DNA of 26,040 bases, taken from positions 1 through 26,040 of the forward strand of contig JBEKVD010000041.1 in NCBI GenBank assembly GCA_049514315.1. Reading direction: 5' to 3'. Within the stretch, counting starts at the first letter, position 1, and every line of letters starts with the position of its first letter. The notes beneath the pieces were generated by a model. That model worked only from the letters and a program-made list of their open reading frames with translations, searched no databases and was not told the origin of the DNA. The position numbers and the translations under genes are program-made. Shown here piece by piece: positions 1 to 26,040 of this stretch. This stretch comes from Candidatus Limnocylindrales bacterium. Its GTDB lineage: Bacteria; Chloroflexota; Limnocylindria; Limnocylindrales; CSP1-4.

Positions 1-623
1 TCGACCTGCCGGCCGGACCGTCGGAAGTGATGGTAGTGGCCGACGGCACGGCCGATGCCGCGCACGTGGCGGCCGATCTCCTGTCGCAGGCGGAGCACGG
101 GCCGGACTCCCCTGCCCTGCTCGTCACCTGGGACGCAGGATGTGTCGCATCCGTGGAGATCGAGCTGGGGCGGCAGCTGGAGACGGCTGCTCGCCGGGCG
201 ATCCTGGAACGGTCGCTCGCGGCCGGGGCGCTGGCGGTGCTTGCACCGAACCGAGATGCGGCCCTGGATTTCGTCAACGGCTACGCTCCGGAGCATCTCT
301 CCGTGGTCGTCGAGGACGTGGAGGAGGCCGTGGCGCGTCTGCGAAATGCGGGCTCTATCTTCGTCGGGCCGTACGCGCCGGAATCGGCGGGCGACTATGC
401 CTCCGGCGCCAACCACGTCCTGCCGACCGGGGGCCTCGCTCGTTCTTGCGGAGCGCTGGCCACCGACAGCTTCGGGAAGTTCATCCAGGTCCAGCGGATC
501 ACTCGCGACGGCCTGGCATCCATACGCGACGCGGTGGAGGCGATCTCCGAGGCCGAAGGGTTGATGGCCCACAAGCGCGCTGTCGAGATGCGCTTTGAGG
601 ACGGCGAGCGAGCGCGCTCGTGA
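1..623 (+). CDS. hisD: histidinol dehydrogenase, C-terminal part (5' end lies outside the window)
   Basis: ORF is open to the window edge (frame 3). It has HisD-type motifs SQAEHGPDS and GDYASGANHVLPTGG. Its stop overlaps the hisC GTG start (GTGA). It is the first gene of a his cluster. Confidence 0.9.
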   Translation, partial: DLPAGPSEVMVVADGTADAAHVAADLLSQAEHGPDSPALLVTWDAGCVASVEIELGRQLETAARRAILERSLAAGALAVLAPNRDAALDFVNGYAPEHLSVVVEDVEEAVARLRNAGSIFVGPYAPESAGDYASGANHVLPTGGLARSCGALATDSFGKFIQVQRITRDGLASIRDAVEAISEAEGLMAHKRAVEMRFEDGERARS

Positions 624-1717
624 GACCGCTGCCGACCTACGCCTGGGAGCCCACGACCGACTTCCTGGCGGCGAAGTACCGCCTGCCACGAGAGTCGATC
701 GTCCGGTTCGACGCCAACACCTCGCCGACTCCACCGGACCTGCGCGACGTCCTGACCGGCTCGTTCGATCCGCCGTTGAGCGAGTACCCCCCGAGCGACT
801 ACGCGGCGCTGGTCGCGGCGGCCGCCGAGTCGTACAACGTGGCGCCGGAAGAGCTGGTGCCCACCGCCGGCGCCGACGAGGCCCTGGATCTCATCGCCCG
901 CGCGTCCCTGCGCGAGGGCTCCGTGGCGGTGATTGCCACGCCCACGTACGAGATGTACAGGATCGTCTCGGAGCAGCGCGGGGCAAGTGTCGTGGCGGTA
1001 CCGCGCCTTGGTCCCGAGGAGGCGTTCGGCCTGGATATCGCCGCCCTGGCGAAGGCGGCCCGGACGGCCCAGCTGGTCTGGCTGTGCGAGCCAAACAACC
1101 CGACCGGCGCCTTCGAACCGCCCGAGCGAATCGGCGAGCTGTTGACTCGCTTGAAGTCAGAGGCCGCGCGCGACGGGCGCACGGTCCCGACGGTGGCAGT
1201 GGACGAAGCCTACGCGGAGTTCGTGGGCCGAACCGTTCTGCCTCTCCGTCGCGACTACCCGAAGCTCGTGGTCGTTCGCACGCTGAGCAAGGCGCACGCC
1301 CTGGCGGGGGCGAGAATCGGCTTTGCCTTCGCCCGACCGGAGACGCTCGCGCTGATTCTCTCGTACCGACCTCCGGCCTCGGTCAGCACCGTCTCCGCAG
1401 CCCTGGCCATAGCTTCGCTGCGGCGACCGGAGCTGGCGGCCGCCAACGTGGCCCGCATCGCCGACCAGCGGACCCGGCTGGCGAGGCGCCTGGCAGACCT
1501 GGGCTGGCGGCCGTACCCGTCGCAGTCGAACTTCATCCTCGTCCGCTTCAGCTCGCCGGCAGCTGCCGGCGGCGCGGCCGAGGCTCTTCTTCGGCGGGGC
1601 CTGGTCCCGCGCACGTTCGGGCCGGACCACCCGTTCGCCGACTGTCTCCGGCTGACCGTCAGGTCGGCCCAGGAGAACGACCGACTGATCGAGGCAGCCA
1701 GGGGGATCCCCGCATGA
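620..1717 (+). CDS. hisC: histidinol-phosphate aminotransferase
   Basis: 365-aa class-II aminotransferase with CEPNNPTGA and the PLP-lysine motif RTLSKAHALAGARIGF. It sits between hisD and hisB with 4-nt overlaps at both ends. Confidence 0.9.
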   Translation: MRPLPTYAWEPTTDFLAAKYRLPRESIVRFDANTSPTPPDLRDVLTGSFDPPLSEYPPSDYAALVAAAAESYNVAPEELVPTAGADEALDLIARASLREGSVAVIATPTYEMYRIVSEQRGASVVAVPRLGPEEAFGLDIAALAKAARTAQLVWLCEPNNPTGAFEPPERIGELLTRLKSEAARDGRTVPTVAVDEAYAEFVGRTVLPLRRDYPKLVVVRTLSKAHALAGARIGFAFARPETLALILSYRPPASVSTVSAALAIASLRRPELAAANVARIADQRTRLARRLADLGWRPYPSQSNFILVRFSSPAAAGGAAEALLRRGLVPRTFGPDHPFADCLRLTVRSAQENDRLIEAARGIPA

Positions 1718-2334
1718 GCAACCAGATCGGCACCGTTGTCGCCTCCGGCGATCGCTGGGCGACCGTCACCAGGTCCACCTGCGAGACCCAGGTCACCGTC
1801 ACCGTCAAACTGGACGGGACCGGTGAAACGCACATCGAAACGGGAGTTGGTTTCTTCGACCACCTGCTCGGCTCGTTGGCTCACCACGCTCTCTTCGACC
1901 TCGACATCGAGGCCAGCGGCGACCTCGTCGTCGACGAGCACCACACCGTGGAGGACGTGGCTCTCGTCCTTGGCGCCGCACTGGCCCAGGCCCTCGGCGA
2001 TCGCTCCGGCCTAACCCGCTTCGGCGATGCCGCCGTGCCGATGGACGAGTCCGTGGCCACGGCCGTCGTCGACGTCGGCGGCCGCCCCTACGCGGTGGTC
2101 GACCTGCCGTTCAAGGGCAGGCGCGCCGGCAAGCTGCCGCTCGATCTGATCGACCACGCATTCGAGTCGTTCGCGCGCGCCGCCGGCGTCACGCTCAACG
2201 TCAGGGGCCGGGGCCGCAACGACCACCACCTTGCCGAGGCCGCCTTCAAGGCGCTGGGTCGGGCGCTGTGCGCCGCCGTCACGGTCGACCCGCGACGACA
2301 CGGCCCCGCCTCCACCAAGGGGGCCCTGGGATGA
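1714..2334 (+). CDS. hisB: imidazoleglycerol-phosphate dehydratase
   Basis: Internal ATG at 1714 of the long 595..2334 ORF overlaps the hisC stop (ATGA). IGPD motifs are GFFDHLL, DEHHTVEDVALVLG and NDHHLAEAAFKALGRAL. Product is 206 aa. Confidence 0.92.
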   Translation: MSNQIGTVVASGDRWATVTRSTCETQVTVTVKLDGTGETHIETGVGFFDHLLGSLAHHALFDLDIEASGDLVVDEHHTVEDVALVLGAALAQALGDRSGLTRFGDAAVPMDESVATAVVDVGGRPYAVVDLPFKGRRAGKLPLDLIDHAFESFARAAGVTLNVRGRGRNDHHLAEAAFKALGRALCAAVTVDPRRHGPASTKGALG

Positions 2335-3035
2335 GGCCGCCGATCAAGGTCGCGGTGCTCGACTACGGCGCTGCGAACATAGTCAGCATCACCCGGGCCC
2401 TAGCCGTGGTCGGGGCCGACGTGTTCGAGGCCGCGGAACCGTCGGCGTTGGGCGGCGTCGATGCGATCGTCGTGCCAGGGGTCGGCGCCGCGGGGTGGGC
2501 GATGCACCACCTTCGAGAGCGCGGCCTGCTCGAGCCGATCCGAGATTGGGTCCGGGCCGGTCGGCCGTGCCTCGGCATCTGCCTGGGCCTCCAGATCCTG
2601 TTCGACGCCAGCGACGAGGGCGGTGTCGAGACGCTCGGCCTCATCGGCGGTCGAACCGTCGCGCTGGTGGATGCCCCGACGCTGCCGCACATCGGCTGGA
2701 ACTCGGTGAACCTGGTCCGGAGGCATCCTCTGTTCGACGGTATCCCTGACAGCTCGTACTTCTACTTCGTGCACTCGTTCGCCCCTGCGCCGGCCGACGA
2801 GAGCCTGGTGGTGGCCCACACGACACACGGCCGACCGTTCGTCAGCGCGGTCGCCAGGGGCTCGCTGTACGGCCTGCAGTTCCACCCCGAGAAGTCTTCC
2901 GAGGCCGGGCTTCGGGTGCTGTCCAACTTCGTCGGCCTCGTCGCGGCGACCGCGATGGCCGAGGCGACCGCGGCGGCCGAGGCGACCGCGATGGCCACCG
3001 GTTCCGCGGCGGCCGGTTCCACCGAGGTGGCGTGA
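2331..3035 (+). CDS. hisH: imidazole glycerol phosphate synthase, glutamine amidotransferase subunit
   Basis: ATG 2331 overlaps the hisB stop (ATGA). It has the class-I GATase nucleophile elbow GICLGLQ and the QFHPEKS His/Glu motif. The tail is an unusual Ala-rich C-terminal stretch encoded by an 18-nt x3 repeat. Confidence 0.9.
2946..2999 (+). repeat. 18-nt imperfect tandem repeat x3 inside the hisH 3' end (encodes [18 protein letters not shown])
   Basis: Read directly: gcgaccgcgatggccgag / gcgaccgcggcggccgag / gcgaccgcgatggccacc. Confidence 0.85.
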
Positions 3036-3826
3036 TGCTTGCCCGCCGGGTCATCCCGTGCCTCGACGTCGACAGGGGCCGCGTTGTGAAGGGCGTCAGG
3101 TTCCGGAACCTGACCGACGAAGGCGATCCGGCCGAGCTGGCCGGACGCTACGCCTCCGAGGGTGCCGATGAGATCGTCCTGCTGGACATCACGGCCGCTC
3201 ACGAAGGTCGCGGCACGATGCTCGATGTCGTGCGAAGGACCGCTTCGCGCGCTTTCGTGCCGCTGACCGTCGGCGGCGGCGTCCGCAGCGTCGAGGAGAT
3301 GCGCGACGTGCTTCGGGCCGGCGCGGACAAGGTCTCGTTCAACACCGCGGCCGTGGCCGAGCCGACGCTGCTGCGGGCCTCCGCGGATCGCTTCGGCAGC
3401 CAGGCCGTTGTCTGCGCGATCGATGCCAGGCGTCTCCCGCGCGAAGAGGGTGCCGAGGGACGCTGGGAGGTCGTCACCCACGGCGGACGGCGCCCTGCGG
3501 AGCTCGACGCGGTGACCTGGGCAATGCGGGCCGTGGAGCTGGGCGCCGGCGAGTTGCTCGTCACATCCATGGACCGCGACGGCACTCGCAGCGGCTTCGA
3601 CACCGACCTGTTGGCTGCGGTTGCCACGCGCGTCCGGGTGCCGGTGATCGCTTCGGGCGGCGCGGCCGGCCCGGACGACTTCGTGGCGGCGGTTCGAGAC
3701 GGCAAGGCCGACGCGGTCCTCGCGGCCTCGATCTTCCACCGCCGGATGTACTCGGTTGGCGATATCAAGGCGGCCATGGCGGCGGCCGGATTGCCGGTCC
3801 GTCGGATCGCGGAGCCGGACGCATGA
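3035..3826 (+). CDS. hisF: imidazole glycerol phosphate synthase, cyclase subunit
   Basis: HisF motifs are [47 protein letters not shown] and [13 protein letters not shown] 3035 overlaps the hisH stop; an alternative GTG lies at 3032. Confidence 0.92.
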
Positions 3827-4629
3827 CCGCCCGGCGACTGACCACAGAGGACGTCGCCTGGGGGCCGTCCGGCCTTGTACCGGCCGTGCTCCAGGACGCC
3901 GCCGACGGCCGCGTCCTGATGGTTGCCTACGTCGACGCCGAGGCGCTCGCCGCCACCCTGGCGACGGGCGAGGTCCACTTCCACTCGCGCTCGCATGATC
4001 GGCTGTGGCGGAAGGGCGAGACGAGCGGCAACGTCCTGCGCCTGCTGGAGATCGCCGTAGATTGCGATCGCGATGCGCTGTTGCTGCAGGTGGACCCGGC
4101 CGGTCCGACGTGCCATCGCAACACCCGCAGCTGCTTCGACTCCCCCGGAGCCTGGGAGGTGGCGCCGCCGGCGTCGGACACCCCTGCCACGGTCCCCGCC
4201 GGCCCCGACCCCGGCGCCGGACCGTGCACGGCTGACGGATCGGGCCCGGCCGATGGACCGGCCACGGCCGATAGGGCGGCCACGGTCGCGCCCGGCGAGG
4301 GATTCGGGTGGCTCGAGGCGCTGTGGGCGACGATCGATTCCCGCGCCGGCGCCGATCCGAACGCTTCCTACACCGCTCGGTTGCTCGCGGCCGGCGTGGA
4401 TGGCCCTGCCCGCAAGGTTGCCGAGGAGGCGACCGAGGTTCTCATGGCCGCGAAGGACGACGCCGCGACCCCGCCCGAGTCACGCTCCGCCACCCGCGAC
4501 GCCCTCACCGGCGAGGTCGCCGACCTGCTCTATCACACCCTCGTGCTGCTCCGCGAACGCGACCTCCCGCCGTCCGCGGTGATCGCCCGCCTGCGCGAGC
4601 GCCACAGGCCTGATCTGCCGACGGCGTAG
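3823..4629 (+). CDS. hisI: bifunctional phosphoribosyl-AMP cyclohydrolase / phosphoribosyl-ATP pyrophosphatase
   Basis: The N-terminal HisI core has WRKGETSGN and [18 protein letters not shown]. The C-terminal HisE helices have [23 protein letters not shown] and [13 protein letters not shown]. They are joined by a ~55-aa Pro/Ala/Gly linker. The start overlaps the hisF stop (ATGA). Confidence 0.88.
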
Positions 4630-4703
4630 CGCTGGCATCGACACGGGCCGTTCAAGGTTGCCGCCTGGCACCGGCCTGGCCGCCAGAGAGGCTGCGCGCC
4701 GGT

Positions 4704-6020
4704 CTACCAGTCCGGATCGACCTGGCGGTCGAGCAGCTCACCCGGCGTGATGCGCGGCCGGATGAGCTGAGCTCGACCGTCGCGGACCGCAATCTCGGCG
4801 GCCGTCGGGTGCGACAGGAAGAACGGCATCGACTCGGTGAAGCCGTAGGCGCCGGCGTCGAGCACGGCCACGAGATCGCCGACGCGCGGCCGGGGCAGCA
4901 CCGCTTCGGTCGCGAAGACGTCCAGCCCGGTGCACAGTGGGCCGGCCACCAAAGCGTGGACCGGGGTTCGGAGATCGGCGGTCAGGACGGCCAGCCGGTG
5001 CTCGGTCCGGACAAGGGCCGGACGTACGAGATGGTTGATTCCACCATCGAGGATCGCCACCGGGGCGGAGTCGGGTCCCTTCACGTCCACGACCCGAGCC
5101 ACGTAGGCGCCGGCCGGCCCAACCAGGAATCGGCCGGGCTCGAGGAGGATCTCCATCTGGCCCAGCGCGGCGTCGCCATCCCAACGTGTCCGCAGCTCGG
5201 TCAGGCGCCGGCCGAGGAGGATCAGGTCGAGCGGCCGCTCGCCGTCGGCGTAGGGAATGCCGAGACCGCCGCCCGCATCCACCAGGCGCAGGGCCGTACC
5301 CGTCTCGGCGGCCACCTGCCGGCCGACCTCCACCAACCCGGCGATGTGACCCACGATCTGTTCGGCGTCGCGAAGGTTGGATGCGCCGAAGGCGTGCACG
5401 CCCAGCAACTCCACGTGCTCCGAGCGGGCCGCCGTGCGGGCCGTGTCCATGAGAGTCGTCAGCGGCATGCCGAACTTGCCCTCGGCACCGCCTATCAGCC
5501 GAACTGTCTCCAGGCCCGCCTCTTCGGCGACGGCGAGCCGAAGGAGGATCGGCTGCCGGCGGCCGGCCCGGGCGGCGACCGCTTCCAACCGGCGAAGCTC
5601 ACCCGGCGATTCGACGGTGACCAGGCCGATACCGGCCGCGACCGCCGCCGTCAGCTCTTCATCGAGCTTGCCGGGGCCGGTCATGGCGATCGTTGCCGGG
5701 TCGAAGCCTGCCCGGAGGACCGTCTCGAGCTCGCCGCCGGAAGCCACGTCGGCGCCGACTCCGCATCGCCGCAAGTGCGCAACGACTGCCAGGGACGGAT
5801 TGGCCTTGACCGCGAAGGCGATTCGGAAGCCGCGCGGCAGGACCGCCCGCAGGGCCTCCACGCGCCGGCCGACCATGTCCAGGTCGTAGACGTAGAAGGG
5901 CGTCCCGAATGTCTCGGCCAGGGCCGCCGGCGAAAGGCCGGCCAGCCGGCCCACATTCAGGACGCTGTCGATCCCCTCGCCGTTGCCGCCGGCGAAGTGG
6001 AGCGTGGAGGTCGCCGTCAC
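4704..6020 (-). CDS. lysA: diaminopimelate decarboxylase
   Basis: 438-aa fold-III PLP decarboxylase with AFAVKANP (PLP Lys), GGGLGIPY and EPGRFLVGPAG. Its start overlaps the dapD stop (GTGA), and it is the last gene of a dap operon. Confidence 0.85.
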   Translation of the reverse strand: MTATSTLHFAGGNGEGIDSVLNVGRLAGLSPAALAETFGTPFYVYDLDMVGRRVEALRAVLPRGFRIAFAVKANPSLAVVAHLRRCGVGADVASGGELETVLRAGFDPATIAMTGPGKLDEELTAAVAAGIGLVTVESPGELRRLEAVAARAGRRQPILLRLAVAEEAGLETVRLIGGAEGKFGMPLTTLMDTARTAARSEHVELLGVHAFGASNLRDAEQIVGHIAGLVEVGRQVAAETGTALRLVDAGGGLGIPYADGERPLDLILLGRRLTELRTRWDGDAALGQMEILLEPGRFLVGPAGAYVARVVDVKGPDSAPVAILDGGINHLVRPALVRTEHRLAVLTADLRTPVHALVAGPLCTGLDVFATEAVLPRPRVGDLVAVLDAGAYGFTESMPFFLSHPTAAEIAVRDGRAQLIRPRITPGELLDRQVDPDW

Positions 6021-6829
6021 CGCAGCGCCTCCTCCAGGGCCACCCGGGCGTCGGTGCGCTCGTCGCGGTATTTCACCACGATCGGAGCCGAGAGAACGAG
6101 CCCGTGGGCGGCGGCGAATTCACCCTGGACCCGGCGACCGCCCGGGGCGACGACGGCTCCGGCCGGGACCACCAGCGGCTCTTCGAGCGTACCGACGATG
6201 ACCCGGTCGCGGATCAGGTCGTACAGCCGGCTCGTGCCGGTCAGGATGACACCCGCGCCGATCACCGCGCCGCGCTGCACGAGGACGCCCTCGAGCACGG
6301 CCGCGTGCGCGCCGATGAAGACGTCGTCCTCGACGATCACCGGCCGCCGGCCGGGCGGCTCGAGAACGCCGCCGATCTGGACACCGGCCGAAAGGTGCAC
6401 GCGAGAGCCGATCTGGGCGCACGACCCGACCAGCACATGCGAGTCCACCATGGTTCCCTCGCCGACCCATGCCCCGATGTTGATGTACGAGGGCGGCATG
6501 ATGGTCACGCCCGGCCCGAGGTAGACCCCGCCACGAACCGACGTTCCGCCCGGAACGACGCGCCACGGCTTGCCGGCAGCGAGGGCCGCCAGTGCCTCTG
6601 GCGAGTCGATCAGGCCCTTGACCGGCAGGCCGATGCGATCGCGGAACCGCAGGGCGCCGTCGAGGTCCCAGGTTCGGGTTTCGCGGTTGTCGAACAGCCC
6701 GAGAATCGCGCCCTGGACGGCCGAATCCACGAACCAGCCGTCGTCGGCGTCCGGGTCCGGGCGAGCCGCCCTCACTCGCCCGGCGTCGAGGTCCGACAGG
6801 AGGCCCTGCGCCTCTTCACGGCCGCTCAC
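6017..6829 (-). CDS. dapD: 2,3,4,5-tetrahydropyridine-2,6-dicarboxylate N-acyltransferase (succinyltransferase type likely)
   Basis: 270 aa with left-handed beta-helix hexapeptide repeats (IGAWVGEGTMVDSHVLVGSCAQIGSRVHLSAGVQIGGVLEP...VIVEDDVFIGAHAAV). It lies between dapA and lysA with 4-nt overlaps on both sides. Confidence 0.8.
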   Translation of the reverse strand: MSGREEAQGLLSDLDAGRVRAARPDPDADDGWFVDSAVQGAILGLFDNRETRTWDLDGALRFRDRIGLPVKGLIDSPEALAALAAGKPWRVVPGGTSVRGGVYLGPGVTIMPPSYINIGAWVGEGTMVDSHVLVGSCAQIGSRVHLSAGVQIGGVLEPPGRRPVIVEDDVFIGAHAAVLEGVLVQRGAVIGAGVILTGTSRLYDLIRDRVIVGTLEEPLVVPAGAVVAPGGRRVQGEFAAAHGLVLSAPIVVKYRDERTDARVALEEALR

Positions 6830-7866
6830 GCGCGCGCCGGGGTGATTGATCGACGCGTCGCCTCCTTGCGGGCCGCGCCGGGGCCGCCGGTCGTGCCGAG
6901 GGAGCGGCCGTGGGACTCGGCCTCGGCCGCACCATCAGCCACCGCAGCCTGGGCCATCTCAAGGAGACCGGTCGTTTCGAGAACCCGTCGAAGTCGAGCG
7001 CGGTGCACCTCCTCGAGCGGCAGCAGAGGAAGCCTGACGACATCCGAGATCAGGCCGAGCATCGCCAGGGCCGACTTCACCGGCACCGGGTTCGGCCCGC
7101 CCACGAAGTTGGCCTTCATGAGCGGCAACCAGCGGTCGTGGATCCGCCTCGCGGCCTCGGAGTCGCCGGCGAACCAGGCCGCGCACATGGCCACCATTTC
7201 GCCGGGGATCTCGTTGGCGCAGGTGCAGATGACGCCATCGCCGCCCATGGCCAGCATCGGCAGCGTCCAGACGTCGTCACCCGCCAGGACGGAGAAGTGT
7301 GGCGGCCTCTCCCGAAGGATGGTCGAGATCTGGTCCATGTTGGCCGAGGCTTCCTTGACTGCGAGGATGCGCGGGTGCTCCGCCAGGCGCAGGAGCGTCG
7401 ACGGCTCGATGTTCACGCCCGTTCTGCTGGGTACGTTGTAGACGACGATCGGGAGGGCGCCGTCGTCGGCAATGGCCCGGTAGTGAGCCTCGATCATGCG
7501 CTGGTCGGGCTTGTTGTAGTAGGGAACGACGCACATGGCGGCGTCGGCGCCGAGGATCGCCGCCCGCCGCGTGGCCCGGATCGTGGCCGAGGTGTCGTTG
7601 GAGCCGGTGTTGGCAACCACCTTGATGCGGCTCCTGGAGGGCCGCTCGGAGGCGATCTCCACGGCCGTGGAGAAGAGCCACTCGCGCTCGTCGGGGCTGA
7701 GCGTGGGGCTCTCGCCGGTGGTGGCCGCGAGCACGAGGCCATCGACGGCAGAGTCGATCTGGCGGCGTACGAGCGCTCGGAAGGCGAACTCATCAACCGC
7801 GCCCCCGGGCATGAACGGCGTCACGAGGGCCGTGAAGGTTCCGCGGAACTGGCGGTTCAGTGGCAT
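6826..7866 (-). CDS. dapA: 4-hydroxy-tetrahydrodipicolinate synthase
   Basis: DapA motifs are TALVTPF, ATTGESPTL, YNVPSRTG and AVKEAS (Schiff-base Lys). GGAG lies 8 nt upstream of the ATG. The protein carries an extra ~45-aa Ala/Gly-rich C-terminal tail. Confidence 0.9.
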   Translation of the reverse strand: MPLNRQFRGTFTALVTPFMPGGAVDEFAFRALVRRQIDSAVDGLVLAATTGESPTLSPDEREWLFSTAVEIASERPSRSRIKVVANTGSNDTSATIRATRRAAILGADAAMCVVPYYNKPDQRMIEAHYRAIADDGALPIVVYNVPSRTGVNIEPSTLLRLAEHPRILAVKEASANMDQISTILRERPPHFSVLAGDDVWTLPMLAMGGDGVICTCANEIPGEMVAMCAAWFAGDSEAARRIHDRWLPLMKANFVGGPNPVPVKSALAMLGLISDVVRLPLLPLEEVHRARLRRVLETTGLLEMAQAAVADGAAEAESHGRSLGTTGGPGAARKEATRRSITPARA

Positions 7867-7931
7867 CTGAGTTGCTCCTTGAGGTTCAGGTCAATGTCGA
7901 TGCGGGCCGGCCGTCGAACTGCGGCCCGGGC

Positions 7932-8753
7932 TCAGGCATGGAGGGCTCCCGAGCCGGAGCTTGCAGCCGCGTGGCGGCCGTTCGATCCGGGCTCGGGCGG
8001 CTGTTTGGCGACGATCGAGTCGACGACCTCGTCGAATCCGTGGAGGCCGGGAGCTCGCGGCTCGGCCACCAGCCACTCGGCGGCGGTAATGGCGCCGGCG
8101 GCGTACCCCGATCGGTCGCGAGCGGTCAGGCGCATCTCCAGGCTTTCGCCCGGGGCATCGAAGCCCACAAGATGCATGCCCGGCGCGCTGCCGGCTCGAA
8201 TGACGGCGACGTCCAGCTCCTCGGGAGCGGGCGCGCCGTAGGCCACCGGGCTGGCAACGCGTGTCTTGCGGGGGTGAGCGGCGATCACCCGCCGCGACAG
8301 CTCGATGGCGGTCCCGGACGGTCGGTCGGCCTTGCTGCGGCGATGCCATTCGAGCAGGTACGGGTCGTAGTCCGCGAACGAGCCGAAGAGTCGCGTTGCG
8401 TCCTCGACGAGCCGCGCGAAGAGAGTGGCGCCGAGACTGAAGTTGGCCGAAGCCACGGCCGTTGCGTCACGCTCGATCAGCATCGCTTCGACCGCGGCGC
8501 GATCGCCGGCCCAGTTGGTCGTGCCGATCACGAAGTAGCGGACGCCACCCTGGAGAGCGGCACTGACGTTCGCCAGGACTGCGTCGCCGACGCTGAAATC
8601 GAAGAGGAGATCGGCCTCGTGAAACCGGGCAGGGGCGTGGCCATGGGGCGTGTTGGGCATGCCGAGGACTGCCCCTGGGGGTGTGCCACGTTCGGCGAGC
8701 GCGGCCGCGACCGCCCTGCCCATGCCTCCGTCTCCGGCGACAATGCTGCGCAT
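7932..8753 (-). CDS. dapB: 4-hydroxy-tetrahydrodipicolinate reductase
   Basis: It has an N-terminal Rossmann loop (AGDGGMGRAV) and EWHRRSKADRPSGTA, the DapB E-x-HH-x-K-x-D-x-PSGTA motif. I chose ATG 8753 because it is 8 nt downstream of GGAGG; the track start at 8762 is a GTG inside that SD. Confidence 0.85.
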   Translation of the reverse strand: MRSIVAGDGGMGRAVAAALAERGTPPGAVLGMPNTPHGHAPARFHEADLLFDFSVGDAVLANVSAALQGGVRYFVIGTTNWAGDRAAVEAMLIERDATAVASANFSLGATLFARLVEDATRLFGSFADYDPYLLEWHRRSKADRPSGTAIELSRRVIAAHPRKTRVASPVAYGAPAPEELDVAVIRAGSAPGMHLVGFDAPGESLEMRLTARDRSGYAAGAITAAEWLVAEPRAPGLHGFDEVVDSIVAKQPPEPGSNGRHAAASSGSGALHA

Positions 8754-8780
8754 TCCGACCACCTCCGTGAACGTTGCTGA

Positions 8781-8818
8781 GAAACAAAAAGCCGCGGCAC
8801 CTTCTTCGGTGTCGCGGC
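8781..8818 (-). terminator. intrinsic terminator inside the dapB 5' leader (attenuator or riboswitch expression platform)
   Basis: On the - strand: GCCGCGACACC-GAAGAA-GGTGCCGCGGC (11-bp stem with one mismatch) followed by TTTTTGTTTC. It ends about 14 nt before the dapB SD. The flanking gene on the other side is divergent, so the element lies between the promoter and dapB. Confidence 0.6.
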
Positions 8819-9207
8819 CCTCCGGAGCCTCCTGCCCCTCGGCTCCGCGGTTCGTTCCAAACGCCGCCGAGCCCTAGGGCCGTGCCTCCCGGCAGGGCCG
8901 CACGCGCTTCGACTTCGGCTTGGCGAGCAGTTGGACGAACATGGTCCGCGGATTATGCATTGATACGGAGATATGCGCAAGTACTGCGCAGGATCATTCA
9001 GACTGTGTAGTTTCTATGCACATCGCCATTCCAAGTTCGAGCGCAGCGGCACGGAGCCCTGGACCGATCGAAATGGGGCTGGCCGAGCGCGTGTTCTGCC
9101 CGCGGCGCGCGACAGCGGCGGGCGGAACGGCGCAACGGGGCGCGATGGCGGATACTGCCCGGGCCTGGTGCCGGCATGGGTACTCGAGGCGATGGGAGTT
9201 GATTCCC

Positions 9208-9654
9208 TTGGAGAAGGTATACGAGCTCTACATCCGCACGACCCCGGAGCGCCTCTGGGAGGCGATCACCGACGCCGAGATCAGGGCCAGGTTCCACTTC
9301 GGGAACCGGGTCAGCTCGGATTGGACGCCCGGCTCGCATTTCGAGATCACGAACCCGAAGGCCCCCGGACCCCTGGTCGAGGGCGAGAACCTCGAGGTCG
9401 AACCCCCGCGCCGCCTTGTCCAAACGATGGTGGCGCTCTGGAGCGACGAGGTGAAGAGGGAGGGCGCAACGCGGGTCACCTGGGAGATCGAGCCGATCGG
9501 CGACTCCTGCCATCTGACCCTCACCCACGATGGGCTTCGGGACGGCGCGAACGAGGAGCTGTACGGCGGCTGGCCGATGATCCTGTCGGGCCTCAAGACG
9601 TGGCTTGAAACGGGCCGGTCGCTGACCACGCCCGGATCGCTGCTGTACGGCTGA
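9208..9654 (+). CDS. SRPBCC / AHSA1-like (activator of Hsp90 ATPase homolog) family protein
   Basis: The C-terminal ~148 aa of ORF 8920..9654 looks like the SRPBCC/AHSA1 fold family (YELYIRTTPERLWEAITD...RVTWEIEPIGDSCHLTLTH...GGWPMILSGLKTWLE). TTG 9208 has GGGAG 9 nt upstream. An alternative ATG start is at 9145. Confidence 0.7.
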   Translation: MEKVYELYIRTTPERLWEAITDAEIRARFHFGNRVSSDWTPGSHFEITNPKAPGPLVEGENLEVEPPRRLVQTMVALWSDEVKREGATRVTWEIEPIGDSCHLTLTHDGLRDGANEELYGGWPMILSGLKTWLETGRSLTTPGSLLYG

Positions 9655-9949
9655 AGATCACGTGCGACCGCGGCCCTGACCGGACGTTCGAGGGCGGCGC
9701 CCGGGGCGTTGCTTCCGAAGAGCCCGGGCATAGCGGCGAGGTCCGCGCCTCTGTCGCGCGGCCGGCCCCAGCCTCCCGCCTGCCACTGGCGCCGTTCGGC
9801 CCTTCGAACTTGGGGCGCGCCGGCCGGGACGGCGGCTGACCGTTGAACGCCCGACAACAACTCGATGCCATGATTCCGCCGCTGTTCGGCTCAGACTTAG
9901 CGCGGCTCCAGCCGCGAATGCACCAGCAGGTTGTACGGAAAGGCGACAC

Positions 9950-10723
9950 ATGGATGACCACACGGCTCCTGCCGTCAACAAGCCCATCTGGATCGACCTG
10001 GCCAGCTCCGATCCGGCGGCCTCGCGCGACTTCTACGCGGAAGTCCTTGGCTGGCAGGTCGAGGTGAACCCCGATCCGCAGTACGGCGGCTACGCCCTGG
10101 CAAGGATCGGCGGCAAGGACGTGGCTGGAATCGGCCCGAAGATGATGCCCGAGGCGCCGACGGCCTGGTCGGTCTACATCGGCACGCCCGACGCCGCCGA
10201 CCTGGCGAAGAAGGTGCAGGCCGCGGGCGGCAGGGTCATCGCCCCGCCGATGCAGGTGGGCGACCAGGGCCGCATGGCGGTCTTCCAGGATCCCTCGGGC
10301 GCCTTCATCGGGGCCTGGCAGCCGATGGCGATGAGCGGGTTCGTCACGGGCACGCCGGGCACGTACCAGTTTGCGCAGTTGAACTCGCGCGGTTTCGAGA
10401 AGGCGCTCGCGTTCTACCCGGCGGTCTTCGGCTGGGTGCCCAGGACGATCCCGATGGGCGAGGGCCAGCCGCCGTACACGCTGTTCCTGGTCGGAGACCA
10501 GGGCATCGCGGGCGGCATGGAGATGAACCCGATGGTACCGGCCGAGGTCCCGAGTTACTGGATGGTCTACTTCTCGGTCGAAGACGTGGACGCCACCTTC
10601 CGCAGGGCGATCGAGGCCGGAGCCCGGGAGATGGTCGCCCCGCAGGATTTTCCGGGTGGCCGTTCCGCGATCCTCGGCGACCCGCAGGGCGCGGTCTTCG
10701 CACTCCAGATGGTGAGGCGATAG
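9950..10723 (+). CDS. VOC (glyoxalase/bleomycin-resistance/dioxygenase) family protein, two tandem domains
   Basis: 257 aa with two VOC-like halves (IWIDLASSDPAASRDFYAEVLGW and FAQLNSRGFEKALAFYPAVFGW). GGAAAGG lies upstream of the ATG. Confidence 0.8.
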   Translation: MDDHTAPAVNKPIWIDLASSDPAASRDFYAEVLGWQVEVNPDPQYGGYALARIGGKDVAGIGPKMMPEAPTAWSVYIGTPDAADLAKKVQAAGGRVIAPPMQVGDQGRMAVFQDPSGAFIGAWQPMAMSGFVTGTPGTYQFAQLNSRGFEKALAFYPAVFGWVPRTIPMGEGQPPYTLFLVGDQGIAGGMEMNPMVPAEVPSYWMVYFSVEDVDATFRRAIEAGAREMVAPQDFPGGRSAILGDPQGAVFALQMVRR

Positions 10724-10746
10724 CGGATCGGCTCGACAGCCGCCTG

Positions 10747-10809
10747 CCGAGGCCGGCGCCCGCGTCGGCCTCGGTGCCCAGGGTTCGTGGGCGGGCCAGA
10801 GCCCGCCCA
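10747..10809 (+). terminator. two GC-rich hairpins between convergent genes (putative terminators without U-tracts)
   Basis: CCGAGGCCG-n10-CGGCCTCGG (10747-10774) and TGGGCGGG-ccagag-CCCGCCCA (10788-10809) lie between the VOC stop and the DUF885 stop. Confidence 0.3.
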
Positions 10810-10968
10810 GGTGGCAGCGTACTCGCCGGCTCAGGCCGGTTGTTGCGACGTCGCCGTCGCCCCAACGTCGCGACGTGATCCTGGCGGCGCTGGTCGATTG
10901 AACAGCCCGCAGGCGGCTGGGTCAGCTCTCGGCCGTGTCTTGCGCCTGGCGCCGCACGAGGTCCGGCG

Positions 10969-12624
10969 TCACGTTCCAGCCCCGAGGACCGCCCGCTCGG
11001 CCAGCCCCAGGGGAAGCGAACCGCTCGCCGCCAGCCGGTCGTGGAACTCGCGCAACACGCTGACCGGTGCGGTCGCGGCCGATCCCGCCGGCAGCCCGCG
11101 CGACTCGAGGAAGCGATCGCGGATGCGCATGATTTCGAGGCAGCCGGCCAGGTAGGAGGACGCCTGTGTCGGCCACCAGCAGTAGCGCCCGACCTCCGCT
11201 CGAGCGGTGGGTTCGGGCGTGGCGGTCTTCTCAACCATGAACCGGATCGCCTCCTCGTAGGTCATCGCGCCCATGTGCAGGCTCGTGTCGACGACGATGC
11301 GGGCCGCCCGGAAGAGCGTCGCCTTGAGGTGATTGAGCTCCTGGATCGGTTCGGTGAAGAAGCCGCGCTCGCGCATCAGGCGCTCGGCGTAGAGGCCCCA
11401 GCCCTCGTTGAAGTAGGGCGTGCCGAGAACCCGGCGCAGCCGCCGGGACCTGGTCTTGCGAACGACGAGGTGCCAGTGATGACCCGGGTAGGCCTCGTGG
11501 ACCGCCGTGGTCGGGATGTGACCGAAGCTGTTGGCCGCCAGCCGCTTTTGAATCTCAGCCGGCGAGGCGCCGTCCGGGGCATAAGGGACGAAGAAGTGGC
11601 CCTGCAGCGACGATGCGAACGCCGGCGGCGACATGTACGAAGCCACTCCGATCAGGGGGCGCTGGAACGGCGGCGAGGGCAGGACGTCGCACGACTCGCC
11701 CTCGGGCATCGTGATCAGGCCCGTCTCGGCGAGGAACGACCTGGCCTCCGCGGTCCAGCGGGCGTAGGTCGCGCGCATCTCCTCCTCCGTCTTCGGATGA
11801 TGCTCGTTCGACCGCTCCAGCACGGCGTTCCAGTCGTCGGTGGCCCAAGCGGCCCGTGACAGCCCGCGCATCTCGGTCGAGAGGCCGTCGTACTCGGCCC
11901 AACCTCGGTCGCGCAGGGAGCGGGCGTCGTATGGGAGCGCCTCCCGCTCCCGGAGAAGCCGGGTGTACCGCCCCTCACCCAGCTGCCAGATGCCGGTTGC
12001 ATCGCGCGCGAGCTCGTCGAGATGAGCGGCCCAGTCGTCAAAGGCGCGGGCCGCGTCGGCTCCGGCGTCGGCGAGCCGCGACCGATCCCGGTCCGTGCCC
12101 GCCTCAGCAGGGAGTAGATCGCGGACGTATCGCGCCGCTCCATGTGCGGCGTCGCGGCCGCGCTCCAGGATGAGTGGATGCGCGAGCTTCGGGTCGAGGT
12201 TGGCGCGGCCCTGCTCGAGCGCGCGGGGGGCCTGGGCCATGCGCGCGATGGCCGCATCGACGAGCTCGGGTTCGGGCCGAAGGCGGTGCAGGAAGAGGCC
12301 GAAGAGGCCGCCGGTGATCGGGCCGCTGTAGACCACCGGATCGCGGCGCCAGGGGGTCCAGTCGTCCATGATCGTCCGGCCGGTCATCATCGCGACCGCC
12401 AGGTCGCGATCGATGCGCTCGTCGGCGGACAGCCCGGCGTCGGGCAGGGCGGCGAATCGGGCCCGCCATCCTGCCGCGCTCGCGTCCCTCCGCTCGAAGG
12501 CCTCGGCCGAGAGATCGTCGAGTCGGTCGTCGTACTCGATCAGCCCGAGACCGCTGGCGTTGACAGGCGACTCCTCGTACTCCTCGCGCAAGAACTGATC
12601 GACCAGCGGCTCGAACTCGACCAT
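10969..12624 (-). CDS. DUF885 family (metallopeptidase-like) protein
   Basis: 551 aa with HEAYPGHHWH (the HExxPGHH motif typical of DUF885). ATG 12624 has AAAGGAG 7 nt upstream. The 24 codons further upstream in the track ORF lack an SD. Confidence 0.8.
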   Translation of the reverse strand: MVEFEPLVDQFLREEYEESPVNASGLGLIEYDDRLDDLSAEAFERRDASAAGWRARFAALPDAGLSADERIDRDLAVAMMTGRTIMDDWTPWRRDPVVYSGPITGGLFGLFLHRLRPEPELVDAAIARMAQAPRALEQGRANLDPKLAHPLILERGRDAAHGAARYVRDLLPAEAGTDRDRSRLADAGADAARAFDDWAAHLDELARDATGIWQLGEGRYTRLLREREALPYDARSLRDRGWAEYDGLSTEMRGLSRAAWATDDWNAVLERSNEHHPKTEEEMRATYARWTAEARSFLAETGLITMPEGESCDVLPSPPFQRPLIGVASYMSPPAFASSLQGHFFVPYAPDGASPAEIQKRLAANSFGHIPTTAVHEAYPGHHWHLVVRKTRSRRLRRVLGTPYFNEGWGLYAERLMRERGFFTEPIQELNHLKATLFRAARIVVDTSLHMGAMTYEEAIRFMVEKTATPEPTARAEVGRYCWWPTQASSYLAGCLEIMRIRDRFLESRGLPAGSAATAPVSVLREFHDRLAASGSLPLGLAERAVLGAGT

Positions 12625-12780
12625 CGAGATACTCCTTTCAACACTCTGCCCCATCCTGCCATCTTCGGGCCAAAGCGTCGCGCGGCGCCACCGCACGTTG
12701 AGGCGGCTTCCGTGGATAGGGCGCGATCGCCGGCAGCTCCAACGGGGACCGGTAGTGCGTCGGTCGACGCCCGAGCCCGG

Positions 12781-13380
12781 CTAGACCGGCACGTTGAACC
12801 GCAGGAGAGCGGCCCGCCGCCCCGTCATCCGGATCTCGGTCAGGGAGCAGTTTCCGATGGCGGGGAACAGCTGCCGGTAGTCGCGCAGCGGCGCCCCCAG
12901 GAGCCGGCACAGGGCCAGGCGAATCACGGTCTTGTGCGCCACGACGAGGACCCGGCCCTTGTCCGCGTCGGCGATGTCTCGGAGGCAGCCGACGAACCGC
13001 GCGGCAGCCTCGGCGGGGTCCTCTCCCCGGGGCAGGTGATTGACGACCGGATCGATGCCGAAGGCCGCGAACGCCCCGGGAAACCGTGCTTGCATCTCCT
13101 CGGCGGTCAGTCCCTCCCCATCGCCGAAGTCCAGCTCCCGGAGTCGGGCATCGACCTGCAATCGCAGGCCTGCCAGATCGGCACACGCGGTCGCGGTGTC
13201 GAGAGCCCGACCCTGCGGCGAGGACCAGATCGCCGAGAGCCCGGCCGAAGAAGCCCACCTCGCGAGTTCCGCGGCCTGCTCGAGCCCGCTCGGGGATAGC
13301 TCGACCTCGGAGACCCCCGCGTAACGGTTCTCGGTGTGCCAGACCGTCTCTCCGTGCCGAACCAGGACCAGGTCGGTCAT
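12781..13380 (-). CDS. histidine phosphatase (phosphoglycerate-mutase-like) family protein
   Basis: 199 aa starting MTDLVLVRHGETVWH (RHG catalytic motif), with a second His in VVAHKTVIR. The ATG at 13380 overlaps the stop of the upstream kinase gene (ATGA). Confidence 0.85.
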   Translation of the reverse strand: MTDLVLVRHGETVWHTENRYAGVSEVELSPSGLEQAAELARWASSAGLSAIWSSPQGRALDTATACADLAGLRLQVDARLRELDFGDGEGLTAEEMQARFPGAFAAFGIDPVVNHLPRGEDPAEAAARFVGCLRDIADADKGRVLVVAHKTVIRLALCRLLGAPLRDYRQLFPAIGNCSLTEIRMTGRRAALLRFNVPV

Positions 13381-14876
13381 CGCCCCGCCCGTTGCTTCGC
13401 ATGTGTCGCAAGGGCGGCGCCCAGCCAGCGACGACCTTCGAGTTCGTCGACGAGGCGCACATACGCAGCGTCGAAGCGTCCGGCCGACCCTGCGCGCGGG
13501 TCGATCGTTACCCGGATGCGAACCATCTCGGCGGCAACGTCGGCAGGATCCCTGCCCGGGCTGGCCGCGAGCACGGCCATGCCCAGCGCGGGTTCCGAGT
13601 TCTCGACAAGAGAGACCGGACGCCCGAGGATGTCGGCCCGGAGCCCGCACCAGTATTCGCTCTTCGCAGCGCCGCCGGTGAGGACGAGGTCGCCGCCGAT
13701 CGGGGCGCCCAGGAGGTCGAGGTAGTCATAGCAGAGCCGCTCGATGTAGGCGACTCCCTGGAGAACTGCCGCGAACCGGTCCGCCTCGGATCCGTCGCCC
13801 CCGAGCGCGAACCCCTGCGCTTCCGGCGCGACGAACGGGAACCGCTCGCCGGTCGATGCCAGCGGGTACGCCAGGGCCCGGGCCGGTTCGCAGGCGGAGG
13901 CCGCGCGACTGAGCTCGTCCAGGTTGCGACCGGCGAAGTCCCGGGAGATCAAACCCGCACCCGTGCTCGAGGCACCGCCGGGGAGCCAGTACCCGCCGGG
14001 TGCCCTGTGCGAGTAGACGACGCCGAGCGGGTCGTGGATGAGTTCTCGCGTGACGCCCTTGACCACGAGCGTCGTGCCGAGGACCGAGTTCCAGCGGCCC
14101 GGGCTCAGCACTCCGGCGCCGAGTTGCGCCGCGCAGCCGTCGGTCATACCCGCGATCACCGGCGTGCCCACAGGGATCCCGGTGGCGCCCGCGGCGGCAC
14201 GGCTCACAGCTCCGATCACCGCCCCTGAACGGACGAGCCCCGGCAGCAGATCGGCCGGCACGCCGAGCGCCTCCATGACGTCGCCGGGCCATCGTTCCTC
14301 GGTGAGATGCGCCCCGGTCTTGAGAGCGTTGCTCAGGTCCGCCGGCACCTCACGCCCGACCAGGCGCCGGCCGACGAAGTCGGACTGATGCGCGAGCCTG
14401 GCGCCGCGAGGAAACTGAGGGTAGTTCTCCAGCAGCCAGAGGAGCTTCGGCAGGGCCCACGATGGCTGCATCCGGCCGTAGCCCAGCTCGGTCCAGACCC
14501 GCTCGCCGGCCGCGTTGACTCGATCCACGTACCCGGCGGCGCGGGTGTCGTCGTACATGAGACCCGGGGTCAGAGGCAACCCGTGGCGGTCGACCAACAA
14601 GATCGTTCCCGACGTCGCATCGACGGCGACACCTCGAACGACCCCCGTGGGTACCGTCTGCATCGCCTCTGAGGATGCGGCCGCGATCGCCTGCCACCAC
14701 GATTCCGGGTCCTGCTCGTGTCGAGCCCCCGACCTGCGGCTTGTGAGTGGCTGTGTGCCGGCCCCCACGACCTCTCCGCTTGCCGTCACGGCCAGGGCGC
14801 GCGCGCTCTGCGTGCCGACGTCGAGGCCTAGCCAGACCTCGCCTTCGCGGCTGACAACCGCACGGCGCGTGCTCAC
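13377..14876 (-). CDS. FGGY-family carbohydrate kinase (xylulokinase-like)
   Basis: FGGY motifs are WLGLDVGTQS, GMTDGCAAQLGAG and LTGGAAKSEYWCGLRADILGRPV. The start is uncertain: I chose GTG 14876, and ATG 14993 is the longest option. Confidence 0.8.
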   Translation of the reverse strand: MSTRRAVVSREGEVWLGLDVGTQSARALAVTASGEVVGAGTQPLTSRRSGARHEQDPESWWQAIAAASSEAMQTVPTGVVRGVAVDATSGTILLVDRHGLPLTPGLMYDDTRAAGYVDRVNAAGERVWTELGYGRMQPSWALPKLLWLLENYPQFPRGARLAHQSDFVGRRLVGREVPADLSNALKTGAHLTEERWPGDVMEALGVPADLLPGLVRSGAVIGAVSRAAAGATGIPVGTPVIAGMTDGCAAQLGAGVLSPGRWNSVLGTTLVVKGVTRELIHDPLGVVYSHRAPGGYWLPGGASSTGAGLISRDFAGRNLDELSRAASACEPARALAYPLASTGERFPFVAPEAQGFALGGDGSEADRFAAVLQGVAYIERLCYDYLDLLGAPIGGDLVLTGGAAKSEYWCGLRADILGRPVSLVENSEPALGMAVLAASPGRDPADVAAEMVRIRVTIDPRAGSAGRFDAAYVRLVDELEGRRWLGAALATHAKQRAGR

Positions 14877-15213
14877 GCGGGTTCCCGGGATCCGCGCCGG
14901 CAATCCGAGGCGCAAGGGGAGCCACTCTCCCCCGAGTACGTGCTGGGCCTGGTGTCCACGACTGCTCCCATTGCCGTTCGGCCAGAAGGTCATTCTAGGG
15001 CGTCACCCCCTGATGGCCGCCGGTCCGACGGGCTGTCGTCGCTGAAGGCAATCTGACGCCGCCGGGATCGCTGCTGCGCCGGCGGCGACCCTCCTCCACC
15101 GGGTCAGGCTTCGCATATACCAGGTCAAGTGCGGGGCGTATCCGGGTCTGGGAGTACCATCGAGCAGCCCAGCGAGCACCGCTCGGTGCGGCCGCTTGAC
15201 ATAGGAGCAAGCC

Positions 15214-16098
15214 GTGATGAAGTTCGGATTGATCCTGCGGAACACCGGAGCCGGGTCGAGCACGGAGGCGATCGAGGCCGGCGCGGAAACGGCCGAGCGT
15301 CTCGGCTGGGAGACCGTCTGGACGACCGACCACGTCCTCGTGCCGCAATCAGCCGCGGCTGAATACGGTCGGACTTTCGAGGCGATCGAGACGCTGGCGT
15401 GGGTCGGCGCCCGACACAGCCGCCTGAAGCTCGGCACGAGCGTCATCGTCGTCCCGCAGCGCAACGCCGTGCTGCTGGCCAAGGAGCTCGCCACGCTCGA
15501 TGTGCTGAGCGAGGGGCGCCTGATCGTCGGCGTCGGCGTCGGCTGGAACGAGACCGAGTTCGCCAACCTGGGCGCGTCCGACCGATTCTCCCGGCGGGGT
15601 GCCTACCTCGACGAGACGATCCGACTGTGGCGGCATCTCTGGTCGGGCTCGTCCGCACCGTTCGAAGGCGCCTTCCACAGTTTCCGCGACTTCGTATTCG
15701 GGCCGGTGCCGGTCCGGGGAGAGGGCGTCCCGATCGTCGTCGGCGGGGCTTCCCCGGCAGCTTTGAGGCGCGCGGGGGCACTCGGCGATGGCTATCACGC
15801 GACCCGTTCCGGGCCGGACGTTCTGGCCGGGAGGATCCCGATCATTCGCGCTGCCGCCGACGGGGCCGGCCGGCCGATGCCGGCGCTTTCGGCGCGGGTG
15901 GCCGTCACGACCGAACGAACCGAAGGAACCGGCTACTCGCTCGCCTGCGATCCCGCGTCGATGTTGGGAGAAATCCGGGCCTTCGAGGGCCTGGGCGTCG
16001 AGCACCTGGCCCTGGTCTTTGAGGCGACCGAACCCGCGGAGCTGACCGCCGCAGTCGAGCGGTTCGATCAGGAGGTCGTCAAGGCCGCCGTCGGCTGA
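15214..16098 (+). CDS. LLM-class (luciferase-like) F420-dependent oxidoreductase
   Basis: 294 aa with an MKFGL... N-terminus, WTTDHVLVP and the overall luciferase-like TIM-barrel pattern. AGGAG lies at 15203-15207, upstream of GTG 15214 and ATG 15217. Confidence 0.8.
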   Translation: MMKFGLILRNTGAGSSTEAIEAGAETAERLGWETVWTTDHVLVPQSAAAEYGRTFEAIETLAWVGARHSRLKLGTSVIVVPQRNAVLLAKELATLDVLSEGRLIVGVGVGWNETEFANLGASDRFSRRGAYLDETIRLWRHLWSGSSAPFEGAFHSFRDFVFGPVPVRGEGVPIVVGGASPAALRRAGALGDGYHATRSGPDVLAGRIPIIRAAADGAGRPMPALSARVAVTTERTEGTGYSLACDPASMLGEIRAFEGLGVEHLALVFEATEPAELTAAVERFDQEVVKAAVG

Positions 16099-16201
16099 AG
16101 CCTGCGGCCTATCGATCACGGGCCCGGCCGATCGCGTTGGGGGTGTATCCCGCCAGGCAAACAGCATGCCTCAGGCGCGCCCGGGGGCCGGCCGACGACA
16201 G

Positions 16202-16483
16202 CTATCGGCGCCCCGCGTGGACCGCTATGTCGACGTGCTCCCGCTCCGAGTCCGGGCGATCCTTGTCGGCCACCACCTGGAAACTGAAAGGTGGAAGGTA
16301 CGGGTTGCGGAACTTTCGAACCCCCTCCTCGAGGCCCTTCACGCTCCTGGCGGCTCCCACCACCGCCGCGACGTGCGAGACGATCTGGTCTCGGATCGGC
16401 GGCATTATGTCATCGCCAACCGAAAGCCTGACGGTCTCATAGCCCTCCCACGGCCACGGCCACTCGCGCGTCGGGGTTCCCAT
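16202..16483 (-). CDS. hypothetical protein (93 aa), no family recognised
   Basis: AGGAGG lies 7 nt upstream of the ATG. Third-position GC is high across the ORF. Confidence 0.65.
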   Translation of the reverse strand: MGTPTREWPWPWEGYETVRLSVGDDIMPPIRDQIVSHVAAVVGAARSVKGLEEGVRKFRNPYLPPFSFQVVADKDRPDSEREHVDIAVHAGRR

Positions 16484-16675
16484 TGCGACACCTCCTGATC
16501 ATCGAACGCACGCGAGTCTACGACCGGCCCGCCGTCCTGCAAGGGACTGTCTCAGCCCACAGTCTGGTATTCCCGGCGCACCGCCCGGGGGGCGGGTCCC
16601 GAAGGTAGTGAGCAACCGAGCGCAGGGCGACGGCACCGGCCCCGCCAGGCGCCCGTCAGGCGCCCGTCATTCCGT

Positions 16676-16945
16676 TTACGGGGCCGGTGCACCGCTCGCG
16701 GTGACCCAGGCAGGGCCGCTCTGTGGTGCCGAGGACCACTGATCCGCCGGCAGGTTCGCCTTCGACAGGACCACCACCGACCAGGCGATAGCGAGCGCCA
16801 ACACCCAGATGACGACCACGAGATCGAAATGACGCCCGAATACCTCTCGCGCGGCCACGACCCACCAGGCGCTTTCGTCCGGCCGGTCTGGTACGGGGCG
16901 GCGGTTCGCCACCCGGCCCGTGGACTTCCTTGGGTTCGCGTCCAT
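16676..16945 (-). CDS. small membrane protein (89 aa, one predicted TM helix)
   Basis: ATG 16945 is preceded by GGAGGAAGGA. The hydrophobic stretch FDLVVVIWVLALAIAWSVVVL follows a basic N-terminus. Confidence 0.55.
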   Translation of the reverse strand: MDANPRKSTGRVANRRPVPDRPDESAWWVVAAREVFGRHFDLVVVIWVLALAIAWSVVVLSKANLPADQWSSAPQSGPAWVTASGAPAP

Positions 16946-17369
16946 TCCTTCCTCCGCGGAGGCGGCCCGGTGCCGCAGTGGCGCCGACAACGTGGATCCG
17001 CGGCGGCCGTGGCCGTCCTGATCCCGCCGGCACCACCGACCATGTTGAAGGAAGGCTCATCCTTAATCAAGATACTTAGCATTTCCGAACAGATCGCGCC
17101 CACCGTGCGAGCCCCGGGCAGCCCTCGACTTGCGCTGGCGGTCGCGCCCGGTCACGAGATCCCGTGCAACACGGACCTGCGACCCTCGTCTCGCCGGCCG
17201 CGTCATCTGGTCGGAAGTGACTCCCAGCGCGCAGCCTTCTCCAGCAGTGCGCTGATCCGCCACGTCGGCCGACTCGTGGCCGCCACGGCCGATCCGATCG
17301 AGGTGATCACGCCTCCGAGACTCTTTCGCGCACGTCGAGCCTTCATCGAGCCTGCCGACGACGACGGGG

Positions 17370-17876
17370 CTACGCGTGACTGCCGTTCAAGGGGTGGTCA
17401 TACACGTAGAAGATGTAGTCCTGAGAGACGGTCCTGACGCCCAGATCGTTCAGCAGCCTGAGCAGTTGCGCCCGATGATCGGTGCCGTGATTGCCGACAT
17501 GGAGCAGCACCTGCCACAGGATGAGGTCCTTGTCCTCCCCCTCCGCGAACGGCTTCTCAAAGAGCATGTCGTCCCGTAGCTCCGCAAGATAGTCGCGCAT
17601 GCGTTGCTCAACGGCGTCCCAGTGGCTACGAATGCTGTTCCGATCGACAAAGGTGGCAGGATCGAGCGAGCCTGGGATCTCGACGCCTCGCAATCCGCTG
17701 AACCACGTGTCATCAACGCTCATGAGATGCACGACCTGGTTTCGCACCGATCCAGCGGAGTAGCTCGCGTCCCGCGTGAACTGTTCGTCGGAGAGCGACG
17801 TGATGTGAGCATCCCAGATGTTGCGGTTCTCACTGAAGTGGTAGTCGTAGAAATGACGGAAGGCTTCGGCGTTCAT
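17370..17876 (-). CDS. DinB-family (DinB_2/DUF664-like) metal-binding four-helix-bundle protein
   Basis: 168 aa with SVRNQVVHLMSVDDTWF and LLHVGNHGTDHRAQLLRLL, the His triad pattern of DinB-like proteins. Confidence 0.8.
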   Translation of the reverse strand: MNAEAFRHFYDYHFSENRNIWDAHITSLSDEQFTRDASYSAGSVRNQVVHLMSVDDTWFSGLRGVEIPGSLDPATFVDRNSIRSHWDAVEQRMRDYLAELRDDMLFEKPFAEGEDKDLILWQVLLHVGNHGTDHRAQLLRLLNDLGVRTVSQDYIFYVYDHPLNGSHA

Positions 17877-18164
17877 GTCGTAACGCGCTCCGAGCGGTGG
17901 AGTTCGACGGATATGACTCGACTAGGAAGGCGTGGAGGGCCTGGTCCCAGGCCGAAGGGTCCCCGCTGATGAGGGCGGAGAGGGGTTGCGGTTCATCTTG
18001 GGCGCCTCGGGTGCGGAATAGTCGCCCACGTATCTCTCTACCGGCCGTCGAAAGCAACAGCATGACCAAATGGTGCCAGCGGGTCCAACCGGAGCCTGTG
18101 TCTGGTGCCGCCGTCGACTCTTCGAGCCCATCGAGAGGTAAGCTCAGCGCAAGAGGGAGACGCA

Positions 18165-18794
18165 GTGATAAACGGAGTCGATGAGCGCGGGGTGCCGCTT
18201 CTGCCTCGGTCGTGGCAATACAGCGACCGGATCATCGCGGCGATAGCTACCGCGGCCCAGATCCACGCCGCCCAGGTGCGCAAGGGCACGACCATCCCGT
18301 ACCTGAGCCATCTCCTTGGCGCATGCTCGATCGCGCTCGACTACGGCGCTAGCGAGGACGAGGCTATCGCCGCCCTCCTCCACGATGCGATCGAAGACGG
18401 CGCGCCGACAGAGGCCGCCCGGGCGACGGTCTGGAGCTTCGGTGACGAGGTCGGCCGCATCGTCGAGGCTTGCACCGACTTGGACAGCCATCCCAGGCCG
18501 CCCTGGCGCGAGCGCAAGGAGTCGTACCTGGCGAGCCTCGCCACCGCGGACCACTCGATCCTGCTGGTCTCGGCGTCGGACAAGCTCCACAGCGCCCGCT
18601 CCGTCGTCCGCGACCTGCGCGCTGCCGGTGAGGATGTCTGGGGACGCTTCAGCCCCCCGAAGGGCGAGATCTTCTGGTACTACCGGGGCCTCGTCCTCGC
18701 CTATCGAGCCAATCCCGCGCACCCGAAGGCGCTCATCGACGAGCTCGACCGGACCGTGACCGAGATGGAGACCCTCGCGGGCATGACGCGCTGA
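18165..18794 (+). CDS. stand-alone RelA/SpoT-type HD-domain protein (small alarmone hydrolase-like)
   Basis: 209 aa with IHAAQVRKGTTIPYLSHLLG, AALLHDAIEDG and SASDKLHSARS, which parallel the SpoT hydrolase motifs H..Q.R, HP, LLHDxxED and ADRLHN. GTG 18165 has AGAGGGAG 5 nt upstream; the track start at 18105 is the alternative. Confidence 0.75.
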   Translation: MINGVDERGVPLLPRSWQYSDRIIAAIATAAQIHAAQVRKGTTIPYLSHLLGACSIALDYGASEDEAIAALLHDAIEDGAPTEAARATVWSFGDEVGRIVEACTDLDSHPRPPWRERKESYLASLATADHSILLVSASDKLHSARSVVRDLRAAGEDVWGRFSPPKGEIFWYYRGLVLAYRANPAHPKALIDELDRTVTEMETLAGMTR

Positions 18795-19207
18795 TGGCTG
18801 CCAGAGCTACGTATCTCTGCGGTGCCTGTGGCAAGGTCGCAGCGACGGTTACGCTCGTGCCACCCGGCCAGCCCGACCCGGCACCGGCGCGCGAGGCCCC
18901 TCGCGTCCGCCCGGCCACGGAAAGACCGTCAGCAATGTCTGGCTGGGCCCGGCTCGCGATCGACGGCGGCCCGGTCGGCCTCACCCGCGGTCCTGTACCG
19001 ATGGAGCAAGTCGTGATCGCTCTTGGAACCGGCGACGCGGCTGCGCTCTTTGAGCTTGAGCAGGAGTACGCACCCTTCTGGTGTCCCAGGTGCCGCGCTT
19101 CCTATTGCCGCGAGCACTACCGCTCGTGGCCGGTCTTTGACGATGGCTTCTTCGACTGCTTCCGTGGCGTCTGCCCGAAGGGCCACGAGCGGATCCTGCA
19201 GGATTGA
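18794..19207 (+). CDS. Cys-rich zinc-ribbon-like protein (137 aa), no family recognised
   Basis: The ATG shares one nt with the HD gene stop (TGATG). It has CGAC near the N-terminus, then CPRCRASYCREH and CFRGVCPKGH near the C-terminus. Confidence 0.65.
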   Translation: MAARATYLCGACGKVAATVTLVPPGQPDPAPAREAPRVRPATERPSAMSGWARLAIDGGPVGLTRGPVPMEQVVIALGTGDAAALFELEQEYAPFWCPRCRASYCREHYRSWPVFDDGFFDCFRGVCPKGHERILQD

Positions 19208-19893
19208 GGAAGGTCCTGCGAACTCATCGGGCGGAGCGAGGCGATGGGCTTGGAATAGCTGCAGGGTGGGTCTTTCGAGCTTCGAACGGAAAGCAACACC
19301 GTCCCCATGGTCTCGGCGCGAGGGGTGAACCCGGCACGATTGCCCGATCGTGCGCAGTGGAGCCAATTCCTCAGGTCTCGGCCATTGGGCTCGGTCTCTG
19401 CCGCTGGCAGTCGTGGCAGAGAACTCGGCATCGCATCAGGGATGCCCAAAGGCGACAGTTGCGCTAAGTCGGTTTGGGCGGCGGCCGGCCCGGGCCGCTC
19501 TCGGCGAACCTCGTCACGATCCAGCGACAGGTGTCAACGTCTGGCGGATCAGCGAGCCACTCGCTCTTCTCACGTCTCGGTGAAATACTCGGCGTATACA
19601 GTTCGGGTTCCGGTTCATTCGTGCGGTAGGCTGTATAGCAGCGTCGCGGCGAATCTCCGGCCGGAGAGGGAAGCTGGCTATGAGCGCTCCGGGACCGGGC
19701 GGACTTGCTGGTTCATACCGGCAACCGCAAGCGGGCGCAACGGAGGCGACCTCCCCGGAGTCGAGCAGGGCGCCTCACGTGCGAGAACCTGTGGCGGCAG
19801 GAGCGCCGCGATGTCCGACGGTGCCAGTTCAGGTGAAGAGCGTCTCGCAACCCATCGCCGATGCCGGGCGACGCGAGGCGGAGGGAGCTAGTT

Positions 19894-20118
19894 CGATGGC
19901 GGAGAGCTGGAAGACCGTCCGCGTCTTCATCAGCAGCACCTTCCGCGACATGCACGTACAAAGCGATCACCTGGCGCGACAAACTTGTGGAGCATTCGTG
20001 GGTCTCCCTCCGAGATATGGACCGCCGCAGCTATACCCGGGCGATCCGCGAGCAGCTCGACGCCTTCGCCGCCCGGGCCGGCGACGAGACGTTGCCGCGA
20101 ACAGCGCCGGGACCGTAA
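19894..20118 (+). pseudogene. micro-gene with a DUF4062-like N-terminal signature whose coding frame switches (frameshifted relic or recoding)
   Basis: GGAGGGAG lies 8 nt upstream of ATG 19894. MAESWKTVRVFISSTFRDMH is encoded with 100% GC3. After about 19955 the high-GC3 frame changes to the one ending at TAA 20116-20118, while the original frame drops to about 50% GC3 and runs to TGA 20145-20147. Confidence 0.45.
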
Positions 20119-20136
20119 CTGACGAAGGGGTGAGCC

Positions 20137-22608
20137 GTGGTCGATGACGCGACGAGCCAGCTACGCGCCTGGCTGGCGGCCCAGGTCGCCTGCTATGCCG
20201 AGGACTACCCGAGATACCAGCGCTACGCCGAGGTCTTGAGCGCCGTGCTGCGCGGCGCGGCAGACCGATTGGCCCCTGAGGCCATCGTCCAGGCGCGCCC
20301 CAAGTCGATCGCCAGTTTCGCCGAGAAGGCGCTGCGCAAGCGGGCGACGAGGACCGATCCCTGCCGGATGTTCACCGACCTGTGCGGTGCGCGGGTGATT
20401 GGCCGAACGCGCTCCGAGGTCGAGACGATGAGCTGCTTCGTCGTCGAGAACTTCGCGATCGACTGGGAGAACAGCGTCGACGCGAGCCAACGCCTTCGGC
20501 CGACGGAGTTCGGCTACCGCTCGGTGCACTACATCGTCACGCTGCGGCCCGACATCGATTACCGCGTCGACGTTCCCAACGCCGTGCTTGGCCTCAAGGC
20601 CGAGATCCAGCTGCGCACAGTGGCCGAGCATGCGTACAGCGACTTCGGCCACGACCTCACCTACAAGGGCGCATTTGCGCTGCCGCTCGCCTGGGAGCGT
20701 GAGCTTGCCGAGGCGGCGGCCAGCCTTGAGGAGGTCGACGGGACCTTCTCGCGGGTCGAGAACGGGCTGCGAGAATACGCGACCAATTACGGCCGATACC
20801 TGGGCGAGGAGAGGGCGCGTGCGGAGATCGACGACCTGCTGATCGTGCTCGAACACGTACCGGCGGACAGCGGGCTGGCCGACCGCATTGCACGGCTCGG
20901 AATCGCCCTGGCCGACTGGGCCTTGGTCGTCAGGGTGCTCTCGCCGTTCGTCGCCGCCGACGCCGCCCGAACCCCCCTCCCGGTGCTGCGCGACATGGGC
21001 ACGGCGCTCTGCCGGCTTTACCGTGACCAGCCGCGCGGCGAGGACTACCGCCGAGGTCAGCATTACCTGGAGCTGGCCAGCGCATCGGACGACATCGATG
21101 CCATCTGCACGTTCGCCGGCACGTGGAAGGGGGCCGACGACGCTCGGGCGCGCGACCTCTACCACCGAGCGTTCGAGCTCGATCCGACCAACCCCTATCC
21201 GCTCGGCAACTACCTCGAGCTCGAACTCGACCACGACCCGGCCGTCCTCAGGTCGATGGGGCCCGAGCTGCGCGGCGCGATCGAGCGCTGCGAGCACCAT
21301 ATCTCCGCCGGGATCAATCTGCCGTGGGCCCAGTTCGACCTCGGCAGATTCCACCTGCTCCTCGGCGAACCCTATGAAGCTCTGGCCGCTTACGCGGAGG
21401 CGATCACAACGAGCACGGCCGCCTTCATGATCGATACCTCGCTCGCCTCGCTGGAGCGGCTGGCAAGGGCTCTCGGTGACCAGCCCGGCTTCGACTGGGC
21501 TCGCCGGCTTCTCCTGCTGGGCTTGGCGTCTCGGTTCGGCTCAGAGGTCGCGCTCGAGCGGGTCAGGCAGCTTGCCTCGGCCGGCGTCGCTCCGCTAACC
21601 CCACCCGTCGTGATAGTGGCCGGAGGGACCGACCCGCGGCTGGAGGCGCAGCTACAGGGTTACGCCGACCTTCTCGCCTTCGGATTCGCGGACTTCAGCG
21701 GGACGATCCTCTCCGGTGGCACGACCGAGGGCATCAGCGGGATAGTGGGCGACATCGGCTCCGCGTCGGGCGGCCGCATTCGAACGGTCGGCTATCTTCC
21801 CGAACTGGTCCCGGCCGACGCGACCCGCGACTCGGACTACAGCGAGCTGCGGAAGACGCCAGGCCACGGGTTCAGCCCCCTCGAGCCGCTCCAGAATTGG
21901 GTGGATCTCGTGGCTTCCGGTGTCCCGGCGACAGGAGTGCGGGTAGTGGGGGTCAACGGTGGCCGTATATCCGCGCTCGAGTACCGCATCGCGCTCGCGA
22001 TGGGCTCGACCGTCGGCCTCGTCGCCGACAGCGGCCGCGAGGCCGGCCGCCTGCTCGGCGACGAGCGGTGGACGTCCTCACACCTGATTCGCCTGCCGGC
22101 TGATCCCGACACGATTCGCGTCTTCGTGACCCCCGCACCCGCGCCCCTGCCCGAGCCGACGCGCTCGACGCTCGGGCGCTTCATCCACGAGGAGAGCCGG
22201 CGGGAGCGAGTGCCACGTCCCGACATCGACCCCGCTCTCGCCGACTGGGATCAGCTGCCGGATGACTTCCGCAACTCCAATCTCCAGAAGGCCGATCACA
22301 TCGGCGAGAAGCTGCGGCGAATCGGGTGCATCGCCGCCCCGGAAGGCGCCCCCGGCGAGCGGGCGACCTTCACGCCTGAGGACATCGAGGCGATGGCCGA
22401 GCTCGAGCACGGCCGCTGGACAGCGGAACGGCTCCTGGCCGGCTGGACGTGGGGCGAGAAGCGCGACCCTGCGCGTCGGACGAGCCCGTATCTCGTCGCC
22501 TGGAGGGAGTTGCCGGAGGCGATAAGGGAGATCGACCGCCAGGCTGTGCGGCAGATCCCGGACGTTCTGGCGACAGTCGGCCTGTGCGTGCGATGGGCGA
22601 CGCCATGA
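20137..22608 (+). CDS. RelA/SpoT-synthetase (SAS/toxSAS-like) - TPR-like - SLOG/LOG-like - RyR-domain fusion protein (823 aa)
   Basis: Synthetase motifs are RPKSIASFAEK (20296-20328), DLCGARVIG (20377-20403), FGYRSVHY (20509-20532), EIQLRT (20602-20619) and HDLTYK (20650-20667). The helical/TPR-like region includes YHRAFELDPTNPYPLGNYLELE (21160-21225). Gly-rich Rossmann loops are VVIVAGGTD (21607-21633), LSGGTTEGISGIVG (21709-21750) and VNGGRISALEY...VADSGREAGRLL (21952-22056). RyR-like motifs are WDQLPDDFRNSNLQKADHIGEKL (22246-22314) and ELEHGRWTAERLLAGWTWGEKRD...REIDRQAVRQIP (22399-22560). The GTG start has GAAGGGG upstream. Confidence 0.85.
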   Translation: MVDDATSQLRAWLAAQVACYAEDYPRYQRYAEVLSAVLRGAADRLAPEAIVQARPKSIASFAEKALRKRATRTDPCRMFTDLCGARVIGRTRSEVETMSCFVVENFAIDWENSVDASQRLRPTEFGYRSVHYIVTLRPDIDYRVDVPNAVLGLKAEIQLRTVAEHAYSDFGHDLTYKGAFALPLAWERELAEAAASLEEVDGTFSRVENGLREYATNYGRYLGEERARAEIDDLLIVLEHVPADSGLADRIARLGIALADWALVVRVLSPFVAADAARTPLPVLRDMGTALCRLYRDQPRGEDYRRGQHYLELASASDDIDAICTFAGTWKGADDARARDLYHRAFELDPTNPYPLGNYLELELDHDPAVLRSMGPELRGAIERCEHHISAGINLPWAQFDLGRFHLLLGEPYEALAAYAEAITTSTAAFMIDTSLASLERLARALGDQPGFDWARRLLLLGLASRFGSEVALERVRQLASAGVAPLTPPVVIVAGGTDPRLEAQLQGYADLLAFGFADFSGTILSGGTTEGISGIVGDIGSASGGRIRTVGYLPELVPADATRDSDYSELRKTPGHGFSPLEPLQNWVDLVASGVPATGVRVVGVNGGRISALEYRIALAMGSTVGLVADSGREAGRLLGDERWTSSHLIRLPADPDTIRVFVTPAPAPLPEPTRSTLGRFIHEESRRERVPRPDIDPALADWDQLPDDFRNSNLQKADHIGEKLRRIGCIAAPEGAPGERATFTPEDIEAMAELEHGRWTAERLLAGWTWGEKRDPARRTSPYLVAWRELPEAIREIDRQAVRQIPDVLATVGLCVRWATP

Positions 22609-22651
22609 GGGCCGGGTGAACTGGAGCCGCCGATAGATCGCGCGGGCAGAC

Positions 22652-22885
22652 GTGGACCGCCTGGACGAGATCATCCAAGCCCGCGGGTGGACGAACGAAA
22701 AGGGAGGGACTGGGCTCTCCGATAGGCTGCTTGAAGAGCTGCGCGCGACCGACGCCACGCTCGCGATTCTCGATGTCGACTATGCCGACTGGGAAGTCCT
22801 ATACCGGATGCGTCTCCAGATCGAGCGCGATCTGCTGGTAGGCTGTTCAGTGGGTCAGGCCTGGCAACCAGGAGGTGAGACATGA
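22652..22885 (+). CDS. small hypothetical protein (77 aa)
   Basis: It starts with a GTG 44 nt after the fusion-gene stop, and its stop overlaps the cupin ATG (ATGA). The sequence looks helical (DRLDEIIQARGW...LLEELRATDATLAILDVDYADWEVLYRMRLQIERDLL). GC3 is moderate (~68%) and the SD is weak. Confidence 0.4.
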   Translation: MDRLDEIIQARGWTNEKGGTGLSDRLLEELRATDATLAILDVDYADWEVLYRMRLQIERDLLVGCSVGQAWQPGGET

Positions 22886-23259
22886 CGTTCAACGAGGACA
22901 TCGTCAGGCGAGCGAAGGCCAATTCGTACTTCCGCGAGGTCCTTGCAACCGGACCACACAGTCAGGTCGTGGTCATGAGCATTCCTCCGGGCGGTGACAT
23001 CGGCGAGGAAGTCCACGATGACGTGGATCAGGTGCTCGTCTTCGTCCAGGGCAGAGGAGAGGCCATCCTGAATGGCCAAGAGAGCGCGGTGGGCCCGGAT
23101 CGGCTGGTCCACGTGCCCTCAGGAACTCGCCACAACTTCGTGAACACCGGTGCCATTGACCTTCGGCTGTACACGATCTATGCCCCGCCCGAGCACGAGC
23201 CGGGCACAATCCATAAGACCAAAGCCGAAGCCGACGCGGCTCACGCAGCCGAGGATTGA
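22882..23259 (+). CDS. cupin-domain protein
   Basis: 125 aa with the cupin_2 pattern PPGGDIGEEVHDDVDQVLVFVQG...VHVPSGTRHNFVNTG. AGGAGG lies upstream of the ATG. Confidence 0.8.
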   Translation: MTFNEDIVRRAKANSYFREVLATGPHSQVVVMSIPPGGDIGEEVHDDVDQVLVFVQGRGEAILNGQESAVGPDRLVHVPSGTRHNFVNTGAIDLRLYTIYAPPEHEPGTIHKTKAEADAAHAAED

Positions 23260-23261
23260 AC

Positions 23262-23432
23262 TCCGTCGCCGCCGACCTGGCGGCGAAACCGAGCGCTTGA
23301 CCTGCCGCCGCAAGACCCGAGCTGGTGGCGAAGAACCAGGATCTCAATCTGTGTGGCATCGTCGGCTCGATGGTTGGGTGCGACAAAGGGGAGAAGCCGA
23401 CGAAGCATCAAGTACAGGAGCGAAGCAGGCAT
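23262..23432 (-). pseudogene. N-terminal relic of a DDE (rve-type, IS481/IS3-like) transposase, frameshifted and truncated
   Basis: MPASLLYLMLRRLLPFV...DATQIEILVLRHQL is followed, in a different frame, by VLRRQVKRSVSPPGRR. Together these resemble the common actinobacterial transposase N-terminus EILVLRHQLAVLRRQV.RP.FS..DR. The relic runs into the 3' end of the cupin gene and has no catalytic domain. Confidence 0.55.
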
Positions 23433-23672
23433 GGCGGCGATGCCGCCTCCCCCGCCATCGCTCAACACGCGGGCTGACTGATCGAGTTCGTGTACCCCAC
23501 GCGTTCTCAACGCGGTGAGGATCGGTTCACCACTCTGACCAGTCGCACAGACTCAGCGACTACAAGGGCCACCGAGCGAGACGGGGCCAAGAGTAACCTG
23601 GCCTGCGCAAGGTACCAGAAAGATGGCGGCGCAAACGCCCTCGGTGCACGCCGCAAGAGCGAGCGCGGCAGA

Positions 23673-23912
23673 TCAGCCGAAGTAAAACGACGGCTCGGCC
23701 GCGACGCGCATGCTCCGCTCGAGCATGGCGACGATCACGTCGGTCGAAAGACTCGTGCGGTGGGCCACGTAGTCGGCGATCAGCCGAGGCTCACCGGCGC
23801 ACCGCTCCAGCGCCCCCGGGTTCAGGCGGGGCCAGATGAGCATCGCCGCCCGCCCGTAGGCGCCCGAATTCGCCGACGTGCGCTGACGGGGAAACCTCGC
23901 CGAGGCGGGCAT
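23673..23912 (-). CDS. hypothetical protein (79 aa)
   Basis: GC3 is very high (~88%). GGGAAGG lies 8 nt upstream of ATG 23912. No family recognised. Confidence 0.55.
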   Translation of the reverse strand: MPASARFPRQRTSANSGAYGRAAMLIWPRLNPGALERCAGEPRLIADYVAHRTSLSTDVIVAMLERSMRVAAEPSFYFG

Positions 23913-24544
23913 AGCTGCGACCTTCCCCTGCGACATTGAGCGCCGACAAGAAGGGAGACCCACGCCTGTCTCAGGAGTCCGAGTATGCGCTCAATTGGGC
24001 GGCAGGGCAAGCGAAGCTGACACGGTCGAAGGACTGAGCGAGTAGGCTCCATCCGACCAGCCCAATAGCCCGAGGGCGCACAGGCCGTCAAGCAGGATTC
24101 ACATCCCGCCAAGGGAACACCCGGTGGCCCGGGCGATGCTTTCCGCGTCGCTATGACCGGCTGCGACCACCGGGATCACCTCGAGCTCGAGGGCCGTTCG
24201 CACGACCTGCACCTTTAGAGCAACGTCGTCGACTTCCTAGAGGACGCCGAGCGACGGGATGGTTGCGGAAACCACGGGCTGAGTCACAGCTGGTACCTCA
24301 ATCGGGCCGAATCCCCCAGCGGGCCAGTCTCGCCAGTGGCCTGATCCCGGCGGAGCGGGGGCCGTGTCTAGGAGCCGCCCGTGTATGCGCGCATTCTCCC
24401 GGGGTCTATGCCCGGACGACCACTACGGCTGGTTCTGGTGTCAAGTTAGGCCATGTGGCACCGCGCCCGACGCAGCCACTCGACTGGCCCGGCCGGGATC
24501 GGCAGCGGCGATTCGATTCGAGTTATCCGGGGAGTGGCAGCCTG

Positions 24545-24913
24545 TTAGGCCACGGGCTCGATATCTATGATCGAGGCCTCGGTGACGCCCTTGAGGAGCA
24601 CGAGACTCCAGTCGGCGTGCGGATCAGTGTCCATGAACTGCATGGACTCCCGCATCACCTTCGCATACTCGGTGGTCTCGTCCTTCTGCATCGCGGCCAG
24701 CTTGTCCATGTCGGCGTAGCTGCTGAGGCGTTCGAGGATCCGAAACTCCCCTGCGGTCTTCTCCGAAGTGAACACCGCGACGTACGTGCCCAGATACTCC
24801 GTGCCCTCCGGGTAGCTGCGAGCGATCCTCTCCTCGTTCGCTGCTAGCCACCGCTGGAAGGCTTCTGCCTGGCCTACGCGCACGCTGAACCCGCTCTCTT
24901 GAATGAAGCGCAT
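24545..24913 (-). CDS. hypothetical protein (122 aa), possibly a small alpha+beta (NIPSNAP/ABM-like) fold
   Basis: GGAGG lies 6 nt upstream of the ATG. The composition is globular and non-biased (MRFIQESGFSVRVGQAEAFQRWLAANEERIARSYPEG...). Confidence 0.7.
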   Translation of the reverse strand: MRFIQESGFSVRVGQAEAFQRWLAANEERIARSYPEGTEYLGTYVAVFTSEKTAGEFRILERLSSYADMDKLAAMQKDETTEYAKVMRESMQFMDTDPHADWSLVLLKGVTEASIIDIEPVA

Positions 24914-25245
24914 GGGAGACCTCCACAGGCTGGATACGGGTCGGTCTCGCCAGTGGCTCGGCGCGGTCCCGGCGGCCAGTGCATGGACCGCGCGTCATGG
25001 CTCCCCGTGAGGCTTGATTGTCCCACCGGCGTCCATGGCCCCCGACGAAGCGAGTCGACTGGCCGGACTACGCCGGGATCGTCAGCGGCCAGAGGGAGCG
25101 GGAGTTGAGGAAACACCAGCGGAGCGACTCACCTGACGTCCGCTGTTTGGTTCACCGGAGGATCATGGGCAAGTCCGTCCGGCGTGCTAACTGTCAGACG
25201 GCAGGCTTCGACAGTAAGGTGCTCAATCTGAGCTTGATTCGGGGT

Positions 25246-25293
25246 TGGCTGGCGAGGAAGGATTCGAACCTTCAGTTTCCTGATCCAGAGTCA
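25246..25293 (-). other. 3' fragment of a tRNA-Gln(CUG)-like gene (anticodon loop to CCA), a probable att-site or gene remnant
   Basis: The - strand reads UGA-CUCUGGA-UCAGG-AAACU-GAAGG-UUCGAAU-CCUUC-CUCGCCA-G-CCA. That is a canonical T-arm, a 7-nt acceptor 3' strand, discriminator G, encoded CCA and a C-U-CUG-G-A anticodon loop. No D-arm or matching 5' acceptor strand follows. Confidence 0.6.
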
Positions 25294-25890
25294 ATCAATG
25301 CTCACCGGCGTGCTACTCCTCGTGGGGTGCCAACCGAAAGGCGTCCAGTTAGGGGATGGAAACAACCTCAGACCGTGGCCCCTAACGCGACCGCTCAAGA
25401 TGGCCCGGCACCTGGCCGGGATCGTGGGTCACCAGCAGAGCGGGCGGGCAGGCGCGACAAGGGCGCCAGCTCGTCTGCCGCTGGCGTTCGGGCACCGCTC
25501 GGCCCCACCGGTCGAGATCGGGGGTTGGAAGCCGACAAGAGCGATGGCCCCCAGCACTCATCTAGGGGCCATCGATGCTCGTCGGGCCGGCGGGGCTACT
25601 TGCCCTTCTTGCCCTTCTTGTTCTTCTTCTTGTTGGCCAGTCTAGCCTCCTAACGGCGGGTCGACCATCACAGTGTAGGCCCGATAGATTCGGTCTCCTG
25701 CGACCGAACCAGGGCCGACGACAACCGACCGCGCGACGTGGTCTCTATGAAGAGAGCCCCGCGTGTCAAGGTCTTCGCCTGGAGGCGCCCGGGTGGGCGA
25801 GCAAGATGCGCTTCTCATGTCTCTATGGCCTCCTGGAGGGGAGGACTCGGTCGGGTTGGAGACAGAGGTGGCCCAAGTCATTGAGGGTCG

Positions 25891-26040
25891 TCAAGCGACC
25901 AGACCACGTGTGGGGCCTACCGCTCGGAACGGCTCCTGGCGCGTGAGCATGTACCAGATCGTGCCGGCGAGTTCGCGGGCGAGCTCGACTCGGGCGATCT
26001 TGCTGCCACGCTGCTTGCCGAGCCGGCGCTTCGTGCGTTG
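25891..26040 (-). CDS. IS110-family transposase, C-terminal 49 codons (gene continues beyond the window)
   Basis: The - strand is in frame from the window edge: QRTKRRLGKQRGSKIARVELARELAGTIWYMLTRQEPF...*. This matches the conserved C-terminal helix pattern of IS110/Transposase_20 proteins (K.A.VA.ARKLA..IW.ML). Confidence 0.7.
   Translation of the reverse strand, partial: QRTKRRLGKQRGSKIARVELARELAGTIWYMLTRQEPFRAVGPTRGLVA

Follow-up and report, generated by a model that had tools for sequence, protein, structure and literature searches.

The toxSAS modules (FaRel, FaRel2, PhRel, PhRel2, and CapRel; Jimmy et al. 2020, PMC7229694) are built on small, essentially single-domain RelA/SpoT-type synthetases, which are neutralized by a small antitoxin protein or by a small alarmone hydrolase. 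The initial annotation of a 26,040-nucleotide stretch from a Candidatus Limnocylindrales genome (the window) had proposed such a cassette, consisting of an HD hydrolase, a zinc-ribbon protein, a non-coding gap, a micro-gene, a synthetase fusion, and a small ORF coupled to a cupin. All of these ORFs exist on the plus strand where they had been placed, and the domains were named correctly (Pfam matches HD_4, RelA_SpoT, RyR, and Cupin_2), but comparative genomics does not support a single cassette. The zinc ribbon, the 77-aa ORF, and the cupin are found in none of the 87 loci of the fusion family, and an HD gene is found in one (L066). Judging from sequence comparison, the 5 kb probably combine what remains of three or more unrelated mobile modules and are not a single co-evolved toxin/antidote cassette, and the region is best regarded, with good confidence, as a remnant mosaic within a decaying accessory island (Table 1). 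It holds one intact large RelA/SpoT-type synthetase, orphaned of its usual Nudix partner and located 1.3 kb from a mobile-element-borne alarmone hydrolase.

The fusion resembles the toxSAS enzymes in having a RelA/SpoT-type synthetase domain whose active site is intact, in the tightly adjacent conserved partner gene of most relatives, in the potential for neutralization by a hydrolase, and in its mobile or defence-island contexts. It differs in its size of 823 aa, with additional TPR, SLOG, and RyR regions, and in the partner of the family, a MutT-like Nudix protein, which is absent in about a third of the loci despite an intact active site. With four domains, and with a pseudogene stump as its upstream neighbour, the fusion does not fit the architecture of the described toxSAS modules. 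Among solved structures, RelP and RelQ (PDB IDs 5ded, 5f2v, 6ewz, and 6fgk) come closest in sequence and give the best sequence and fold matches to residues ~40 to 220, with E-values of only 1e-15 in the profile search and 3e-7 in the single-sequence search. The fusion keeps the motifs R-x-K, D-x-x-G-x-R, G-Y-R-S-x-H, and E-x-Q-x-R-T, whereas RelP and RelQ are ~210-aa homotetramers with no sensor domains and no Nudix partner.

In Thoeris-type signalling (PMC7272460, PMC11204291), a TIR signal generator is combined with the SLOG-gated ThsA, whose effector is a SIR2 NADase. The fusion is similar in joining SLOG to an enzymatic effector domain, and TIR or DUF4062 proteins are frequent neighbours of its family (DUF4062 giants in 23 of the 87 loci, a TIR-TPR gene in L097); a nucleotide ligand would switch the effector on in both. 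The fusion differs in its effector, a RelA/SpoT pyrophosphokinase, in a SLOG domain of the LSDAT (TRPM-like) family, in the extra TPR and RyR modules, and in its conserved partner, which is Nudix and not TIR. No TIR or DUF4062 partner gene is left in the window, only a 30-codon DUF4062 stump. The TRPM2-type channels carry an N-terminal SLOG/MHR1-2 region and a C-terminal NUDT9-H Nudix domain. An LSDAT-family SLOG is likewise associated with a Nudix protein in the fusion family, suggesting a common nucleotide ligand, but here the Nudix protein is encoded by a separate MutT-like gene and is not an ADP-ribose pyrophosphatase homologue, and the output is an enzyme and not a channel.

Table 1. Predicted features of the region, in positions of the window.
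Feature	Position	Strand	Evidence
Tyrosine (phage-type) integrase, N-terminal relic, residues 16-61 of 323	17851..17988	-	Window searched with the L091 integrase (tblastn)
RelH-type small alarmone hydrolase (standalone HD_4), 209 aa	18165..18794	+	Pfam and PDB matches
Cys-rich zinc ribbon, DUF8328, 137 aa	18794..19207	+	JGI gene call with PF27007
Non-coding spacer between two remnant modules	19344..19895		No homology to either module
5' relic of a gene for a DUF4062-STAND NTPase (NACHT/TPR or WD40), codons 1-30 (MAESWKTVRVFISSTFRDMH...)	19896..19985	+	tblastn and HMM
3' relic, last ~35-45 codons of the family-specific Nudix gene, Nudix box missing	19966..20118	+	tblastn and HMM
Multidomain RelA/SpoT-type pyrophosphokinase, intact, 823 aa	20137..22608	+	Pfam, homologues, AlphaFold2
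Synthetase domain, residues 54-178	20296..20670	+	Pfam RelA_SpoT
TPR-like helical solenoid, residues ~224-479	20806..21573	+	Weak TPR Pfam match
SLOG/LSDAT, residues 490-654	21604..22098	+	LSDAT_prok
RyR Repeat12-like, residues ~675-823 (Pfam RyR 750-817)	22384..22587 (RyR match)	+	Pfam RyR
3' fragment (77-aa ORF 22652-22885) of a gene for a ~180-230-aa protein	22640..22885	+	phmmer, P0318
Cupin_2 protein, 125 aa	22882..23259	+	Pfam Cupin_2 9.2e-14

The synthetase fusion and its family

The fusion is present and intact, as had been annotated. It matches the RelA_SpoT domain (Pfam ID PF04607) with an E-value of 6.6e-13 (49.4 bits against a gathering cutoff of 27), as do all 20 aligned homologues, and 20 sequences show no variation at R54, K56, S60, K64, D81, G84, R86, G126-Y-R-S, H131, E156, Q158, R160, and T161. 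The catalytic and ATP-binding motifs align to RelP and are conserved across the 87 loci, both with and without Nudix. The LSDAT_prok match (Pfam ID PF18171; E 1.4e-4) lies below the gathering cutoff, with 21.6 against 25.4 bits; 16 of the 20 homologues match this family at E <=1e-3 (best 2.2e-8), and in this part of the AlphaFold2 model (mean pLDDT 86.9) strands and helices alternate in a Rossmann-like manner. When the whole protein was searched with Foldseek, none of the top matches was SLOG-specific. The RyR domain (Pfam ID PF02026) is matched at 2.5e-12 (47.3 bits, cutoff 27.4), and profile matches of this region include a RyR Repeat12 chimera (PDB ID 6uhi; 4.4e-26) and the bacterial RyR domains 3nrt and 6uag. 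The Foldseek and PDB matches include RelP/RelQ and the RyR3 Repeat12 with ATP, ADP, or AMP-PCP bound.

The family comprises more than 440 full-length homologues of 820 to 850 aa with 48 to 82% identity, found so far only in MAGs and metagenomes and spread over many bacterial phyla and archaea, in which RelA/SpoT homologues have been reported to be rare (PMC3153485). A relative is encoded in 279 of 371 pattern-matched stretches from 185,579 species genomes, and the 80 genome loci retained cover many bacterial phyla and at least 11 archaeal MAGs; this patchy distribution implies horizontal transfer. No full-length member was found on viral contigs or on sequenced (cultured-isolate) plasmids or phages, and a search of the literature library gave no paper on the family. 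PADLOC-DB v2 yielded domain-level matches only, PDC-S33 to residues 32 to 167 of the fusion (5.7e-11) and PDC-S07 to the Nudix proteins of relatives (1.1e-16), without a full-length component match and without any match for the HD protein, the zinc ribbon, the 77-aa ORF, or the cupin.

A family-specific MutT-like Nudix gene adjoins the fusion gene on the same strand, within 176 bp, in 44 of the 87 loci, and is found within 3 kb in 6 more. The best PDB match of these NudI/NudG-like proteins is 3grn. By gene neighbourhood, this Nudix hydrolase is the conserved partner of the family, and no gene in the window qualifies as such. In L066, the usual Nudix position is taken by an HD_4 gene that overlaps the fusion start by 11 nt and shares 44% identity with the HD protein of the window, and Nudix is missing. 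The general idea in the initial annotation that the synthetase pairs with a nucleotide hydrolase holds for the family. The three closest relatives (72 to 81% aa identity) have an intact Nudix gene directly upstream, together with divergent o156, YbjN, and AAA+ genes, and none of the neighbour genes of the window. The DNA similarity to the closest relatives is confined to positions 19976 to 22606. All relatives are located on MAG or metagenome contigs, so that some of the apparent neighbour absences could be assembly artefacts.

Remnants around the fusion gene

The left part of the region (Module A, 17851 to 19343) is probably the residue of an independent integrative element with a truncated tyrosine integrase, an HD hydrolase, and the DUF8328 zinc ribbon. 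The tblastn search of the window with the integrase of L091, to which Pfam Phage_integrase is assigned, gave 52% identity over 46 aa (E 4e-9), and this predicted relic marks the left end of the remnant element. The DNA similarity to the HD element extends from 17924 to 19343, with 81% identity to L091 both in the integrase relic (17924 to 18026 against 6781 to 6885) and in the HD/DUF8328 part (18128 to 19343).

The HD ORF spans 18105 to 18794, but its true start is likely to be 18165, the start used by the identical P0121 and by about 120 homologues. The claim of a RelA/SpoT-type hydrolase is supported by the HD_4 match (7.6e-19; 68.4 bits against a gathering cutoff of 27.2) and by the PDB matches to RelH from Leptospira levettii (7qoe; 1.6e-44) and C. 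glutamicum (7qoc; 4e-25) and to MESH1 (1.8e-6). With 4753 homologues of about 210 aa, the protein is predicted to be a genuine RelH-type small alarmone hydrolase. It aligns to RelH (7QOE, 7QOC/7QOD; PMC9293644) across the whole catalytic domain and retains H34, H49, H73-D74, E77-D78, and D139 of the H...HD...ED...D metal/catalytic motifs. It differs from RelH in a Ser replacing the Asn of DKLHNARS, a residue that is Asn in 13 of 13 aligned relatives and Ser in the window only, and in its coupling to a DUF8328 gene on an integrase-bearing element. The zinc-ribbon gene is indeed coupled, overlapping the HD stop by 1 nt, and represents a real family, as nearly all of its 76 homologous cluster representatives carry the JGI-precomputed DUF8328 (Pfam ID PF27007). 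HD_4 adjoins DUF8328 in three other loci (L091 to L093), which have no RelA_SpoT gene; the L091-type elements similar to Module A carry an integrase and a recombinase. The pair is thus kept elsewhere without the fusion, a pattern that speaks against the proposed cassette. Other HD homologues occur in varied gene contexts without a synthetase, and hydrolase relatives are present on 35 viral contigs.

The 0.7-kb gap described in the initial annotation is non-coding: positions 19208 to 19896 lack a coding signature in GC by codon position (0.62/0.70/0.66 for ORF194). The tblastn search with every ORF of the 80 loci gave no match in the spacer, and the consensus scan, restricted to sigma-70 for promoters, found no promoter or terminator there.

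The middle part (Module B, 19896 to 22608) would be the residue of a second, different system, in which the synthetase fusion alone is still intact. The ORF at 19680 to 20147 described as a micro-gene exists and overlaps the fusion start by 11 nt, but we rejected it as a gene, since it lacks a coding signature (GC1/2/3 of 0.72/0.65/0.63 against 0.71/0.50/0.85 in the fusion) and is made up of two pseudogene stumps. The 5' stump matches residues 1 to 30 of DUF4062 giants from eight loci in tblastn (E down to 1.5e-9) and an HMM of the N-termini of the giants (36 bits, 3e-13); the giants of L061 and L080 are composed of DUF4062, NACHT, and TPR by Pfam. The 3' stump encompasses a 33-aa ORF called by JGI (20017 to 20118) and matches the Nudix proteins of five loci (L001 to L005) in tblastn (E to 6.5e-9) and the Nudix HMM (5.1e-9), with 52% identity over 52 aa to those of L096 and L097 (E 9e-13). 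Intact ~155-aa Nudix genes occupy its position in six loci, whereas in the window the last ~40 codons are all that is left, so that there is no intact adjacent Nudix. These alignments are short (30 to 50 aa), each being backed by several independent subjects and by position. In L080, a DUF4062-NACHT-TPR gene is followed by Nudix and then by the fusion, and one deletion within this gene order would yield the arrangement of the window. Such a deletion would have joined DUF4062-STAND codon ~30 to Nudix codon ~115, resulting in the apparent micro-gene.

The right part (Module C, 22640 to 23259) would consist of a 5'-truncated gene and the cupin gene. The small ORF overlaps the cupin gene by 4 nt, in agreement with the annotated coupling, but it is a gene end whose N-terminal two thirds are gone, beginning 32 nt past the fusion stop. 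It matches no Pfam family. Its phmmer search gave 63 representatives, mostly longer proteins matched C-terminally, and residues 151 to 227 of P0318 (229 aa) align to 22640 to 22870 with 68% identity (E 1e-27); the N-terminal part of a P0318-like gene was not found anywhere in the window. The codon usage of the cupin is unlike that of the fusion (GC3 of 0.74 against 0.85).

The annotated accessory or mobile setting is supported by DNA of lower GC, starting at ~17 kb, the integrase relic, IS110, and tRNA-att remnants. IS110 lies on the right as reported, its gene beginning only at ~25891, at the window edge. Of the reported tRNA fragment, a sub-threshold piece at 25249 to 25307 (minus strand) stands, which copies the 3' half of a tRNA-Gln gene sited 3.6 kb rightward, beyond the window; ARAGORN found no tRNA within the window.

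Competing explanations

Two observations speak against a purely accidental mosaic: in all three source contigs reaching that far upstream, only 1.3 kb separates the hydrolase gene from the synthetase gene, with both on the same strand, and in L066 an HD_4 hydrolase is translationally coupled to a Nudix-less family member, so that the proximity in the window could be selected. The HD hydrolase might then break down the nucleotide made by the fusion and so work as a type IV-like antidote, a non-orthologous replacement of the lost Nudix in a split module assembled from separate pieces. Its RelH-type matches fit this role, and small alarmone hydrolases, including phage-borne ones, neutralized every toxSAS tested (PMC7229694). 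We nevertheless regard such an antidote as unlikely, given that the blocks are separately derived and are set apart by two pseudogene stumps and a non-coding stretch of 0.55 kb, that only 1 of the 87 other loci has an HD neighbour, and that the window hydrolase carries the Asn-to-Ser exchange. The window was picked for this very adjacency and is thus no independent evidence. Furthermore, in 29 loci whose flanks are complete, the catalytic site is intact and both Nudix and HD are missing, indicating that no antidote is obligatory. A functional interplay in the window is possible, as the nearby alarmone hydrolase could hydrolyse the fusion product, though independently acquired.

The fusion could also serve stress signalling as a regulated alarmone synthetase of the housekeeping type and not as conflict or defence cargo, Nudix being its ordinary turnover enzyme and the island location incidental. 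The non-toxic RelP and RelQ as nearest solved relatives, the full-length identity across phyla, and the degradation of (p)ppGpp by Nudix enzymes (PMC3153485, PMC9293644) would agree with this, but the patchy distribution, the neighbourhoods rich in DUF4062/TIR-STAND, WD40, Hsp70-like, and AAA+/YbjN genes, and the lower-GC island with its mobile remnants make it quite improbable. It appears very doubtful that the fusion gene, like its neighbours, is non-functional and heading for decay. Both flanking partners (Nudix and DUF4062-STAND) are destroyed, the downstream gene is truncated, and the sigma-70 consensus scan found no promoter-like site upstream of the fusion. However, the 2.5-kb ORF is uninterrupted and retains every family-invariant residue checked, its codon-position GC is normal, a GAAGGGG ribosome-binding motif precedes the GTG start by 7 nt, and the identical protein is found on 7 JGI contigs, the 5 shown being from 5 different samples.

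Possible function and significance

For the family as a whole, we tentatively put forward that Nudix and the SAS-TPR-SLOG-RyR protein may form an immune or signalling module spread horizontally across bacteria and archaea, with a SLOG/RyR-gated pyrophosphokinase effector, Nudix as the off-switch, and a hydrolase able to displace Nudix, as in L066 and possibly in the window. In the most likely mode of action, the N-terminal domain would use ATP to pyrophosphorylate the 3'-OH of a purine nucleotide, or possibly that of a tRNA end. The C-terminal nucleotide-binding modules (SLOG and RyR-like), together with the TPR scaffold, would keep the synthetase inactive as long as no ligand or partner is sensed. 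The Nudix protein would break down the product or the activating nucleotide and so set the threshold. As Nudix is dispensable in many loci, the fusion is probably auto-inhibited and not constitutively toxic, and it could therefore persist as an orphan. As an immune effector, it would parallel ThsA of Thoeris, except that, where ThsA destroys NAD+, it would produce an alarmone-type nucleotide or attach pyrophosphate to a target.

For the window, the value of the analysis is corrective, as a tidy five-gene cassette turns into what are probably three unrelated remnants and four pseudogene stumps, and the locus is thus unsuitable as a model toxin-antitoxin system. A by-product for the field is a RelA/SpoT-family protein that is large and highly conserved, carries two further nucleotide-binding modules, and has a Nudix protein as its conserved partner. 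If it is a ligand-gated alarmone-type effector, it would link the toxic alarmone synthetases with SLOG-sensed nucleotide immunity and would offer a testable case of Nudix/HD displacement.

The fusion family

The synthetase fusion is an 823-aa protein with RelA/SpoT synthetase, TPR, probable SLOG (LSDAT) and RyR domains. It has more than 440 homologues in a protein search. Among the 120 top-scoring ones, almost every protein is 820-860 aa long, with the same Pfam architecture and 48-82% full-length identity. In an alignment of 20 diverse members, the mean column identity is 64%, R54/K56/S60/K64, D81-x-x-G84-x-R86, G126-Y-R-S-x-H131 and E156-x-Q-x-R-T161 are invariant, and LSDAT_prok is matched in 16 of the members (best 2.2e-8). 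The synthetase motifs align with their RelP counterparts. The AlphaFold2 model (mean pLDDT 86.9, pTM 0.77) folds into four parts. An alpha/beta domain at the N-terminus is followed by a long helical solenoid (~224-479), a second alpha/beta domain that is Rossmann-like (~490-655) and, at the C-terminus, a helical/beta module. In PDB searches by sequence and by fold, the N-terminus matches RelQ and RelP, and the C-terminus matches RyR Repeat12, including entries with ATP, ADP or AMP-PCP. The Foldseek search with the whole model yielded per-domain matches only, to TPR plus Rossmann proteins (such as SPY/OGT), RelP/RelQ and RyR Repeat12, and no SLOG-specific match among the top ones.

When each species was represented by one genome, relatives were found in 279 of 371 pattern-matched stretches, from which we kept 80 loci, all of them from metagenome-assembled genomes (MAGs). 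The bacterial hosts belong to Chloroflexota, Actinomycetota, Gemmatimonadota, Planctomycetota, Bacteroidota, Verrucomicrobiota, Pseudomonadota and other phyla, and 11 loci are from archaeal MAGs (Bathyarchaeia, Methanobacterium, Halobacteriota, Thermoplasmatota, Methanomicrobia). RelA/SpoT homologues are reported to be rare in archaea (PMC3153485). The archaeal loci (L020, L027, L028, L030, L039, L043, L049, L053, L054, L062 and L078) encode full-length family members, mostly with a Nudix gene adjacent. The plasmid, phage and viral-contig collections contain no full-length member, NCBIfam has no model for the family, and PADLOC gave domain-level matches only. The LSDAT family of SLOG domains was reportedly defined by Burroughs et al. 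in 2015 (NAR 43:10633). Full-text searches of a literature library found no description of the fusion architecture.

Features of the locus and its right flank, in window positions
Feature	Position	Strand	Match
DinB gene	17370-17876		
Integrase stump	17851-17988	-	tyrosine integrase of the L091 element, residues 16-61, encoded in the 17924-18026 stretch
HD hydrolase ORF	18105-18794	+	Pfam HD_4 7.6e-19
Cys-rich (zinc-ribbon) ORF	18794-19207	+	no Pfam family above threshold
Proposed micro-gene	19680-20147	+	no Pfam match
Fusion	20137-22608	+	Pfam RelA_SpoT 6.6e-13, residues 54-178
Fusion, TPR			weak Pfam match
Fusion, SLOG	residues 490-654		LSDAT_prok 1.4e-4, under gathering score
Fusion, RyR	residues 750-817		Pfam RyR 2.5e-12
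77-aa ORF	22652-22885	+	no Pfam match
Cupin	22882-23259	+	Pfam Cupin_2 9.2e-14
122-aa ORF	24545-24913	-	no Pfam or NCBIfam family
c-di-GMP-II-GAG riboswitch aptamer	24930-25014	-	RF03169, 67.8 bits (gathering score 40), E 9e-12

Neighbours of the fusion and the Nudix partner

The initial annotation had proposed that the ORFs from the HD hydrolase to the cupin form one alarmone cassette. Every ORF that it claimed is present on the + strand. When each window neighbour was used as a tblastn query against the 80 genome loci, the zinc ribbon, the 77-aa ORF, the cupin and DinB had no match, the HD hydrolase matched a single locus (L066), and both frames of the proposed micro-gene matched, in each case to other genes. 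Judged by conserved linkage, the standard that the cassette proposal had set for itself, the single-cassette interpretation is not supported.

The two frames of the proposed micro-gene are the remains of two different genes. The first-frame peptide, KLVEHSWVSLRDMDRRSYTRAIREQLDAFAARAGDE, corresponds to the C-terminal end encoded by a ~155-aa Nudix gene. In L001, L002 and L004, this gene is intact and directly precedes the fusion. The second-frame peptide, MAESWKTVRVFISSTFRDMH, aligns with the N-terminal end (residues 1-30) of giant proteins from eight loci. These proteins are STAND-type NTPases of DUF4062-NACHT/AAA-TPR or WD40 architecture, and the peptide scores 36 bits (3e-13) against an HMM of the DUF4062 giants. 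Such giants are encoded in 23 of 87 loci, among them the close relatives L001, L003 and L004. Codon-position GC, which tells genes apart from non-genes in the window, is 0.71/0.50/0.85 for the fusion, 0.67/0.51/0.87 for the HD gene, 0.72/0.44/0.69 for the 77-aa ORF and 0.69/0.41/0.74 for the cupin; with 0.62/0.70/0.66 and 0.72/0.65/0.63, the two gap ORFs have a non-coding pattern, and the micro-gene is dismissed as a gene. The locus L080 has the DUF4062-NACHT-TPR gene, the Nudix gene and the fusion in this order on one strand, and one deletion from codon ~30 of a DUF4062 gene to codon ~115 of a Nudix gene would produce the window arrangement.

We searched for the Nudix gene with an HMM against stop-to-stop ORFs from 80 genome and 7 metagenome loci (87 in all), as greedy calls in high-GC loci were wrong for several genes (the HD gene of L066, the Nudix gene of L003). 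It is adjacent to the fusion on the same strand within 176 bp in 44 loci, within 3 kb in 6 further loci and absent from 29 loci with complete flanks; 8 loci were too truncated for a call. The protein is MutT/NudI/NudG-like, the best PDB match being 3grn (6.9e-18). An apparent Nudix-fusion single ORF in L011 (7313-10771) is out of frame with the fusion match (8001) and was rejected as a gene fusion; it reflects either read-through in the wrong frame or an indel introduced by assembly.

The closest metagenome loci, L096, L097 and L098, encode fusions with 81%, 80% and 72% amino acid identity and an intact Nudix directly upstream, and none has the HD hydrolase, the zinc ribbon, the 77-aa ORF or the cupin. 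L096 and L097, where the upstream flanks are long enough, also have divergent o156, YbjN and AAA+ genes. DNA homology with the window starts at 19976-20036, inside the Nudix stump, and ends at 22606, at the fusion stop codon. These comparisons confirm the window as a derived, truncated state relative to the three loci.

Several other genes recur near the fusion: WD40 or TPR giants in 42 loci, and a ClpB-like double AAA+ ATPase in 19, accompanied by a YbjN-family protein (14 loci). L097 additionally has TIR-TPR and Hsp70-like genes. The ClpB-like and YbjN-family genes form a trio with a ~156-aa protein without a family, divergently transcribed upstream of the Nudix gene (L001-L003, L011, L096 and L097; for example, L003 4275-7079). 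The closest relatives have this trio beside their Nudix and fusion genes, and it is present in 14-19 loci in total.

Probable mosaic composition of the locus

The HD hydrolase and the zinc ribbon together make up a mobile module of their own. The HD protein matches RelH of Leptospira levettii (7QOE, 1.6e-44) and of C. glutamicum (4e-25), and its earlier identification as a small alarmone hydrolase was correct. Its 4753 homologues are mostly ~210-aa standalone proteins with 70-82% identity, and in three long contigs no RelA_SpoT gene neighbours them. The zinc ribbon is a member of the DUF8328 family (76 representatives), which is also found alone, outside the HD pair. Three contigs (L091-L093) have the order integrase, DUF8328, HD_4, DUF8328 with a serine recombinase adjoining and no synthetase, which speaks against linkage of the pair to a cassette; the DUF8328 genes flank the HD_4 gene on both sides (L091 7001-8592). 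The window is 81% identical at the DNA level to this element over 18128-19343 and also over 17924-18026, and the integrase stump indicates that the pair arrived on an integrative element. The stump directly abuts the DinB gene start. Relatives of the hydrolase are carried by 35 viral contigs. The window's HD protein has Ser in place of the Asn of DKLHNARS, which is Asn in 13 of 13 aligned relatives; this residue (143 of 209 aa, window 18591-18593) lies in a sequence found identically in other samples (protein P0121). The 116-117-aa ORFs overlapping the HD stop in two further contigs (L088, L090) were rejected as zinc-ribbon homologues, with a gappy forced alignment and no shared Cys, so the downstream partner of the HD family is variable.

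An exhaustive phmmer search for the 77-aa ORF gave 63 representatives, most of which are longer proteins that align through their C-terminal region. Residues 151-227 of one of these, P0318 (229 aa, no Pfam family), align to window 22640-22870 with 68% identity (E 1e-27), so that the homology begins 32 nt past the fusion stop codon, and the N-terminal 150 residues have no counterpart anywhere in the window. The alignment identifies the 77-aa ORF as a truncated gene. The fragment belongs to a conserved family of 50-800 aa without a Pfam entry, and P0318 has an N-terminal hydrophobic segment.

The 5.4 kb of 17851-23259 hold the intact genes of the hydrolase, DUF8328, the fusion and the cupin beside stumps of an integrase (5' end), a DUF4062-STAND gene (5' end), a Nudix gene (3' end) and a P0318-like gene (3' end). 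These come from at least three unrelated blocks: the HD module, the fusion module, and the 77-aa ORF with the cupin, the first two being separated by 0.55 kb of anonymous non-coding DNA. The mobile setting proposed earlier stands in that a tRNA-Gln fragment and an IS110 occupy the right flank, but a single cassette of all the listed genes is not supported. GC is ~0.70 in the window and falls to 0.63-0.68 between ~17 kb and the right end. A scan of 17800-23400 found no promoters or terminators matching consensus and was uninformative.

The right flank is compatible with an island in decay that had inserted at a tRNA-Gln gene. One feature is a direct repeat of ~135 bp (86-93% identity), comprising the 3' half of tRNA-Gln(CTG) and ~90 bp of downstream flank; its copies are located at window ~25160-25293 (15024-15157 of L081, the source-contig copy reaching past the window) and, outside the window, at L081 18642-18803. 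The intact tRNA-Gln is 3618 bp to the right of the fragment, with the IS110 transposase gene between the repeat copies. The arrangement resembles an att duplication left by the integration of a small element, and the window has no third copy bounding a larger island. The riboswitch is 16 nt upstream of the 122-aa ORF, which has a good coding signature (GC3 0.84).

Hydrolase pairing and possible function

The idea of a hydrolase partner holds for the fusion family, but the partner is the Nudix protein, dead in the window. The one independent case of an HD gene beside the fusion among the 87 loci is L066, where Nudix is absent and an HD_4 gene (Pfam 5.9e-25), 44% identical to the window's, overlaps the fusion start codon by 11 nt. 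With ~0.1 such adjacencies expected by chance, a rough estimate assuming ~1 such hydrolase per ~3000 genes, this case is suggestive, not decisive, and the window, having been chosen for just such an adjacency, does not count as a second case. A Pfam search for an alternative hydrolase in 40 immediate neighbours from the 29 Nudix-less loci found HD_4 only in L066; the neighbours are of mixed families (TrkA_N, RyR, BtpA, Clp protease, TIR, DUF4062 and others). TrkA_N was seen in 3 of the 40 and RyR in 2, so RyR-domain proteins besides the fusion recur nearby.

We looked for catalytic-residue loss in Nudix-less loci and found none: all catalytic residues are kept in the 29 complete-flank loci without Nudix or HD. 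This conservation points to a putatively auto-inhibited enzyme rather than a constitutive toxin, and argues against an obligatory antidote.

The N-terminal domain is a predicted active 3'-pyrophosphokinase, and superfamily precedents for its product are (p)ppGpp, (p)ppApp or a pyrophosphorylated tRNA end (PMC7229694 and related work). The SLOG and RyR Repeat12-like modules could plausibly sense nucleotides, and the TPR solenoid could plausibly serve as a scaffold or a surface for partner binding. The Nudix protein would clear either the product or the ligand. The object of interest is the fusion family rather than the locus in the window, and the frequent DUF4062/TIR-STAND neighbours suggest, by analogy, that it may function in the manner of Thoeris, with a signal generator and a SLOG-gated effector.

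Follow-up and report, generated by a model that had tools for sequence, protein, structure and literature searches.

The gene at 18165–18794 of the window (the whole stretch of 26,040 nucleotides that was analysed) is predicted to encode a stand-alone small alarmone hydrolase (SAH) of the RelH type, which overlaps a gene for a Cys/His-rich protein of the DUF8328 family and which carries, at the substrate-binding motif HD6, a serine not seen in its relatives. The explanation that we favour, with moderate confidence, is that these two genes form an accessory (p)ppGpp hydrolase module that is probably attenuated. According to this proposal, the SAH would be a stand-alone Mn2+-dependent HD enzyme that takes the 3'-pyrophosphate off (p)ppGpp, and possibly off (p)ppApp, with a substrate and a level of activity that we infer; its gene would share a two-gene operon, with translational coupling, with the gene of the putatively zinc-binding DUF8328 protein, which could be the binding or regulatory partner of the hydrolase through a presumed physical interaction. 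The pair would represent accessory DNA, patchy in the genus, beside a decayed tyrosine-recombinase gene, and the closeness of the SAH gene to a gene for a synthetase fusion would come from a local rearrangement in the island and not from a conserved toxin-antidote design. Finally, the private change of Asn143 to Ser at the guanine-binding motif HD6 would probably weaken substrate binding while the fold is kept. What the data show directly is homology, fold, motif content, the overlap in the operon, the statistics of the neighbourhood and purifying selection. The features of the locus are the following:

17851..18079, minus strand: remnant of the N-terminus of a tyrosine recombinase (~60 aa), frameshifted and divergent from the SAH gene (tblastn)
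18165..18794, plus strand: small alarmone hydrolase (RelH-type SAH), 209 aa, GTG start
18591..18593, plus strand: codon AGC of Ser143 at the HD6 position, equivalent to N137 of RelH_Ll, N126 of RelH_Cg and N148 of Rel_Seq
18794..19207, plus strand: DUF8328 (PF27007) Cys/His-rich protein, 137 aa (precomputed Pfam annotation)
19896..19975 (right edge approximate), plus strand: DUF4062-like fragment, first ~20–25 residues, VRVFISSTFRDMH (Pfam E=0.021, profile positions 1–19, below the cut-off)
19981..20118, plus strand: NUDIX remnant, last ~45 residues (28.6 bits, E=1.5e-7 against an HMM of the NUDIX partners)
20137..22608, plus strand: synthetase fusion RelA_SpoT-TPR-SLOG(LSDAT_prok)-RyR, 823 aa (Pfam)

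Family, fold and active site of the hydrolase

The uninterrupted frame that holds the SAH gene extends from 18105 to 18794 (+). Within it, a Shine-Dalgarno-like GGGAG precedes the GTG at 18165, and the N-terminus of the 209-residue product that starts there (x-NGVDERGVPL) is the same as in ~120 homologues of 205–213 aa, which supports this start. The stretch 17000–23300 was recovered with 100% identity across at least five independent JGI and Logan assemblies; therefore, the SAH gene, its Ser codon and the gene order are not assembly artefacts.

The initial annotation described the product as a stand-alone HD hydrolase of the RSH type devoid of a synthetase part, and profile and structure comparisons sustain both statements. 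The proposed check against Pfam HD_4 (PF13328) gave 68.7 bits, above the cut-off of 27.2, and this was the sole domain found in the protein, which is devoid of synthetase, TGS or ACT parts; the generic HD family PF01966 reached 17.6 bits, under its cut-off of 22. A phmmer comparison with solved structures was headed by the RelH proteins of Leptospira levettii (7QOE, 1.7e-44) and Corynebacterium glutamicum (7QOC, 4e-25), followed by Lmo0812, long Rel enzymes, MESH1 and PaSAH. The AF2 model, obtained with 40 homologues in the alignment (pLDDT 93.1, pTM 0.88), shows approximately ten helices around the HD cavity, and its 46 best Foldseek matches were RSH hydrolases only, among them 7QOE with a TM of 0.80/0.89 and an rmsd of 2.3 Å. 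PADLOC and NCBIfam returned nothing specific for the SAH or for DUF8328. From its sequence and its modelled fold, the protein is thus assigned to the RSH hydrolases, as a homologue of the RelH-type SAH kind. The idea that it could be a generic HD phosphohydrolase outside alarmone metabolism finds some basis in the fact that MESH1 also acts on NADPH and that a PAPS complex exists (5VXA, 9CHY), which indicates that HD_4 enzymes can have other substrates; nevertheless, given the profile scores mentioned above, the fact that every significant sequence and fold match is an RSH hydrolase, and the presence of the ED catalytic pair and the HD1 Arg-Lys that are specific to RSH hydrolases, we consider this a very remote eventuality.

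All the motifs originally quoted for this protein are there, i.e., IHAAQVRKG (H34, Q37, R39, K40), YLSHLLG (H49), ALLHDAIEDG (H73, D74, E77, D78) and SASDKLHSARS (D139, K140, H142, S143, S146). In the nomenclature of the six hydrolase motifs, which were defined in a study that characterised RelH_Ll and RelH_Cg biochemically (PMC9293644), HD1 (R39/K40), HD2 (H49), HD3 (H73-D74), HD4 (E77-D78) and HD5 (D139-K140) are kept. By alignment, H49, H73-D74, D139-K140 and E77-D78 correspond to H34, H58-D59, D122-K123 and E62-D63 of RelH_Cg, and the metal-binding His and Asp residues are present together with the catalytic Glu-Asp pair.

RelH_Ll (7QOE) and RelH_Cg (7QOC/7QOD) (Bisiak et al. 2022, PMC9293644) are, like the protein of the window, single HD_4 domains of ~200 aa. 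They share with it the ten-helix fold (TM 0.79–0.89), identical HD1 to HD5 motifs and a Ser in place of T151 of Rel_Seq (S146 in the window), with 41% identity to RelH_Ll in the Foldseek alignment. On the other hand, HD6 has an Asn in both proteins (N137/N126) and Ser143 in the window; the window SAH is coupled to DUF8328, while a full-text search found no such partner described for RelH; and, by contrast, the window SAH lies in a decayed island beside an integrase remnant. MESH1 (HDDC3; 3NR1/5VXA) and PaSAH of Pseudomonas aeruginosa (6YVC) have the same fold and the same catalytic core, with TM values of 0.65–0.69 when normalised by the query and 0.76–0.80 when normalised by the target; however, they are only 21–24% identical to the window SAH and the loop insertions after HD1 differ. 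PaSAH varies at HD1, where it has a Leu, whereas the window SAH varies at HD6.

In the base-binding pair of the SAH, the Arg of HD1 (R39) is kept and the Asn of HD6 is replaced. The initial annotation had already pointed to a Ser in place of the Asn of the usual LHN motif, and the alignment confirms it, with Ser143 opposite N137 of 7QOE. Among the matches listed, with the window's own protein left out, 117 of 119 homologues have DKLHN, and an Asn occupies HD6 in all of the 148 further SAH loci with a locatable motif, whose identity ranges from 36 to 80%. Hence a Ser at HD6 was found in 0 of ~265 relatives, and the residue is altered in only two of them. On this comparison the HD6 Ser is private to the strain of the window, and by motif the protein is a variant-active-site homologue and not a canonical SAH member.

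It has been reported that the guanine base is bound by the HD6 Asn, which also keeps the HD1 Arg in position, that this Asn is conserved in all the RSHs examined in that work, and that RelH N126D, N126L and N137L are among the 'inactive mutants' (PMC9293644). Since this Asn is nearly invariant and RelH variants with Leu or Asp in its place are listed as inactive, the SAH is perhaps dead and not attenuated. The gene would then be a decaying relic, inactivated by N143S and on the same path to loss as the remnants of the integrase, NUDIX and DUF4062, and the genes around it are visibly broken. The protein departs from the consensus at 6 of the 117 positions that are at least 90% conserved, when the median of the family is 2; nevertheless, this number is inside the family range (maximum 14), the five remaining departures are mostly conservative (K->R, I->V, L->F), and 111 of the 117 positions are kept. 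There is also no damage to the frame, to the Shine-Dalgarno-like motif or to the coupling with DUF8328. Furthermore, the side chain of Ser is polar and able to form hydrogen bonds, unlike Leu or Asp, and PaSAH is active despite the Leu at the position of the HD1 Arg (PMC9293644), which suggests that the base-binding pocket tolerates change. The dN/dS of the SAH against its relatives is 0.26–0.29, a value that covers the divergence from these relatives and not the period since the change of Asn to Ser. As judged from its conserved positions, a general decay of the SAH is absent, and the relic appears to us rather unlikely. We favour an attenuated enzyme, in which N143S probably weakens or loosens substrate binding and does not abolish the fold.

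The DUF8328 gene and its association with hydrolases

The stop codon of the SAH gene and the ATG of the DUF8328 gene overlap in the sequence TGATG. In the alignment of the DUF8328 family C97, C100, C105 and H131 are invariant, and C9, C12 and C127 are near-invariant; dN/dS values were 0.10–0.43, and the AF2 model reached a pLDDT of 89.7. A PDB fold search with this model matched nothing (all E >= 1.1), and no match to the pseudo-zinc-finger antitoxins appeared. DUF8328 was not found on IMG/VR contigs, and a full-text literature search gave no paper that mentions it.

Using SAH homologues as a guide, the overlapping pair was located on three metagenome contigs (L126, L127 and L128, all with 4-nt overlaps), and the pair is also present on L210, L219, L220 and L221, which makes seven related contigs in all. 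In the SAH tree, the eight SAHs that are linked to DUF8328 (8/8) fall in the subclade of the window, a node that is weakly supported, and a DUF8328 gene follows 8 of the 18 SAHs of this subclade, considering the rows with enough downstream sequence. The association also reaches distant HD_4 genes, which were missed by a narrow SAH HMM and recovered by a broader HMM together with Pfam; likewise, DUF8328 in genome contigs was found by an alignment-based scan, while a single-sequence scan was empty. An HD_4 gene (67.7 bits) adjoins DUF8328 in a Pyrinomonadaceae contig (L145), and in Dehalococcoidia (L133) another (41.6 bits) precedes the DUF8328 gene by ~1 kb. In Elusimicrobiota (L153, 3065–4351) an HD_4 domain of 38.7 bits, above the Pfam cut-off, and a C-terminal DUF8328 are parts of one polypeptide; three single polypeptides from Actinomycetota (L139, 2314–3276; L140, 1005–1967; L155, 3335–4141) combine a C-terminal DUF8328 with a sub-threshold HD_4. 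The partnership is facultative, because only 8 of the 18 SAHs have it, the SAH gene of the closest related genome is not accompanied by DUF8328, and most DUF8328 loci are devoid of HD_4 within 4 kb. From gene order and domain composition, DUF8328 is therefore best described as a predicted operon partner of the SAH, recurrent but facultative.

Two other observations were made on this family. Contig L221 has copies of DUF8328 at 2137–2874 and 3549–4046, which flank its SAH gene on both sides. The C-terminal Cys/His module of ~42 residues (96–137) is present with 45–57% identity in dozens of genomes of Promethearchaeota / Asgard (L156–L207); these matches are limited to the C-terminal module, and the N-terminal half is missing.

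The accessory island

The SAH locus is situated in a decayed accessory island of lower GC content, which falls from ~0.70–0.72 before 17 kb to 0.62–0.69 beyond. According to tblastn, the recombinase remnant upstream of the SAH gene is 52% identical to residues 18–63 of the L108/L003 integrase. These two loci belong to the genome of the nearest relative (G014), where an intact integrase occupies the same position beside the SAH gene. A colinear block extends from 17917 to 18778, corresponding to 5122–5979 of L003 with 76% nucleotide identity, and stops exactly at the 3' end of the SAH gene. The DNA of 17917–18079 is repeated in the genome of the window, and an IS110 transposase is found downstream of the fusion. 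SAHs similar to RelH (28–52% identity) are also carried by 22 IMG/VR contigs. A consensus scan of 17800–20200 found neither a promoter nor a terminator, and ARAGORN detected no tRNA in the window.

Several additional features were noted. The 3.2-Mb genome of the window (G000) has at least ten apparently intact paralogues of the tyrosine recombinase, which are 77–89% identical in amino acids to the G014 copy and are located in contigs C150, C55, C67, C11, C59, C53, C85, C70, C156 and C98; this number of intact paralogues suggests an actively spreading recombinase-borne element. A repeat of 102 bp with 91% identity is shared by positions 19426–19527 of the window, inside the stretch devoid of a supported gene between DUF8328 and the deletion scar described below, and 6161–6262 of contig C87 of the same genome. 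Contigs of other assemblies end at 19453–19460 and at 19954–19956 (several of them at the latter), and these breaks hint at repeats or strain variants at both places. Another component of this island is a c-di-GMP-II-GAG riboswitch variant (Rfam RF03169) at 24930–25014 (-), whose score is 67.8 bits (E=3e-12; gathering score 40); this element is directly upstream of an open reading frame of 122 aa at 24545–24913 (-) for which the precomputed annotation gives no Pfam family.

The synthetase fusion and the role of antidote

The synthetase fusion belongs to a conserved family with full-length homologues of 821–835 aa. The solved structures closest to its synthetase head are those of RelQ/RelP (YjbM/YwaC), with 3e-7, and a comparison of the head with solved chains gave no toxSAS at E<=1; coordinates of a toxSAS, FaRel2, are deposited as 8PU4 (PMC11782079). 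PADLOC gave only a weak PDC-S33 match for the fusion. In nine of eleven related loci a NUDIX hydrolase gene (PF00293, 68–76 bits) adjoins the fusion gene, and in a Chloroflexia MAG (L085, 7298–10768, +) NUDIX and RelA_SpoT-TPR-SLOG-RyR are joined in one uninterrupted frame, which supports a functional link between both proteins. Around the fusion gene there also recur genes for a ClpB-like AAA+ ATPase, for YbjN and for TrkA_N-RyR proteins, as well as a DUF4062-NACHT gene. A literature search on SLOG, RyR, NUDIX and RelA SpoT found nothing. Regarding the RyR domain, TrkA_N-RyR genes adjoin fusion homologues in L121 (8044–9855) and L122 (3188–5008), and the genome of the window has a second RyR-domain match at 1589–1987 of contig C34, inside an open frame of 635 aa.

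In the window, all that is left of the NUDIX gene is the remnant listed above, which is 62% identical to the tail of the L083 NUDIX, and no NUDIX orthologue was found elsewhere in the genome. A deletion scar has the DUF4062-like fragment on its left, joined to the NUDIX remnant; a DUF4062-NACHT gene is present near the fusion in one relative (L123). A tblastx comparison with a score filter revealed synteny only for the fusion and the NUDIX tail. From the composition of these loci, it is concluded that the conserved partner of the fusion is predicted to be the NUDIX hydrolase and not the SAH.

The initial annotation placed the SAH gene 1.3 kb upstream of the fusion gene, and the distance is indeed 1342 nt, from the SAH gene to the start of the fusion at 20137, with both genes on the plus strand. 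It also implied that the SAH is an antidote of this synthetase, and this part did not stand up to comparison. Such a dedicated, type IV antitoxin-like antidote would degrade the toxic nucleotide or the tRNA pyrophosphate produced by the fusion, as ATfaRel, an SAH antitoxin of the PbcSpo subfamily, does for FaRel (Jimmy et al. 2020, PMC7229694). In both cases a stand-alone RSH hydrolase is found near an RSH synthetase gene; however, the arrangement of ATfaRel and FaRel is conserved and tightly linked, whereas in the window 1.3 kb and another gene separate the two, and their adjacency is unique to this genome. In addition, FaRel is a toxSAS, while the synthetase of the window is, by its closest solved structures, a RelQ/RelP-like sensor fusion that has a NUDIX partner in its family. 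toxSAS modules are conserved bicistronic loci (PMC7229694), an arrangement that this locus does not fit: the 1342 nt between the two genes contain DUF8328, ~690 nt devoid of a supported gene, and the deletion scar.

The distribution of both genes points in the same direction. None of the loci examined for relatives of the SAH, 80 genome-representative and 80 from metagenomes, contains the fusion, and no HD_4 gene was detected in the 11 loci of fusion relatives; a tblastn search around the 80 genome-representative loci found neither the fusion nor DUF8328, DinB or cupin genes. Among 24 congeneric genomes, only G014 and G009 have an SAH orthologue (in the latter, the match is split in two pieces), and only G016, which is devoid of the SAH, has the fusion (as a split match); consequently, within the genus the two genes occur together in the genome of the window only. 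In four of five other fusion-bearing genomes HD_4 is found only in the long Rel, and there is no small HD_4 gene. Against these data, and against the substitution of the SAH at a substrate-binding residue, can be set the report that all the toxSAS enzymes tested were neutralised in trans by SAHs, with human MESH1 and SAHs of phages among them (PMC7229694), and the loss of the usual NUDIX from this locus, which could make another hydrolase useful. A dedicated antidote is in our opinion improbable. Nevertheless, as even MESH1 neutralises toxSAS enzymes, an active SAH may by analogy buffer the fusion passively in trans.

A partner swap has also to be considered, in which the SAH-DUF8328 pair would have replaced the deleted NUDIX as the degrading arm for the nucleotide product of the fusion, and the change of the HD6 Asn to Ser would be an adaptive shift of base specificity, e.g., away from guanine, and not damage; we give it but a slim chance. 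We favour an accessory module that came to lie close to the fusion by a local rearrangement.

Simply as one more SAH, the product of this gene is ordinary. Its HD6 variant, on the other hand, is natural and could readily be used to test how far alarmone hydrolases depend on the contact with guanine. The regulation of SAHs has been described as an open question (PMC9293644), and one concrete candidate for a protein that partners an SAH is DUF8328, which recurs beside these enzymes and is sometimes fused to them. Finally, the family of sensor-fused synthetases appears to travel with a NUDIX hydrolase and not with an SAH; therefore, the finding of a small alarmone synthetase (SAS) gene next to an SAH gene would need a check of its conservation before it is given the label of toxin-antitoxin.

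Follow-up and report, generated by a model that had tools for sequence, protein, structure and literature searches.

The window analyzed here is a stretch of 26,040 nt from a Candidatus Limnocylindrales bacterium. On its forward strand, the open reading frame (ORF) at 20137..22608 is complete, begins with GTG, and encodes 823 amino acids (aa); a Shine-Dalgarno-like GAAGGGG stretch lies just 5' of it. These coordinates are exactly those of the original prediction, and every motif quoted there, including the SLOG and RyR strings, is found in the translation. Chance ORFs do arise in GC-rich DNA, as a 397-aa antisense ORF that overlaps the 823-aa gene in the ORF listing illustrates. Full-length homologs (>120 clusters, 48–100% identity) exist for the plus frame only, so the 823-aa ORF is not a chance product of GC-rich DNA. 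Across 43 full-length homologs, the set used for residue conservation and domain frequencies throughout, neither the catalytic nor the Gly-loop residues vary. The features of the locus are as follows.

18105..18794, + strand: small alarmone hydrolase (RelH-like SAH) gene, 1.3 kb upstream of the RSH gene (Pfam, PDB)
19854..19985, + strand: remnant of a DUF4062-STAND NTPase gene, first ~30–45 codons (MAESWKTVRVFISSTFRDMH...) (tblastn, sequence reading)
19978..20118, + strand: remnant of the Nudix partner gene, C-terminal ~35–40 codons, without the Nudix box (tblastn)
20137..22608, + strand: four-module gene, RSH head-TPR-SLOG-RyR (ORF listing, Pfam, homologs, AF2)
20137..20781, + strand: residues 1–215, RelP/RelQ-like RSH synthetase (nucleotide 3'-pyrophosphokinase) domain (Pfam, profile versus PDB, Foldseek)
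20782..21576, + strand: residues 216–480, TPR-like all-helical solenoid between the head and the sensors (AF2, Pfam, Foldseek)
21577..22146, + strand: residues 481–670, SLOG domain of the LSDAT (TRPM MHR1/2) type (LSDAT_prok, domain model, Foldseek)
22147..22608, + strand: residues 671–823, RyR-type unit of ~150 aa, with a divergent first half and a canonical RyR repeat (Pfam, PDB, Foldseek)

The four-module architecture proposed earlier held up. The Pfam families RelA_SpoT and RyR score above their cut-offs, whereas SLOG and TPR are sub-threshold in this protein but upheld by the family and by AF2/Foldseek. The full-length AF2 model (pLDDT 87.9, pTM 0.82) matches RelQ/RelP in its head, SPY/OGT TPRs in its middle, and RyR3 Repeat1-2 in its C-terminal ~200 residues. 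As had been predicted, Pfam finds no HD, TGS, or ACT domain at E<=1; SIR2 and Macro domains are likewise absent from the Pfam results. Judged by these domains, the protein is probably an alarmone synthetase joined to three modules of sensor type, and it belongs to an uncharacterized family. The literature searched contains no description of the RSH-TPR-SLOG-RyR combination and no characterized protein that carries it, in agreement with the original prediction; that search did not extend to Burroughs et al. (2015, NAR), in which SLOG/LSDAT was defined.

The head has all five synthetase motifs of the RSH superfamily (RxKxxxSxxxK, DxxGxR, GYxSxH, ExQxRT, and HxxxYK), as claimed previously. The Pfam RelA_SpoT match (PF04607) covers residues 54–178 (49.4 bits versus a cut-off of 27), and the motifs read RPKSIASFAEK (54–64), DLCGARVIG (81–89), FGYRSVHY (125–132), EIQLRT (156–161), and HDLTYK (172–177). 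Their key residues (R54-K56-S60-K64, D81-G84-R86, Y127-S129-H131, E156-Q158-T161, and H172-Y176-K177) are invariant in the 43 homologs, with S60 nearly so (>=90%). By its motifs, the head is predicted to be a catalytically complete RSH synthetase of the RelP/RelQ type. A profile of the head aligned every motif with RelP/RelQ structures in the PDB (E 1.9e-18 to 1.5e-13), and Foldseek returned 5ded, 6ex0, and 2be3 (TMt 0.57–0.67). Matches to long RSHs were weak (E 0.015–0.05). The head shares with RelQ/RelP (YjbM/YwaC) the catalytic fold, the five motifs, and the SAS-type GYRSxH loop, and these enzymes are its best profile and structure matches. However, RelQ/RelP small alarmone synthetases are single-domain proteins of ~200–250 aa (YjbM/YwaC ~210 aa), whereas the 823-aa protein has three further modules, scores 38.4 bits against an equivalog cut-off of 320 for NCBIfam GTPPhKinYjbM, and belongs to a family with its own Nudix partner and its own E124-F125 insertion before the GYRS loop, which is invariant and peculiar to this family. 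Sequence identity between the head and RelP/RelQ is about 25–30%; the acceptor specificity of the head is not fixed by its closeness to these enzymes.

Three forms of alarmone synthetase are known, namely ribosome-controlled long RSHs, small SASs that are constitutive or transcriptionally controlled, and toxSAS toxins. With the family described here, control would take a fourth form: SLOG and RyR domains would gate the synthetase directly, and a Nudix eraser would take the place of the HD hydrolase. Long RSHs (Rel, RelA, SpoT) have an HD hydrolase or pseudo-hydrolase before SYNTH and TGS plus ACT/RRM after it; in the 823-aa protein, SYNTH starts within the first ~50 residues, and HD, TGS, ZFD, and ACT/RRM are all lacking. 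The sensors differ as well, being ribosome- or tRNA-binding in long RSHs and nucleotide-binding folds here.

In the AF2 model, the TPR region is built of about 14 helices; Foldseek likens it to the SPY/OGT TPR. TPR_2 reaches 22.6 bits, which is under the Pfam cut-off, and TPR families match 22 of the 43 family members. For SLOG, LSDAT_prok covers residues 490–654 of the window protein at 21.6 bits, slightly under the cut-off of 25.4, so that assignment to the LSDAT branch comes from the family-level profile (37 of 43 members at E<=1e-3, best E 1.2e-8) and the fold. A stand-alone relative scores 37.8 bits. The conserved loops are VAGG (G496), SGGTTEGISG (G522, G527), NGGxIxxxE (G608, G609, E615), and SGRE (G633). 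An AF2 model of residues 480–670 (pLDDT 91.7) has as its top PDB matches the ADPR/ATP-binding MHR1/2 of TRPM2/4/8 (TRPM2 8srh, 5e-7), a MoCo carrier protein (2iz5, TMt 0.76), and LOG (5zbk); TRPM MHR1/2 is an ADPR site (PMC13143021). For the RyR unit, Pfam RyR (PF02026) matches residues 750–817 (47.3 bits versus 27.4) and all 43 family members, PDB sequence matches are RyR repeats (E 3e-17), and Foldseek detects the Repeat1-2-like helical fold of RyR3 (TMt ~0.5), including 6uhh, 9l9b, and 9ls7 with ATP, ADP, or AMP-PCP. Both C-terminal modules are nucleotide-binding folds.

Instead of sensing a ligand, the SLOG domain could act as an enzyme, because it keeps NGGxIxxxE with an invariant Glu, a loop that resembles the PGGxGTxxE motif of LOG. 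The protein would then be bifunctional and would make or mature a new signal, for instance through pyrophosphorylation of a nucleotide or ADP-ribose derivative followed by its cleavage. Although G608-G609...E615 is invariant and LOG-AMP structures occur among the fold matches, we consider this very unlikely, given that the best fold and profile matches belong to the non-catalytic TRPM/LSDAT branch. The distribution of the module also fits a sensor better. SLOG-RyR is found stand-alone and, in other proteins, fused to a protein kinase in place of the RSH head, which suggests a portable sensor. The ~145-aa RyR unit can be a separate gene beside the RSH gene (loci L032, L041, L044, L054, L058, and L079), and L079 shows domain fission in the order RyR, Nudix, RSH-TPR-SLOG.

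The conserved partner of the RSH gene is a Nudix hydrolase gene. Among the 81 loci used for neighborhood counts (the window and 80 others), it is adjacent and co-oriented in 43 and present anywhere in the locus in 52. In six of 150 representative clusters, the two are joined in a single NUDIX-RSH-TPR-SLOG-RyR polypeptide with the Nudix domain N-terminal, an arrangement that repeats the hydrolase-SYNTH-sensor order of long RSHs with Nudix as the hydrolase. Pairwise distances of Nudix and RSH are correlated (Mantel r 0.53, 0/2000 permutations), and the two genes are co-inherited. The Nudix box is conserved in the partner proteins, which are accordingly predicted to be catalytically intact. They are MutT/NudG/NudI-like (best NCBIfam matches NudI, NudG, and MutT). 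Both MutT and NudG break down (p)ppGpp, in vitro as well as in vivo, yielding pGp (PMC5845004). An identity as ADPR pyrophosphatase was considered and is disfavored, as NCBIfam matches to NudE and NAD diphosphatase are marginal. Among PADLOC defence candidates, PDC-S07 matches the partner along its entire length (80.5 bits). About 20 loci for which both flanks are available lack the Nudix gene, as does the window, indicating that the eraser is either not obligatory or encoded elsewhere. Neither this defining partner nor its deletion scar in the window figured in the original prediction.

The scar lies at 19854-20118, immediately upstream of the RSH gene. In tblastn searches, partner Nudix proteins matched 19978-20097 (E 3e-11, 60% identity); the remnant aligns to residues 110–150 of 156 of the L054 protein and to residues 190–224 of 227 of the L006 protein. 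DUF4062-STAND proteins from other loci matched 19854-19979 (E 4e-9). The two remnants abut and their frames differ, while L051 and L040 retain the intact order STAND, Nudix, RSH. This arrangement suggests that a deletion removed the catalytic region of Nudix together with most of the STAND gene upstream of it and spared the synthetase gene, which is intact. The synthetase gene might be silent and without current function, a relic left by the decay of an island. The destruction of its operon partner and of the upstream STAND gene would agree with decay, as would a lower GC, the IS110 transposase nearby, and a promoter/terminator scan around the gene that returned nothing, including no sigma-70-like promoter upstream, although such a scan is uninformative for a non-model organism at 68% GC. 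Nonetheless, the ORF is uninterrupted and keeps every family-invariant residue, and we regard a relic as most improbable. The five metagenome copies of the gene are all DNA-identical to the window, so they tell nothing about selection in either direction. The orphaned copy amounts to a natural test of whether a cell can tolerate the synthetase once its partner is gone.

The SAH gene upstream (Pfam HD_4, 68.4 bits) encodes a product that matches 7QOE RelH (E 2e-44) and 7QOC (5e-25) in the PDB, both of which are SAH structures (PMC9293644). It is a possible surrogate eraser. However, no HD_4/SAH homolog occurs in the other 80 loci, and the association, which is unique to the window, is therefore a single-locus observation and not a family trait; the linkage may be a coincidence.

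The original prediction likened the protein to toxSAS enzymes and to CapRel in particular. Under that reading, it would be an abortive-infection toxin whose C-terminal 600 aa serve as a fused antitoxin with direct recognition of a phage protein, and whose output, tRNA 3'-CCA pyrophosphorylation or (pp)pApp, leads to cell death or arrest. There are likenesses: toxSAS and the fused CapRel set a precedent for an RSH-family enzyme restrained by an element that is either its neighbor or part of the same protein, toxSAS can be neutralized by hydrolases of the SAH type (PMC7229694), the surroundings are a genomic island with conflict genes, TPR arrays are able to bind proteins, and the head weakly matches the PADLOC candidate PDC-S33 (40 bits). 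The kinship of the head was not borne out, however, since its profile reaches E 0.021 for CapRel (7ztb) and 0.19 for FaRel2 (8pu3) and does not match Tas1, versus 1e-18 for RelP. The head thus appears not to be toxSAS-like, its nearest relatives being the (p)ppGpp-making RelP/RelQ. CapRel, whose protein antitoxin domain recognizes a phage capsid protein, is also a poor analogue because both C-terminal modules are nucleotide-binding folds, and there is no pseudo-zinc-finger antitoxin. No small protein neighbor is conserved in the family loci, which thus differ from the toxSAS operon arrangement with an antitoxin or SAH; the conserved partner is a small-molecule pyrophosphohydrolase, and the window gene is intact even though that partner was lost. 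A toxin of this kind is clearly unlikely. What stands of the earlier proposal is its broad concept, a pyrophosphokinase gated by a sensor in a conflict setting, which agrees with TIR, STAND, and SLATT neighbors and with the fusion of SLOG-RyR to a protein kinase; sensing of a protein in the CapRel manner fits poorly.

The family, conserved at full length, occurs in at least 308 of 185,579 species-level genomes, nearly all of them MAGs, and is scattered over many unrelated bacterial phyla and about 10 archaeal lineages at 39–77% identity, a rare and patchy pattern that suggests horizontal transfer. It would extend RSH enzymes into several archaeal lineages. The full-length architecture is absent from 72,556 plasmids and 50,697 phage records, in which matches are head-only or RyR-only, and BFVD contains only stand-alone phage RelA/SpoT and RyR proteins. 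The neighborhoods are variable and enriched in TIR (22 of 81 loci, some ThsB_TIR-like, none in the window), DUF4062-STAND (19), and SLATT (6) genes, as well as ClpB-like genes; the order TIR, Nudix, RSH is found in L049 and L056. TrkA-RyR membrane proteins occur in 14 loci by blast cluster count; a jackhmmer count of these proteins was rejected as too high, since the RyR domain within the RSH protein itself had contributed to it. A large "conserved" neighbor cluster was also discarded, being composed of antisense shadow ORFs of ClpB-like and Nudix genes in GC-rich loci. PADLOC has no model for the whole 823-aa protein.

These data bear on whether the family serves immunity at all. A physiological stress enzyme would use SLOG/RyR to monitor the adenine-nucleotide or ADP-ribose status of its own cell and would respond with (p)ppGpp, and Nudix would be the hydrolase dedicated to it; such a modular analogue of long RSH would have neither a phage defence role nor acute toxicity. 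The RelP/RelQ-like head, the Nudix-SYNTH fusions that mimic HD-SYNTH, and the lack of full-length plasmid or phage members and of a whole-protein PADLOC model are compatible with this, and the persistence of many loci and the window without a Nudix gene argues against a lethal toxin. Conversely, a presence in only about 308 scattered species genomes is a horizontal transfer pattern, the surroundings are enriched in TIR, STAND, SLATT, and ClpB-like genes, and the partner matches a defence candidate. We find a purely physiological role rather doubtful, though it deserves to be kept in view.

Type I Thoeris offers a comparison on the immune side. In both systems, a SLOG domain is joined to an enzymatic effector, and TIR-made cADPR isomers activate ThsA (SIR2-SLOG) through its SLOG domain (PMC11204291). 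However, the effector of ThsA is a SIR2 NADase, whereas here it is an RSH synthetase with an LSDAT/TRPM-branch SLOG and additional TPR and RyR modules, and TIR is not an obligate neighbor of the gene. PADLOC gave no Thoeris match for the 823-aa protein, and the window lacks the combination of a SIR2-SLOG or TM-Macro ThsA with an adjacent TIR ThsB.

Our confidence is evenly divided on the reading that we prefer, a nucleotide- or ligand-gated alarmone synthetase with a Nudix eraser, orphaned in the window by deletion. For the family, we infer the alarmone product, the ligand, autoinhibition, and any defence role. At rest, the TPR-SLOG-RyR module would hold the head inactive. A small nucleotide, perhaps ADP-ribose-like or an adenine nucleotide and in many loci possibly made by neighboring TIR proteins, would bind SLOG and/or RyR and release the head. 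With ATP as the pyrophosphate donor, the freed head would pyrophosphorylate a purine nucleotide at its 3'-OH, and the resulting alarmone of the (p)ppGpp or (pp)pApp type would slow or stop growth. Nudix would degrade the alarmone or, less likely, the trigger, thereby setting a threshold and resetting the switch; in the window, the RelH-type hydrolase might now supply this function. The Nudix-SYNTH-sensor fusions would then parallel long RSH (HD-SYNTH-regulatory C-terminus) with everything but SYNTH replaced. TIR neighbors are found in only about a quarter of the loci and are absent from the window, which counts against this reading.

In a broader and improbable version, the family would be the output stage of a bacterial and archaeal nucleotide relay, in which a TIR- or NAD-derived nucleotide acts through SLOG and RyR to elicit an alarmone burst above a Nudix threshold. 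If so, NAD-based immune signaling would be linked to stringent-type growth arrest, the co-occurring TM-TrkA_N-RyR proteins would act as channel-like effectors of that same signal, and Archaea would have their first RSH-based signaling. The relay would also represent a prokaryotic assembly of modules (SLOG plus Nudix, and the RyR repeat) that were later built into eukaryotic TRPM2 and ryanodine-receptor channels. TRPM2 (SLOG MHR1/2 plus NUDT9-H Nudix) and RyR Repeat1-2 resemble the present system in having two nucleotide-binding folds and a SLOG paired with a Nudix. They differ in being eukaryotic ion channels, whereas the output here would be enzymatic and the Nudix partner is MutT/NudG-like rather than ADPR-pyrophosphatase-like. 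The family may provide a tractable prokaryotic system for finding the ligands of TRPM-type SLOG and RyR-repeat domains.

The gene under study begins with a GTG start codon, preceded by a ribosome-binding-like stretch (GAAGGGG), and comprises 823 codons.

20137-22608, + strand: open reading frame (ORF) with an RSH synthetase head followed by TPR, SLOG and RyR modules

A 397-aa antisense ORF overlaps it, and long ORFs occur by chance in DNA of 68% GC. The plus-strand frame has 443 database matches; full-length clusters number more than 120, at 48–100% identity and with the same precomputed domains, which establishes it as the genuine gene. Existing database names are limited to 'RyR domain-containing protein' and 'ppGpp synthetase/RelA/SpoT-type nucleotidyltransferase'. 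Every motif string quoted in the original prediction is present in the translation, in the order described there. For this window protein, Pfam recognised RelA_SpoT (residues 54–178, 49.4 bits; cut-off 27) and RyR (residues 750–817, 47.3 bits; cut-off 27.4), together with LSDAT_prok under its cut-off of 25.4 (residues 490–654, 21.6 bits) and a sub-threshold TPR_2 (22.6 bits). No HD, TGS or ACT domain was found by Pfam, as anticipated. NCBIfam lacks a model of this protein and gave a single match, to the RelQ/YjbM equivalog at 38 bits (cut-off 320), and in PADLOC only the head matched, to candidate PDC-S33 (40 bits).

When Pfam was run on 43 family proteins, all of them matched RelA_SpoT and RyR, 37 matched LSDAT_prok (best E 1.2e-8), and 22 matched TPR families. 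The 43-sequence alignment has invariant or nearly invariant positions in SLOG (G496, G522, G527, G605, G608, G609, E615, and G633) and RyR (E757, H758, and W770). Disorder in the full-length AF2 model (pLDDT 87.9, pTM 0.82) is confined to the substrate (G-) loop at 119–126 and residues 174–201. In Foldseek searches against the PDB, the head matched RelQ (5ded), RelP (6ex0, 6ewz), and 2be3 (TMt 0.57–0.67), the middle part matched SPY/OGT TPR arrays, and the last ~200 residues matched the RyR3 Repeat1-2 domain, including entries with ATP, ADP or AMP-PCP. A separate model of residues 480–670 (pLDDT 91.7) best matched TRPM2 MHR1/2 with ADP-ribose (8srh, E 5e-7), followed by TRPM4/8, MoCo carrier protein (TMt 0.76), TM1055, and LOG-AMP structures. 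MHR1/2 belongs to the LSDAT branch of SLOG and is an ADP-ribose (ADPR) site in TRPM2 (PMC13143021). With the LOG-AMP structures among the matches and the ADP-ribose-bound TRPM2 domain ahead of them, a catalytic SLOG domain is a very improbable reading. The predicted four-module architecture, including its C-terminal SLOG and RyR domains, is confirmed in full by Pfam, the alignment, and the AF2 models with Foldseek. One chain carries an intact RelP/Q-like synthetase, a TPR array, and two nucleotide-binding folds, making the protein an RSH superfamily member with genuine RyR and SLOG domains, the latter of the LSDAT branch. SLOG/LSDAT was reportedly defined in a 2015 paper.

The synthetase motifs of the head are intact, as originally read, and the catalytic residues are not substituted. 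In the 43-sequence alignment, R54, K56, S60 (at least 90%), K64, D81, G84, R86, and Y127 are invariant or nearly so, and S129, H131, E156, Q158, T161, H172, Y176, and K177 are likewise conserved. A profile built from 23 family heads was run against every PDB sequence and found RelP/RelQ-type enzymes at E 1.9e-18 to 1.5e-13, whereas RelSeq (0.015), CapRel (0.021), RelA (~0.04), and FaRel2 (0.19) scored marginally and Tas1 gave no match. The head also aligns with RelP/RelQ motif by motif, including the SAS (small alarmone synthetase)-type GYRSxH loop; an invariant E124-F125 immediately ahead of this loop is a family-specific feature. Because of these profile scores and motifs, the head is best classified as a diverged relative of the small synthetases that make (p)ppGpp, and not of the known toxic ones (toxSAS), so the toxSAS affinity originally proposed is not supported. 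A toxSAS/CapRel-like toxin is an unlikely identity for the family. The RelP/RelQ kinship favours a soluble alarmone product but does not prove the acceptor. Nor does the protein qualify as an orthologue of RelQ/RelP, as a long RSH, as part of a toxSAS module with its own antitoxin, or as a Thoeris component.

When one genome from each of 185,579 species was scanned, 308 genomes encoded a relative. The breakdown by phylum covers the best 80 loci, almost all from MAGs. These include Chloroflexota (~18), Actinomycetota (~14), Gemmatimonadota (~10), Planctomycetota (~7), Bacteroidota (4), Proteobacteria, Firmicutes, Verrucomicrobiota, and others, as well as 10 archaeal MAGs (Bathyarchaeia, Methanobacterium, Methanomicrobia, Methanoregulaceae, Halobacteriota, and Thermoplasmatota). 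Full-length identity to these relatives is 39–77%, with the closest in Chloroflexia (77%) and Anaerolineaceae (74%) MAGs. Searches of 72,556 plasmids and 50,697 phage records found no full-length member.

When all neighbouring ORFs were clustered across 81 loci, one tight partner emerged, a ~140-aa NUDIX protein (Pfam NUDIX 69–74 bits) with a conserved Nudix box. Counted with a family HMM, its gene is adjacent to and co-oriented with the RSH gene in 43 of the 81 loci, and 52 loci contain it at some position. Its usual place is ~50 bp upstream; in Gemmatimonadota it is immediately downstream. Pairwise distances of the two proteins correlate (Mantel r 0.53, a value reached in 0 of 2000 permutations), and the two genes are therefore inherited together. 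The nearest curated families are NudI, NudG, and MutT, each below cut-off, and PADLOC defence candidate PDC-S07 is matched full-length (80.5 bits). Both MutT and NudG break (p)ppGpp down to pGp, in vitro as well as in vivo (PMC5845004). This co-inherited and sometimes fused MutT/NudG-like partner appears catalytically intact.

An exhaustive search with the SLOG and RyR domains alone gave 687 clusters (50% identity) at E<=1e-30. Among the best 150 of these, about 110 show RSH-TPR-SLOG-RyR in that order, six carry NUDIX-RSH-TPR-SLOG-RyR on one polypeptide, and one has an additional N-terminal RyR unit; the remainder are shorter TPR-SLOG-RyR or SLOG-RyR proteins, some certainly fragments. In one 926-aa protein (P0244), SLOG-RyR is joined to a Ser/Thr protein kinase domain in place of the RSH head, giving the same sensor a different output. 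Moreover, a stand-alone RyR-unit gene lies just upstream of the RSH gene in six loci, and locus L079 has the order RyR / Nudix / RSH-TPR-SLOG without a C-terminal RyR. These fusions and fissions indicate that Nudix, RSH, SLOG, and RyR form one functional unit and that SLOG-RyR is a portable input module. Separately, BFVD holds stand-alone RyR-domain proteins of ~140 aa, near the size of the window RyR unit, from phages such as Arthrobacter phage Xenomorph (A0A514A401) and Erwinia phage phiEa2809 (A0A0A0YVI6); as pure speculation, these might bind or sequester the same nucleotide.

Beyond the Nudix/RSH pair, the surroundings vary yet are characteristic.

Gene families recurring near the pair (81 loci)
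22 loci: TIR-domain proteins (TIR-NACHT, TIR-TPR, TIR-LVIVD, some ThsB_TIR-like)
19 loci: DUF4062-NACHT/STAND-TPR/WD40 giants (broader STAND/repeat cluster, 34 loci)
19 loci: ClpB-like double AAA+ ATPase, ~760 aa (L006:3913-6543, L007:4084-6381, L009:5174-7474, and 16 others)
14 loci: TM-TrkA_N-RyR membrane protein (including L018:2472-4280, L017:10969-12792, L036:3938-5755)
6 loci: SLATT_1 two-TM effectors

Recurrent orders are TIR / Nudix / RSH (L024, L049, L056), Nudix / RSH / TIR (L023), and RSH / Nudix / TrkA-RyR (L017, L019, L036), and SLATT adjoins the pair in L035 and L037. The ClpB-like ATPase adjoins the Nudix / RSH pair, mostly in high-GC Actinomycetota, Chloroflexota, and Gemmatimonadota, usually with a 165–250-aa companion of no known family, and partially matches PDC-M37B and DolB in PADLOC. 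The TrkA_N-RyR proteins (~600 aa), often encoded directly after the RSH / Nudix pair, have an N-terminal two-helix membrane segment, TrkA_N (RCK-like), and a C-terminal RyR; one relative (P0173) carries four RyR units. As a group, these proteins could act as channel-like effectors reading the same signal.

We give an even chance to the overall picture of a nucleotide-gated alarmone synthetase with a Nudix eraser. The TPR-SLOG-RyR module would gate the head in response to a small nucleotide, ADPR-like or an adenine nucleotide and in some loci possibly TIR-derived; the product would be a (p)ppGpp/(pp)pApp-type alarmone, which the Nudix would degrade. There are precedents in ThsA, a SLOG-bearing effector activated by TIR-made cADPR isomers (PMC11204291), and in toxic SAS enzymes neutralised by small alarmone hydrolases (SAHs; PMC7229694). 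The same enzyme in a purely physiological (non-immune) role is a possible but lesser alternative, to be weighed with the RelP/RelQ kinship of the head on one side and the TIR and SLATT neighbours on the other. If the gated mechanism holds, the Nudix-SYNTH-sensor fusions would mirror, without homology, the HD-SYNTH-regulatory layout of long RSH proteins. In agreement with the original prediction, which recognised no characterised protein with this combination, the literature searched gave no description of the architecture or the Nudix pairing, and an earlier computational mention may exist. The novelty lies in the input module and the proposed class of eraser that accompany this RSH synthetase, which occurs in bacteria and archaea. 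This is a large, coherent and so far uncharacterised family that lends itself readily to testing; all function is still inferred, and the window copy is an orphan that has lost its partner. No intact Nudix gene was found in the window.

18105-18794, + strand: HD_4 protein (RelH-type SAH), 1.3 kb upstream of the RSH gene
19854-19985: DUF4062-STAND remnant, first ~30–45 residues (MAESWKTVRVFISSTFRDMH...), E 4e-9
19978-20097: Nudix remnant, aligned by partner proteins of other loci (E 3e-11, 60% identity)

Only the last ~35–40 Nudix residues align (residues 110–150 of 156 in L054; 190–224 of 227 in L006), so the Nudix box is gone. The STAND remnant directly abuts the Nudix remnant in a different frame, and L040 and L051 have the undamaged order STAND > Nudix > RSH. 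A single deletion, with one breakpoint early in the STAND gene and the other late in the Nudix gene, is the simplest reading. Despite this scar, a silent relic is barely credible: the RSH gene retains all family-invariant residues. In five metagenome contigs from different samples the DNA is identical. The HD_4 protein matches crystallised SAHs (RelH 7QOE, E 2e-44; 7QOC, 5e-25), and among the 81 loci only the window has such a neighbour. It may substitute for the lost Nudix eraser, or its presence may be coincidental. The start of the next ORF, a 137-aa zinc-finger-like one annotated DUF8328 on the parent contig, overlaps the HD_4 stop, and the two (18105-19207, + strand) look like a two-gene operon.

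GC is 0.70–0.73 over 1–16.5 kb of the window and 0.63–0.68 from ~17 kb on, and an IS110-family transposase starts at about the right end of the window on the parent contig (L001:15755-16624), which suggests that the window from ~17 kb onward is an acquired, decaying island. Ordinary flanking genes encode a DinB-family protein (17370-17876, - strand) and a small cupin (22882-23259, + strand); neither recurs beside the RSH gene in other loci. Finally, the window has a second nucleotide-signalling element, at a distance of ~2.3 kb from the RSH gene; it lies immediately upstream of a 122-aa ORF without a Pfam match (24545-24913, - strand).

24930-25014, - strand: c-di-GMP-II-GAG riboswitch aptamer (RF03169, 67.8 bits; gathering score 40; full model length)
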